DNA of 32,000 nucleotides, taken from positions 150,001 to 182,000 of the forward strand of contig JAUQQN010000001.1 in the NCBI GenBank assembly GCA_030549845.1, written 5' to 3'. Every line of letters starts with the position of its first letter. Position 1 is the stretch's first letter. The position numbers and the translations under genes are program-made. The DNA comes from Patescibacteria group bacterium (GTDB lineage: Bacteria; Patescibacteriota; Minisyncoccia; UBA6257; HR35). The notes below the pieces were generated by a model that saw only the letters and a list, made by a program, of their open reading frames with translations, was not told where the DNA came from and did not search any database. Positions 1 through 32,000 of the stretch are shown here, piece after piece.

Positions 1-140
1 ACCTGATCTGTAATTGGAGTCCCTAGAATTACTATTCTATCTTTTAACAATCTTGAATAAATATCATAAGCCCTTTCTCCATGTTGAGTTTTTTCTATTA
101 CATAAGGAATAAGTTGCATGTGTTTTTCAATCTCTTTCAT
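1..140 (-). CDS. clpP: ATP-dependent Clp protease proteolytic subunit, N-terminal part (gene continues beyond the window start)
   Basis: The reverse complement of 1-140 reads [46 protein letters not shown] from the ATG at 140-138. The [12 protein letters not shown] segment is the typical ClpP N-terminal signature. This ORF is absent from the supplied track because it is truncated by the window edge. Confidence 0.8.
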
Positions 141-150
141 TTTAAATTTA

Positions 151-714
151 TTATAATATTTTTCTATTTAATATCCAAATCATAAAAACAAAAAGAATTA
201 TTGTCCTATAATGGATACCTAAAGGAGAGAGATATAAAACCCAAAAAATTTCTAAAGAAAAAATTGTTTTTAATAATGAATTAAGTAGGTTTTCTTTAAA
301 CCCAAGAAACATTATCAAAAATACAATCAAAGGGAACAAAATTGAGATAAGAAATAGTGTAAAAAACTGAAAAAGATTGTTAGAAATAAAAACAAAAAGG
401 AGTAGATTTAAAACCCAACCTAATTTGCTATTTTTTATAAAAAGAAAATAATAAAAAGGCCAAATTAAAGTAAGATAAATTTGATTTAAATCTAAAATAT
501 AACTAAGTAAAATAAGGAAAGATGGGGTCAAAATTGAAGATAAGAAAATTTCTGGTCCCCTAAGATAATAAAAATTGAAAAAAATTAAAAAAATAAAAAG
601 TACAAAAGAAAAATATGGGTTTTTTAAACTTAAATAAAAAAATAATGTAGTAGACGCTAAGGCTAAAATTAAAAGTAGATTATTAAATATCGAGCTCTTT
701 AGCCTGCTTAGCAT
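151..714 (-). CDS. Polytopic membrane protein, function unknown
   Basis: The ORF-track entry 151-723 starts at a TTG; the first ATG is at 714-712. The protein is very hydrophobic (L/F/I-rich) with several predicted TM segments. It overlaps the gyrB 3' end by about 30 nt and I recognise no motif. Confidence 0.45.
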
Positions 715-2584
715 AAGTTTCAATAAATTTTCTTCGTGGTTCGACCTCTGTGCCCATTAAAATTGTAAATAATTCATCAGCTTTTTCTGCATCTTTTATA
801 GTTACTTTTCTTAGAATCCTTGTTTCTGGGTTCATGGTAGTAGCCCACAATTCTTCGGGATTCATTTCACCTAATCCTTTATATCTCTGCACATCAATAT
901 TGATATTTCTCCTTTTTGTTTGAATTTCCTTTATTAATTTATCTTTTTCTTCATCTGAATAAGCATAATAAATTTCTTTGCCTGCTTGAATCTTGTAAAG
1001 AGGAGGATGAGCTATGTAAATATATCCTTTTTCTACTAAAGGCTTAAAGTACCTATAAAACAATGTTAAAAGTAAAGTTCTTATGTGATGGCCATCAGAA
1101 TCAGCATCAGTAGCTATTATTATTTTTGAATACCTTAAATTATCAATATTAAAATCTTTTCCTATCCCTGTTCCTAAAGTTATTATTAAATCTTTGATTT
1201 CTTTCGATTTTAAAATTTTATTTAAGCTTGCCTTTTCAACATTTAAAATTTTACCCCTAAGAGGAAATACTGCTTGAAAAATTCTATCTCTTCCCTGTTT
1301 TGCACTTCCCCCAGCACTATCTCCTTCTACAATAAAGAGCTCTCTTTTGGAAAAATCTTTTGTAGAACAATCAGCTAATTTGCTTGCTAAAATTAATGAA
1401 CTTGAAATTCTTTTTTTCAAAACTGCTTCTTTTGCACTCTTTTCTGCTTCTCTTACTTCTAAATTAACGGAAAGTCTATTTAAAATATTTTTTGCTTCAT
1501 CTGGATTTTTGCCAAAATACTCTTTCAAAAAATTATATGTTTTAGATTCTACAAAACTTTTAACCTCAGGATTTCCTAATTTACTTTTTGTTTGACCCTC
1601 AAATTGCGGTTCAGGAATTTTCAAAGAAATTATTGAATATAATCCTCCTTTTATATCTTCAGTGATTAGATTTTTATTGTTTTTAAGAATATTTAATTCT
1701 TTACCAACTTCATTAAAAACCCTAACTAAAGCATTTCTAAAACCTACAAGATGAGTACCGCCTTCTGGATTTAATATATTGTTTGTAAATGCTAATTCTT
1801 TTGTTTCTTGGTTTTCTATGTAATTAAAGCAAAATTCAAATTCTTTATCTTCTTCGTTAATCTTTCCATATATATGATGAAAATTAATTAAGTTTTTATT
1901 TTTGGTTAAGTGATTTAAAAAACTTATAATTCCTCCTTCGAAATAAAAGCTATAACAAAAATCATCTCTTTCATCATAAAAATTTATCCTTAATTTTGGA
2001 GAAAGGTATCCTTGATGCCTTAAATAATCTAAAATTAGATCTCTATCAAAATTAATATCTTCAAAAATTTTATTATCTGGCTCAAATATTATAGTAGTTC
2101 CTGTTTTGTTTGATGGTTTAACTTTCTTAACTGGATATTTTGGTACTCCTCTTTCATATTCCTGTACCCATTCGTATCCATCTCTATAAACTATAGCTTT
2201 TAGATATTTTGATAAAGCGTTCACAACAGAAAGACCTACCCCATGTAAGCCTCCAGAGACTTTATATATTTTTTGAGAAAATTTACCACCTGCATGAAGA
2301 TATGTAAGAACGGTCTCTAATGCAGATTTTTTTGTTTTTGGATGAATATCAACAGGAATACCTCTACCATCGTCAGAAATTTGAACTCTATTATTTTTCA
2401 AAATTTTAACCTCGATATTTTTAGCATAACCTGCTAAGAATTCATCTATGCTATTATTTATTATTTCCCAGACTAAATGATGTAATCCTTCTTTCCCAGT
2501 TCCACCAATATACATTCCTGGTCTTTTTCTTACTGCTTCTATCCCCTCTAAAACTTGTATATCTTCTGCTTTATAAGTTGACAT
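683..2584 (-). CDS. gyrB: DNA gyrase subunit B
   Basis: 633 aa. The N-terminus YKAEDIQVLEGIEAVRKRPGMYIG is the GHKL ATPase start. LHGVGLSVVNALS, the Toprim motifs EGDSAGGSAKQGRD and IATDADSDGHHI, and the C-terminal RRKFIE...LDI are all present. Confidence 0.93.
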   Translation of the reverse strand: MSTYKAEDIQVLEGIEAVRKRPGMYIGGTGKEGLHHLVWEIINNSIDEFLAGYAKNIEVKILKNNRVQISDDGRGIPVDIHPKTKKSALETVLTYLHAGGKFSQKIYKVSGGLHGVGLSVVNALSKYLKAIVYRDGYEWVQEYERGVPKYPVKKVKPSNKTGTTIIFEPDNKIFEDINFDRDLILDYLRHQGYLSPKLRINFYDERDDFCYSFYFEGGIISFLNHLTKNKNLINFHHIYGKINEEDKEFEFCFNYIENQETKELAFTNNILNPEGGTHLVGFRNALVRVFNEVGKELNILKNNKNLITEDIKGGLYSIISLKIPEPQFEGQTKSKLGNPEVKSFVESKTYNFLKEYFGKNPDEAKNILNRLSVNLEVREAEKSAKEAVLKKRISSSLILASKLADCSTKDFSKRELFIVEGDSAGGSAKQGRDRIFQAVFPLRGKILNVEKASLNKILKSKEIKDLIITLGTGIGKDFNIDNLRYSKIIIATDADSDGHHIRTLLLTLFYRYFKPLVEKGYIYIAHPPLYKIQAGKEIYYAYSDEEKDKLIKEIQTKRRNINIDVQRYKGLGEMNPEELWATTMNPETRILRKVTIKDAEKADELFTILMGTEVEPRRKFIETYAKQAKELDI

Positions 2585-2586
2585 TT

Positions 2587-2925
2587 TTAAATTTTCGTTG
2601 TTAATCTTATATCAAAAATTCTATCTATACTTATTAAACTCGGCCCAACAGAAATTAAAATTATAAAATAAGCTATTAAAAGAAGTTTGACCAAATCTAT
2701 TCTTTTTTCTTTAATTATTAGTACTAAATTTGCTAAAATCCAAAATAGAGAAATCAAAGAAGTCAAAAAGCCTGTTGCTATCATAAAACTTGATATAAAA
2801 TAAATTAAGCTTTTCAATTTATTTTCTTTAAATTTATTTAAACCAAAATTAAAATATACATATCCCACAATTAAACGAGATAAAAAAATTCCTAGAAAAT
2901 CAAAAGCCCACAAAAATTGTATCAT
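2587..2925 (-). CDS. Small membrane protein, possibly DoxX-like
   Basis: 112 aa with 3-4 hydrophobic segments. The N-terminal LSRLIVGYVYFNFGLNKF loosely resembles the DoxX family start. It lies 2 nt upstream of gyrB on the same strand. Confidence 0.4.
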   Translation of the reverse strand: MIQFLWAFDFLGIFLSRLIVGYVYFNFGLNKFKENKLKSLIYFISSFMIATGFLTSLISLFWILANLVLIIKEKRIDLVKLLLIAYFIILISVGPSLISIDRIFDIRLTTKI

Positions 2926-3958
2926 GGAGAAAGCTTACTTTAACGTAATAAATCAAATTTTCAAGCCTTACCAAGCTTCTATACTTAAATTATATCAAAA
3001 ATTTAGAAGTTTTGAAAAAGTTTACGACTATTTAAAGAGAAATAACAAATTAAAAGAAATAGATATAGAAAAAGAATATGAAAAAGTAAAAAAATTAGAC
3101 ATAGAAGTGGTTACATTAAGCGAAAATGGGTATCCGGAGGTTTTAAAAAATATTGATAGTCCTCCGCTTGGTTTTTATGCATTAGGAAATTTAAAAATTT
3201 TAAAAGAGGAAACCTTATTTGTAGCAATTGTTGGAACAAGAAAGGCAAGCAATTATGGAAAGGAAACATCTTTTAGATTTTCTAAGGGTTTATCAAATTT
3301 AGGAGTCATTATTGTAAGTGGATTAGCTTATGGAATAGATGAGTATGCTCATAAAGGCGCAGTTGATGTAGGGTCTAAAACAATTGCAGTATTAGGAGAA
3401 GGAATTGATTTGGTATTAAATTCTCCAAAAAGAAAATTAGTTGAGAAAATTTTGGAAAATGACGGTTTAATAATATCTGAATATTCTTTATCCACACCTG
3501 CTATGCCTTATCATTTTCCTTTAAGAAATAGAATAATTGCTGGATTGAGTAATGCAGTATTGGTAATTGAAGCACCAATAGATTCTGGAGCACTTATTAC
3601 AGCAAATTATGCTTTAAAGTATGGGAGGGAGATTTTTGTTGTCCCTGGTGAAATAACTAATAAAAATTTTGAAGGAAGCCATAATTTAATTAAGCAAGGA
3701 GCAAAACTTGTAACCTCTATTGAAGATATCTTAGTTGAGTTTGGAATTGATTATAAAGAAAAAAACAAAGTTAAAAAATTGAAGTTATCACCAAGAGAAG
3801 AAATTATTATTGAATCTTTACAAGTTAAAGAAAAGACAATAGAAGAATTAAGTAAAGAAACAAATTTCCCTATTCAAGATTTATTGGTCTTATTAACTCA
3901 TATGGAAATAAAAGGCTTAATAAAAAACAAAGAGGGTAAGTTTTATTTGAATTTGTAA
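2924..3958 (+). CDS. dprA: DNA processing protein DprA/Smf
   Basis: 344 aa. Rossmann-like DprA core motifs are present: VGTRKASNYG, SGLAYGIDEYAHKGA, FPLRNRIIAGLS, IEAPIDSGALITA. A C-terminal winged-helix-like tail is also present. Confidence 0.9.
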   Translation: MEKAYFNVINQIFKPYQASILKLYQKFRSFEKVYDYLKRNNKLKEIDIEKEYEKVKKLDIEVVTLSENGYPEVLKNIDSPPLGFYALGNLKILKEETLFVAIVGTRKASNYGKETSFRFSKGLSNLGVIIVSGLAYGIDEYAHKGAVDVGSKTIAVLGEGIDLVLNSPKRKLVEKILENDGLIISEYSLSTPAMPYHFPLRNRIIAGLSNAVLVIEAPIDSGALITANYALKYGREIFVVPGEITNKNFEGSHNLIKQGAKLVTSIEDILVEFGIDYKEKNKVKKLKLSPREEIIIESLQVKEKTIEELSKETNFPIQDLLVLLTHMEIKGLIKNKEGKFYLNL

Positions 3959-3994
3959 TTGCAAAAATTTGGAGTATAATTTATTTAAGAACAC

Positions 3995-4064
3995 TAGGAA
4001 GGGCTGCCGAGTTCGGAGACCTCCGGGGAGGTGACGGGCCCCCGGAGAAAGGCAGCCCTTCCTA
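3995..4064 (+). ncRNA. GC-rich long hairpin, candidate small structured RNA of unknown class
   Basis: A perfect 14-bp outer stem pairs 3995-4008 (taggaagggctgcc) with 4051-4064 (ggcagcccttccta). An inner 7-bp stem pairs 4022-4028 with 4040-4046. A TATAAT lies at 3976-3981 upstream and a terminator follows at 4075-4137. I could not match it to the SRP, RNase P, tmRNA or 6S consensus. Confidence 0.35.
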
Positions 4065-4074
4065 TGTTATATAT

Positions 4075-4137
4075 AGAGGGAGGCATGGGATTTTATATCT
4101 TATTTTAATTCTTCCCCTGCCTCCCTTTTTATTTTTT
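4075..4137 (+). terminator. Rho-independent terminator-like hairpin with T-run
   Basis: GGGAGGCA (4078-4085) pairs with TGCCTCCC (4118-4125), extended by GGG/CCC. The loop is AT-rich and is followed by tttttatttttt. It would terminate dprA and/or the upstream hairpin RNA. Confidence 0.6.
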
Positions 4138-4274
4138 CTTAATTCTATTTCTTATTATGGTAGCCAAAATTCAAAACCTCACAAGCTCGCCTTGAATCAT
4201 TAAATAACAAATCAAGAAGACCTAAAAGATTAGGACAATCCAAAATCAATCCTCTAAAACAACCTCAATCTGAA

Positions 4275-4297
4275 TTTTCGTAATCTGATTACGAAAA
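4275..4297. repeat. Perfect 10-bp palindrome with 3-nt spacer, followed by a 9-nt tandem duplication
   Basis: ttttcgtaat-ctg-attacgaaaa. The right arm continues into acgaaaact-acgaaaact (4291-4308). Confidence 0.6.
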
Positions 4298-4334
4298 CTA
4301 CGAAAACTAATAATTTTTCTTTTAGGTCCATCTA

Positions 4335-4362
4335 TTGACAAAAAAATAAAATTTGTTAAAAT
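4335..4362 (+). promoter_or_regulatory. Sigma-70-type promoter
   Basis: TTGACA (4335-4340), a 16-nt spacer, then TAAAAT (4357-4362). A GGAGG Shine-Dalgarno at 4381-4385 and an ATG at 4395 lie downstream. Confidence 0.5.
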
Positions 4363-4394
4363 TAGAGCGGAAATCTAGAAGGAGGTGTTGGGTA

Positions 4395-4721
4395 ATGAGA
4401 CGTTTATTTTTATTTTTAATTTTCGCAACGGCGTTTGTCGGTGGCTGCGGAGGGGGACATAAGCCCCCCTCCGTTGAGACGTTGCCTCCGGCTCCAACCA
4501 CAAAGGTGGAGTCGGGGCCTATTGTGGGCTGGTGGTGGGTAACCATCACCAGCCATACGACCCCTTCCCGGATAGAAGTTATCCGGGAAGGGGTAACATT
4601 GTTTAATTTTTTAGAGACCCGGGAGGTCAAAATCGACCTCCCGGAGGGTAATTACCTCATCCGGGTGATATACCCGGATGGGGGCTCCTGGGAGGGAGAG
4701 CTGACTCTCCCTCCCAAATAG
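4395..4721 (+). CDS. Putative small lipoprotein (108 aa); coding status uncertain because the region is an array of GC hairpins
   Basis: A GGAGG lies 9 nt upstream of the ATG. The N-terminus MRRLFLFLIFATAFVGGC looks like a lipoprotein signal with a lipobox Cys. The C-terminal part (DLPEGNYLIRVIYPDGGSWEGEL) resembles a small beta-sandwich. Against coding: Arg is CGG and Pro is CCC/CCG, unlike the AT-rich codon choices of the neighbouring genes. The antisense frame is also open. Confidence 0.4.
   Translation: MRRLFLFLIFATAFVGGCGGGHKPPSVETLPPAPTTKVESGPIVGWWWVTITSHTTPSRIEVIREGVTLFNFLETREVKIDLPEGNYLIRVIYPDGGSWEGELTLPPK
4447..4716 (+). ncRNA. Array of seven consecutive GC-rich stem-loops (candidate structured RNA segment)
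   Basis: Stems read directly from the sequence, seven in total. 4447-4474: 10 bp. 4484-4518: 14 bp with 2 bulges. 4527-4554: 12 bp with a GTAA loop. 4560-4594: 15 bp perfect. 4619-4644: 10 bp perfect. 4655-4683: 12 bp. 4689-4716: 12 bp. Three G.T pairs (4491/4512, 4535/4546, 4657/4681) are wobble pairs only if the plus strand is the RNA. Confidence 0.45.
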
Positions 4722-4733
4722 TTTTTTCCACAG

Positions 4734-4759
4734 CCCCACCCTTTCGGGTGGGGTTTTTT
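4734..4759 (+). terminator. Rho-independent terminator
   Basis: CCCCACCC-tttc-GGGTGGGG followed by six T. Confidence 0.8.
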
Positions 4760-4779
4760 ATTCCACTTTTATTTGACTT

Positions 4780-4810
4780 AAAACAAATAAATCCGTACGG
4801 AACTATTTGT
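4780..4810. terminator. Palindromic A-arm/T-arm element, copy 1; likely bidirectional terminator 3' of ileS
   Basis: aaaacaaataaatccgtacggaactatttgt is centred on the self-complementary ccgtacgg. Its reverse complement matches the element at 11609-11642 at 30 of 31 positions. Confidence 0.55.
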
Positions 4811-4848
4811 ATAAGTAATTTTTATTTTGTTAGATTTTGAGAAAGGAA

Positions 4849-7800
4849 TTATTCTATCCAAATATTAACTTTTCCAAAATTTTCATATTCGAATTCCCTT
4901 TCCAATTTAAATTTTTTAGAAACTCCAAATTTAAGGTTGCTTATATTTGTTTCTTTTTTAATTCTTAATAGATTTTTTGAAATAATGTTTTTTAGGTTTT
5001 TAGGCAATAACATGGAAACATTTATAGGAGTTATAGGGATTAATCCTAAATCTTGTCTTAAATCTTGAATATATCTTATAAAATCATTTACTATTCCTTC
5101 TTCTTTAAGCTCTGGTGTTATTTCTTTATTAAGCCAAACATAAATAGGAGAGTCTGCAAATAAATAGTTTTCTTTATTTTTAGGCTCTCCAATTATTACT
5201 TTTTTAACATTTACTTCTTCTTTGATAAGTTCCAAATATTCTTCTTCTATTTTTTCTCCTAAATAAACTTCTTTTAAGGGTTGCCTTACTTTTATTCCAT
5301 TATTTTTTCTTAGCATCAAAATTTCTGATGTTATTTCTCTTACTTTTTTCATTTCTTTAAGTATTTCTTTTTCTTTTGTTGACAAATCTTTAGGGGGTAA
5401 AACTTTTTCTAAATGAACACTTATTTCTACCTTTTTTCTATCTTTCATTTCATTTTTTATCTCATGATAAAGAAACTCACTAAAGAAAGGAGTTATTGGA
5501 GCAGAAATTTTTGCTATTTCAAAAAGATATTCTTCTAACTTCATCATAGCGATTTGTATTTCATTTTCATTTTTAGGTCTTTGGAACCTTCTTCTGCTCC
5601 TTCTTAGCCACCAATGAGATAAATCTTGAACTAAATTTACCAGTTCTCTACTTGCTTTTGTTGGATTGAAGTTATACAAAGATTCATAAACTATTTTATA
5701 AGCTTCTTTTAATCTCACATCAAACCATTTATCAATTATTTCTTTACTTTGATAATTTCTAATTTTTAATTTCTTTGGTTTTCTGTACATTCTATAAAAG
5801 TTAAAAATATTCAAAAGCAGATCAAAGTAATTTCTCTTTAGGTTTATAAGCTCTTCTTCTATGAATCTTTTATTATCAGCAGATTCACTTACATAAACAA
5901 AGTAAAACCTTAAAAGATCAGCTCCGTATTTTTCGATGGCCTCCATAGGATCTACAACGTTTCCCAATGACTTGGACATTTTTCTTCCCTCCTTATCTAA
6001 AACTAAGCCCAAAGAGACTACATTTTTGTAAGTTTCCATTTTCTTTATCAAATACCCTATAACTAACAAAGTATAAAACCAACCCCTTGTTTGATCTATT
6101 CCTTCCACAATAAAATCTATAGGGAATAAAATTCCTTCATCTATTTCTTTTTTATTTTCAAATGGATAATGAAAAGATGCAAAAGGAACACACCCTGAGT
6201 CAAACCAAATATCTGCTAAGTCTTCTATTCGTTCTTTTAATCCTCCACATTTACATTTCCATTTAAATTTATCCACATAAGGCCTATGAATATTTATTTC
6301 ATTATTTTCATCTCTTGGCAAAATTAAAAGTTCAATTTCTTTATATTCCCCAGGTTCGAAGTTAAATTCTTCATTTTCTGCTGTTTGTTTTTTAGAAAGC
6401 CCTTGCATTTCTCCACAAAGAGCCCATAAAGGATCCTGATGTGATACTATTAAGATTGTTTTTCCTTCATACTTTTCTTCCAAATCTAAAATTACTGATA
6501 TCATTCTTTTTCTTACATCATCCAAACTTTCACCATTTTCTGGGGCTTTGAAATACTGATCATATTGATCTTCATAAAGCTTATCATATTCTTTTATTGA
6601 TTTACCGTTTAATACACCAAAATCTATTTCTCTTAACCTTAGATCTACAATAATCGGAACTCGTAAAATATTAGAAAGTATTTCTGCAGTTTGCTTCGTT
6701 CTTAAAAGTGGTGAAGTTACAATAAAGTCGATATTCTTCTTCGCTAACTCTTTAGCCACCTTCATTATTTGTTTTTCTCCATTCGAGGTCAATGGGTTAA
6801 AGAAAACTTCAGGGTAGGAAGATAGTAATTCTTTTACATTACTTATGGCTTCTCCATGCCTTAAAAGAATGTATTTATTTTTTGATTTGAAATGTTGAGC
6901 AAGCTCCTTTAAACTCCCTATAACTTCTATTGAACCACAGCTATTACATTTCCATATAGGAAGAGGTATACCCCAAACCCTTGTTCTTGATAGATTCCAA
7001 TCTTTTCCTTCCTTAAGCCATTCATAAAATCTACCACTTCCAATTTCTTTTGGATACCAATTTATTTTTTCGTTAATTTTTAATAGCTTATCTTTAAATT
7101 TAGATACTTTAATCACCCAATTTTTTGTTGAATAATAAATAAGCGGTGTTTTACATCTCCAACAATGGGGATAATCGTGTTCATATCCAGTTAAATTTGC
7201 ATAGAGGATTAAATTTCTTTCTTTTAAGTCTTCAACAATATATGGATCTGCATCTTTAAAAAATAAATTATTTATTTTACTACTAATAAAAGCTGGTTCA
7301 TCAAAATTAAAAATTCCTGACTCGTTTATTGGATTTATTAGAGGAAGATTATATTTTTTACTTAATTCAAAATCCTCTTCACCAAATGCAGGAGCTATAT
7401 GAACTATTCCTGTACCTTCGTCTTCTTTTACGAATTCTGCTAAATAAACTTTAAATGCATTTTCATAATTTTCTATATTTTCTGGAGGATAAAGAGGTTC
7501 ATATTCTAAACCTTCTAGTTCTTTGCCTTTTATTTTTTTAATCTCTATTCCTTTAAATCCCTGAGGAAGCCTTAAAGATATTAGAATTTCTTCATTTAAG
7601 TCAAATACTTTATATTCATACTCTGGATGTATTGCTAAAGCTATATTTGAAATTAACGTCCATGGGGTTGTTGTCCAAACTAAGAAATAAATTTGTTTTT
7701 CAGAAAATTCTTCTAAAAAGTGTGGAATGTTTTTCAACTTAAACTTAACATAAATATCAGGATCTAAAACTTTTTTATAAGCATCAACTTGTCCTACTTC

Positions 7801-8355
7801 GGCTTGAGAAAGGACGGTTTCGCATCTTGGGCAATAAGGAAAAACTTTATATTCTTCTTTTAAGTACCCTTGATCATAAATCTTTTTAATAATCCACCAA
7901 CAGGATTCCATGTAAAATGGATCATAAGTGATATAAGCATTTTTATGATCAATCCAAAATCCCATCATTTCATCCATTTTCTCCCATTCATTTTTATATT
8001 TCATAACAAGCTCTTTACATTTTGCATTAAATTTATCAATTCCATATGAAAATATATCTTTTTTTGTTTTAAATCCTAAAAATTTTTCAGTGGCAACTTC
8101 TATAGGAAGTCCGTGCGTATCCCATCCTGCCCTTCTTTCAGCATATTCACCAATCATTGTTCTAAATCTTAAAATAATATCTTTATAAACTCGGGTAAGA
8201 AAATGCCCGATGTGAGGTTTATCATTAGCATACGGAGGACCTTCAACAAAAACAAATCTTTTATTTTTTATATTTCTTTTTAAGCTTTCTTTAAAAATAT
8301 TATTTGATTTCCAAAAATTTATTATTTTCTTTTCCAATTCACTTAGATTTAGCAT
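4849..8355 (-). CDS. ileS: Isoleucine--tRNA ligase with an inserted histidine-phosphatase-family domain
   Basis: 1168 aa. It has the HIGH motif (PHIGH), KMSKS, the editing-domain signature WTTTPWTL, and Cys clusters (CPRC, CWRC, WKCNSC, CKCGG). Residues about 491-686 carry RHG-phosphatase motifs (see findings). Confidence 0.93.
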   Translation of the reverse strand: MLNLSELEKKIINFWKSNNIFKESLKRNIKNKRFVFVEGPPYANDKPHIGHFLTRVYKDIILRFRTMIGEYAERRAGWDTHGLPIEVATEKFLGFKTKKDIFSYGIDKFNAKCKELVMKYKNEWEKMDEMMGFWIDHKNAYITYDPFYMESCWWIIKKIYDQGYLKEEYKVFPYCPRCETVLSQAEVGQVDAYKKVLDPDIYVKFKLKNIPHFLEEFSEKQIYFLVWTTTPWTLISNIALAIHPEYEYKVFDLNEEILISLRLPQGFKGIEIKKIKGKELEGLEYEPLYPPENIENYENAFKVYLAEFVKEDEGTGIVHIAPAFGEEDFELSKKYNLPLINPINESGIFNFDEPAFISSKINNLFFKDADPYIVEDLKERNLILYANLTGYEHDYPHCWRCKTPLIYYSTKNWVIKVSKFKDKLLKINEKINWYPKEIGSGRFYEWLKEGKDWNLSRTRVWGIPLPIWKCNSCGSIEVIGSLKELAQHFKSKNKYILLRHGEAISNVKELLSSYPEVFFNPLTSNGEKQIMKVAKELAKKNIDFIVTSPLLRTKQTAEILSNILRVPIIVDLRLREIDFGVLNGKSIKEYDKLYEDQYDQYFKAPENGESLDDVRKRMISVILDLEEKYEGKTILIVSHQDPLWALCGEMQGLSKKQTAENEEFNFEPGEYKEIELLILPRDENNEINIHRPYVDKFKWKCKCGGLKERIEDLADIWFDSGCVPFASFHYPFENKKEIDEGILFPIDFIVEGIDQTRGWFYTLLVIGYLIKKMETYKNVVSLGLVLDKEGRKMSKSLGNVVDPMEAIEKYGADLLRFYFVYVSESADNKRFIEEELINLKRNYFDLLLNIFNFYRMYRKPKKLKIRNYQSKEIIDKWFDVRLKEAYKIVYESLYNFNPTKASRELVNLVQDLSHWWLRRSRRRFQRPKNENEIQIAMMKLEEYLFEIAKISAPITPFFSEFLYHEIKNEMKDRKKVEISVHLEKVLPPKDLSTKEKEILKEMKKVREITSEILMLRKNNGIKVRQPLKEVYLGEKIEEEYLELIKEEVNVKKVIIGEPKNKENYLFADSPIYVWLNKEITPELKEEGIVNDFIRYIQDLRQDLGLIPITPINVSMLLPKNLKNIISKNLLRIKKETNISNLKFGVSKKFKLEREFEYENFGKVNIWIE

Positions 8356-8836
8356 TTTTATAATTCTTTATAGCTTTCTCTATTAATTTTTCTGCTTCTT
8401 CTTTGTTTAACCAATCTTTTATCTTTACCCACTTACCTGGTTCTAATGTTTTGTAATTTTCAAAAAAGTGTTTAATTTGATTTTTATAATTTTCTGGAAT
8501 TTCACTTATATCATTATACATCCCCCAAAAAGGATCTATTTTTTCTTTTGGAACTGCTATTACTTTTTCATCTTTTCCAGCCTCGTCTTCCATTTCTAAA
8601 ACTCCTATTGGTTTTACTCTAATCAAACTACCTGGCAATATACTTTCATAAGATAATATTAAAACATCTACTGGGTCTCCATCATCTGCTAAAGTTTCTT
8701 CTATAAATCCATAATTGAAAGGATAATACATTGCTGTATATAGAAATCTATCAACTCTTATTCTATTTTTTTCTTTATCTAACTCATATTTAACATTGCT
8801 CCCCTTTGAAATTTCAATTAAAACATCTATTTCCAT
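8339..8836 (-). CDS. ppa: Inorganic pyrophosphatase, family I
   Basis: 165 aa. It has YPFNYGFIEETL and DGDPVDVLIL, the canonical family I PPase acidic motifs. It lies 2 nt downstream of nusA and overlaps the ileS start by 17 nt. Confidence 0.9.
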   Translation of the reverse strand: MEIDVLIEISKGSNVKYELDKEKNRIRVDRFLYTAMYYPFNYGFIEETLADDGDPVDVLILSYESILPGSLIRVKPIGVLEMEDEAGKDEKVIAVPKEKIDPFWGMYNDISEIPENYKNQIKHFFENYKTLEPGKWVKIKDWLNKEEAEKLIEKAIKNYKNAKSK

Positions 8837-8838
8837 TT

Positions 8839-9999
8839 TTAGTTTTCACCTGAAGATTCACTAATTACGGAATCTTCAGGGTTACTTTTTATATCTATTT
8901 CTTCTATATCTGCTATTCCTCCTTCTATTTCTTTTTCTGGTTCTTCTATTAATCTTACATCTATTCTCCATCCAGTTAATTTTGAGGCTAATTTTATGTT
9001 TTGTCCATTTTTTCCTAAAGCCACAGGTAATTGATCTTCGGTTACATAAAGCTTAATTGTTCTTTTTGGCAAAATTTCTCCACTTACAACCTTTGCTGGA
9101 GAAAGAGCATTCATCACATACTGAAGTGGATCATCAGAATATTCTATTATGTCTATTTTTTCTCCATTCAACTCATTAGAAATACTTAAAACTCTTGCGC
9201 CCTTAGGGCCTATACAGGCACCAACAGGATCAATTCCTTGAACATTTGATTTTACAGCTAACTTACTTCTTACACCAGGAATTCTTGCGACTCCTTTAAT
9301 TTCTATTATTCCTTCTATTATCTCTGGAATTTCAAAAGAAAAAAGTGCTGAAACAAAAAGAGGATTTGCTCTTGAAAGATATACTTCAACTAACCCTGGT
9401 TTTTTCTCAACGCCATAAACATAAAACCTCATTCTATTTCCAATCTTATAGAATTCGTTAGGAATTGCTTCTGTTTTAAACATTATTCCTAAGGCCTTAA
9501 CTAAATCAACATATACAGCTCTACTATCTATTTTTTGTATAGTACCAGAAACTATTTTCCCTTCTTTTTCCTTAAATTCATTGTATATATTTTCTTTTGT
9601 AATCTCTCTAACTTTTTGAATAATTATTTGCTTTGCTGTTTGGGCAGCAATTCTACTAAACGCATCTTTATATTCGAGCGGCATTCTTATTTCATCTCCT
9701 GGCTTAGAATTTGGGTTAATTTTTTGAGCTTCTGAAAGCAAGATATGTTTATATGGGTTAAATTTGACTACTTGATTTTCTACATCTTTATCATCAACTA
9801 CTGTTTTAACTAAATAAAATTCTATCCTTTTACCAGTAGGATCAATTTTTCCTTCAACTTTTTCTTCTTTGTGCCTATAATCTTTTTTATAAGCAGCAGC
9901 TAAGGCACTTGCTAAAATTTCTTTGACCTGATTTTCATCTAAATCTCTTTCTTCAACTATTTGATCTATTAAGCTTTCTAATTGTTTAATATTTATCAT
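8839..9999 (-). CDS. nusA: Transcription termination/antitermination factor NusA
   Basis: 386 aa. The N-terminal domain (LASALAAAYKK), an S1-like region (GKIVSGTIQKID...VYVDL) and two KH regions (GACIGPKGARV, ALGKNGQNIKLASKLTGWRIDV) are present. Confidence 0.9.
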   Translation of the reverse strand: MINIKQLESLIDQIVEERDLDENQVKEILASALAAAYKKDYRHKEEKVEGKIDPTGKRIEFYLVKTVVDDKDVENQVVKFNPYKHILLSEAQKINPNSKPGDEIRMPLEYKDAFSRIAAQTAKQIIIQKVREITKENIYNEFKEKEGKIVSGTIQKIDSRAVYVDLVKALGIMFKTEAIPNEFYKIGNRMRFYVYGVEKKPGLVEVYLSRANPLFVSALFSFEIPEIIEGIIEIKGVARIPGVRSKLAVKSNVQGIDPVGACIGPKGARVLSISNELNGEKIDIIEYSDDPLQYVMNALSPAKVVSGEILPKRTIKLYVTEDQLPVALGKNGQNIKLASKLTGWRIDVRLIEEPEKEIEGGIADIEEIDIKSNPEDSVISESSGEN

Positions 10000-10039
10000 T
10001 TTTTAAACAACAGGTTATATAATTTTAATATTATAAATC

Positions 10040-11248
10040 ATGAATAAAAAAGCGCAAATAGAAGACATCCTCTTATTTTTTGCTTTGGTAATAATAATAT
10101 TTTCTGCTTTTATATATTATTTTTATTTTAAAACAGGAAAGGTACCAGTCTTAAAACCAAGAAAAGAAATAAAGCCCGCTGAAAAAAGCGTAATTCCTCC
10201 TGGTATTTTTTTCCCTAAAAAAGAGAAGGTTCCCTTTTTAAATATTAAGAAAGTTTCCGAAGCAAGTGTTTTTAAAATCAATTTAGGAACCACTACAAAA
10301 CCAAATAAAAATCTAGAAACTTCAATAAAACATAAATATAAAAACTTAAATAATTTAGAAACTAATGAAGTTGAGTTTGAATTAGAGGGTAAAAATTTAA
10401 AAAATCCTAATGAAAAAATCCATTTTGCTTATTTATTAATACCTATTGAAAATAACTGGAAGGTTCTAAAATCCAATAAATTAAAAATAATCCTTCCTAA
10501 AAAACCACAAATTTACATTCTTTTAGTGAGTTCTTTAAATGAAAAAAATGAATATGACCCCAGTCCTTATGCTCTTATTTTTTCTGTGAATGTTTCTAAA
10601 TATTTTAATGATATTAAAATTACGTCTCTTCAAAATAGAAACATTATAAGAATCAAAAATTTTTCGCAAAATACTATTAACATAACAAATTGGAAAATAG
10701 TGTCTTCATTAGGAAATTTTGTGATACCACAAGGAGTTGAATTTGTTGAACCTTCTGGTAATTATATAAAAAAAGATATCATATTAAATCCTGGCGAGGA
10801 AGCAAAAATTATAGCATCATCTTCTCCATTAGGTTTTAGTTTTAAAATTAACAAGTGCTTTGCTTATTTTTTAAAATCAAAGCCGTCAATTAAAAAATTT
10901 CTAGATAACATCCCAAATATTTGCGACAAATTCTCAAAAGAAGAGCTTTTAGAATTAAGAAAAGGAAAGTATAGCTTAAATTGCATTTTAGTTCTGGAAA
11001 AAGCTGGATGCACTGGTATACAAGAAAAAGATTATACTCTAATAAAAAATGATATATCCTGTTTGAATTTAATAAATGCCAGATTTAATTACCAAAGTTG
11101 CTATGAAAAAAATAAAAATAATATTGATTTCATTCAAAAAAATTGGCATATATTTATCCCCACAAATTTCTTTTACTATCCAAGGTATGAAGAAATTAGG
11201 TTATTGGATGAGAATGGTCTTTTAGTTAATAAATATATTATTTATTGA
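10040..11248 (+). CDS. Membrane-anchored protein with a lamin-tail-domain (LTD)-like segment and a Cys-rich C-terminus
   Basis: 402 aa with an N-terminal TM (LLFFALVIIIFSAFIYYFYF). Residues about 188-272 (IRIKNFSQNTINITNWKIVSSLGNFVIPQG...LNPGEEAKIIASS) fit the LTD pattern. Seven Cys lie in the last 130 aa. Confidence 0.5.
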   Translation: MNKKAQIEDILLFFALVIIIFSAFIYYFYFKTGKVPVLKPRKEIKPAEKSVIPPGIFFPKKEKVPFLNIKKVSEASVFKINLGTTTKPNKNLETSIKHKYKNLNNLETNEVEFELEGKNLKNPNEKIHFAYLLIPIENNWKVLKSNKLKIILPKKPQIYILLVSSLNEKNEYDPSPYALIFSVNVSKYFNDIKITSLQNRNIIRIKNFSQNTINITNWKIVSSLGNFVIPQGVEFVEPSGNYIKKDIILNPGEEAKIIASSSPLGFSFKINKCFAYFLKSKPSIKKFLDNIPNICDKFSKEELLELRKGKYSLNCILVLEKAGCTGIQEKDYTLIKNDISCLNLINARFNYQSCYEKNKNNIDFIQKNWHIFIPTNFFYYPRYEEIRLLDENGLLVNKYIIY

Positions 11249-11507
11249 GAAAAACTTTATTGAATTTTTCAGTGAGCTTAGATTTTAATCTGTTTGCTTT
11301 ATTTTTATGCATAAAAGTTTTAGCTGCTTTATCAATATATTTATAAGCTAAGCTTAAATATTTTTTTGCTTTTTCTTTGTCTTTTTCGGCTAGGGCTTTT
11401 AAAAACTCCTTAATTACGCTTTTTATTTGTCTCTTTCTTTTTAAATTCCTCAATCTTCTCTTTAAATTCTTTCTTAATTCCTTTTTTGCTGATTTTGTTT
11501 TTGGCAT
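11238..11507 (-). CDS. rpsT: 30S ribosomal protein S20
   Basis: 89 aa and very basic. MPKTKSAKKELRKNLKRRLRN is the typical bS20 start. Confidence 0.88.
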   Translation of the reverse strand: MPKTKSAKKELRKNLKRRLRNLKRKRQIKSVIKEFLKALAEKDKEKAKKYLSLAYKYIDKAAKTFMHKNKANRLKSKLTEKFNKVFLNK

Positions 11508-11608
11508 CGTTAATAAATTATATTTAATTTTTCAAAATTTTCAAATACCTTATTGCAATAGGATTTTTTAGTAATTCATAAAAACCCAAATATTCTTTTT
11601 AACTTCAT

Positions 11609-11642
11609 AAAACAAATAGTTCCGTACGGAATTATTTGTTTT
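11609..11642. terminator. Palindromic A-arm/T-arm element, copy 2; 3' of tsaD and overlapping its stop codon
   Basis: aaaacaaatagttccgtacggaattatttgtttt forms a 15-bp stem (one G.T) around a gtac loop. It is a near-identical inverted copy of 4780-4810. Confidence 0.55.
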
Positions 11643-12678
11643 ATATTGTAGTTATTGGATTTATGTCGAGTTTTTCAGGTTCAAGGGCTTTTTCTATGAA
11701 AAAATAGCTAGCAAAGGCTATGTTAATTCCATTATCTGTAGAAAGTTCTTTTAATGGGAAGTAAATTTTCTTATTTTTGAAGAATTTTAAAAACATTTTT
11801 CTTAAAGTTAAATTAGATATTACTCCTCCTGTAACTATTATGCTTTTAACGCTATATCTATCTAATGCTTTTTTTACTTTAATTATTAAAGTCTCAAAGG
11901 CTGCTTTTTGATAAGAATTAGCTAAATCAGCTTTTGCTTCTTCTAATTTGTTTAATCTTCTAACTTCTTCTACTAATTCCCAAAATGCTGTTTTTAATCC
12001 GGCAAAACTAAAATTAAAATTTGCTTGATTAACCATAGGTCTTGGTAAGTTAAAAAGTGGTTTCCCTTTTTTTGCTAATTTTTCTAATTTAGGCCCGCCA
12101 GGATATTCTAAACCTAAAATTCTTGCAGCTTTATCCAAACTTTCTCCAATTGCATCATCTAATGTTTCACCTAATTTTTTAAATTTTTCAAAGCTTTCAA
12201 AATGCACTAAAATTGTATGCCCTCCAGAAATTAATAAACCAATTGCAGGAAATTCTATTTTTCTAACTTTTTGCCATATGTTTAACTTATTTTTAGAGAT
12301 TAAAATAGAATAAAAATGAGCTAATAAATGATTTACAGGAATTATTTTTTTATCATATCTCTTTGCTAATCTTACAACAAATTCTTTACCTTCAACTAAG
12401 GCAGGAGGTAAGCCTGGCCCATATGAAAAAGCAAAATAATCAACATCTTTCAGGTTAATTTTTGTTTCTTTTATCAAATTATCTAAAAGAATTGGTAAAT
12501 TTTTCTTATGTTCTCTTGCAGCTAAAATAGGAACAATTCCACCATACTTTGAATGAACTTCTACTTGGGTTCTTAACTTATGAGCTAAAATTTTAAATTC
12601 AAGTTTTTTATTTTCTTTAAATTCTATTAAGGAAATACCTGTTTCATCACAAGTTGTTTCAAATCCTAAAATTTTCAT
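11641..12678 (-). CDS. tsaD: tRNA N6-adenosine threonylcarbamoyltransferase TsaD (Kae1/Qri7 family)
   Basis: 345 aa. It has ILGFETTCDETG, the metal-binding VNHLLAH, and LLISGGHT. Confidence 0.9.
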   Translation of the reverse strand: MKILGFETTCDETGISLIEFKENKKLEFKILAHKLRTQVEVHSKYGGIVPILAAREHKKNLPILLDNLIKETKINLKDVDYFAFSYGPGLPPALVEGKEFVVRLAKRYDKKIIPVNHLLAHFYSILISKNKLNIWQKVRKIEFPAIGLLISGGHTILVHFESFEKFKKLGETLDDAIGESLDKAARILGLEYPGGPKLEKLAKKGKPLFNLPRPMVNQANFNFSFAGLKTAFWELVEEVRRLNKLEEAKADLANSYQKAAFETLIIKVKKALDRYSVKSIIVTGGVISNLTLRKMFLKFFKNKKIYFPLKELSTDNGINIAFASYFFIEKALEPEKLDINPITTI

Positions 12679-12693
12679 ACAATCTATTATACA

Positions 12694-13584
12694 CTATTCA
12701 CGAATCTGTCCAGGTTCACATCGAAGACCTTGGCCAGAGCATACAGAAGTACTAGTATTCACCCATCTGTTTCGAGTTTCATCATAATATTGGCAAAAAC
12801 CGAGAAAGCATCTAAGTCTAAGAGGAGGACTTACCGTGATAGTAGAAGTATTTGAAACTTGTTGAGTATTTGATTTTAAATATAATGAATAAGTGCCTGT
12901 AGGAACTCCATTTAAACTTAAAGTTCTTGTTACAAAAATATTATTAATATTATTGATAAAGTCATCAGATCGAATTGAAGGAAAGAGTGTAAAACCAGTT
13001 GAGTATGGAGAAATGCTAGGATCCGCCGGAACTGGTAAATTTGAAGGACAATAAGCCTTATTGCTATAAATTGTATAAGTTATAGTAGAAGTAGATTGTG
13101 TAGTAGTTGATTCAGGTTCAAGTTTATAATACCAGCCTCTATTACTTGCTGGTACTACAAAAAAGCTTGCTGAAGCAGATTGACTGTCTTTTTTATAAGT
13201 AATAGTTACTGTTGAATATTGTGATCCTGGATTTGTAAATACTCCTTCTATTATGCAATCCGTACTAGAGACATATCCTCCTATTTGATCACATTTTCCA
13301 GAAGTTGAATATTGATTTATAGTTAAACTTAGATTTCCACCGCTCCCACCCACTAATTTTATCCTAAAAAGAGTTCCGCTTGCTACAGTAGATTTAATAT
13401 TTGTTTTATAAATATCATCTGAGATTGCATTTTCTATTTCAATCCCTTGATCATTAGGAGAAGAAAGTGCATAAATTTCTATACCAATGCCATTTGCAGC
13501 TTTAGCAAAATAAAAATTTCTATAAATTAAGAAAGTAGTTATCAAAAGTAAAATTCCTAAAATGATATAAATTTTACTTTTCAT
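12694..13584 (-). CDS. Secreted or membrane-anchored Ser/Thr-rich protein with a Cys-rich C-terminus, function unknown
   Basis: 296 aa with an N-terminal hydrophobic anchor or signal (IYIILGILLLITTFLIY). It is S/T/G/P-rich and K/E-poor, unlike its neighbours. The last 45 aa contain 5 Cys (RCFLGFCQYY...VCSGQGLRC). Confidence 0.6.
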   Translation of the reverse strand: MKSKIYIILGILLLITTFLIYRNFYFAKAANGIGIEIYALSSPNDQGIEIENAISDDIYKTNIKSTVASGTLFRIKLVGGSGGNLSLTINQYSTSGKCDQIGGYVSSTDCIIEGVFTNPGSQYSTVTITYKKDSQSASASFFVVPASNRGWYYKLEPESTTTQSTSTITYTIYSNKAYCPSNLPVPADPSISPYSTGFTLFPSIRSDDFINNINNIFVTRTLSLNGVPTGTYSLYLKSNTQQVSNTSTITVSPPLRLRCFLGFCQYYDETRNRWVNTSTSVCSGQGLRCEPGQIRE

Positions 13585-13625
13585 CTTTTCAATTATAATT
13601 TAAAATTTTTAATGGTCAAATAAGG

Positions 13626-13638
13626 TTGTGGATAACTT
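13626..13638 (+). promoter_or_regulatory. Conserved 13-mer TTGTGGATAACTT containing the complement of a perfect DnaA box
   Basis: TGTGGATAA (13627-13635) is the reverse complement of TTATCCACA. The site lies 23 nt upstream of the MurF-like ATG. The identical 13-mer recurs at 19573-19585. Confidence 0.4.
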
Positions 13639-13660
13639 TTGTTAAAATTTTAAATAATAA

Positions 13661-14857
13661 ATGTTTAATTTTTTAGCAAAATTAATTTACCTAAAATATA
13701 GACCAAAAATATTAGTAGTTTCAGGGACAGCAGGAAAAAGTTTAACAATTCATATTATTAAGCACTTTTTAGAAAAGAAAACAAAAGTTTATTCTACAAA
13801 TTATCATAAGGATCATAAGAAATCTATTTTTTTAACCTTTATTCTAGAATCACAGTATAAACCTTTTTCTAATTTTTTAAAAGCTTTGAAGATTTTACTT
13901 ACAAAAATAAGTTATCCTGAAATTTTAATAATAGAATTTGGTTTTGAAGAACCAAAAGTTATTGATTATTGGTTAAAATTCCTTAAGCTAGATTATTTAA
14001 TTATTACTTCTATAGGCAGAATGCCAGCTTTTTCGGAAGTTTTTGCTGGGCCTGAAAATATCAAAAAAAGAAAAAAAAGATTAATAGAAAACTTAAGTGT
14101 TAATGGCTATGCTTTTATTAATAACGACGACATAAGTTGCCTTGAGTTATTAGAGAAATCCAAATATAATGTGATATATTTTGGATTGAGCGAAGATTCT
14201 GATTTTAGAGCAGAAAATATAGAGTTAATATGTAACTTAGAATCTACTCCTTCAATTTGTGGCACTTCATTTGAAATAAACAGTAAATATGGGAAAAGGA
14301 AAATATTTTTAAGGAATCTTTTTGGGAAAGGGATCATTTATGCATCGCTTGCTTCTTGCGCAATTTTGGTTCATTTAGGATTTAATTTTGAAGAAATTTG
14401 TAATTATTTAGAAAAATTTAGTGGTTTAAAGCATAGATTAAATTTAATAAAATCTAGTAAAGGGTATTATATTTTAGATGATTCTTTACATCTTTCTGAG
14501 GCTTCCTTTTGGCAAGTGATTGATATTTTTAAAAAAATTCCTGCAAAAAGAAAAATAATTTTGTTGGGGGATTGCCTTGATTCTGGAAAATATGCTTTAG
14601 ATTTTCACTTTGAGGCTGGAGAAATTTTATCGAATATATGCGACTTTATAATAACTTTTGGCATTCGATCTAAGTTTACAATAGATTCAGCAGTTGCTTA
14701 TGGATTTGAAAAAGAAAATACTAAGCATTTTTATAATAACCAATATCATGAACTTTTGCATTTTTTAGATGAGTTATTAAGGCCCGATGATTTAATTTTA
14801 ATAACTGGAGATAAAAGATTAAATTTGCACAAAATTGTAGATTTTATTTCTTCATAA
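13661..14857 (+). CDS. Mur ligase family protein, MurF-like, lacking the usual N-terminal domain
   Basis: 398 aa. A P-loop-like SGTAGKS lies near the N-terminus. A central region with LKHRLNLI and LDDSLHLSEAS sits in the position of the MurF DDSYNANP motif. The protein is divergent. Confidence 0.6.
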   Translation: MFNFLAKLIYLKYRPKILVVSGTAGKSLTIHIIKHFLEKKTKVYSTNYHKDHKKSIFLTFILESQYKPFSNFLKALKILLTKISYPEILIIEFGFEEPKVIDYWLKFLKLDYLIITSIGRMPAFSEVFAGPENIKKRKKRLIENLSVNGYAFINNDDISCLELLEKSKYNVIYFGLSEDSDFRAENIELICNLESTPSICGTSFEINSKYGKRKIFLRNLFGKGIIYASLASCAILVHLGFNFEEICNYLEKFSGLKHRLNLIKSSKGYYILDDSLHLSEASFWQVIDIFKKIPAKRKIILLGDCLDSGKYALDFHFEAGEILSNICDFIITFGIRSKFTIDSAVAYGFEKENTKHFYNNQYHELLHFLDELLRPDDLILITGDKRLNLHKIVDFISS

Positions 14858-16004
14858 AAAATTCTTTAAGAACTTTTACCACATAATCTAAGTCTTCTTT
14901 TTTTGTCTCTCTCCCAAAAGAAAATCTAATACTCTTTTTGGATCTCTCTGAATTTGAGTAAATTTCTTCAATAATATAGCTTGGTTGGTTTGCTCTCGCT
15001 TTACAAGCCATTCCAGCAGATACCATTATATTTTTCTCATCTAAGTAAATTAACAATTCTTGAGCAGTTTTTTGTGGGAAATACAGATTTAATATTTTAG
15101 GTGAAGAAAATTTAAGATCCCCATTTATTTCAAAATTAATTTTTTCTTCTTTTAATCTTTTAATAAAATAGTCTCTTAATTCTTCAAAGTACTTTTTTGT
15201 TTTTACTCTTTCATTTAATGCAATTTCTAAAGCTTTTGCAAAGCCAACTATTAAAGGAACATTTTCTGTAGAAGGCCTTAAACCAAATTCTTGTTCTGAA
15301 CCAGAAATTAATCTTTCTAAGATTGTATTTTCTTTTTTGTATAAACAAGCAATTCCTTTAGGTCCATATATTTTATGAGAAGACAATGTCATCATATCTA
15401 CTCCAAGTTTTTTGACACTAATATCTTCTGTTAGGGGGGCTTGCGCTGCATCTGTATGGAAAATTATCTTTATATCTCTGTCTTTATTTATTTCATGAAT
15501 GATATCACTTATTTCTTTAATTTTTTGAATTGTACCGATTTCACTATTTACATAATGAATAGTCACTAAAATAGTATTTTCTTTTATGAATTTTTTAATT
15601 AAATTAGGATCTACTAATCCAGTTTTTTCAGGTTTCACTAAATCATAATCTATTAAATTTAATTTTTTTAAATCACGTAAAACTTCCAAAATAGAGGGGT
15701 GTTCAATTGTTGAAGAAATTATATGTGGTTTTATTTTTAACCTAAAATAAAAGTAAAATACTAACCCTTTAATTGCTAAATTATTGCTTTCTGTTGCTGA
15801 AGAAGTAAAAATTATTTCTCTAAAATAATCAGCACTAATTAGTTCTTTAATTTTCATCCTTGATTCATCAATAGCTTTTAAAGCATTTTGTCCTAATTTA
15901 TGCAAACTTGAAGGATTACCAAATTCTTTATCAAAATATTTTTTCATCACTTCTAAAACTCTCTTATCTACAGGGGTGGTAGCAGAATAATCTAAGTAAA
16001 TCAT
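14844..16004 (-). CDS. Cysteine desulfurase, NifS/IscS type (class V aminotransferase)
   Basis: 386 aa. It has IYLDYSATTP, the PLP-lysine motif SSHKIYGPKG, and the catalytic-loop Cys in SAGMACKA. Confidence 0.88.
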   Translation of the reverse strand: MIYLDYSATTPVDKRVLEVMKKYFDKEFGNPSSLHKLGQNALKAIDESRMKIKELISADYFREIIFTSSATESNNLAIKGLVFYFYFRLKIKPHIISSTIEHPSILEVLRDLKKLNLIDYDLVKPEKTGLVDPNLIKKFIKENTILVTIHYVNSEIGTIQKIKEISDIIHEINKDRDIKIIFHTDAAQAPLTEDISVKKLGVDMMTLSSHKIYGPKGIACLYKKENTILERLISGSEQEFGLRPSTENVPLIVGFAKALEIALNERVKTKKYFEELRDYFIKRLKEEKINFEINGDLKFSSPKILNLYFPQKTAQELLIYLDEKNIMVSAGMACKARANQPSYIIEEIYSNSERSKKSIRFSFGRETKKEDLDYVVKVLKEFFMKK

Positions 16005-16247
16005 TTATGGAAACTTAGGAACTTCTTTTACCTCTAAAAATGAAAGTATGATAACAGGAATAGTATAAGAAGTTATGAGGATAATTAGGCCTAATAAAAT
16101 CCAAGGTAAAAATTTCTTTGCCTCATCTAGCTTTTTGTGATATATTGCTAAAACCCCTAAATAAATAAAAGAAGCAGATGAACCTAAAATTATCAAAACT
16201 TGCATTATTTTTATGATCCTTAAAAGAATTATTCTTATCTCATCCAT
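16005..16247 (-). CDS. Small two-TM protein, VirB2/TrbC-type pilin-like
   Basis: The track ORF 16005-16268 starts at a TTG. The ATG at 16247 sits 1 nt after the stop of the upstream gene. Two hydrophobic helices are separated by a charged loop (HKKLDEAKKF). Confidence 0.5.
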   Translation of the reverse strand: MDEIRIILLRIIKIMQVLIILGSSASFIYLGVLAIYHKKLDEAKKFLPWILLGLIILITSYTIPVIILSFLEVKEVPKFP

Positions 16248-16248
16248 A

Positions 16249-16506
16249 TTATTTAAAAGAAGGTACAAATGTTTGTATTGTTTTTAAAATTATTTCTTTA
16301 TTTAGAAATACTAAACTTATTAAAATTAATCCCAATATTATATAAATTAATGCTTTTTTAACTTCACCAAAGTTTTTCGATGAAAAATATGTCTTTATAC
16401 CTAAATAAATTATAAAAAAACTAGAAATAAGTAGAGCGAACTTTAATAAAAAATTGGTTAAATTTTCCAAAATAGAGAGAATTTTATCCAAAAATGGAAA
16501 ATACAT
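16249..16506 (-). CDS. Small two-TM protein, VirB2/TrbC-type pilin-like
   Basis: 85 aa. The layout is helix (FALLISSFFIIYLGI), loop (SSKNFGEVKK), helix (ALIYIILGLILISLVF). Its start overlaps the upstream stop by 1 nt. Confidence 0.5.
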   Translation of the reverse strand: MYFPFLDKILSILENLTNFLLKFALLISSFFIIYLGIKTYFSSKNFGEVKKALIYIILGLILISLVFLNKEIILKTIQTFVPSFK

Positions 16507-16790
16507 TACTTAAAGAAAGAAATTAGGATAGCTTGAATAGAAAAGGATGCGATTATTAACACTAATCCTACAATAATTAGTGGAACTTCTTCTTTAAATC
16601 CTTTCCCTGGATTTACCATATATTTAAAGCCAGAATACATTAAAATACCTATACCACTTACCATTCCTATCCAATAAAAAATATTAATTACTCCAATGAG
16701 TTTACAAATAAAATAATTTATGCCTTCTTGCTGAGCACAACCTATTTCCCCTCTAAACCTAATTGCTTGGGCAAAAACTAAGCTTATCAT
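16506..16790 (-). CDS. Small two-TM protein, VirB2/TrbC-type pilin-like
   Basis: 94 aa. The layout is helix (IFYWIGMVSGIGILMYSGFKYM), loop (NPGKGFKEE), helix (VPLIIVGLVLIIASF). It has a 4-nt ATGA overlap with the upstream gene. Confidence 0.55.
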   Translation of the reverse strand: MISLVFAQAIRFRGEIGCAQQEGINYFICKLIGVINIFYWIGMVSGIGILMYSGFKYMVNPGKGFKEEVPLIIVGLVLIIASFSIQAILISFFK

Positions 16791-18439
16791 AAACCTAATA
16801 TTTGCTTAATGATATTCCAACCACTACCTCCAGGTGTATAAATTTTCCCTGTTTCTATATCGAAGACTTGACTAAACGGCTTATCTGGAAATTCTGAATT
16901 TGTAATTTCAACTTCACATTGGCCTTTATAATCATAAAATTGAATATATAAAAATCCTAATGTATTACCTGGAGGAGAAATATATTTAGGAACTCTATAT
17001 AGAGATTTTCCCTTTTCATAACTCAAGGTTATTTGGAAATCTCTGTTAAACAGGTATAAAGAAGTTGCCTTTGTTTTATCAAAATTAAAACTTGAAACAC
17101 TTGTTCCCCTCATAACCCCATATAATGTACAATTCCCATTTTTTTTAGGAGTAGGTTGAACTTCATATTCTATATACATTGAAAAAGGAGGTTGATATAT
17201 ATTCCTTTGCAAAACTGTGATTCCTAATAACTGCTCTAAAGCATCTTTCAAGTTATCGGGCATTTCTACCCTTATATATTGAGAAGCATAAATTATAAGT
17301 TTGTCTCCTTTTATTGTTAATTTTGGTAGCTCCTCAACAACAACTTCAACTTTTGGTCGATATTGAATATCAAGATAGGTAATATTCAAATTACAGTTAT
17401 TTGATTGGAATGCAACTCTTACAAAATCACCTGGCTCAATATGGTTCCCTAGCTCAGCTTCTATATATTGGGAACCAAAAATATTAGGTTCTATTTTTGA
17501 AAACAAATTTTTACCTTTTGTTTTATTGTAAAAAGTAAGCGTTAATTCACATGTATCCTTAGAAGAAACAAAAACAAAAAATCTTCCATTTTCATCTATT
17601 TTTGCAGTATTTGTATCTATTATTAGAGTACCAGAAGCAGTGCCACTAGGTAAAATAGATTGAGTAGTATCTGGAATGGGTTGAGTAATATCTGGAATAG
17701 GTTGAGCAGTGTCTGTAGTAATTGGACCTAGTTCAGAAGGTGGTTGTAATGCTAAACCACCTGTTAACCATCTTTCTACTCCAATAACAATCGTAAATGA
17801 AACAATTCCTACTACAATACCTATTATCCCCCATTGGACTCTTTTATGAACATCACTAACTTGGCTAGGTTTTGTAATATATAAAATGCCAGCCCACATT
17901 AAAAACAAAACCCCTAAAGCTAGAGATAAGGTATATAATATCCTTAAGCCTTTATCAAAAAGAAACAACAAACATTGACCAATTCCTCTTTCGCATTCAC
18001 GAATAGTAGGAAATCCTCTTAGATATTCTGATGGAGCTATATATAATTTTTCCAGCTGACCATTTTCTATTTGTACATTCAATACTTTAAATCCTCGGTA
18101 TTGTTGTAAACTAGGAGGTGGATCTATTAAAATTAATTCTGCTGCCTCTATTATTAAGTTACTCCAATTTCCGTAAGTCTCTCTAACTGCATCATTGACA
18201 TTTATGTTAGGATCTGTACTTTCAATGCTATTACCTCTAACCTCGAATGTTCCTTCACCATATCTATTATTCAAAAGCTCAGCCATTTTTTCTCTTATCA
18301 AACGCCTTAAACCTTCATCTACATTTATTCCCTGCACTGTCTTTATGCCCCATTGAAAAGGATTAAAATATTGAGTAACTTGAGCAAAAGTGATATTACT
18401 GAATATTAGCAAAATAACTAAAAGTAAAATTTTTTTCAT
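16787..18439 (-). CDS. Large surface protein: signal peptide, N-terminal domain, internal pilin-like two-TM module, PIPD repeats and a C-terminal extracellular domain
   Basis: 550 aa. It has a signal peptide (MKKILLLVILLIFSNITFA). An internal module (LRILYTLSLALGVLFLMWAGILYITKP...RVQWGIIGIVVGIVSFTIV) is similar to the neighbouring pilin-like proteins. A repeat AQPIPDI/TQPIPDT/TQSILPS follows, then about 290 aa rich in beta-strand-type residues. Confidence 0.6.
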   Translation of the reverse strand: MKKILLLVILLIFSNITFAQVTQYFNPFQWGIKTVQGINVDEGLRRLIREKMAELLNNRYGEGTFEVRGNSIESTDPNINVNDAVRETYGNWSNLIIEAAELILIDPPPSLQQYRGFKVLNVQIENGQLEKLYIAPSEYLRGFPTIRECERGIGQCLLFLFDKGLRILYTLSLALGVLFLMWAGILYITKPSQVSDVHKRVQWGIIGIVVGIVSFTIVIGVERWLTGGLALQPPSELGPITTDTAQPIPDITQPIPDTTQSILPSGTASGTLIIDTNTAKIDENGRFFVFVSSKDTCELTLTFYNKTKGKNLFSKIEPNIFGSQYIEAELGNHIEPGDFVRVAFQSNNCNLNITYLDIQYRPKVEVVVEELPKLTIKGDKLIIYASQYIRVEMPDNLKDALEQLLGITVLQRNIYQPPFSMYIEYEVQPTPKKNGNCTLYGVMRGTSVSSFNFDKTKATSLYLFNRDFQITLSYEKGKSLYRVPKYISPPGNTLGFLYIQFYDYKGQCEVEITNSEFPDKPFSQVFDIETGKIYTPGGSGWNIIKQILGL

Positions 18440-18440
18440 T

Positions 18441-19094
18441 TTAATGAGTTAAACTAAATTCAATTGCTTTAACAATTGAAAAAGCAGCAACTGTAAAAAT
18501 TGCTCCGATTATTGCCCAAGTAATATAATTCCAACCTTCTCTATCGCCTGGTTTTAAATATAACTTCATTCCTCCATAAATTATAAAACCTATTGCTGAA
18601 AGCATAGATACAGTATACAGAACTGTTAAAATTTTAGTAATAAACCAAAGAAAGCATCTTCCTAATAAGCCAGGTGGGGTAGGTTTTCCTCCTAAGATAT
18701 CAAAAATATTTATTCCTGTGCAATTAATTCTCGGAGGTTGAAAACTTAATTGTTGAGCATAAGCTATATTAAATATAAAATCTATTCTCCAATTAGAGAC
18801 CGTATATTCAATAAGTTTAACTAATCCCCAAGAAATTAAAGCTAAAGCTAAACCTAAAGAAGCCCAAATTAATCTATTCTTTACATCTTGTTGTGCTTTT
18901 TGGGCTTGAACTATAAGAATTATTCCTGCCCACATAATCATAATTACAGCCAATGCACCAGAAAGCCATGTCAAAATTTTTAATGCAACATAAAAAACTA
19001 ATAAAGCACAAGAAGTTAAATCTTGGCAAATAACTGGAACAGGAAAAATTCTATTGCTAAATATCCCAAAATCTGGATTAAATGGATAAGGCAT
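18441..19094 (-). CDS. Tandem-duplicated VirB2/TrbC-type pilin-like protein (two two-TM modules)
   Basis: 217 aa. Module 1 is LKILTWLSGALAVIMIMWAGIILIV...NRLIWASLGLALALISWGLVKLIE. Module 2 is TKILTVLYTVSMLSAIGFIIYGGMKLY...WNYITWAIIGAIFTVAAFSIVKAIE. Confidence 0.65.
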   Translation of the reverse strand: MPYPFNPDFGIFSNRIFPVPVICQDLTSCALLVFYVALKILTWLSGALAVIMIMWAGIILIVQAQKAQQDVKNRLIWASLGLALALISWGLVKLIEYTVSNWRIDFIFNIAYAQQLSFQPPRINCTGINIFDILGGKPTPPGLLGRCFLWFITKILTVLYTVSMLSAIGFIIYGGMKLYLKPGDREGWNYITWAIIGAIFTVAAFSIVKAIEFSLTH

Positions 19095-19114
19095 TCAATT
19101 TATTTTTATTATTT

Positions 19115-19495
19115 TTAAAATCCAGGCTGTCCTGTAACTACAAGATTTTCTACAAACTTAACTACAGCCCAAGCAAGTAATGCTATAGCCAAACCAGCTG
19201 CTCCGTATATCAACCTATTTTTACCTTCATCAATTTTTGCTTGGATTATAACTTGTATTCCTCCCCAAATTATGTATATAACTGCAAAAGCACCTGCTGC
19301 CCACATTAGAATTCTTAAAACCCATGTAAAGACTTGTAAAAGAACTTCACCTAGAGTTCTTCCTTGTAAAAAACCAGATTCTGGTGGTAGTTCGCGTATA
19401 GGCCATTCTCCTCCTTGCCCATAAACTAAGCCAAGGTTTCCTAAAAATAAGATTAATAGTAAAATTGCACTTAATCTAAGGGTTTTTTTACTCAT
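19115..19495 (-). CDS. VirB2/TrbC-type pilin-like protein with signal peptide
   Basis: 126 aa. It has a signal peptide (LSAILLLILFLGNLGLVYGQ). The module is LRILMWAAGAFAVIYIIWGGIQVI...GKNRLIYGAAGLAIALLAWAVVKFVE. Confidence 0.7.
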   Translation of the reverse strand: MSKKTLRLSAILLLILFLGNLGLVYGQGGEWPIRELPPESGFLQGRTLGEVLLQVFTWVLRILMWAAGAFAVIYIIWGGIQVIIQAKIDEGKNRLIYGAAGLAIALLAWAVVKFVENLVVTGQPGF

Positions 19496-19572
19496 TTTAT
19501 TAATTTAAAATTAATGCGACCTAGTTTTAATTAAAAAAATTTTAAACCATTCAATATCTTCTTTTTCAAAAA

Positions 19573-19585
19573 TTGTGGATAACTT
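19573..19585 (+). promoter_or_regulatory. Second copy of the 13-mer TTGTGGATAACTT (DnaA-box complement)
   Basis: Identical to 13626-13638. It lies 18 nt upstream of the comM ATG. A TAAAAT at 19591-19596 sits only 6 nt before the ATG, which would give a leaderless or near-leaderless transcript. Confidence 0.4.
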
Positions 19586-19602
19586 CATAGTAAAATTATT
19601 TA

Positions 19603-21105
19603 ATGTTTTCAAGGGTGTTTTCAGCAATTTTAGAAGGTTTGGAAGGAAAAATAGTAGAAGTTGAAACAGGTTTATTGCCTGGGTTAACTTCATTTTCTAT
19701 TGTTGGACTTCCAGATAAAGCTATACAAGAAGCAAAAGAGCGAATAACATTAGCTTTAAAAAGCATAAATGCAAAACCTCCTTTAAAATTCAATAGAAAA
19801 ATCATAGTAAATTTAGCTCCTGCAGATATTAAAAAAGAGGGGTCTATTTTAGATTTAGCAATAGCTATAAGTTTTCTTATATCAACAAAACAAATTTCTC
19901 AAATTAAAAAGAAAATATTATTTTTAGGAGAACTTTCACTAGATGGGAAATTAAGAAAGGTTAAAGGTGCTTTGCCTATTATTTTATCTTTACATAAGTA
20001 TTTTGAAGAAGTATATCTACCAAAGGAAAATCTTAATGAAGTTAAATTTTTAAAAATAGAAAATCTTTATCTATTTGATTCATTAAAAGAAGTTATAGAC
20101 CATTTAGAAGGGACGAATAAAAAAGAACCTTTTAAAAACGAAGAATTTGAAGAGATGGAAGAGAATTTTGATGAATTAGAGTTTATAAAAATTACAAATT
20201 TTCTATTAAGAGCAATAATCATCTCAGCATCGGGAAGACATAATTTAATCCTTTATGGGCCTCCTGGAACAGGTAAAACTTTAATAGCAAGAAATATTGT
20301 AAGTTTATTGCCAAGGTTAAACTATGAAGAAAGTTTAGAGGTGACAAGCATATATAGTGCTGCAAATAAACTAAAAGAAGGATTTATACTTAATCCACCA
20401 TTTAGAAACCCACATCATACAGCTTCTGCAGTAGCAATTTTAGGTGGTGGCCAAAACCCTAAACCAGGAGAAGTTACTTTAGCACATAAAGGGGTCTTAT
20501 TTTTAGACGAGCTACCAGAATTCAGAAGAGATGTATTAGAGGGCTTAAGAGAACCTTTAGAAAATGGGGAAATTACTATTGCAAGAAGCAATAAAATCAT
20601 AAAATTTCCTGCTAAGTTTATGTTTGTAGCTGCTTATAATCCTTGCCCGTGTGGATTTTATGGAGATAACGAAAAAGAATGTATTTGCACAATATCTGAA
20701 ATTAAAAAATATCATAAAAAATTATCTGGGCCTTTAATGGATAGAATTGATATGAAATTAAACGTACCACGATTAAAAAGTGAAGAAGTATTCAAAGATA
20801 ATTCGATAAATTTTCATAAAATTAAAGAGGTAATTTTAGAATTGAAAGAAAAACAAATTAAAAGACAAGGCAAATTCAACAGCGAATTAAATTTAAAAGA
20901 AATCAAGGAGTTTTGTAAATTGGAATTTGAAGCAGAAAGATTAATTCAAAAATCAATAGATTCCTTAAAGCTTTCTCTAAGAAGCATACATAAAATAATA
21001 AAGGTTGCAAGGACTATTGCTGATTTAGAAAATAAAGATAAAATAGAAAAAGACCATATCGGCGAAGCTATTCAGTATAGATCAACAGAGAATATTGATT
21101 TATAA
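19603..21105 (+). CDS. comM: Mg-chelatase-like AAA+ protein ComM/YifB
   Basis: 500 aa. The N-terminal Lon-protease-like domain starts MFSRVFSAILEGLEGKIVEVE. Walker A is GPPGTGKT and Walker B is VLFLDELPEF. The Cys cluster NPCPCGFYG...CIC and the C-terminal AR(T)IADL are present. Confidence 0.9.
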   Translation: MFSRVFSAILEGLEGKIVEVETGLLPGLTSFSIVGLPDKAIQEAKERITLALKSINAKPPLKFNRKIIVNLAPADIKKEGSILDLAIAISFLISTKQISQIKKKILFLGELSLDGKLRKVKGALPIILSLHKYFEEVYLPKENLNEVKFLKIENLYLFDSLKEVIDHLEGTNKKEPFKNEEFEEMEENFDELEFIKITNFLLRAIIISASGRHNLILYGPPGTGKTLIARNIVSLLPRLNYEESLEVTSIYSAANKLKEGFILNPPFRNPHHTASAVAILGGGQNPKPGEVTLAHKGVLFLDELPEFRRDVLEGLREPLENGEITIARSNKIIKFPAKFMFVAAYNPCPCGFYGDNEKECICTISEIKKYHKKLSGPLMDRIDMKLNVPRLKSEEVFKDNSINFHKIKEVILELKEKQIKRQGKFNSELNLKEIKEFCKLEFEAERLIQKSIDSLKLSLRSIHKIIKVARTIADLENKDKIEKDHIGEAIQYRSTENIDL

Positions 21106-21114
21106 TTGTATTTG

Positions 21115-22242
21115 ATGATAATTTTGAAAGAAAGAAATTTAATTAGAAAAAATAAAAACTTGATAAAAGATAAAAAAATTTTGTTAAGAGTTGATTATAA
21201 TGTCGAAATAAAAAAGGGAAAGATACTAGATGACTATAGAATAAAAGAAAGCCTGGAAACTATAAGATTTCTCCAAAAAAATAAAGCAAAGCAAATAATA
21301 TTAATTACTCATTTTGGAAGACCTAAAAAGCAAGAAAGGGAATTTTCAATAAGAAAATTATTACCTTTTTTAAAAAGAATATTTAAAAATATCAAATATT
21401 TTTATTGGCGTCCTGGTTTGAATGTGCCAGAATATCCTTTGATTATTTTAGAAAATATAAGGTTTTTTAAAGAAGAAGAAAGAAATGATGAAAAATTTGC
21501 AAAAGAGCTAAGCAAATTAGGAGATTTGTACATAAATGATGCCTTTTCTACAAGCCATCGAAAACATGCATCTTTAGATAAAATTAAAAAATTCATTCCT
21601 TATTATTTTGGTTTAAATTTTGAAAAAGAAATCAATAATCTAAATTTAGTTTTTGAATTTTTTAAAAAAAATAAAAGTGTAGGTGTTGTTATTGGAGGAA
21701 TAAAATTTGAAACAAAAATAAAATTAATAGAAAAATTTTTAGAAAAGGCTGAATTAATTATTTTGGTAGGTGGCCTTGCTAATACATTTTTAAAAGCTAA
21801 AGGCTTTGAAGTAGGTTCTTCGATATTTGATGAAGAATATTTAAATTACATAAAAAAATTTTATTCTTCTAAGTTATTATTACCTTTTGATTTTATAACT
21901 CAAAGAGGGCATTTGTATTTAGGAGAAATTAAAGGAACTGATATTATTTATGACACAGGTTATATAAGCATAAACATATTTCTAGAAGAGTTGAAGAAAG
22001 TAAAACTTGTAATATGGAATGGCCCATTGGGGAAAATAGAAAAAAAAGAATATAAAAAAGGCAGCCTAACCTTTGCCAAAGGTTTAAAGGAGATTAATAA
22101 CAAAAAAATAATTGGAGGAGGAGAAACTTTATCAATAGCAAATAAAATTTTTAAAAATGATAAAAATACATTTTTATCAACCGGAGGAGGTGCTATGCTT
22201 TATTATTTGGCAAATGGTAATTTACCGATATTTGAAAAATAA
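21115..22242 (+). CDS. pgk: Phosphoglycerate kinase
   Basis: The track ORF begins at the TTG at 21106; the first ATG is at 21115. It has LLRVDYNV, ITHFGRPK, LENIRFF..EE, NDAFSTSHR, and STGGGAML near the C-terminus. Confidence 0.88.
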   Translation: MIILKERNLIRKNKNLIKDKKILLRVDYNVEIKKGKILDDYRIKESLETIRFLQKNKAKQIILITHFGRPKKQEREFSIRKLLPFLKRIFKNIKYFYWRPGLNVPEYPLIILENIRFFKEEERNDEKFAKELSKLGDLYINDAFSTSHRKHASLDKIKKFIPYYFGLNFEKEINNLNLVFEFFKKNKSVGVVIGGIKFETKIKLIEKFLEKAELIILVGGLANTFLKAKGFEVGSSIFDEEYLNYIKKFYSSKLLLPFDFITQRGHLYLGEIKGTDIIYDTGYISINIFLEELKKVKLVIWNGPLGKIEKKEYKKGSLTFAKGLKEINNKKIIGGGETLSIANKIFKNDKNTFLSTGGGAMLYYLANGNLPIFEK

Positions 22243-23054
22243 TGCTTGAAATTTTAAGTTATCCATTTTTCCACAATGCATTAATTTCAATGATACTTTT
22301 AAGTTCTATTCTTTCTATATTAGGAATTTTTTTGATTTTAAAAAGGGGAGTCTTTATAGCTGATGCATTAGCTCATTCCTCTTTATTGGGAGTTGGACTA
22401 AGTTTTTTAGTGGGCTTAAATTATTTTTTTACAACTATTTTTTACTTAATACTATGTGCTATCTTAATTTTCTTAATAGAGAAAAAATCTTTATTGAATT
22501 ATGATCTTTTGATAATGATAATGGCAATATTAGGAATAGCAGGCGGTGTTTTAATACTAAGCACCTCTTTTGCAAAATCTTCTTTAATTAGTTTTTTATT
22601 TGGAAACATTCTCTTAATAGATAAATTAGATGTCATAGTTTTATTTTTGATTTTTTCTGCTGTTTTAACTTTATTTAAACTATATGGGAAAGATACTCTT
22701 TTAACTTTCATTAATAAAGACTTAGCCTATACAGAAAATATAAAAGTAGATGCTATAAATTTATTTTTCATTATTATTCTCTCTATAGTAATCGGAGTAA
22801 GCATAAAAATGATAGGAGTGCTTCTTGTAAGTTCACTTCTAGTTCTTCCTGTATCTATCTCAAAATTAATTTCTCAATCTTTTAAAGGGCTAGTCTTAAA
22901 TTCAATTTTATGGGCGGAGCTTATTGGAATTAATGGCTTATTTATTTCTTATTTTTTGAACCTTCCTCCTGGTCCAGTAATAGCATTTCTAGGAATTTTG
23001 ATATTAGCTATTTTTTTGACAATTAAAAATTTAAATGTTAAAATTTTAAAATAA
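22242..23054 (+). CDS. Metal (Zn/Mn) ABC transporter permease, ABC-3 family (ZnuB/MntB-like)
   Basis: 270 aa with about 8 TM. The N-terminus (YPFFHNALISMILLSSILSILGIFLILKR..FIADALAHSSLLGV) is typical of the family. It shares a 1-nt TAATG overlap with pgk. No ATPase or binding-protein gene is adjacent. Confidence 0.8.
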   Translation: MLEILSYPFFHNALISMILLSSILSILGIFLILKRGVFIADALAHSSLLGVGLSFLVGLNYFFTTIFYLILCAILIFLIEKKSLLNYDLLIMIMAILGIAGGVLILSTSFAKSSLISFLFGNILLIDKLDVIVLFLIFSAVLTLFKLYGKDTLLTFINKDLAYTENIKVDAINLFFIIILSIVIGVSIKMIGVLLVSSLLVLPVSISKLISQSFKGLVLNSILWAELIGINGLFISYFLNLPPGPVIAFLGILILAIFLTIKNLNVKILK

Positions 23055-23055
23055 A

Positions 23056-23313
23056 ATGGAAGATTACAAAAATGTAACAAAAATTTTAGTTTGGATAGTT
23101 GTAGTAAGTACTGTTGCTTACTTTGTTTTGCTTCCTGTAAGTTTTACAAGACCTAATCCTACACGAATTTCTCCAGAAAAACCGAAAGAAGCATTAAAAG
23201 CAAATCCCTTAAATATACTAAATTTAAACATCACTCCAAATGAAAGTACTTCTACGCCAACTTCTTCAGAAGATCTAAAACTTCCTAAACCATTAATGGA
23301 GCTTGGGGAATAA
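23056..23313 (+). CDS. Small single-TM protein with a Pro/Ser/Thr-rich tail
   Basis: 85 aa with a TM (ILVWIVVVSTVAYFVLLPV). It starts 1 nt after the permease stop. Its 3' end overlaps the convergent gene by 21 nt. Confidence 0.4.
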   Translation: MEDYKNVTKILVWIVVVSTVAYFVLLPVSFTRPNPTRISPEKPKEALKANPLNILNLNITPNESTSTPTSSEDLKLPKPLMELGE

Positions 23314-24264
23314 AGTTTTTGAAAATTCTAAGGGGTCAAAACCTACTACAGAAAAAGCATAAATTTCTAAAGCCCCTATATCAGAATTGATTTTTGAACT
23401 TTCTCCCCTATCTACTAAAAATCCAATTTTAATAGATGCAGATTCACATAAAAGCAAATTAAAGTTTTCTACTTCTTCTTTGTAAGCACTTAACAAATTT
23501 GAAACTTCATCTAAAGAATTTTTTAAATCTTCAAAAATAAAAATTAATTCATTATCTTTAAACGGAGTAAGATTTATAAAAATTTTTAAATTATTCAACT
23601 TGTAAGAAAGGCCTAATAAGTCATAAAGCTTATAAAGGTCTTCAAAATACACAGTTTTAAAGTTTTCTTCATACTCTAAAATTTTTTTGTAAAAATATTC
23701 AATTTTTGCTGGTAGATAGTCAAAAGAAAAAATCTGAAAATGTGGATGTTCTATACTTGCTCCTGATCTAAATCCTAAATTCCAAATCAAAATATTAACT
23801 CTTCCATTTTTCCTTCCGAACCATTCTATAGAAATTTCTAACGCCTTTCTTATATCTTCTTTTGAAATATTTTCTTTATTATGCTCTTTAAAAATAATGA
23901 GAGAATGGTCTCTAGATATTTTCGCCAAATTTGATGCAGTTATAGCTTTTTCATTCTCTAACCTTCCTAAATCATCGTAGGGAGTTTCTTCTAAAGGATT
24001 ACAAAATGGATCATATTTATAACCTTCTTTTTCTTCCTTTTTAGGTTCTTTCCTTTTTGCTCTCCAAATATTAAAATGAGTTTCTTGATTTAAAATTTTA
24101 TTCTTGAAAATGATTATTCTTTGATTTTCAGCTTCCTTAAATTTTTCTTTCAGATTATTTGGAAAATACTGTTGAGCTTCTTCTATGCGAACCTCATAAA
24201 TTCTATCAAAAATTTTTTTAGCGCCTTCATCAAGTTTTTCTATTTTTCTTAAAAGTTCTTCCAT
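23293..24264 (-). CDS. GalT-like HIT-superfamily nucleotidyltransferase
   Basis: 323 aa. GASIEHPHFQIF matches the His-x-His-x-Gln active-site pattern of galactose-1-phosphate uridylyltransferase-type enzymes. An upstream DPFC sits where GalT has a metal-binding CPFC. Confidence 0.55.
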   Translation of the reverse strand: MEELLRKIEKLDEGAKKIFDRIYEVRIEEAQQYFPNNLKEKFKEAENQRIIIFKNKILNQETHFNIWRAKRKEPKKEEKEGYKYDPFCNPLEETPYDDLGRLENEKAITASNLAKISRDHSLIIFKEHNKENISKEDIRKALEISIEWFGRKNGRVNILIWNLGFRSGASIEHPHFQIFSFDYLPAKIEYFYKKILEYEENFKTVYFEDLYKLYDLLGLSYKLNNLKIFINLTPFKDNELIFIFEDLKNSLDEVSNLLSAYKEEVENFNLLLCESASIKIGFLVDRGESSKINSDIGALEIYAFSVVGFDPLEFSKTLFPKLH

Positions 24265-24294
24265 AAAAAAATTATATAATTTAAAATATAGGAT

Positions 24295-24380
24295 GGAGGG
24301 GTGCCGGAGTGGTCTAACGGGACGGCCTGGAGAGCCGTGGCCCTTTTAGGGTCTCGTGGGTTCGAATCCCACCCCCTCCG
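24295..24380 (+). tRNA. tRNA-Ser (anticodon GGA), class II with a long variable arm; CCA not encoded
   Basis: The fold was done by hand. The acceptor GGAGGGG pairs with CCCCTCC. The anticodon stem is ACGGC/GCCGT with loop CTGGAGA. A long variable arm is present. The T arm is GTGGG-TTCGAAT-CCCAC and the discriminator is G. Confidence 0.9.
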
Positions 24381-24398
24381 AAATTTACAAGTTTTCCC

Positions 24399-24427
24399 TT
24401 GACAGACAAAAATTATTTATTTAAAAT
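24399..24427 (+). promoter_or_regulatory. Sigma-70-type promoter upstream of the folE2-like operon leader
   Basis: TTGACA (24399-24404), a 17-nt spacer, then TAAAAT (24422-24427). Confidence 0.4.
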
Positions 24428-24486
24428 TTTTAAAATAATGCATAAAAGTTTAATAAATAATTGGATATTGATTTTGTTTATTATTA

Positions 24487-24562
24487 AAGGCCGGAGGGGT
24501 GCCGGTTAGTTAATTTTAAATATAAAAAGTGTTCTAAAGCCGGCACCCCGCCGGCTTTATTT
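24487..24562 (+). terminator. Long GC-rich hairpin with a T-rich tail (leader terminator/attenuator, or the tRNA-Ser terminator)
   Basis: gccggaggggtgccgg (24490-24505) pairs with ccggcaccccgccggc (24540-24555), 16 positions with one A/G mismatch. The loop is about 30 nt and AT-rich. It is followed by tttatttatt. Confidence 0.5.
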
Positions 24563-24599
24563 ATTCTAAAAGGTCATGATTAATTTCAAAAGTTAATCT

Positions 24600-25646
24600 A
24601 TGGTAAGGCGAATTTTCAATAATTTAAGAAATAAAACTAAACAGACAACTAGAAGCGGAAATATTTATGGTCTAGCAGATTTTAATATTTTAAAAATCAA
24701 AAATATTAATGATTTTAAAAATATAAATGAAAAATCTTTTGTAGATATCCCTGCTTCTATTCCTAAGAACCCTTTTTATTTAGAAAAAGTCGGTGTTACT
24801 AATAGAAAACACAAAATAAAAATTAGAGATATTTTTGAAGACAACAAAATAATTGAGGTAGAAGCAGATATTAAGATATTTTTTGACTTACCCGAAAATC
24901 AAAGAGGGCTTCATATGTCAAGGATCGAAAAAGCAATGCAAGAATTTCAAAACGCTGGAACAGATTTAAAAACATATGCTCAGAGTTTAATAAAATATGC
25001 TGCTGAACTTCAAAATAGGAAAGGCGGAGAGATAGAAGTTGAGTTTAACTATGAAAAAACAATTAACAAAAATTCTTCTGGACGATTGGCTCATGAGATT
25101 TTAAAAATTCTTTTTTATGGAAAATTGAAAGAGGATAATAAATTTATCTATAAATTAGGAATAAAAGCTCCATTTATGAACGCATGTCCTTGCCCACAAA
25201 GATGGGCTATTAGGGAATTTTATAATAAACTTAAAGAGTTAGGGTTTAAAAATGAAGAAATTTATGAATTAGCATCTCATATAAGCTTTGGAACACATAC
25301 CAATTTAGGAGAGGCTACTTTATGTATTGAGGACCTGAATAATAATATCAATTATCAAGACTTATATGAAATACTGGATGAAACATTATCTATAACAAGA
25401 GAGCTTTTAAGCGGACAAGATGAATTTGAGTTTATAAAAGAAGCCCTTATTAAAGAACAATTTTGTGAAGATGCTGCAAGAGATTTGGTTTATACTGTTG
25501 TTAAAAATTTAAAAAATAAAATACATCCTGAAAGCTTAATAGAAATTTATGTAGAAGTCAACGAAAGTATACATTTTCACAACTTAAGAGTAGAAATTGT
25601 AGATAATTTTAAGCATATTTTGGATAAAATAGAAAAATTAAATTAG
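24600..25646 (+). CDS. folE2: GTP cyclohydrolase FolE2/MptA family (COG1469-like), divergent
   Basis: 348 aa. LPENQRGLHMSR corresponds to LP.NQKG.NMSR in FolE2. CPCP sits at the CPCSK position. EDAARDL corresponds to FVEDMVR. NESIHFHN corresponds to EESIH.H. Confidence 0.7.
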   Translation: MVRRIFNNLRNKTKQTTRSGNIYGLADFNILKIKNINDFKNINEKSFVDIPASIPKNPFYLEKVGVTNRKHKIKIRDIFEDNKIIEVEADIKIFFDLPENQRGLHMSRIEKAMQEFQNAGTDLKTYAQSLIKYAAELQNRKGGEIEVEFNYEKTINKNSSGRLAHEILKILFYGKLKEDNKFIYKLGIKAPFMNACPCPQRWAIREFYNKLKELGFKNEEIYELASHISFGTHTNLGEATLCIEDLNNNINYQDLYEILDETLSITRELLSGQDEFEFIKEALIKEQFCEDAARDLVYTVVKNLKNKIHPESLIEIYVEVNESIHFHNLRVEIVDNFKHILDKIEKLN

Positions 25647-25649
25647 AAA

Positions 25650-26591
25650 ATGAAAATTTTTGATTTACATTTAGATCTTGAGATTTATTATCGATATCCT
25701 GAATTTCTTAATATGACTTTTAAAAGTTTGGAAATTTTGGATACTAAAAGACACGGAGATATCCCTCAATTTTTAAAATCTAATCTTAAAATAGCTGTCG
25801 TAAATATTTTTCCATTTGAATTTAAGAAAAATAAGTGGGAACCAATTAATATAAATAAATTTTTCGAAAGATTGGAAAGTTTTGTTAAGTGGATTAAGAA
25901 ATTTGATGTTTTTGAAATAATATTAAATAGGGATGACTTAAAAAATAATTTGAAAAACAAAAGAATAGGTATTATCTTAGGTGTCGAGGGCTTAAATTTC
26001 ATAAATAAGATCGAGGATATTTATAAAATATACGAAAGCGGAATAAGGGTCTTCGGTCTAAATTGGAATATTGATTCTAAATTCTCTACCTCTTTAAAAA
26101 CTATAACCAAATCTGGTTTAACAGAAGAAGGTAAAGCGTTGATAAAAATCTTGGAAAAACTACCAATTGTAATTGATTTAGCCCATTCATCAATCTATAC
26201 TTCTAAAGATGTTTTTAAGTATTACAAAAAACCAATCATATTTTCTCATAATGGTATACAAAAGATTGTAAACTTTGAGCAAAATTTATCAGATGATTTG
26301 CTAGATAATTTAAACAAAAATAAAGGATTGATAGGTCTAACATGTTTACCATATTCTATAAATTTAAATGGAGAAATAAGTTTTAAAATCTGGCATCAGG
26401 CATTAAAATATGCAAAAGATAAATATAAAAATAATTTAGCTATAGGCACAGATTTTTTCGGTTTTAAGTTTAATAAAGACTACAAAGGGTTATCTAATTA
26501 TTTAGATTTTTCTAAAAACCTAAAAAAATTTAAAGTGCCTAAATATATACTTTTTAATAATTCTTTTAATTTGTTTTTAAAAAGTTTATAA
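25650..26591 (+). CDS. Membrane (renal) dipeptidase family M19-like amidohydrolase
   Basis: 313 aa. The positions equivalent to the M19 metal ligands are present: FDLHLDL (HxD), GVEGLN (Glu), IDLAHSS (His), IFSHNG (His), GTDFFG (Asp). Confidence 0.65.
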   Translation: MKIFDLHLDLEIYYRYPEFLNMTFKSLEILDTKRHGDIPQFLKSNLKIAVVNIFPFEFKKNKWEPININKFFERLESFVKWIKKFDVFEIILNRDDLKNNLKNKRIGIILGVEGLNFINKIEDIYKIYESGIRVFGLNWNIDSKFSTSLKTITKSGLTEEGKALIKILEKLPIVIDLAHSSIYTSKDVFKYYKKPIIFSHNGIQKIVNFEQNLSDDLLDNLNKNKGLIGLTCLPYSINLNGEISFKIWHQALKYAKDKYKNNLAIGTDFFGFKFNKDYKGLSNYLDFSKNLKKFKVPKYILFNNSFNLFLKSL

Positions 26592-26606
26592 TATCTTATT
26601 CAAACC

Positions 26607-28241
26607 ATGATTGAAGACATCTATAAGGAGTATGAATATCCAAGAAGTTTAGATCTCTTTAGAAAATTTATAGCAGAAAAGCAAGAAAGAATAAGAAGGG
26701 ATATTGAGGTTTTAATTGAACAAAAGAAAATTACAAAGGAGAGATTTGAAAAAATTAAAGAAGAAATAAGAAAGGTCTTTGGAGAGAACATAGAATATAT
26801 TTCTACCACTTTACATCTTAGACCAAGGGCCATAGATTATTTAGAATTAGCTCAAAAAAGAATATCTCAAGCAATAGAACCTAATAAAGTTTTTTATTAT
26901 CCTGTATATTATCAAGATTTTGAAAGTGAAAGACCAGATAGAATATACTTTGGAAGTTTTTCTTTATCTTTATGTGATATCATTCCTAATTTAAAAAAGA
27001 AATTTGAAACTTCTCTTGAATTTCATATAGAACTAATGGAATATTTAAAAAAGGAAAATTGGGAAGACGAAGTTAAAAATAACTTGGAGAATTTTCTTAG
27101 TAAAGAGTTTTCTGGTTTTAAGAAAAATTTAAGGGGTATACTTATTGAGGAAGCAAAATGTGTGGTAATTTCCATTTTAAGGGACTATAAAAAATTTTTT
27201 GAAGAAATAGGCTTAGTAGATATAGAAGAGAAAATTAACAACATCAACACAAATTTAGCAAATATTTTTTTAAACAATTTTGAAGCTCTTGCACCACTTT
27301 TAGAAACACTTGGAATAAGCAAAGAAGATTTAGAAAACATAAAAGAAAGAAAAAAGAAAGCTATAGGCGAATTTCTTTTTCTAGTATGCATTTTAGGAGA
27401 ATTAACTCATATAGGAGCTGAGTATGGTAAATTTGATGATATAAGAATAAAATTGGGTTTGATGGATGAAAAAGAAAGGAAAGAGGAAGCTTCTCAAGAA
27501 AGATTTAGATTTTTTGAAGTTGAAGGAGAAGGATCTGAAAGTGATACATTAAGATTTCTTTTTGATGAGGAGGGAAGTAAACTTTTGATTCAAACAGCAA
27601 AATATATGGGACACGAAGAATCAAGATGGTCTCCTATTTCTGAAAAATTGATAAAAAGGATAAGAATTATTGATTTTTACCTAAAAGTAAAAAGTAGAGA
27701 AAAAGAGATTAGAGAAATAATAGAAAATTATCTTGAAAATTCGATTTTAAACTGGGAAGGTTTTGTTGAATTATTAGAATTAGTTAATTATTTCGCTCAC
27801 TTAAAAAACGAAGAAAGGGCACAATTGGATGTAACTTTAAAAGAAATCCAAGAAAATAACGTGAACAAAAAGTTAAGAGAGTGGATTAATTATTATAATA
27901 AGAAAATTAAAGAAAAAGATACAAGTCTAAGATTTTTAATCCATGAGGATATTTTTAAAAGAAAAATTTTATGGTTTGTTTTTAAAAATTATATAGAAGG
28001 AGAGTTTATGAAAATTAAAGTAATCTCTGAAGATCTTTTTACAATATTTCTAAGTCCTTCAAATTTAGAAAAATTTGAAACTGAAAAATTATTGGAAGAA
28101 ATAACAAAACCTCGTTTTTATGGTTTACAACTTCCTCTTCGATTACCAAAATTAAACAAAGAGGATCTCATCAATTTGGTTAGCTTATTTACAGGGGATG
28201 AAAAAATCCAACCTTTTCTTGATAGCGTTCTTAAAAAATAA
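26607..28241 (+). CDS. Large Glu/Lys-rich protein of unknown function
   Basis: 544 aa and probably mostly alpha-helical. I see no recognisable catalytic, P-loop or nuclease motif. It starts 15 nt after the M19-like gene. Confidence 0.6.
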   Translation: MIEDIYKEYEYPRSLDLFRKFIAEKQERIRRDIEVLIEQKKITKERFEKIKEEIRKVFGENIEYISTTLHLRPRAIDYLELAQKRISQAIEPNKVFYYPVYYQDFESERPDRIYFGSFSLSLCDIIPNLKKKFETSLEFHIELMEYLKKENWEDEVKNNLENFLSKEFSGFKKNLRGILIEEAKCVVISILRDYKKFFEEIGLVDIEEKINNINTNLANIFLNNFEALAPLLETLGISKEDLENIKERKKKAIGEFLFLVCILGELTHIGAEYGKFDDIRIKLGLMDEKERKEEASQERFRFFEVEGEGSESDTLRFLFDEEGSKLLIQTAKYMGHEESRWSPISEKLIKRIRIIDFYLKVKSREKEIREIIENYLENSILNWEGFVELLELVNYFAHLKNEERAQLDVTLKEIQENNVNKKLREWINYYNKKIKEKDTSLRFLIHEDIFKRKILWFVFKNYIEGEFMKIKVISEDLFTIFLSPSNLEKFETEKLLEEITKPRFYGLQLPLRLPKLNKEDLINLVSLFTGDEKIQPFLDSVLKK

Positions 28242-28280
28242 CTTTCTTACTACAACTTTTTGCTATATTAAATTAATAAA

Positions 28281-28535
28281 TTAAATAACCTTATAAACAA
28301 GATCTCCTTCTTTTGTTTTCCCAATGACTTTTACTGCAACTTCTTGGCCTACATTAGCTTCTTGAATTTTTTTGTGTTCTATCTCCATTGATTCAATAAC
28401 TTGGCGAAATCTCTCTTCTCCATTCTTTTTTCTTACAATTATTTCATCCCCTATTTTAAGATCATCTTCAAGTTCAAGTATCATTGCTGGAATATGAGGA
28501 TAAAAATGTTTTACTTTCCCAACTAATTTTTCCAT
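28281..28535 (-). CDS. Small translation-elongation-factor-like beta-barrel protein (EF-Tu domain 2-like)
   Basis: 84 aa. The pattern GKVKHFYPHI...LKIGDEI...QVIESMEIEHKKIQEANVGQEVAVKV...GDLVYKV is typical of this small conserved family. Confidence 0.6.
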   Translation of the reverse strand: MEKLVGKVKHFYPHIPAMILELEDDLKIGDEIIVRKKNGEERFRQVIESMEIEHKKIQEANVGQEVAVKVIGKTKEGDLVYKVI

Positions 28536-28560
28536 TTGATTAATTGTTTTTAATTCGACC

Positions 28561-29250
28561 CTATTTTTTACTTACCCATTTATTATCTTTTATATAAAAC
28601 CTCCATAATTTATCTTTATATTCTTCGGCATAATCTATACCAATCCTTTTTGCTTTAATAATTTTAAACTTTGATTTATTATAAGCAAAATTACCTAGCT
28701 TTGTCTCATTTTCTAGCCATATTCTTTTACTTTTAGTCAAATCTTCACCCCAAAAAGAACTGTCAAGATAAAGTTCTTTGCACAAGTTGCCAGGCCCCTT
28801 AGGATTTTTTAGATTCAAAATAGGCTCTAGGCTTCTTATTAAAACACATTCTGGATAACCTTCTTTATAAGTTGTTATATTTAATTGATAATAATTTCCA
28901 TAAACTAAATAAATGTAAATATGCCCTCCTCTTAAATATTCAGCTAAATTTCTTGACGTTACTTTGCATTTTCTACAATTTAAAATTCTCTTTTTAAAAA
29001 TTTCGGGGTTATTAATATAGTGTTTTATTCTTTCCCAATTTTCTTTTAAGATTTTTGATTTTATTTTTAAAGGCTGTTCTTTTTTTGAATATGCATGTGA
29101 AGCTTTGTCATACGGACCAATATAAGCTTCTGTTTCAACAATTTTACCAATCAATAATTTATTTTTATATTTTCTGACAAGAAATTTCCCTAATAAATCT
29201 GTAGCAACTTTTAAAGTACTCCTTTCAAAAAAATTTCTTTTTAACCTCAT
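28561..29250 (-). CDS. mpg: DNA-3-methyladenine glycosylase (Mpg/AAG family) with an internal insertion
   Basis: 229 aa. It has LLGKFLV, GKIVETEAYIGPYDKASHAY, then an insertion of about 40 aa, then TSRN...GGHIYIYLVYGNYYQLNI. Confidence 0.8.
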   Translation of the reverse strand: MRLKRNFFERSTLKVATDLLGKFLVRKYKNKLLIGKIVETEAYIGPYDKASHAYSKKEQPLKIKSKILKENWERIKHYINNPEIFKKRILNCRKCKVTSRNLAEYLRGGHIYIYLVYGNYYQLNITTYKEGYPECVLIRSLEPILNLKNPKGPGNLCKELYLDSSFWGEDLTKSKRIWLENETKLGNFAYNKSKFKIIKAKRIGIDYAEEYKDKLWRFYIKDNKWVSKK

Positions 29251-29274
29251 TATAATATAATAAATTAAAATAAA

Positions 29275-30207
29275 ATGTTTTTTGAATACTTAATAATTAT
29301 TTTAGGATTATCTCTTTTTGAAATAATTTCTTCAATTGACAATGCGGTAATAAATGCTCATGTTCTAAAAACATTACCTGAAAGATTTAGGAAATTTTTT
29401 CTTTTATGGGGTTTACTTTTTGCTGTCTTTTTAATGAGGGGTATTTTACCTTTTTTAATTGTTTGGCTAACCAATCCAAAATTAAGTTTTGCCCAAATAA
29501 TTACATTCGTCTTTTCAAATGACCCTACAATTCAAAATTATATCGAAAAATCTCAAAGCCTTTTGCTTTCAGCAGGAGGTATTTATCTTTTATTTGTTTT
29601 CTTAGGATGGCTTTTTTTAGAAGAAAAAAAATATGCTTTTTTAGTCGAAAGGTTCATCCATCGACAATCAATATGGTTTTATGCAATTGCTTCAATAGTA
29701 TTTACTATTTTAATTGCTGTTTCTCTCAAAATTAATCCGAAGTTGGCTCTTACTTTTTCAATAGGTTCTACGGTATTTTTTATTACTGATGGATTTAAGA
29801 AAAATGCAGAAGAAAAAGAAAAAGAATTACTTAATCCGAACCTAAGTGCTTGGAGTAAAATTCTCTATCTCGAAGTTCTTGATGCAAGTTTTTCTATTGA
29901 TGGAGTAATAGGAGCTTTTGCGTTTACTCTATCTGTCCCTCTTATTCTTATTGGTAACGGCTTAGGAGCTTTGGTAGTACGAGAATTTACAATCAAAGGA
30001 ATCGATTTAGTAACAAAATTTGCTTATTTAAAAAATGGAGCAATGTATTCGATTGGTATGCTGGGTAGTTTAATGATTCTTGAAAGTTTCGGTAAGCATT
30101 ATCCTTTTTGGTTAGCACCATTAAACACTTTTGCATTATTAGGACTTTTTCTTTATTTATCTTATAAGGAATTAAAAGAGGCAGAAAAATTAAAAGAGCT
30201 TCAATGA
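29275..30207 (+). CDS. DUF475/TerC-like integral membrane protein
   Basis: 310 aa. The duplicated signature is EIISSIDNAVINA near the N-terminus and LDASFSIDGVIGAFA in the second half. Confidence 0.7.
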   Translation: MFFEYLIIILGLSLFEIISSIDNAVINAHVLKTLPERFRKFFLLWGLLFAVFLMRGILPFLIVWLTNPKLSFAQIITFVFSNDPTIQNYIEKSQSLLLSAGGIYLLFVFLGWLFLEEKKYAFLVERFIHRQSIWFYAIASIVFTILIAVSLKINPKLALTFSIGSTVFFITDGFKKNAEEKEKELLNPNLSAWSKILYLEVLDASFSIDGVIGAFAFTLSVPLILIGNGLGALVVREFTIKGIDLVTKFAYLKNGAMYSIGMLGSLMILESFGKHYPFWLAPLNTFALLGLFLYLSYKELKEAEKLKELQ

Positions 30208-31223
30208 ATTATTTCTTGTAATTTTTGTATATGTTTTAAAAGCATTGCACAATAACCCCATTCATTATCATACCAAGAAAAAACTTTTGCTAAATCACCA
30301 TCAACAACTTTTGTCAAAGTAAGATCTATCACTGCTCCATATGGTTCACCAATAATATCACTGGAAACCACTGGATCTTCAATTACTTTTATGATATCTT
30401 TCCATCTTGGTGAATTTGCCTCTTCTTTAAATATATCGTTAATTTCTTTAACAGACGTTTCTCTTTTCATAACCATTGTAATATCAGATAAAGAAACAAT
30501 AGGAACTGGTACTCTAATTGAAATTCCATCAAATTTTCCTTTCATTTCTGGAATAACTTTTATCGTAGCCTCTGCAGCTCCAGTAGTGGATGGAACTATA
30601 TTTTGAGCTCCGGCTCTCCCTCTTCTAAAGTCATGTCCTTTAACTATGCTATCTAGAATTGATTGTGTATTGGTGTAAGCATGAATTGTCGTAAGAATCG
30701 CCTTTTTTATACCTATCCTTTCATTCAAAATTGCTATAACTGGATTTACTGAATTTGTTGTACAAGAAGCATTTGATGTTATTAAAGCTTGATCACCTAA
30801 TGAAGAGATTTTCTCTAAATCTTCTAGTCCAGGTGTGAAATGTATTGTTATATCATCTTTTGCTGGAGCTGTTATTATAACTCTTTTTGCACCAGCCTCT
30901 AAATGCGCTTTTGCTTTTTCATATTCTGTAAAAAACCCTGTAGCTTCTATCACTAGATCTATATCTAAATCTTTCCATGGCAAATTTCTAGGATCTGTTT
31001 CTTTAAAAACTAAAATTTCTTTATTATCTACAATTAATTTCCCATTCTCTACTTTTACCTCTTTTTCATATTTCCCGTAAATAGTATCATATTTTAGTAA
31101 GTAAGCCAAATTTTCTATATCAGATAAATCATTAATAGCAACTATATCGAAATTTTCTTTGTCAAATGCTACTCTGAAAAAAATTCTTCCTATTCTTCCA
31201 AATCCATTTATTGCAATTCTCAT
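30201..31223 (-). CDS. gap: Glyceraldehyde-3-phosphate dehydrogenase, type I
   Basis: 340 aa. It has INGFGRIGR, the catalytic SNASCTTN, and WYDNEWGY. Confidence 0.93.
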   Translation of the reverse strand: MRIAINGFGRIGRIFFRVAFDKENFDIVAINDLSDIENLAYLLKYDTIYGKYEKEVKVENGKLIVDNKEILVFKETDPRNLPWKDLDIDLVIEATGFFTEYEKAKAHLEAGAKRVIITAPAKDDITIHFTPGLEDLEKISSLGDQALITSNASCTTNSVNPVIAILNERIGIKKAILTTIHAYTNTQSILDSIVKGHDFRRGRAGAQNIVPSTTGAAEATIKVIPEMKGKFDGISIRVPVPIVSLSDITMVMKRETSVKEINDIFKEEANSPRWKDIIKVIEDPVVSSDIIGEPYGAVIDLTLTKVVDGDLAKVFSWYDNEWGYCAMLLKHIQKLQEIIH

Positions 31224-31248
31224 ATTTTTTTAAAAGTTAAATTTCGAC

Positions 31249-32000
31249 CTAAAGTAAAGTTTTTATCTTTTCCTTTTCTTCGGTAACTACTGTTTTTAAT
31301 TTTTCTTCTTTTTTAATTAAATCCTTGAAATTAAACAAAAATCTATTAAAAGCCCTGTAAGCCTGTTCTAAGTTAGTAGTACTATTTGAAAGCTGAGAAC
31401 GTGCTTTTTCTAAATAACTAGTTATCTCATTTATGTCTTTTTCTAATTGGGCTAAGCTTTTAAGGATATCTTGAACATTTCTTGCAAATTCTTGTTTTTT
31501 TAATATCAAACTTAATTGTGAACACAATATTTCAAATGTTTTGGGAGAAGAAATTATAACAGATTTTTCTTTTGCATAATCCCAAATTTCATCATATTCT
31601 TTATTACTCAATATTTCATAAAACAATCCTTCTGCAGGTAGAAACATAATGGCATATTCTATTGTTTCTCTTATAGGAATAATATATTTACTTGAAATAT
31701 TATCAATGTGGGTTTTAATCGCTTTTATTAATTCTTTTCTCAATTTTTCTTTTTCAGCTTCAGAATCTGTTTCTAACAACTTTACAAAACTACTATAAGG
31801 GAATTTAGAATCAATAGGAATAATAGTATCATTAATTTTTAAAATAAAATCTACTACAAAGCTTCCTAATCTATATTGTTTCTCATAAACATTTTTAGGA
31901 AAGTCTTTTAAAATTTCTTCTAAAGCTTTCTCTCCAAAAATCCCTCTTGATTTTGTCCCTGCTAAGACTTCTTTTAAATTCCTAAGATCTAAAGAATGAT
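31249..32000 (-). CDS. rmuC: DNA recombination protein RmuC, C-terminal part (gene continues beyond the window end)
   Basis: The track starts at an internal TTG (31779), but the frame stays open to the window end. The upstream translation reads ...GTKSRGIFGEKALEEILKDFPKNVYEKQYRLGSFVVDFILKINDTIIPIDSKFPYSSF..., the RmuC nuclease-like core. Confidence 0.85.
   Translation of the reverse strand, partial: HSLDLRNLKEVLAGTKSRGIFGEKALEEILKDFPKNVYEKQYRLGSFVVDFILKINDTIIPIDSKFPYSSFVKLLETDSEAEKEKLRKELIKAIKTHIDNISSKYIIPIRETIEYAIMFLPAEGLFYEILSNKEYDEIWDYAKEKSVIISSPKTFEILCSQLSLILKKQEFARNVQDILKSLAQLEKDINEITSYLEKARSQLSNSTTNLEQAYRAFNRFLFNFKDLIKKEEKLKTVVTEEKEKIKTLL

Follow-up and report, generated by a model that had tools for sequence, protein, structure and literature searches.

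Introduction

Several described systems come close to the locus analysed here, in which a small open reading frame overlaps a row of GC-rich hairpins within a 32,000-nucleotide stretch of Patescibacteria DNA (the window, to which all positions refer). The coding body of E. coli lpp was reportedly described by Nakamura, Pirtle and Inouye in 1980 as about nine stable stem-loops in 322 nt, a structure that is said to be tied to its unusually long half-life. The likeness to lpp lies in an apparently short monocistronic mRNA that encodes a small lipoprotein, with a strong promoter and terminator and, in our case, a presumed abundance. On the other hand, the stems in the window greatly exceed those of lpp in length, at 10-15 bp, have almost no mismatches and cover about 75% of the mature CDS. 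They also form compositional islands of 68% GC, while unpaired positions have 27% and the genome has 28%. The protein is a predicted Ig-like sandwich whereas that of lpp is a coiled coil, the two have no sequence homology, and the gene is hypervariable while lpp is conserved.

Variable surface lipoprotein loci are known from Borrelia (vlsE) and Mycoplasma (Vlp/Vsp). Like vlsE, the present locus is a GC-rich outlier lipoprotein gene in a genome of about 28% GC, with strong variation between or within strains. The window contains neither silent cassettes nor template copies in its 32 kb, nor tandem repeats, nor an invertible promoter, and the variation is seen between strains in metagenomes rather than within a clone. 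To our knowledge, dense hairpins have not been described as a feature of the vlsE or Vlp/Vsp systems. DGR target genes, which are common in CPR, likewise show local hypervariability in proteins that lie at the surface or bind ligands. However, the window was searched for a template repeat and none was found, nor was a reverse transcriptase present within the 32 kb examined, and no DGR variable region could be recognized there. Instead of A-specific C-terminal changes, the variation comprises indels and all base classes, and it reaches into the 3' UTR as well as the signal peptide.

In AT-rich genomes, GC-rich or palindromic sequences that lie in frame in genes are also known as Rickettsia palindromic elements (RPE) and yeast mitochondrial GC clusters, but those are multi-copy mobile sequences with a shared consensus that are put into conserved proteins, whereas here seven unique hairpins occupy one locus. 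Neither the dispersed copies of RPE, GC-cluster or REP-MITE sequences (only AT-rich chance words match in the 32 kb scanned) nor an insertion into a conserved protein was found. An earlier note, made on this DNA from its letters, had offered the Rickettsia analogy, which finds no support here: the seven hairpins are distinct, have no other copy in 32 kb and encode the core strands of the protein. Finally, template switching creates and repairs stems, and a perfect stem may arise in one event (Monttinen and Loytynoja 2022, PMC8794818). The footprints are similar to ours, with perfect stems, multi-base "compensatory" changes and new arms, but the stems in that study belong to rRNA and other RNA genes, while here they lie inside a coding frame, so that the reading frame must hold too.

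Results

Locus layout and host

The gene lies between dprA (2924-3958, plus strand) and ileS (4849-8355, minus strand), which are convergent. A near-consensus sigma-70-type promoter, TTGACA-16-TAAAAT, is found at 4335-4362 on the plus strand (11/12 positions in the promoter scan) with a TG upstream. The same promoter is kept in the related loci L001, L016, L018 and L026; L013 and L014 carry an equivalent one, TTGACA...TATAAT, that is 100% identical between the two. A Shine-Dalgarno sequence read at 4380-4387 (AGGAGGTG) stands 7 nt 5' of the ATG at 4395, and a GGAGGTG box precedes the start codon in all alleles. The CDS of a 108-aa prolipoprotein (4395-4721, plus strand) was taken from the open reading frame list and from the homologues P0002, P0003 and P0005. 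It is followed by an intrinsic terminator at 4733-4759, in which a GC-rich stem of 8-10 bp with loop TTTC (CCCCACCC-TTTC-GGGTGGGG) runs directly into T6, as identified by folding and by a terminator scan. Hairpins H4 and H7 of the array described below also score in a simple terminator scan, with T-rich tails that begin several bases past the stem (AACATTGTTT past H4; AATAGTTTTT past H7, comprising the stop codon and the start of the 3' UTR). The promoter, Shine-Dalgarno sequence and terminator named in the earlier note were thus all borne out. The transcription unit is monocistronic and, to judge from these signals, probably very strongly expressed.

The host is a Patescibacteria (CPR) bacterium of 28% GC and, as far as its genes indicate, probably a thermophile. 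Its IVYWREL fraction of 0.4425 corresponds to about 80 C by the Zeldovich formula, a crude index that is inflated by AT-rich genomes. The tRNA-Ser has 66% GC, and one DprA relative with 60% identity comes from a KatS3mg MAG, a series which we take to be derived from hot springs.

A second GC-rich hairpin unit, also strain-variable, lies nearby at 3995-4132. Within the 32 kb, CCCGG/CCGGG cores occur only in the lipoprotein unit and in the neighbouring hairpin 3995-4064, an 11-nt piece of which is complementary to H5. Rfam searches gave no support for hairpin 3995-4064 as an SRP RNA, 6S RNA or riboswitch.

Coding evidence and the predicted protein

Sense frame 0 is open in all five alleles compared at the syntenic dprA-X-ileS site (window, L001, L018, L013 and L014), and no second frame is open across all of them. 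The antisense frame that the earlier note had found open does exist as an ORF of 102 aa, but it is not conserved across alleles and was rejected as a gene candidate. Between the window and L001 the indels are 12, 3, 3 and 6 nt long, all multiples of three, and the substitutions number 20/22/41 by codon position; dN/dS of the lipoprotein gene is 0.28-0.48. A profile search of 1.84 billion proteins recovered the distant alleles with E-values of 3e-17 and 1e-5, even though over the CDS their DNA can scarcely be aligned with each other. Altogether, the protein family forms 4 clusters among 5.8 billion proteins, present only at the dprA-ileS locus of two CPR lineages, and no hairpin-free orthologue was found among those 5.8 billion.

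By rule, residues 1-17 (4395-4445, plus strand) form a signal peptide and the lipobox VGGC places Cys18 at 4446-4448. The same rule-based check recognizes the features of a bacterial lipoprotein processed by Lgt and LspA, namely an n-region with positive charge, an h-region of hydrophobic residues and a lipobox. These three features, with GGG directly after the lipobox Cys, recur in the five alleles and in a partial sixth, L016. The signal peptides are mutually unalignable, and the lipobox is still kept: MRRLFLFLIFATAFVGG|C in the window, ...IMLTG|C in L001, ...ILIMGG|C in L018, ...FTVG|C in L016, ...LTLAG|C in L013 and ...LTVMG|C in L014. The mature part is predicted to consist of a GGG-HKPP linker and a seven-strand Ig-like beta-sandwich. 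AlphaFold gave pLDDT >90 for residues 35-108 (4 input sequences), with strands at 36-43, 46-53, 59-64, 67-73, 77-82, 85-92 and 98-105, and its models of P0001 and P0005 share these seven strands at a sequence identity of 32%. Fold comparison returned only generic Ig-like/FnIII matches. Searches of the protein sequence against Pfam, NCBIfam, PHROGs and the PDB gave only signal-peptide noise, the weak NCBIfam matches being confined to lipoprotein signal models; with Rfam included, neither the hairpin unit nor its product matched a known RNA or protein family.

On this comparative evidence the open reading frame at 4395-4721 is a real gene for a putative small, secreted surface lipoprotein, the AlphaFold confidence being in itself no proof of translation. 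Its frame, its lipobox and its predicted fold are under purifying selection.

The hairpin array

RNAfold of the plus-strand transcript 4369-4762 gave exactly seven local hairpins and the terminator, and it reproduced all seven stem-loops that the earlier note had placed between 4447 and 4716; a search for inverted repeats recovered the arms of H3 to H7. The MFE is -218.5 kcal/mol against -141.6 +/- 6.3 in dinucleotide shuffles, so that the z-score check proposed in that note yields z = -12.2, with 0/100 shuffles equal. All hairpins described below lie on the plus strand.

H1 (4447-4474; GGAGGGGG...CCCCCCTCC) encodes the GGGHKPPS linker; it has -21.9 to -31.6 kcal/mol in three alleles, and every pair cell is paired. 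H2 (4484-4518) encodes PPAPTTKVESG including beta strand 1, and it is re-made with other arms in L001, L016 and L018, each at -21 to -24 kcal/mol. H3 (4527-4554), which bears the GTAA loop already noted, encodes GWWWVTITS (beta strand 2); the repeat search gives its 12-bp stem at 92%, its energy is -26.7 to -31.0 kcal/mol, and L001 shows a compensatory C-G to G-C change. H4 (4560-4594) contains the perfect 15-bp stem of the earlier description (4560-4574/4580-4594) and encodes TPSRIEVIREGV (beta strand 3). Two of its pairs are double-changed, U-A to C-G in L001 and G-C to C-G in L018, and at 80 C it still has -12 kcal/mol. The segment 4595-4618, which encodes beta strand 4 with a conserved F-x-F motif in native AT-rich codons (TTT, AAT, TTA), is the sole long unpaired AT-rich part of the mature CDS. 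H5 (4619-4644) is a perfect 10-bp stem (4619-4628/4635-4644) and a codon-aligned palindrome, CGG GAG GTC ... GAC CTC CCG, that encodes beta strand 5 (REVKIDLP). Its 3' arm in the window consists of the conserved D-L-P codons (GACCTCCC), which in L013 supply the 5' arm of another hairpin. H6 (4655-4683, with an outer extension 4646-4687) encodes YLIRVIYPDGG (beta strand 6); its 12-bp stem is likewise given at 92% by the repeat search, and four pairs show double-sided compensatory changes across alleles. H7 (4689-4716) has a perfect 12-bp stem (4689-4700/4705-4716), encodes WEGELTLPP (beta strand 7) and has 97% of its cells paired. Six of the seven core beta strands are therefore hairpin-encoded. 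At 37 C a single hairpin has a stability of about -20 to -30 kcal/mol, of which about -7 to -16 is left at 70-80 C.

As for the assignment of the array to the plus strand, the G.T pairs 4491/4512, 4535/4546 and 4657/4681 are as claimed, and the sense strand has 19 internal G.U pairs against 0 A.C mismatches; it is this asymmetry and the coding frame that give the strand. The fold energy of a single sequence leaves the strand undecided, because the minus strand of the region folds nearly as strongly (z = -12.05).

The earlier note could name no known RNA class that fits, and none was recovered: with Rfam 15 at gathering thresholds, a tRNA was the sole match in the whole window. With permissive filters the best match was His_leader on the minus strand, a generic hairpin match at 39.2 bits against a threshold of 49, and a tmRNA/tRNA search at the hairpin site found none.

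Composition and structural selection

Our recount agrees with the 160 G+C in the 280 nt of 4441-4720 reported before, compared with 27.9% GC in the whole window, in which GC islands otherwise occur only at 3960-4106 and at a tRNA-Ser. In the window allele, paired bases have 68% GC and unpaired ones 27%, which is the genome level, and GC3 is 76% versus 33%; across all five alleles GC is 62-71% paired and 27-42% unpaired. The codon CGG, already singled out as an unusual choice for Arg, is absent from 8,845 codons of the 22 other ORFs of the window and codes for 4/4 Arg of the mature part, while the signal-peptide codons (4395-4445) have the native AT-rich composition. The native 27% GC at unpaired positions supports the earlier argument against a simple horizontal transfer of a GC-rich gene.

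The structure goes far beyond what the protein sequence forces. Compared with synonymous-codon shuffles, the MFE of four alleles has z = -10.0, -8.8, -3.6 and -4.7, and compared with codon-order shuffles z = -18.8, -14.1, -5.3 and -6.0. In three alleles that are 25-30% different in DNA, all seven hairpins are present at -19.6 to -31.6 kcal/mol. Pair cells are paired in 89% of cases versus 47-53% when the partners are slid. Double-sided pair changes number 9 versus 4.7 +/- 1.4 in shuffles, a value reached by 2/500, where these covariation statistics refer to three alleles of shared ancestry and to a structure taken from one of them. Between the window and L001, 43/197 paired columns have changed versus 25/72 unpaired ones. 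Mapping pairs by position through the codon alignment under-counts structure because several stems were re-made in shifted register; therefore, each hairpin was refolded separately. In L013 and L014 the hairpins are fewer, weaker, elsewhere and with other partners. Helices are thus shared among close alleles only, in a sequence that is coding, which is not the conserved architecture of a structured non-coding RNA.

From these results, selection keeps the sense transcript filled with GC-rich hairpins that are independent of each other. What is maintained is the presence of hairpins and not a fixed architecture: close alleles keep them by compensatory changes, distant ones by re-made or re-partnered arms. 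The earlier note had held that an RNA role would fall if homologues conserved the amino acids while the stems broke without compensation. The amino-acid frame is indeed conserved, but the stems are not broken; they show compensatory changes and re-made arms. Since stems are kept and structure exceeds the level imposed by the protein, the reading of the unit as a coding mRNA under structural selection, one of the possibilities raised at the outset, is supported.

Variation between strains

Hypervariability of the whole cassette between strains was absent from the earlier note. A strain-variable island extends over 3996-4774 between dprA and ileS. Identity to L001 is 54-84% inside it and 97% again from 4775, while in flanks of about 5 kb it is 91-100% (mostly >=97%) except for one patch of ileS at 83-87%. 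The borders of the cassette are sharp at the ATG and at the terminator, which is invariant in L001 and L018. For the lipoprotein gene, dS/dN is 0.72/0.24 between the window and L001, 0.52/0.25 between the window and L018, and 2.2/0.72 between L013 and L014. The corresponding dS values against L001 and L018 are 0.08 and 0.008 for ileS, and 0.15 and 0.09 for dprA. The L016 allele is a mosaic, with H1-H2 in common with L018 and a 5' end equal to that of the window. The gene is therefore a strain-hypervariable mosaic cassette between a conserved promoter and a conserved terminator. Because protein selection alone cannot raise dS, the raised values need either old alleles with recombination or local hypermutation.

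As for the distribution, the dprA-ileS spacer is missing in L003, L004 and L006, where the two genes abut. In L024, whose DprA is 83% identical, AT-rich sequence follows dprA up to the contig end, and in four samples the contigs break at the gene. JGI metagenome contigs searched with protein patterns and then with a degenerate pattern of the DprA C-terminus gave no match; the latter pattern is present in L013 and L014, which stem from a JGI sample, and the collection evidently lacks their contigs. Viral contigs were scanned, and phages and plasmids searched by blastn, likewise with no match.

Discussion

We consider that the locus is best read as the gene of a variable and abundant surface lipoprotein, with selection on its mRNA to remain structured at about 70-80 C, and we give this reading a probability of roughly 0.6, with the reason for the structure as its conjectural part. 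The proposed stabilizing role is suggested by composition and folding energies. For example, when folded at 75 C the lipoprotein CDS has -77 kcal/mol, compared with a mean of -0.8 +/- 1.2 for 43 windows of other CDSs. At growth temperature the remaining AU-rich transcriptome would be essentially without structure, and the hairpins would shield the lipoprotein mRNA from single-strand-specific endonucleases and 3' exonucleases; possibly they also pace translation and export. The outcome would be a long functional half-life and a high yield of a major surface protein, for which the lpp mRNA of E. coli offers a parallel. Structure in mRNA prolongs its functional half-life (bioRxiv 10.1101/549022). 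Divergent alleles may be kept by diversifying or balancing selection on the exposed protein, through phage or host-cell contact, and shuffled via homologous recombination in the conserved flanks, with template switching during replication as the likely mutational route by which perfect arms are re-created. Nevertheless, rare codons (CGG, CCC, CCG, ACC, CUC) and stable stems could reduce translation, and the stabilization model gives no reason why this gene alone within 32 kb is structured.

The variation also fits a palindrome-driven contingency locus, in which the in-frame quasi-palindromes act at the DNA level: plus-strand hairpins formed in replication would stall forks and lead to slippage, recombination and template switching. 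The gene would then be its own mutational hot spot for diversifying a surface protein, and the RNA hairpins a by-product. The gene's dS is 5-65x that of its neighbours, beyond protein selection alone; the variability includes the 3' UTR and ends exactly at the conserved promoter and terminator; and the second hairpin unit at 3995-4132 varies between strains too. Near-perfect stems with short loops resemble DNA palindromes rather than functional RNA, arms are re-made in new registers, substitutions are clustered (e.g., 5 in 21 nt at the H4 apex of L018), and the generation of perfect stems in single template-switching events is documented (PMC8794818). However, template switching copies existing sequence, which leaves stems of 68% GC beside loops of 27% under AT pressure without a cause. 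A hot spot centred on the hairpins should raise change in paired columns, yet these change less than the unpaired columns, and the cores of H1, H5 and H7 are the most conserved parts. The G.U-only asymmetry suits RNA, though it would suit plus-strand ssDNA as well. Mosaic alleles favour old recombining alleles, as does L013, which is nearer to another species' alleles (dN 0.53-0.58) than to the co-occurring L014 (0.72). We regard the contingency locus as unlikely. Quite improbable, in our estimate, is a dual-function RNA, that is, a hairpin array with an RNA role of its own (protein scaffold or sponge, RNase III substrate for small RNAs, thermosensor) in addition to lipoprotein coding. Selection for structure is strong and restricted to the sense strand, the stability is strikingly uniform over the seven hairpins, and both the restriction of CCCGG/CCGGG cores in the 32 kb to this unit and hairpin 3995-4064 and the 11-nt complementarity of that hairpin to H5 could be taken in its favour. 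A specific ligand or 3D fold is nevertheless unlikely, because the loops share no conserved motif and the architecture is not fixed, positions and partners varying between distant alleles; moreover, no Rfam family scores above chance, and the hairpins of L013 and L014 are fewer and weaker.

Two further explanations deny either the local origin of the hairpins or the protein itself. If mobile GC-rich palindromic elements had invaded the gene or supplied its parts, or if it had been gained recently from a GC-rich donor, this would account for a GC island in a 28% GC genome, for the absence of the entire dprA-ileS spacer in L003, L004 and L006, and for the patchy presence among lineages at similar distance. 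But the seven stem sequences are unlike each other and have no further copy in the window, where a tRNA is the only other GC island named in this respect, and neither the phage and plasmid collections nor viral contigs gave a match. Because the hairpins encode conserved beta strands, they do not represent insertions in a pre-existing protein. Composition is native at unpaired codons and in the signal peptide, and the family is confined to one locus in two CPR lineages, with 4 clusters in 5.8 billion proteins, so we hold this origin to be very improbable. Hardly credible is a purely non-coding structured RNA with a fortuitous ORF, Shine-Dalgarno sequence and "signal peptide", although the fold has z = -12, GC-rich palindromes hold several frames open, as the antisense ORF of 102 aa illustrates, and the codons are nearly unused elsewhere in the genome. 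The sense frame alone is open in 5/5 alleles, with a third-position bias and dN/dS <0.5; the lipobox is kept despite unalignable signal peptides, protein homology is detectable where DNA cannot be aligned, and the AlphaFold folds are confident and concordant. The novel non-coding RNA that the earlier note had allowed for is accordingly rejected, since homologues conserve the frame, the lipobox and the predicted fold.

Returning to the structured lipoprotein mRNA, a more speculative extension, which we think doubtful, is that the nucleic-acid hairpin serves as the evolutionary unit of the gene, with about one beta strand per hairpin (six). In-frame quasi-palindromes would then both keep the mRNA folded in heat and self-renew diversity by template switching and recombination. 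The episymbiotic CPR bacterium would thereby have a contingency locus of a new kind, possibly born de novo from stacked terminator-like hairpins between convergent genes.

Whatever its origin, the locus is a natural case of dual coding in which about 75% of the mature codons are also stem bases and both layers are kept across alleles. It also calls for caution, as a GC island with an extreme fold z-score in an AT-rich genome is insufficient evidence for a non-coding RNA. Its roughly 330 nt may serve as a test bed for the limits of mRNA structure selection within a reading frame, for whether structure sets mRNA lifetime in thermophiles with otherwise unstructured transcriptomes, and for whether template switching maintains stems in coding DNA. 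For the Patescibacteria, in which host attachment and phage exposure are poorly understood, the lipoprotein is a candidate host or phage interaction protein, and its gene would be a useful strain marker.

Structure of the hairpin unit

The hairpin unit is flanked by the convergent genes dprA (2924-3958, plus strand) and ileS (4849-8355, minus strand). The window has a GC content of 27.9%, and the only GC islands in its 32 kb are 3960-4106, 4390-4772 and one tRNA-Ser. When 4369-4762 was folded with RNAfold, as the earlier note had proposed, the minimum free energy was -218.5 kcal/mol compared with -141.6 +/- 6.3 in dinucleotide shuffles (z = -12.2), and the seven stem-loops (H1-H7, 4447-4716) and terminator described in the note were returned. 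Its details also hold. For the stems these are the arms, the perfect 15-bp helix, the GTAA loop and three G.T pairs, for the composition the 160 G+C in 280 nt, and for the signals the promoter TTGACA-16-TAAAAT, the AGGAGGTG box and the terminator. The minus strand folds almost equally well (z = -12.05), so the strand must be decided on other evidence. Since the non-Watson-Crick pairs within stems, which are partly non-independent, comprise 19 G.U and no A.C, the pairing that counts is that of the sense strand, and this agrees with the plus-strand assignment made earlier.

Coding evidence and relatives

The unit contains a real, strongly signalled lipoprotein gene (4395-4721, plus strand; 108 aa). 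Searches of 5.8 billion clustered proteins and 1.84 billion representatives yielded just three relatives of its product: P0002 (67% identical), P0003 (E = 3e-17) and P0005 (E = 1e-5; 32% identical). The genes of all three (contigs L001, L013 and L014) lie between dprA and ileS. Look-ups of neighbouring proteins added a fourth full allele from the window's population (L018) and partial alleles (L016, L026), which stem from two independent sequencing studies. In three other relatives (L003, L004, L006) dprA directly abuts ileS, and the entire spacer of ~890 nt is therefore lineage-specific. DprA relatives (Paceibacteria/Parcubacteria-like MAGs) place the host in Patescibacteria.

In the five full alleles, including that of the window, the sense frame alone is open throughout; each other frame is interrupted in one allele or more, and the antisense open frame noted earlier in the window thus does not persist. 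Indels between the window and L001 are 12, 3, 3 and 6 nt. The dN/dS ratio (0.28-0.48, Nei-Gojobori), suggested earlier as a check, and the substitutions at codon positions 1/2/3 (20/22/41, window versus L001) point to coding. Signal peptides are nearly unalignable between alleles, yet all of them show the basic n-region, the hydrophobic core and a lipobox whose Cys precedes Gly-Gly-Gly. AlphaFold2 (four-sequence alignment) predicted seven beta strands after a disordered linker, with pLDDT >90 for residues 35-108, and the same architecture for P0005 at only 32% identity. The product is thus predicted to be Ig-like; Foldseek matched only generic sandwiches of the Ig-like, FnIII or macroglobulin type, and no sequence family was matched in Pfam, NCBIfam, PHROG or PDB.

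Hypervariability of the locus

The gene lies in a sharply bounded hypervariable cassette. Identity to L001 is 91-100% (mostly >=97%) across ~5 kb of flanks, save one ileS patch, but falls to 54-84% over 3996-4774 and is back to 97% immediately past the terminator. L013 and L014, from one common metagenome, have essentially identical flanks, promoter, Shine-Dalgarno and terminator, and are barely alignable from just past the ATG up to just short of the terminator. The dS of the lipoprotein gene is 0.52-0.75 in the window's population and 2.2 for L013-L014, against 0.008-0.15 for dprA and ileS; the excess over these genes is 5-65 fold in dS and 15-100 fold in dN. The alleles are mosaic, and that of L013 is nearer to the window-species alleles (dN 0.53-0.58; DprA 74% identical) than to its co-occurring counterpart in L014 (0.72). 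In four samples or assemblies the contig ends inside or just before the gene (L015 1-305, L016 4036-4593, L026 1734-2059, L027 1747-2030), which fits an assembly graph split by co-existing alleles, or hairpins that are poorly covered. The 32-kb window holds no template repeat, so a diversity-generating retroelement is not indicated.

The ileS patch (6775-6974) is 200 nt long and 83-87% identical to L001 within a gene otherwise 96-100% identical, which suggests a recombination import. IleS also has an internal His_Phos_1 (phosphoglycerate-mutase-like) domain.

Maintenance of the hairpins

The GC hairpins of the sense strand are maintained to a degree that coding does not require. With protein and codon usage kept and synonymous codons permuted, the local folding z of the mature CDS was -10.0 for the window, -8.8 for L001, -3.6 for L013 and -4.7 for L014; against permuted codon order it was -18.8 to -5.3. 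All seven hairpins are present in each of the three close alleles (window, L001, L018) at -19.6 to -31.6 kcal/mol, despite 25-30% of positions differing. In their alignment, standard pairs fill 89.3% of pair cells versus 47-53% with partners slid by 1-3 columns. Compensatory change, another check put forward earlier, was also found: nine pairs are changed on both sides, a number equalled in only 2 of 500 shuffles (4.7 +/- 1.4). Changes between the window and L001 are rarer at paired (43/197) than at unpaired columns (25/72).

The most telling evidence is compositional: GC is 68% at paired and 27% at unpaired positions, the latter being the genome value (third codon positions: 76% versus 33%), and the split holds in all five full alleles. 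It rules out both a general GC-biased process and acquisition from a GC-rich foreign source, in line with the doubt already raised about simple transfer. Among 8,845 codons of 22 window ORFs, CGG has a frequency of 0.00 and CCC, CCG, ACC, CTC and TCC each make up <=8% of their family; the hairpin-stem codons are exactly these.

The stems are partly re-made in different registers. H2 has three different designs, L013 and L014 have fewer and differently placed hairpins, and the conserved codons for Asp-Leu-Pro, GACCTCCC, make up a 3' arm in the window but a 5' arm in L013. Conservation applies to dense hairpinning as a property rather than to a fixed architecture, and this speaks against any particular RNA fold or ligand.

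Six of the seven predicted strands coincide with H2-H7, and the remaining one, strand 4 (F-x-F), falls in the sole stretch that is unpaired and AT-rich; this may merely reflect similar periodicities of ~11 codons. H5 is a codon-aligned palindrome, with R-E-V mirroring D-L-P.

Other elements in the spacer

A second GC-rich unit (3953-4140), directly 3' of the dprA stop, combines a promoter-like TTGTAA-16-TATAAT with a hairpin of 70 nt (3995-4064, -44 kcal/mol) and a second, terminator-like one that carries a T run (4071-4132). It has no Rfam match and is itself strain-variable; L001, L018, L026 and L027 keep it, and compensatory change is slight, with a single pair altered on both sides. The relative L005 has a related hairpin with GACGGGCCCCC in common. 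The unit may be a small RNA.

The ~200-nt stretch 4140-4330, missing from L001, contains a perfect 23-bp palindrome TTTTCGTAATC-T-GATTACGAAAA (4275-4297), a tandem TACGAAAAC x2 (4290-4307; single copy in L016 and L018) and an 11-nt inverted repeat GACCTAAAAGA/TCTTTTAGGTC (4219-4229/4318-4328). Lying just 5' of the lipoprotein promoter, it resembles an operator or a small inserted element. In L005 (3128-3245), a homologous TTGACA...TATAAT promoter and terminator enclose only ~70 nt, a C-rich sequence similar to the L014 3' UTR and without Shine-Dalgarno or ORF. This is probably a remnant after deletion of the lipoprotein CDS, or else a small transcript in its own right.

Growth temperature and proposed mechanism

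The host is probably thermophilic. The IVYWREL fraction of 22 window proteins (0.4425) corresponds to ~80 C by a published regression, which is crude and inflated in AT-rich genomes; the tRNA-Ser has 66% GC, and one of the DprA relatives belongs to the KatS3mg MAG series, which derives from hot springs. At 75 C the predicted structure of the CDS is -77 kcal/mol versus a mean of -0.8 +/- 1.2 in 43 equal-sized windows from other genes (-182 versus -41 +/- 8 at 37 C). Single hairpins are predicted at -7 to -16 kcal/mol at 70-80 C, ordinary for mRNA structure that ribosomes traverse.

A plausible mechanism is that the hairpins keep this one mRNA folded at growth temperature and so protected from decay. 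They might also set the pace of translation and export, and a major surface protein would in this way be made in quantity. The lpp mRNA of E. coli, likewise a hairpin-rich lipoprotein mRNA, is stable and offers a parallel for the proposed stabilisation. CDS structure has been linked to functional half-life (bioRxiv 10.1101/549022). Allele diversity would come from selection, either diversifying or balancing, together with recombination in the conserved flanks, and template switching (PMC8794818) could supply the perfect stem arms.

This mechanism has two less likely rivals. In one, the palindromes would act in the DNA as a hot spot and so generate the allele diversity; in the other, the hairpins would have an additional function at the RNA level. 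Invasion by mobile palindromes is poorly supported. So is a pure non-coding RNA, given the sole always-open frame, third-position bias, kept lipobox and concordant predicted folds. The finding is real and unusual but does not amount to a new RNA class. Undescribed so far as our searches show, it is an extreme variant of two known things, a structured lipoprotein mRNA and a hypervariable surface-protein locus.

Follow-up and report, generated by a model that had tools for sequence, protein, structure and literature searches.

A PhoE-like histidine phosphatase nested in the CP3 subdomain of an isoleucyl-tRNA synthetase of Parcubacteria

The window analysed here, a stretch of 32,000 nucleotides from a Patescibacteria group bacterium (GCA_030549845.1 JAUQQN010000001.1:150001-182000), contains a gene that very probably encodes a bifunctional polypeptide, in which a catalytically complete PhoE-like histidine phosphatase (HP) is placed in CP3 of a canonical isoleucyl-tRNA synthetase (IleRS). 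Elsewhere the same phosphatase exists as an orthologous stand-alone gene, each locus having either one state or the other. The gene, ileS::HP, is a single unbroken ORF of 1168 aa, and its features and those of its neighbour are as follows.

8339-8836, minus strand: ppa, family I inorganic pyrophosphatase (PF00719, E 2e-61)
4849-8355, minus strand: ileS::HP, type-2 IleRS with nested histidine phosphatase (TIGR00392, Pfam, AF2, Foldseek)
6886-8355, minus strand: IleRS residues 1-490, comprising the first Rossmann half, CP core zinc motif, CP1, CP2 and linker
8203-8214, minus strand: HIGH, first Rossmann half, residues 48-51
7822-7833 and 7153-7164, minus strand: CPRC and CWRC, CP core zinc motif
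7657-7677, minus strand: WTTTPWT, CP1 editing domain, residues 227-233
6970-7002, minus strand: CP2-CP3 linker DWNLSRTRVWG
6937-6948, minus strand: first CP3 half-knuckle CNSC
6298-6885, minus strand: inserted branch-1 histidine phosphatase, residues 491-686 (PF00300, alignment, AF2, Foldseek, dN/dS)
6853-6861, minus strand: RHG motif, residues 499-501, with R499 and the nucleophile H500; R and H invariant, 121/121
6700-6702, minus strand: R552, second phosphate-binding Arg (SPLLRTKQTA), 119/121; invariant in alignment A2
6628-6630, minus strand: E576, probable general acid (LREIDFG); E 100/121, D 21/121
6439-6441, minus strand: H639, second catalytic His (VSHQ), 121/121
4849-6297, minus strand: IleRS residues 687-1168 and stop, comprising the second Rossmann half, anticodon-binding domain and type-2 C-terminal domains (DUF5915)
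6277-6288, minus strand: HRPY
6247-6255, minus strand: second CP3 half-knuckle CKC
6193-6207, minus strand: WFDSG
5968-5982, minus strand: KMSKS, second Rossmann half, residues 792-796

The Pfam scan of the product revealed tRNA-synt_1 in two stretches, His_Phos_1, Anticodon_1 and DUF5915. The match to the NCBIfam model of ileS, TIGR00392 (825.2 bits, cut-off 621.4), is likewise split in two by the insert. His_Phos_1 (PF00300) covers residues 496-657 with an E-value of 5.7e-39 and 134.2 bits, the gathering cut-off being 21.7. The original prediction had placed a phosphatase inside the IleRS, and the finding of His_Phos_1 within tRNA-synt_1 bears this out. The residues given for it, 491-686, map exactly to 6298-6885, and all the motifs listed in it (LLRHGE, SPLLRTKQTAE, LREIDFG, PENGES, VSHQDPL, HIGH, WTTTPWT, KMSKS) were found, the HIGH, KMSKS and editing motifs being intact, as had been claimed. 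The 3′ end of ppa runs 17 nt into the start of ileS, so that the two genes probably belong to one operon (nusA-ppa-ileS), and in the closest relatives of the window (L007-L012) the pyrophosphatase gene also lies directly upstream of ileS::HP. Scans with Rfam and ARAGORN detected no credible RNA family in the GC-rich stretch downstream of ileS.

The synthetase body is a canonical type-2 IleRS, with synthetic, editing and anticodon-binding elements all intact. It aligned with the Thermus thermophilus (Tt) IleRS 1ILE with a phmmer E-value of 4e-216. Residues H51, K792, S794, K795 and S796 are invariant and M793 is nearly so among 68 homologues, while H48 is in neither conservation list; WTTTPWT (227-233) and D328, elements of the editing site, are invariant as well. 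The CP1 region matches structures of the Tt IleRS editing domain (1WK8, 1UE0). The type-2 C-terminal organisation, which consists of the anticodon-binding domain and ARD2/ARD3 without a C-terminal zinc-binding domain, is represented by Anticodon_1 and DUF5915, and the top structural match is Priestia megaterium IleRS2. The models of MupA/MupB (NF000257 and NF000258, 624 and 690 bits against 1900) and of GNAT-IleRS (NF040702, 293 bits against 1999) missed their cut-offs. Judging by the intact motifs and by a dN/dS of the body of 0.09-0.24, ileS::HP is predicted to form Ile-tRNA(Ile).

The alignment to 1ILE breaks after Tt residue 477 and picks up again at residue 489, about 11 residues being replaced by about 200 between the knuckle halves Cys461/464 and Cys502/504. 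The insertion point is a surface loop, at the tip of the zinc-knuckle CP3 subdomain. CP3 of the Tt IleRS carries a zinc motif; the topology of the zinc knuckle varies among IleRSs, and the zinc site is dispensable (PMC7191050). The knuckle cysteines are gone from some insert-bearing IleRSs. HP begins about 30 residues past the CP2-CP3 linker, which in the yeast IleRS lines a pocket for the tRNA CCA end (PMC7955072).

According to the alignment, the insert corresponds to an entire free-standing protein of about 190 aa, from the N-terminus to the C-terminus. It combines all the attributes of a branch-1 histidine phosphatase, namely the profile match, the R-H pair, the second Arg, the second His, the acidic donor and the fold. 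The counts in the feature list refer to 121 insert-bearing IleRS sequences, and A2 is a broad HP alignment of 38 sequences. E576 is probably the general acid, as it aligns with the Glu of REIHLG in PhoE, which we take from the PhoE/dPGM literature to be the proton donor. The glutamate of GES (608-610, within PENGES) is accordingly not the catalytic acid. From these residues it appears that HP is complete and apparently active as a phosphatase. No NCBIfam equivalog threshold was reached: the best match, archaeal-type dPGM NF038349, gave 118.8 bits (cut-off 225), dPGM TIGR01258 38.4 bits (81.7), CobC TIGR03162 95.4 bits (162.9) and PspA NF045917 87.6 bits (350). The substrate therefore cannot be transferred by homology, and any single compound named as such would be, at best, an unlikely choice.

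The AF2 model of the full-length protein has a pLDDT of 92 and a pTM of 0.85, the blocks of the insert reaching a pLDDT of 94-98 and all the linkers being free of low confidence. Modelled alone, the HP domain gave a pLDDT of 95.8 and a pTM of 0.92. The domain is thus predicted to fold autonomously and, given the high model confidence, appears to be firmly mounted on the IleRS rather than held by a floppy tether. With Foldseek, the full-length model matched best 8C8V (TMt 0.81) and 1ILE (TMt 0.91), and the HP domain matched PhoE 1H2E with a TM of 0.79 and an rmsd of 2.9 Å. The nearest folds to the HP domain are small phosphatases, PhoE 1H2E, PspA 4IJ5/4IJ6 and Rv2419c 4QIH (rmsd 2.3-2.9 Å); CobC 6E4B is at 3.4 Å. 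True dPGM/BPGM structures superimpose with an rmsd of 4.3-8 Å and a TMt of 0.55-0.65.

The insert is present in all of the 120 best full-length homologues (identities from 99% to 42%; PF00133 and PF00300), in 91 of the 150 top representatives of 50%-identity clusters, and in all descendants sampled, whose divergence reaches 36% identity. Within the Parcubacteria group it occurs in no fewer than 91 protein clusters (50% identity), which rules out the view of this architecture as a rarity of the window. In public databases these proteins simply bear the name "isoleucyl-tRNA synthetase" or "class I tRNA ligase". More than 100 assemblies made independently of one another (NCBI, ENA, JGI, Logan) show the same architecture, far more than chance would give. 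The dN/dS is 0.08-0.23 for the insert versus 0.09-0.24 for the synthetase body, pointing to purifying selection on the insert equal to that on the body. The original prediction of a functional fusion and not a pseudogene stands up well: the ORF is single and clean, dN/dS is purifying, and the catalytic residues are conserved (R499, H500 and H639 in 121/121, R552 in 119/121, E or D at 576 in 121/121). The survey of homologs that it proposed found the insertion throughout the best matches and in most of the cluster representatives, the agreement of the independent assemblies speaks against the artefact of which it warned, and the domain-only model agrees with the independent folding that it raised.

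In the search for loci, the tighter alignment A3 was used, A2 being too weakly conserved, and the 80 species-representative loci (GTDB) obtained are limited to sequences with LRHGEAxSN[VA] or [WY]PExFxNPLT. HP is a separate gene of about 190 aa in 43 of the 80 loci, the order being argS-HP-ileS, and lies inside ileS in 36; the remaining one is cut by a contig end. Among these 80 loci, none has both states or a second HP copy. In sister Parcubacteria, including Staskawiczbacteria-type genomes, HP is a free gene, and the free-standing enzymes show the same pattern of catalytic residues as the insert (A2). To judge from these comparisons, the insert is an orthologue of the stand-alone phosphatase encoded between argS and ileS. 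The block L20-IF3-smpB-pyrH-argS-HP-ileS-recO is kept in free-type genomes (24-28 of 28 loci), and the HP-ileS adjacency is no better conserved than the recO-ileS one, so adjacency alone is no argument for coupling. Adjacency to ileS, initially regarded as strong evidence of coupling, was downgraded by this whole-block control; it explains the origin of the insert better than it proves coupling.

It seems that the fusion originated in a local rearrangement, which may have shifted the HP coding sequence between a position just upstream of ileS and one inside CP3, in either direction. The NJ tree of the HP domain splits the inserted state from the free one, with 1 of 70 sequences misplaced, and a single rearrangement event would fit it. 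The NJ tree of the IleRS body mixes both types (10 of 70 misplaced) and clashes with a simple one-event history. When the NJ tree is rooted with PhoE, 75 of 100 bootstraps place the free clade within the inserted ones, the outgroup being very distant and the inserted branches long. Given this distant outgroup, the long branches and the conflicting body tree, both directions of the rearrangement are kept as candidates.

The same HP subfamily was also found fused to Sua5/YrdC (TsaC), the TC-AMP synthase of t6A37, at loci L085-L088, and this fusion apparently arose independently of the ileS insertion. At L086 the Sua5-HP gene abuts the ileS 3′ end, and at L088 it lies near genes of the CCA-adding enzyme, TGT and Q salvage; the HP subfamily also recurs among tRNA genes. 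Such fusions are few, comprising three distinct sequences together with L087 and L088. The latter two were contributed by the metagenome scan; they share a sampling site, and their tblastn matches across the HP domain are identical. A search started from the HP portion of the Sua5 fusion returned only two stand-alone proteins and no further fusions.

Taken together, these data suggest the following mechanism. The IleRS would charge tRNA-Ile as usual, and HP would hydrolyse a phosphomonoester via a phospho-His500 intermediate. The favoured substrate would belong to the tRNA-charging sphere, because of the independent Sua5/TsaC fusion and the recurrence among tRNA genes; this is the weakest step of the proposal. 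One candidate is a 2′/3′-(pyro)phosphorylated tRNA 3′ end, which could not be aminoacylated; a second would be a nucleotide formed as a by-product, for instance AMP. Pyrophosphorylation of the tRNA 3′-CCA end, which blocks charging, is a documented threat (10.1101/2021.04.30.441581; PMC11559606). The free orthologue beside ileS and the second fusion to Sua5 count for coupling. Against the link with charging counts the fact that the nearest characterised relatives act on small metabolites and not on RNA, and against repair of the tRNA end the fact that IleRS is the only synthetase to carry the domain. A functional tie between HP and tRNA charging is, on balance, tentative, its chances falling a little short of even, while the whole explanation, joining the architecture, the origin and a phosphatase of the charging sphere, is regarded as the best available and as about evenly balanced between right and wrong. 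A bolder version, rather unlikely in our view, is that HP in its nested, free and Sua5-fused forms would be a new synthetase-associated phosphatase of Parcubacteria keeping tRNA chargeable, for example by stripping from the CCA end a 2′/3′-phosphate or pyrophosphate which toxSAS-type or RNA-damaging effectors put on; it would work at the very entrance to the active site of the IleRS. If true, HP would be without precedent as a repair or counter-defence enzyme inside an aminoacyl-tRNA synthetase.

The main competing explanation, possible though less probable than a tie with charging, is that an ordinary housekeeping small-molecule phosphatase, by chance the neighbour of ileS in a conserved cluster, dropped through a local rearrangement into a permissive surface loop of CP3 and was kept, both activities being needed and the two sites working independently. 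The synteny of smpB, pyrH, recO, IF3 and L20 in free-type genomes (24-28 of 28 loci) is what such capture by proximity would leave, and the closest relatives by sequence and structure (PhoE, PspA, Rv2419c, CobC, HFP) are metabolite phosphatases. The insertion point, a peripheral knuckle of variable topology whose zinc is dispensable (PMC7191050) and whose cysteines are lost in some members, fits this reading too. It is harder to reconcile with the second, independent fusion, to the tRNA-pathway adenylate-forming Sua5, one case of which lies beside ileS, with the retention of the insert in all descendants sampled, down to 36% identity, and with the well-ordered, firm mount suggested by the model.

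Much less probable is that HP is a hidden phosphoglycerate mutase of Parcubacteria, similar to archaeal dPGM, accounting for a 3PG/2PG step missed by HMM surveys in some of them. This idea draws on the best NCBIfam match, on Jaffe et al. and on the presence of pgk in the window (21106-22242). However, NF038349 and TIGR01258 score well below their cut-offs (118.8 against 225 and 38.4 against 81.7), and true dPGMs fit the domain poorly (4.3-8 Å, TMt 0.57-0.65), while small phosphatases fit it well (2.3-2.9 Å); this identity was largely rejected on these grounds. In addition, neither the catalytic Glu (E-I-D-F) nor the catalytic His (H-Q-D) is followed by the Arg, Tyr and Asn which in dPGM bind the second phosphate or carboxylate.

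It is also quite improbable that HP is a protein phosphatase which frees the IleRS (for example near KMSKS) or other translation proteins from inhibitory phosphates added by kinase toxins of the HipA or Doc type. The same superfamily includes the protein phosphatases PGAM5 and Sts-1, HipA-type toxins phosphorylate aminoacyl-tRNA synthetases, HP is physically integrated in the catalytic domain, and at locus L002 toxin-antitoxin genes sit between HP and ileS. All this is compatible with such a guard; yet neither sequence nor structure indicates an affinity to PGAM5, Sts or SixA above that to small-molecule phosphatases, and nothing in the data suggests phosphorylation of the IleRS.

A non-catalytic module, binding phosphate or tRNA or serving as a scaffold, with conserved residues that only bind, is slightly less credible still. 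The third position of RHG does vary (G 82, C 26, others 13; G, C, A or T among 121 sequences), and the next Asn is N in 74 of 121. RHA variants of RHG are already known (PMC3866925). The nucleophile His, both Arg, the second His and the acid are, however, kept in 119-121 of the 121 sequences, more than binding needs, and free-standing enzymes have the same pattern. Finally, an assembly chimera, a pseudogene or an intein-like mobile insertion, for which the frameshift-disrupted gene of the relative L001 might speak, has a negligible chance and was rejected in view of the single clean ORF of the window, the identical architecture of over 100 assemblies made independently of one another (four sources), the purifying selection and an enzyme domain without intein or transposase features.

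Few enzymes are as conserved as the aminoacyl-tRNA synthetases, and, to our knowledge, whole enzymes nested in the synthetase Rossmann fold are, editing domains apart, essentially unknown. In the present case, CP3 of the only IleRS seen at the locus holds a complete phosphatase kept by selection, across a very large uncultured clade (ultra-small Parcubacteria, CPR). The architecture had been taken at the outset as seemingly undescribed, and no description of an IleRS-phosphatase architecture was found in the literature searched. Neither the text of the paper on AARS Online (PMC11580382) nor the table of aaRS domain superfamilies in it mentions a phosphatase, and none appears in an IleRS architecture survey of 96,219 sequences. 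Together, the operon neighbour, the insert and the Sua5 fusion show domain nesting in its "before" and "after" states, as nature rarely does, and the free enzyme of Staskawiczbacteria-type genomes and the nested one offer a ready experimental contrast. If coupled to charging, HP would represent a new accessory translation activity in CPR bacteria. If uncoupled, it would imply that, in organisms with streamlined genomes, an adjacent gene can become tolerated and fixed within an essential enzyme, and that metabolic surveys may miss enzymes within proteins named only "isoleucyl-tRNA synthetase".

Compared with the known type-2 IleRSs (T. thermophilus 1ILE; P. megaterium IleRS2 8C8U/8C8V), ileS::HP has the same domain order throughout, but the CP3 loop of about 11 residues (Tt 477-489) is replaced with an enzyme domain of 196 residues, which no solved IleRS has. 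PhoE/YhfR of Bacillus stearothermophilus (1EBB, 1H2E), presumably a phosphatase of broad specificity belonging to the dPGM-like branch of histidine phosphatases, is the top match by sequence (E 4e-17) and by structure (TM 0.79) and shares with HP the size class (about 200 aa) and the catalytic R-H...R...E...H set. However, the identity is only 27-28%, HP is nested in ileS or adjoins it, and HP and its free orthologues make up a separate subfamily, marked by an extended "SS(W/Y)PExFxNPLT" loop after RHG. PspA (4IJ5), Rv2419c (4QIH), CobC (6E4B/6NRU) and Aquifex HFP (9MMH) have the fold and the catalytic core in common with HP (TM 0.71-0.80, rmsd 2.3-3.4 Å). The first three are phosphatases of phosphoserine, glucosyl-3-phosphoglycerate and alpha-ribazole-5′-P, respectively; HP is far under the NCBIfam equivalog cut-offs, and their specificity is not transferable to it.

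GNAT-IleRS (NF040702) also bears an extra catalytic domain on IleRS, but the domain is another enzyme and the window protein is outside that family; a literature search on this precedent gave nothing relevant. In the Rv2228c-type RNase H/acid phosphatase (NF005567), a CobC/PhoE-like domain is fused to a nucleic-acid enzyme, and HP gives 100 bits on the phosphatase half, below the cut-off of 326; there, in contrast, the fusion is end-to-end and not nested, and the partner is different. The CP1 editing domain of IleRS, ValRS and LeuRS is likewise a whole hydrolytic domain nested in the Rossmann fold, but CP1, in contrast to HP, occurs universally, and it works on what the synthetase itself has made.

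The isoleucyl-tRNA synthetase (IleRS) gene of the window, which is AT-rich (~27% GC), carries a branch-1 histidine phosphatase domain (HP) nested in connective peptide CP3; such genes are designated ileS::HP and their loci the inserted type.

4849–8355, minus strand: ileS::HP, a single clean ORF of 1168 aa
6298–6885, minus strand: HP insert, residues 491–686 of the IleRS

The original prediction had placed the phosphatase at 6298–6885, and these positions correspond exactly to residues 491–686, with every motif quoted in it found. As it anticipated, the Pfam scan divided tRNA-synt_1 of the window IleRS, which also has Anticodon_1 and DUF5915, into two pieces with His_Phos_1 between them (residues 496–657, E 5.7e-39, 134 bits, threshold 21.7). 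The IleRS body was assigned by NCBIfam to ileS (TIGR00392, 825 bits against 621), likewise in two stretches. The alignment with the Thermus thermophilus IleRS (1ILE) ends at Thermus residue 477 and picks up at 489; therefore, about 200 residues stand in place of a loop of about 11. This loop lies between the half-knuckles Cys461/464 and Cys502/504 of T. thermophilus (C470/C473 and C701/C703 in the window), and by the nomenclature of Chung et al. the insertion site is the zinc-binding CP3 subdomain (PMC7191050). In yeast IleRS, the pocket that takes the tRNA CCA end is lined by the linker immediately before CP3, ARDWNVSRNRYWG (PMC7955072); the window counterpart of this linker is DWNLSRTRVWG (residues 452–462). 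In several ileS::HP genes from other assemblies (loci L040, L043, L056, L074 and L080), none of the four CP3 knuckle cysteines is left while HP is retained, as in PIWKDPKGEV...QLEKDGQPLTR around the insert, so the zinc site is not required for holding it.

The nested HP is neither an artefact nor rare. Both PF00133 and PF00300 were present in all 120 best full-length matches, which came from NCBI, ENA, JGI and Logan, were 1017–1249 aa long at 42–99% identity, and bore source names including Patescibacteria, Parcubacteria, Minisyncoccia and Sungiibacteriota; this disposes of the concern about an assembly artefact. The homologue survey that had been proposed took the form of a phmmer search run exhaustively against 1.84 billion cluster representatives; HP was present in 91 of the best 150 matches, and the earliest insert-free IleRS ranked 21st. 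An exception among relatives is locus L001 (6286–9124 of a 22-kb JGI contig), where the frameshifted ileS::HP occupies at least four ORFs, being either a pseudogene or a product of (homopolymer) sequencing errors. Loci L005 and L006 are contigs of 1.3–1.4 kb with an ileS::HP fragment whose HP is 84% identical to that of the window; their MAG labels, Elusimicrobia and Caldimicrobium, probably reflect mis-binning, and in that assembly series many 'Saccharibacteria' labels likewise appear generic.

Comparative evidence shows the predicted product of ileS::HP to be one polypeptide comprising two enzymes, each with its catalytic set intact and under selection. Across 121 aligned insert-bearing IleRSs, R499, H500 and H639 never vary, 119 sequences keep R552, and position 576 is occupied by E (100 sequences) or D (21); E576, in the motif LREIDFG aligned with REIHLG of PhoE, is the probable general acid. 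The Gly of RHG and the next Asn are variable in the same alignment. In the synthetase, full or almost full conservation is seen for KMSKS, WTTTPWT, D328 and the CP-core cysteines C175, C178, C398 and C401, and likewise for HIGH, although H48 is absent from the conserved list. Comparison of the window with four relatives gave dN/dS of 0.08–0.23 for the insert and 0.09–0.24 for the body, values that are only rough because dS is near saturation. The full-length AlphaFold2 model (68 homologues; pLDDT 92, pTM 0.85) has a body superposing on IleRS2 8C8V and 1ILE and an insert scoring 94–98 per 10-residue block, with no low-confidence linkers; HP modelled alone reached a pLDDT of 95.8, in line with an independently folding domain. 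By conservation, dN/dS and predicted structure, both enzymes look functional, which agrees with the original prediction of a functional fusion rather than a pseudogene.

A search with the insert and its flanks revealed that its closest relatives are stand-alone Patescibacteria proteins of 187–192 aa (~50% identity), which align with it end to end, from MKLNNKYY.LRHGEA to GELRELN, share the subfamily-specific loop SS(W/Y)PExFxNPLT, and are encoded between argS and an insert-free ileS (the free type, argS-HP-ileS). Scanning GTDB with one genome for each species yielded 80 loci. HP lies inside ileS in 36 of them (a single ORF of ~1136–1235 aa where the gene is complete) and forms its own ORF in 43 (188–237 aa stop to stop); there it shares the strand of ileS, which follows it directly and usually less than 100 nt away, and argS directly precedes it. 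One locus runs off the contig edge. None of the 80 loci has two HP copies. In many of the inserted-type loci a separate HP gene could not fit between argS and ileS, since these two adjoin. Named free-type genomes are mostly Staskawiczbacteria; inserted-type names include Paceibacter, KatS3mg Parcubacteria, Yanofsky-, Colwell-, Lloyd-, Wildermuth- and Nomurabacteria. A taxonomy look-up for three of these names assigned Staskawiczbacteria and Yanofskybacteria to the Parcubacteria group and Paceibacter to Minisyncoccota.

The neighbour-joining tree of HP domains splits inserted and free types nearly perfectly (1 of 70 misplaced), which would fit a single relocation. When PhoE served as root, 75 of 100 bootstraps had the free clade nested among the inserted ones; given so distant an outgroup and such long branches, this direction is not trusted. 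In the IleRS-body tree the two states are interleaved. Free-type loci (L002–L083) share one conserved gene block, and within it their IleRSs fall into three or more widely different CP3 sequence types (…WLDAGI, …TWFDSGS, …CWVESAS); the HP genes of these loci, by contrast, are mixed with one another in the tree, a hint of in-situ ileS replacement or of recombination within the cluster.

In the proposed mechanism, IleRS would work canonically and HP would cleave a phosphomonoester via phospho-His500. The HP substrate may, as a tentative reading, belong to the tRNA-charging sphere, candidates being a nucleotide by-product or tRNAs whose 3' end is blocked; pyrophosphorylation of the tRNA CCA end is a documented block to charging (10.1101/2021.04.30.441581, PMC11559606). 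A somewhat doubtful explanation is that HP is a housekeeping phosphatase with no tie to IleRS, captured through its proximity. The free-type block L20-IF3-smpB-pyrH-argS-HP-ileS-recO, kept in 24–28 of 28 loci in the synteny control, speaks for such capture; since the whole block is conserved, HP-ileS adjacency is no more special than that of recO and ileS, and it accounts for how HP could enter ileS, not why. The flanks of the inserted type have diverged (4 of 16). Against capture, the HP subfamily is also fused to Sua5/TsaC, following the YrdC domain at its C-terminal end in place of the usual C-terminal SUA5 domain (proteins P0003 and P0026, loci L087 and L088; ~45% identity to each other).

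L085, 658–1800: Sua5/YrdC-HP fusion
L086, 828–2009: Sua5/YrdC-HP fusion, adjoining the 3' end of ileS
L087, 1615–2946: Sua5/YrdC-HP fusion
L088, 1–1257: Sua5/YrdC-HP fusion, 1.5 kb from genes for the CCA-adding enzyme, TGT and queuosine salvage

Sua5/TsaC and IleRS both produce an acyl-adenylate and PPi, and Sua5/TsaC serves t6A37 of ANN-decoding tRNAs, tRNA-Ile included. These fusions count in favour of a functional tie between HP and IleRS. The t6A37 threonylcarbamoyltransferase gene tsaD (11641–12678, minus strand) lies 3.3 kb from ileS::HP, which is notable only because the HP subfamily is fused elsewhere to Sua5/TsaC, the preceding t6A step.

The nearest folds of the HP model are small phosphatases at 2.3–2.9 Å rmsd (PhoE 1H2E, the mycobacterial hydrolase 6S2Q, PspA 4IJ5/4IJ6, Rv2419c 4QIH and HFP 9MMH), with CobC 6E4B next (3.4 Å), whereas genuine dPGM/BPGM structures superpose more poorly (~4.3–8 Å). 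HP missed all NCBIfam equivalog thresholds (dPGM_arch 119 against 225, CobC 95 against 163, PspA 88 against 350). Given these folds and scores, the safe label is 'PhoE-like histidine phosphatase' with no substrate class, and a mutase is unlikely. It is thus very improbable that HP is the 'missing PGM' of Parcubacteria, despite the apparent PGM absence remarked by Jaffe et al. A protein phosphatase and a non-catalytic role each have a small probability.

The gene argS holds its position upstream of ileS in most other Parcubacteria; in the window's own clade ppa takes this place, and the closest relatives (L007–L012) have the pyrophosphatase directly 5' of ileS::HP.

8339–9999: ppa (inorganic pyrophosphatase), which overlaps the first 17 nt of ileS, with nusA just upstream
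4396–4760: small putative lipoprotein gene (ATG 4396; Shine-Dalgarno aggagg 4380; signal peptide MRRLFLFLIFATAFVGGC)

The overlap and the position of nusA make an operon nusA-ppa-ileS probable. The lipoprotein gene, at 53–56% GC, is compositionally foreign to surroundings of 27% GC and is followed by a textbook intrinsic terminator (~4731–4760); its composition suggests that it was gained horizontally, and recently, at this site between dprA and ileS. Just downstream of dprA, a very stable hairpin of ~75 nt (3995–4067; 57% GC against 27% for the genome; MFE -47.6 kcal/mol, z = -6.2, either strand) had no Rfam, tRNA or tmRNA matches. It may represent either a bidirectional terminator or a small structured RNA, and the loop sequence resembles SRP RNA only faintly. 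Two adjoining T4SS-pilin-like genes (PF18895) were detected at 18441–19495 (minus strand), beside a 550-aa ORF (16787–18439) with no Pfam matches.

The supposition that the architecture was undescribed held: open-access full text gave no description of HP nested in IleRS, and none was found for Sua5/YrdC-HP either. The AARS Online paper text, including its aaRS domain superfamily table (PMC11580382), does not mention a phosphatase, and a 2026 survey covering 96,219 IleRS architectures is silent on both phosphatases and Patescibacteria. The ileS::HP sequences are already public, labelled plainly as IleRS or class I ligases. The occurrence of HP in free, nested and Sua5-fused forms is informative. 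Synthetases with an accessory catalytic domain are known; what is unusual here is the nested position of HP.
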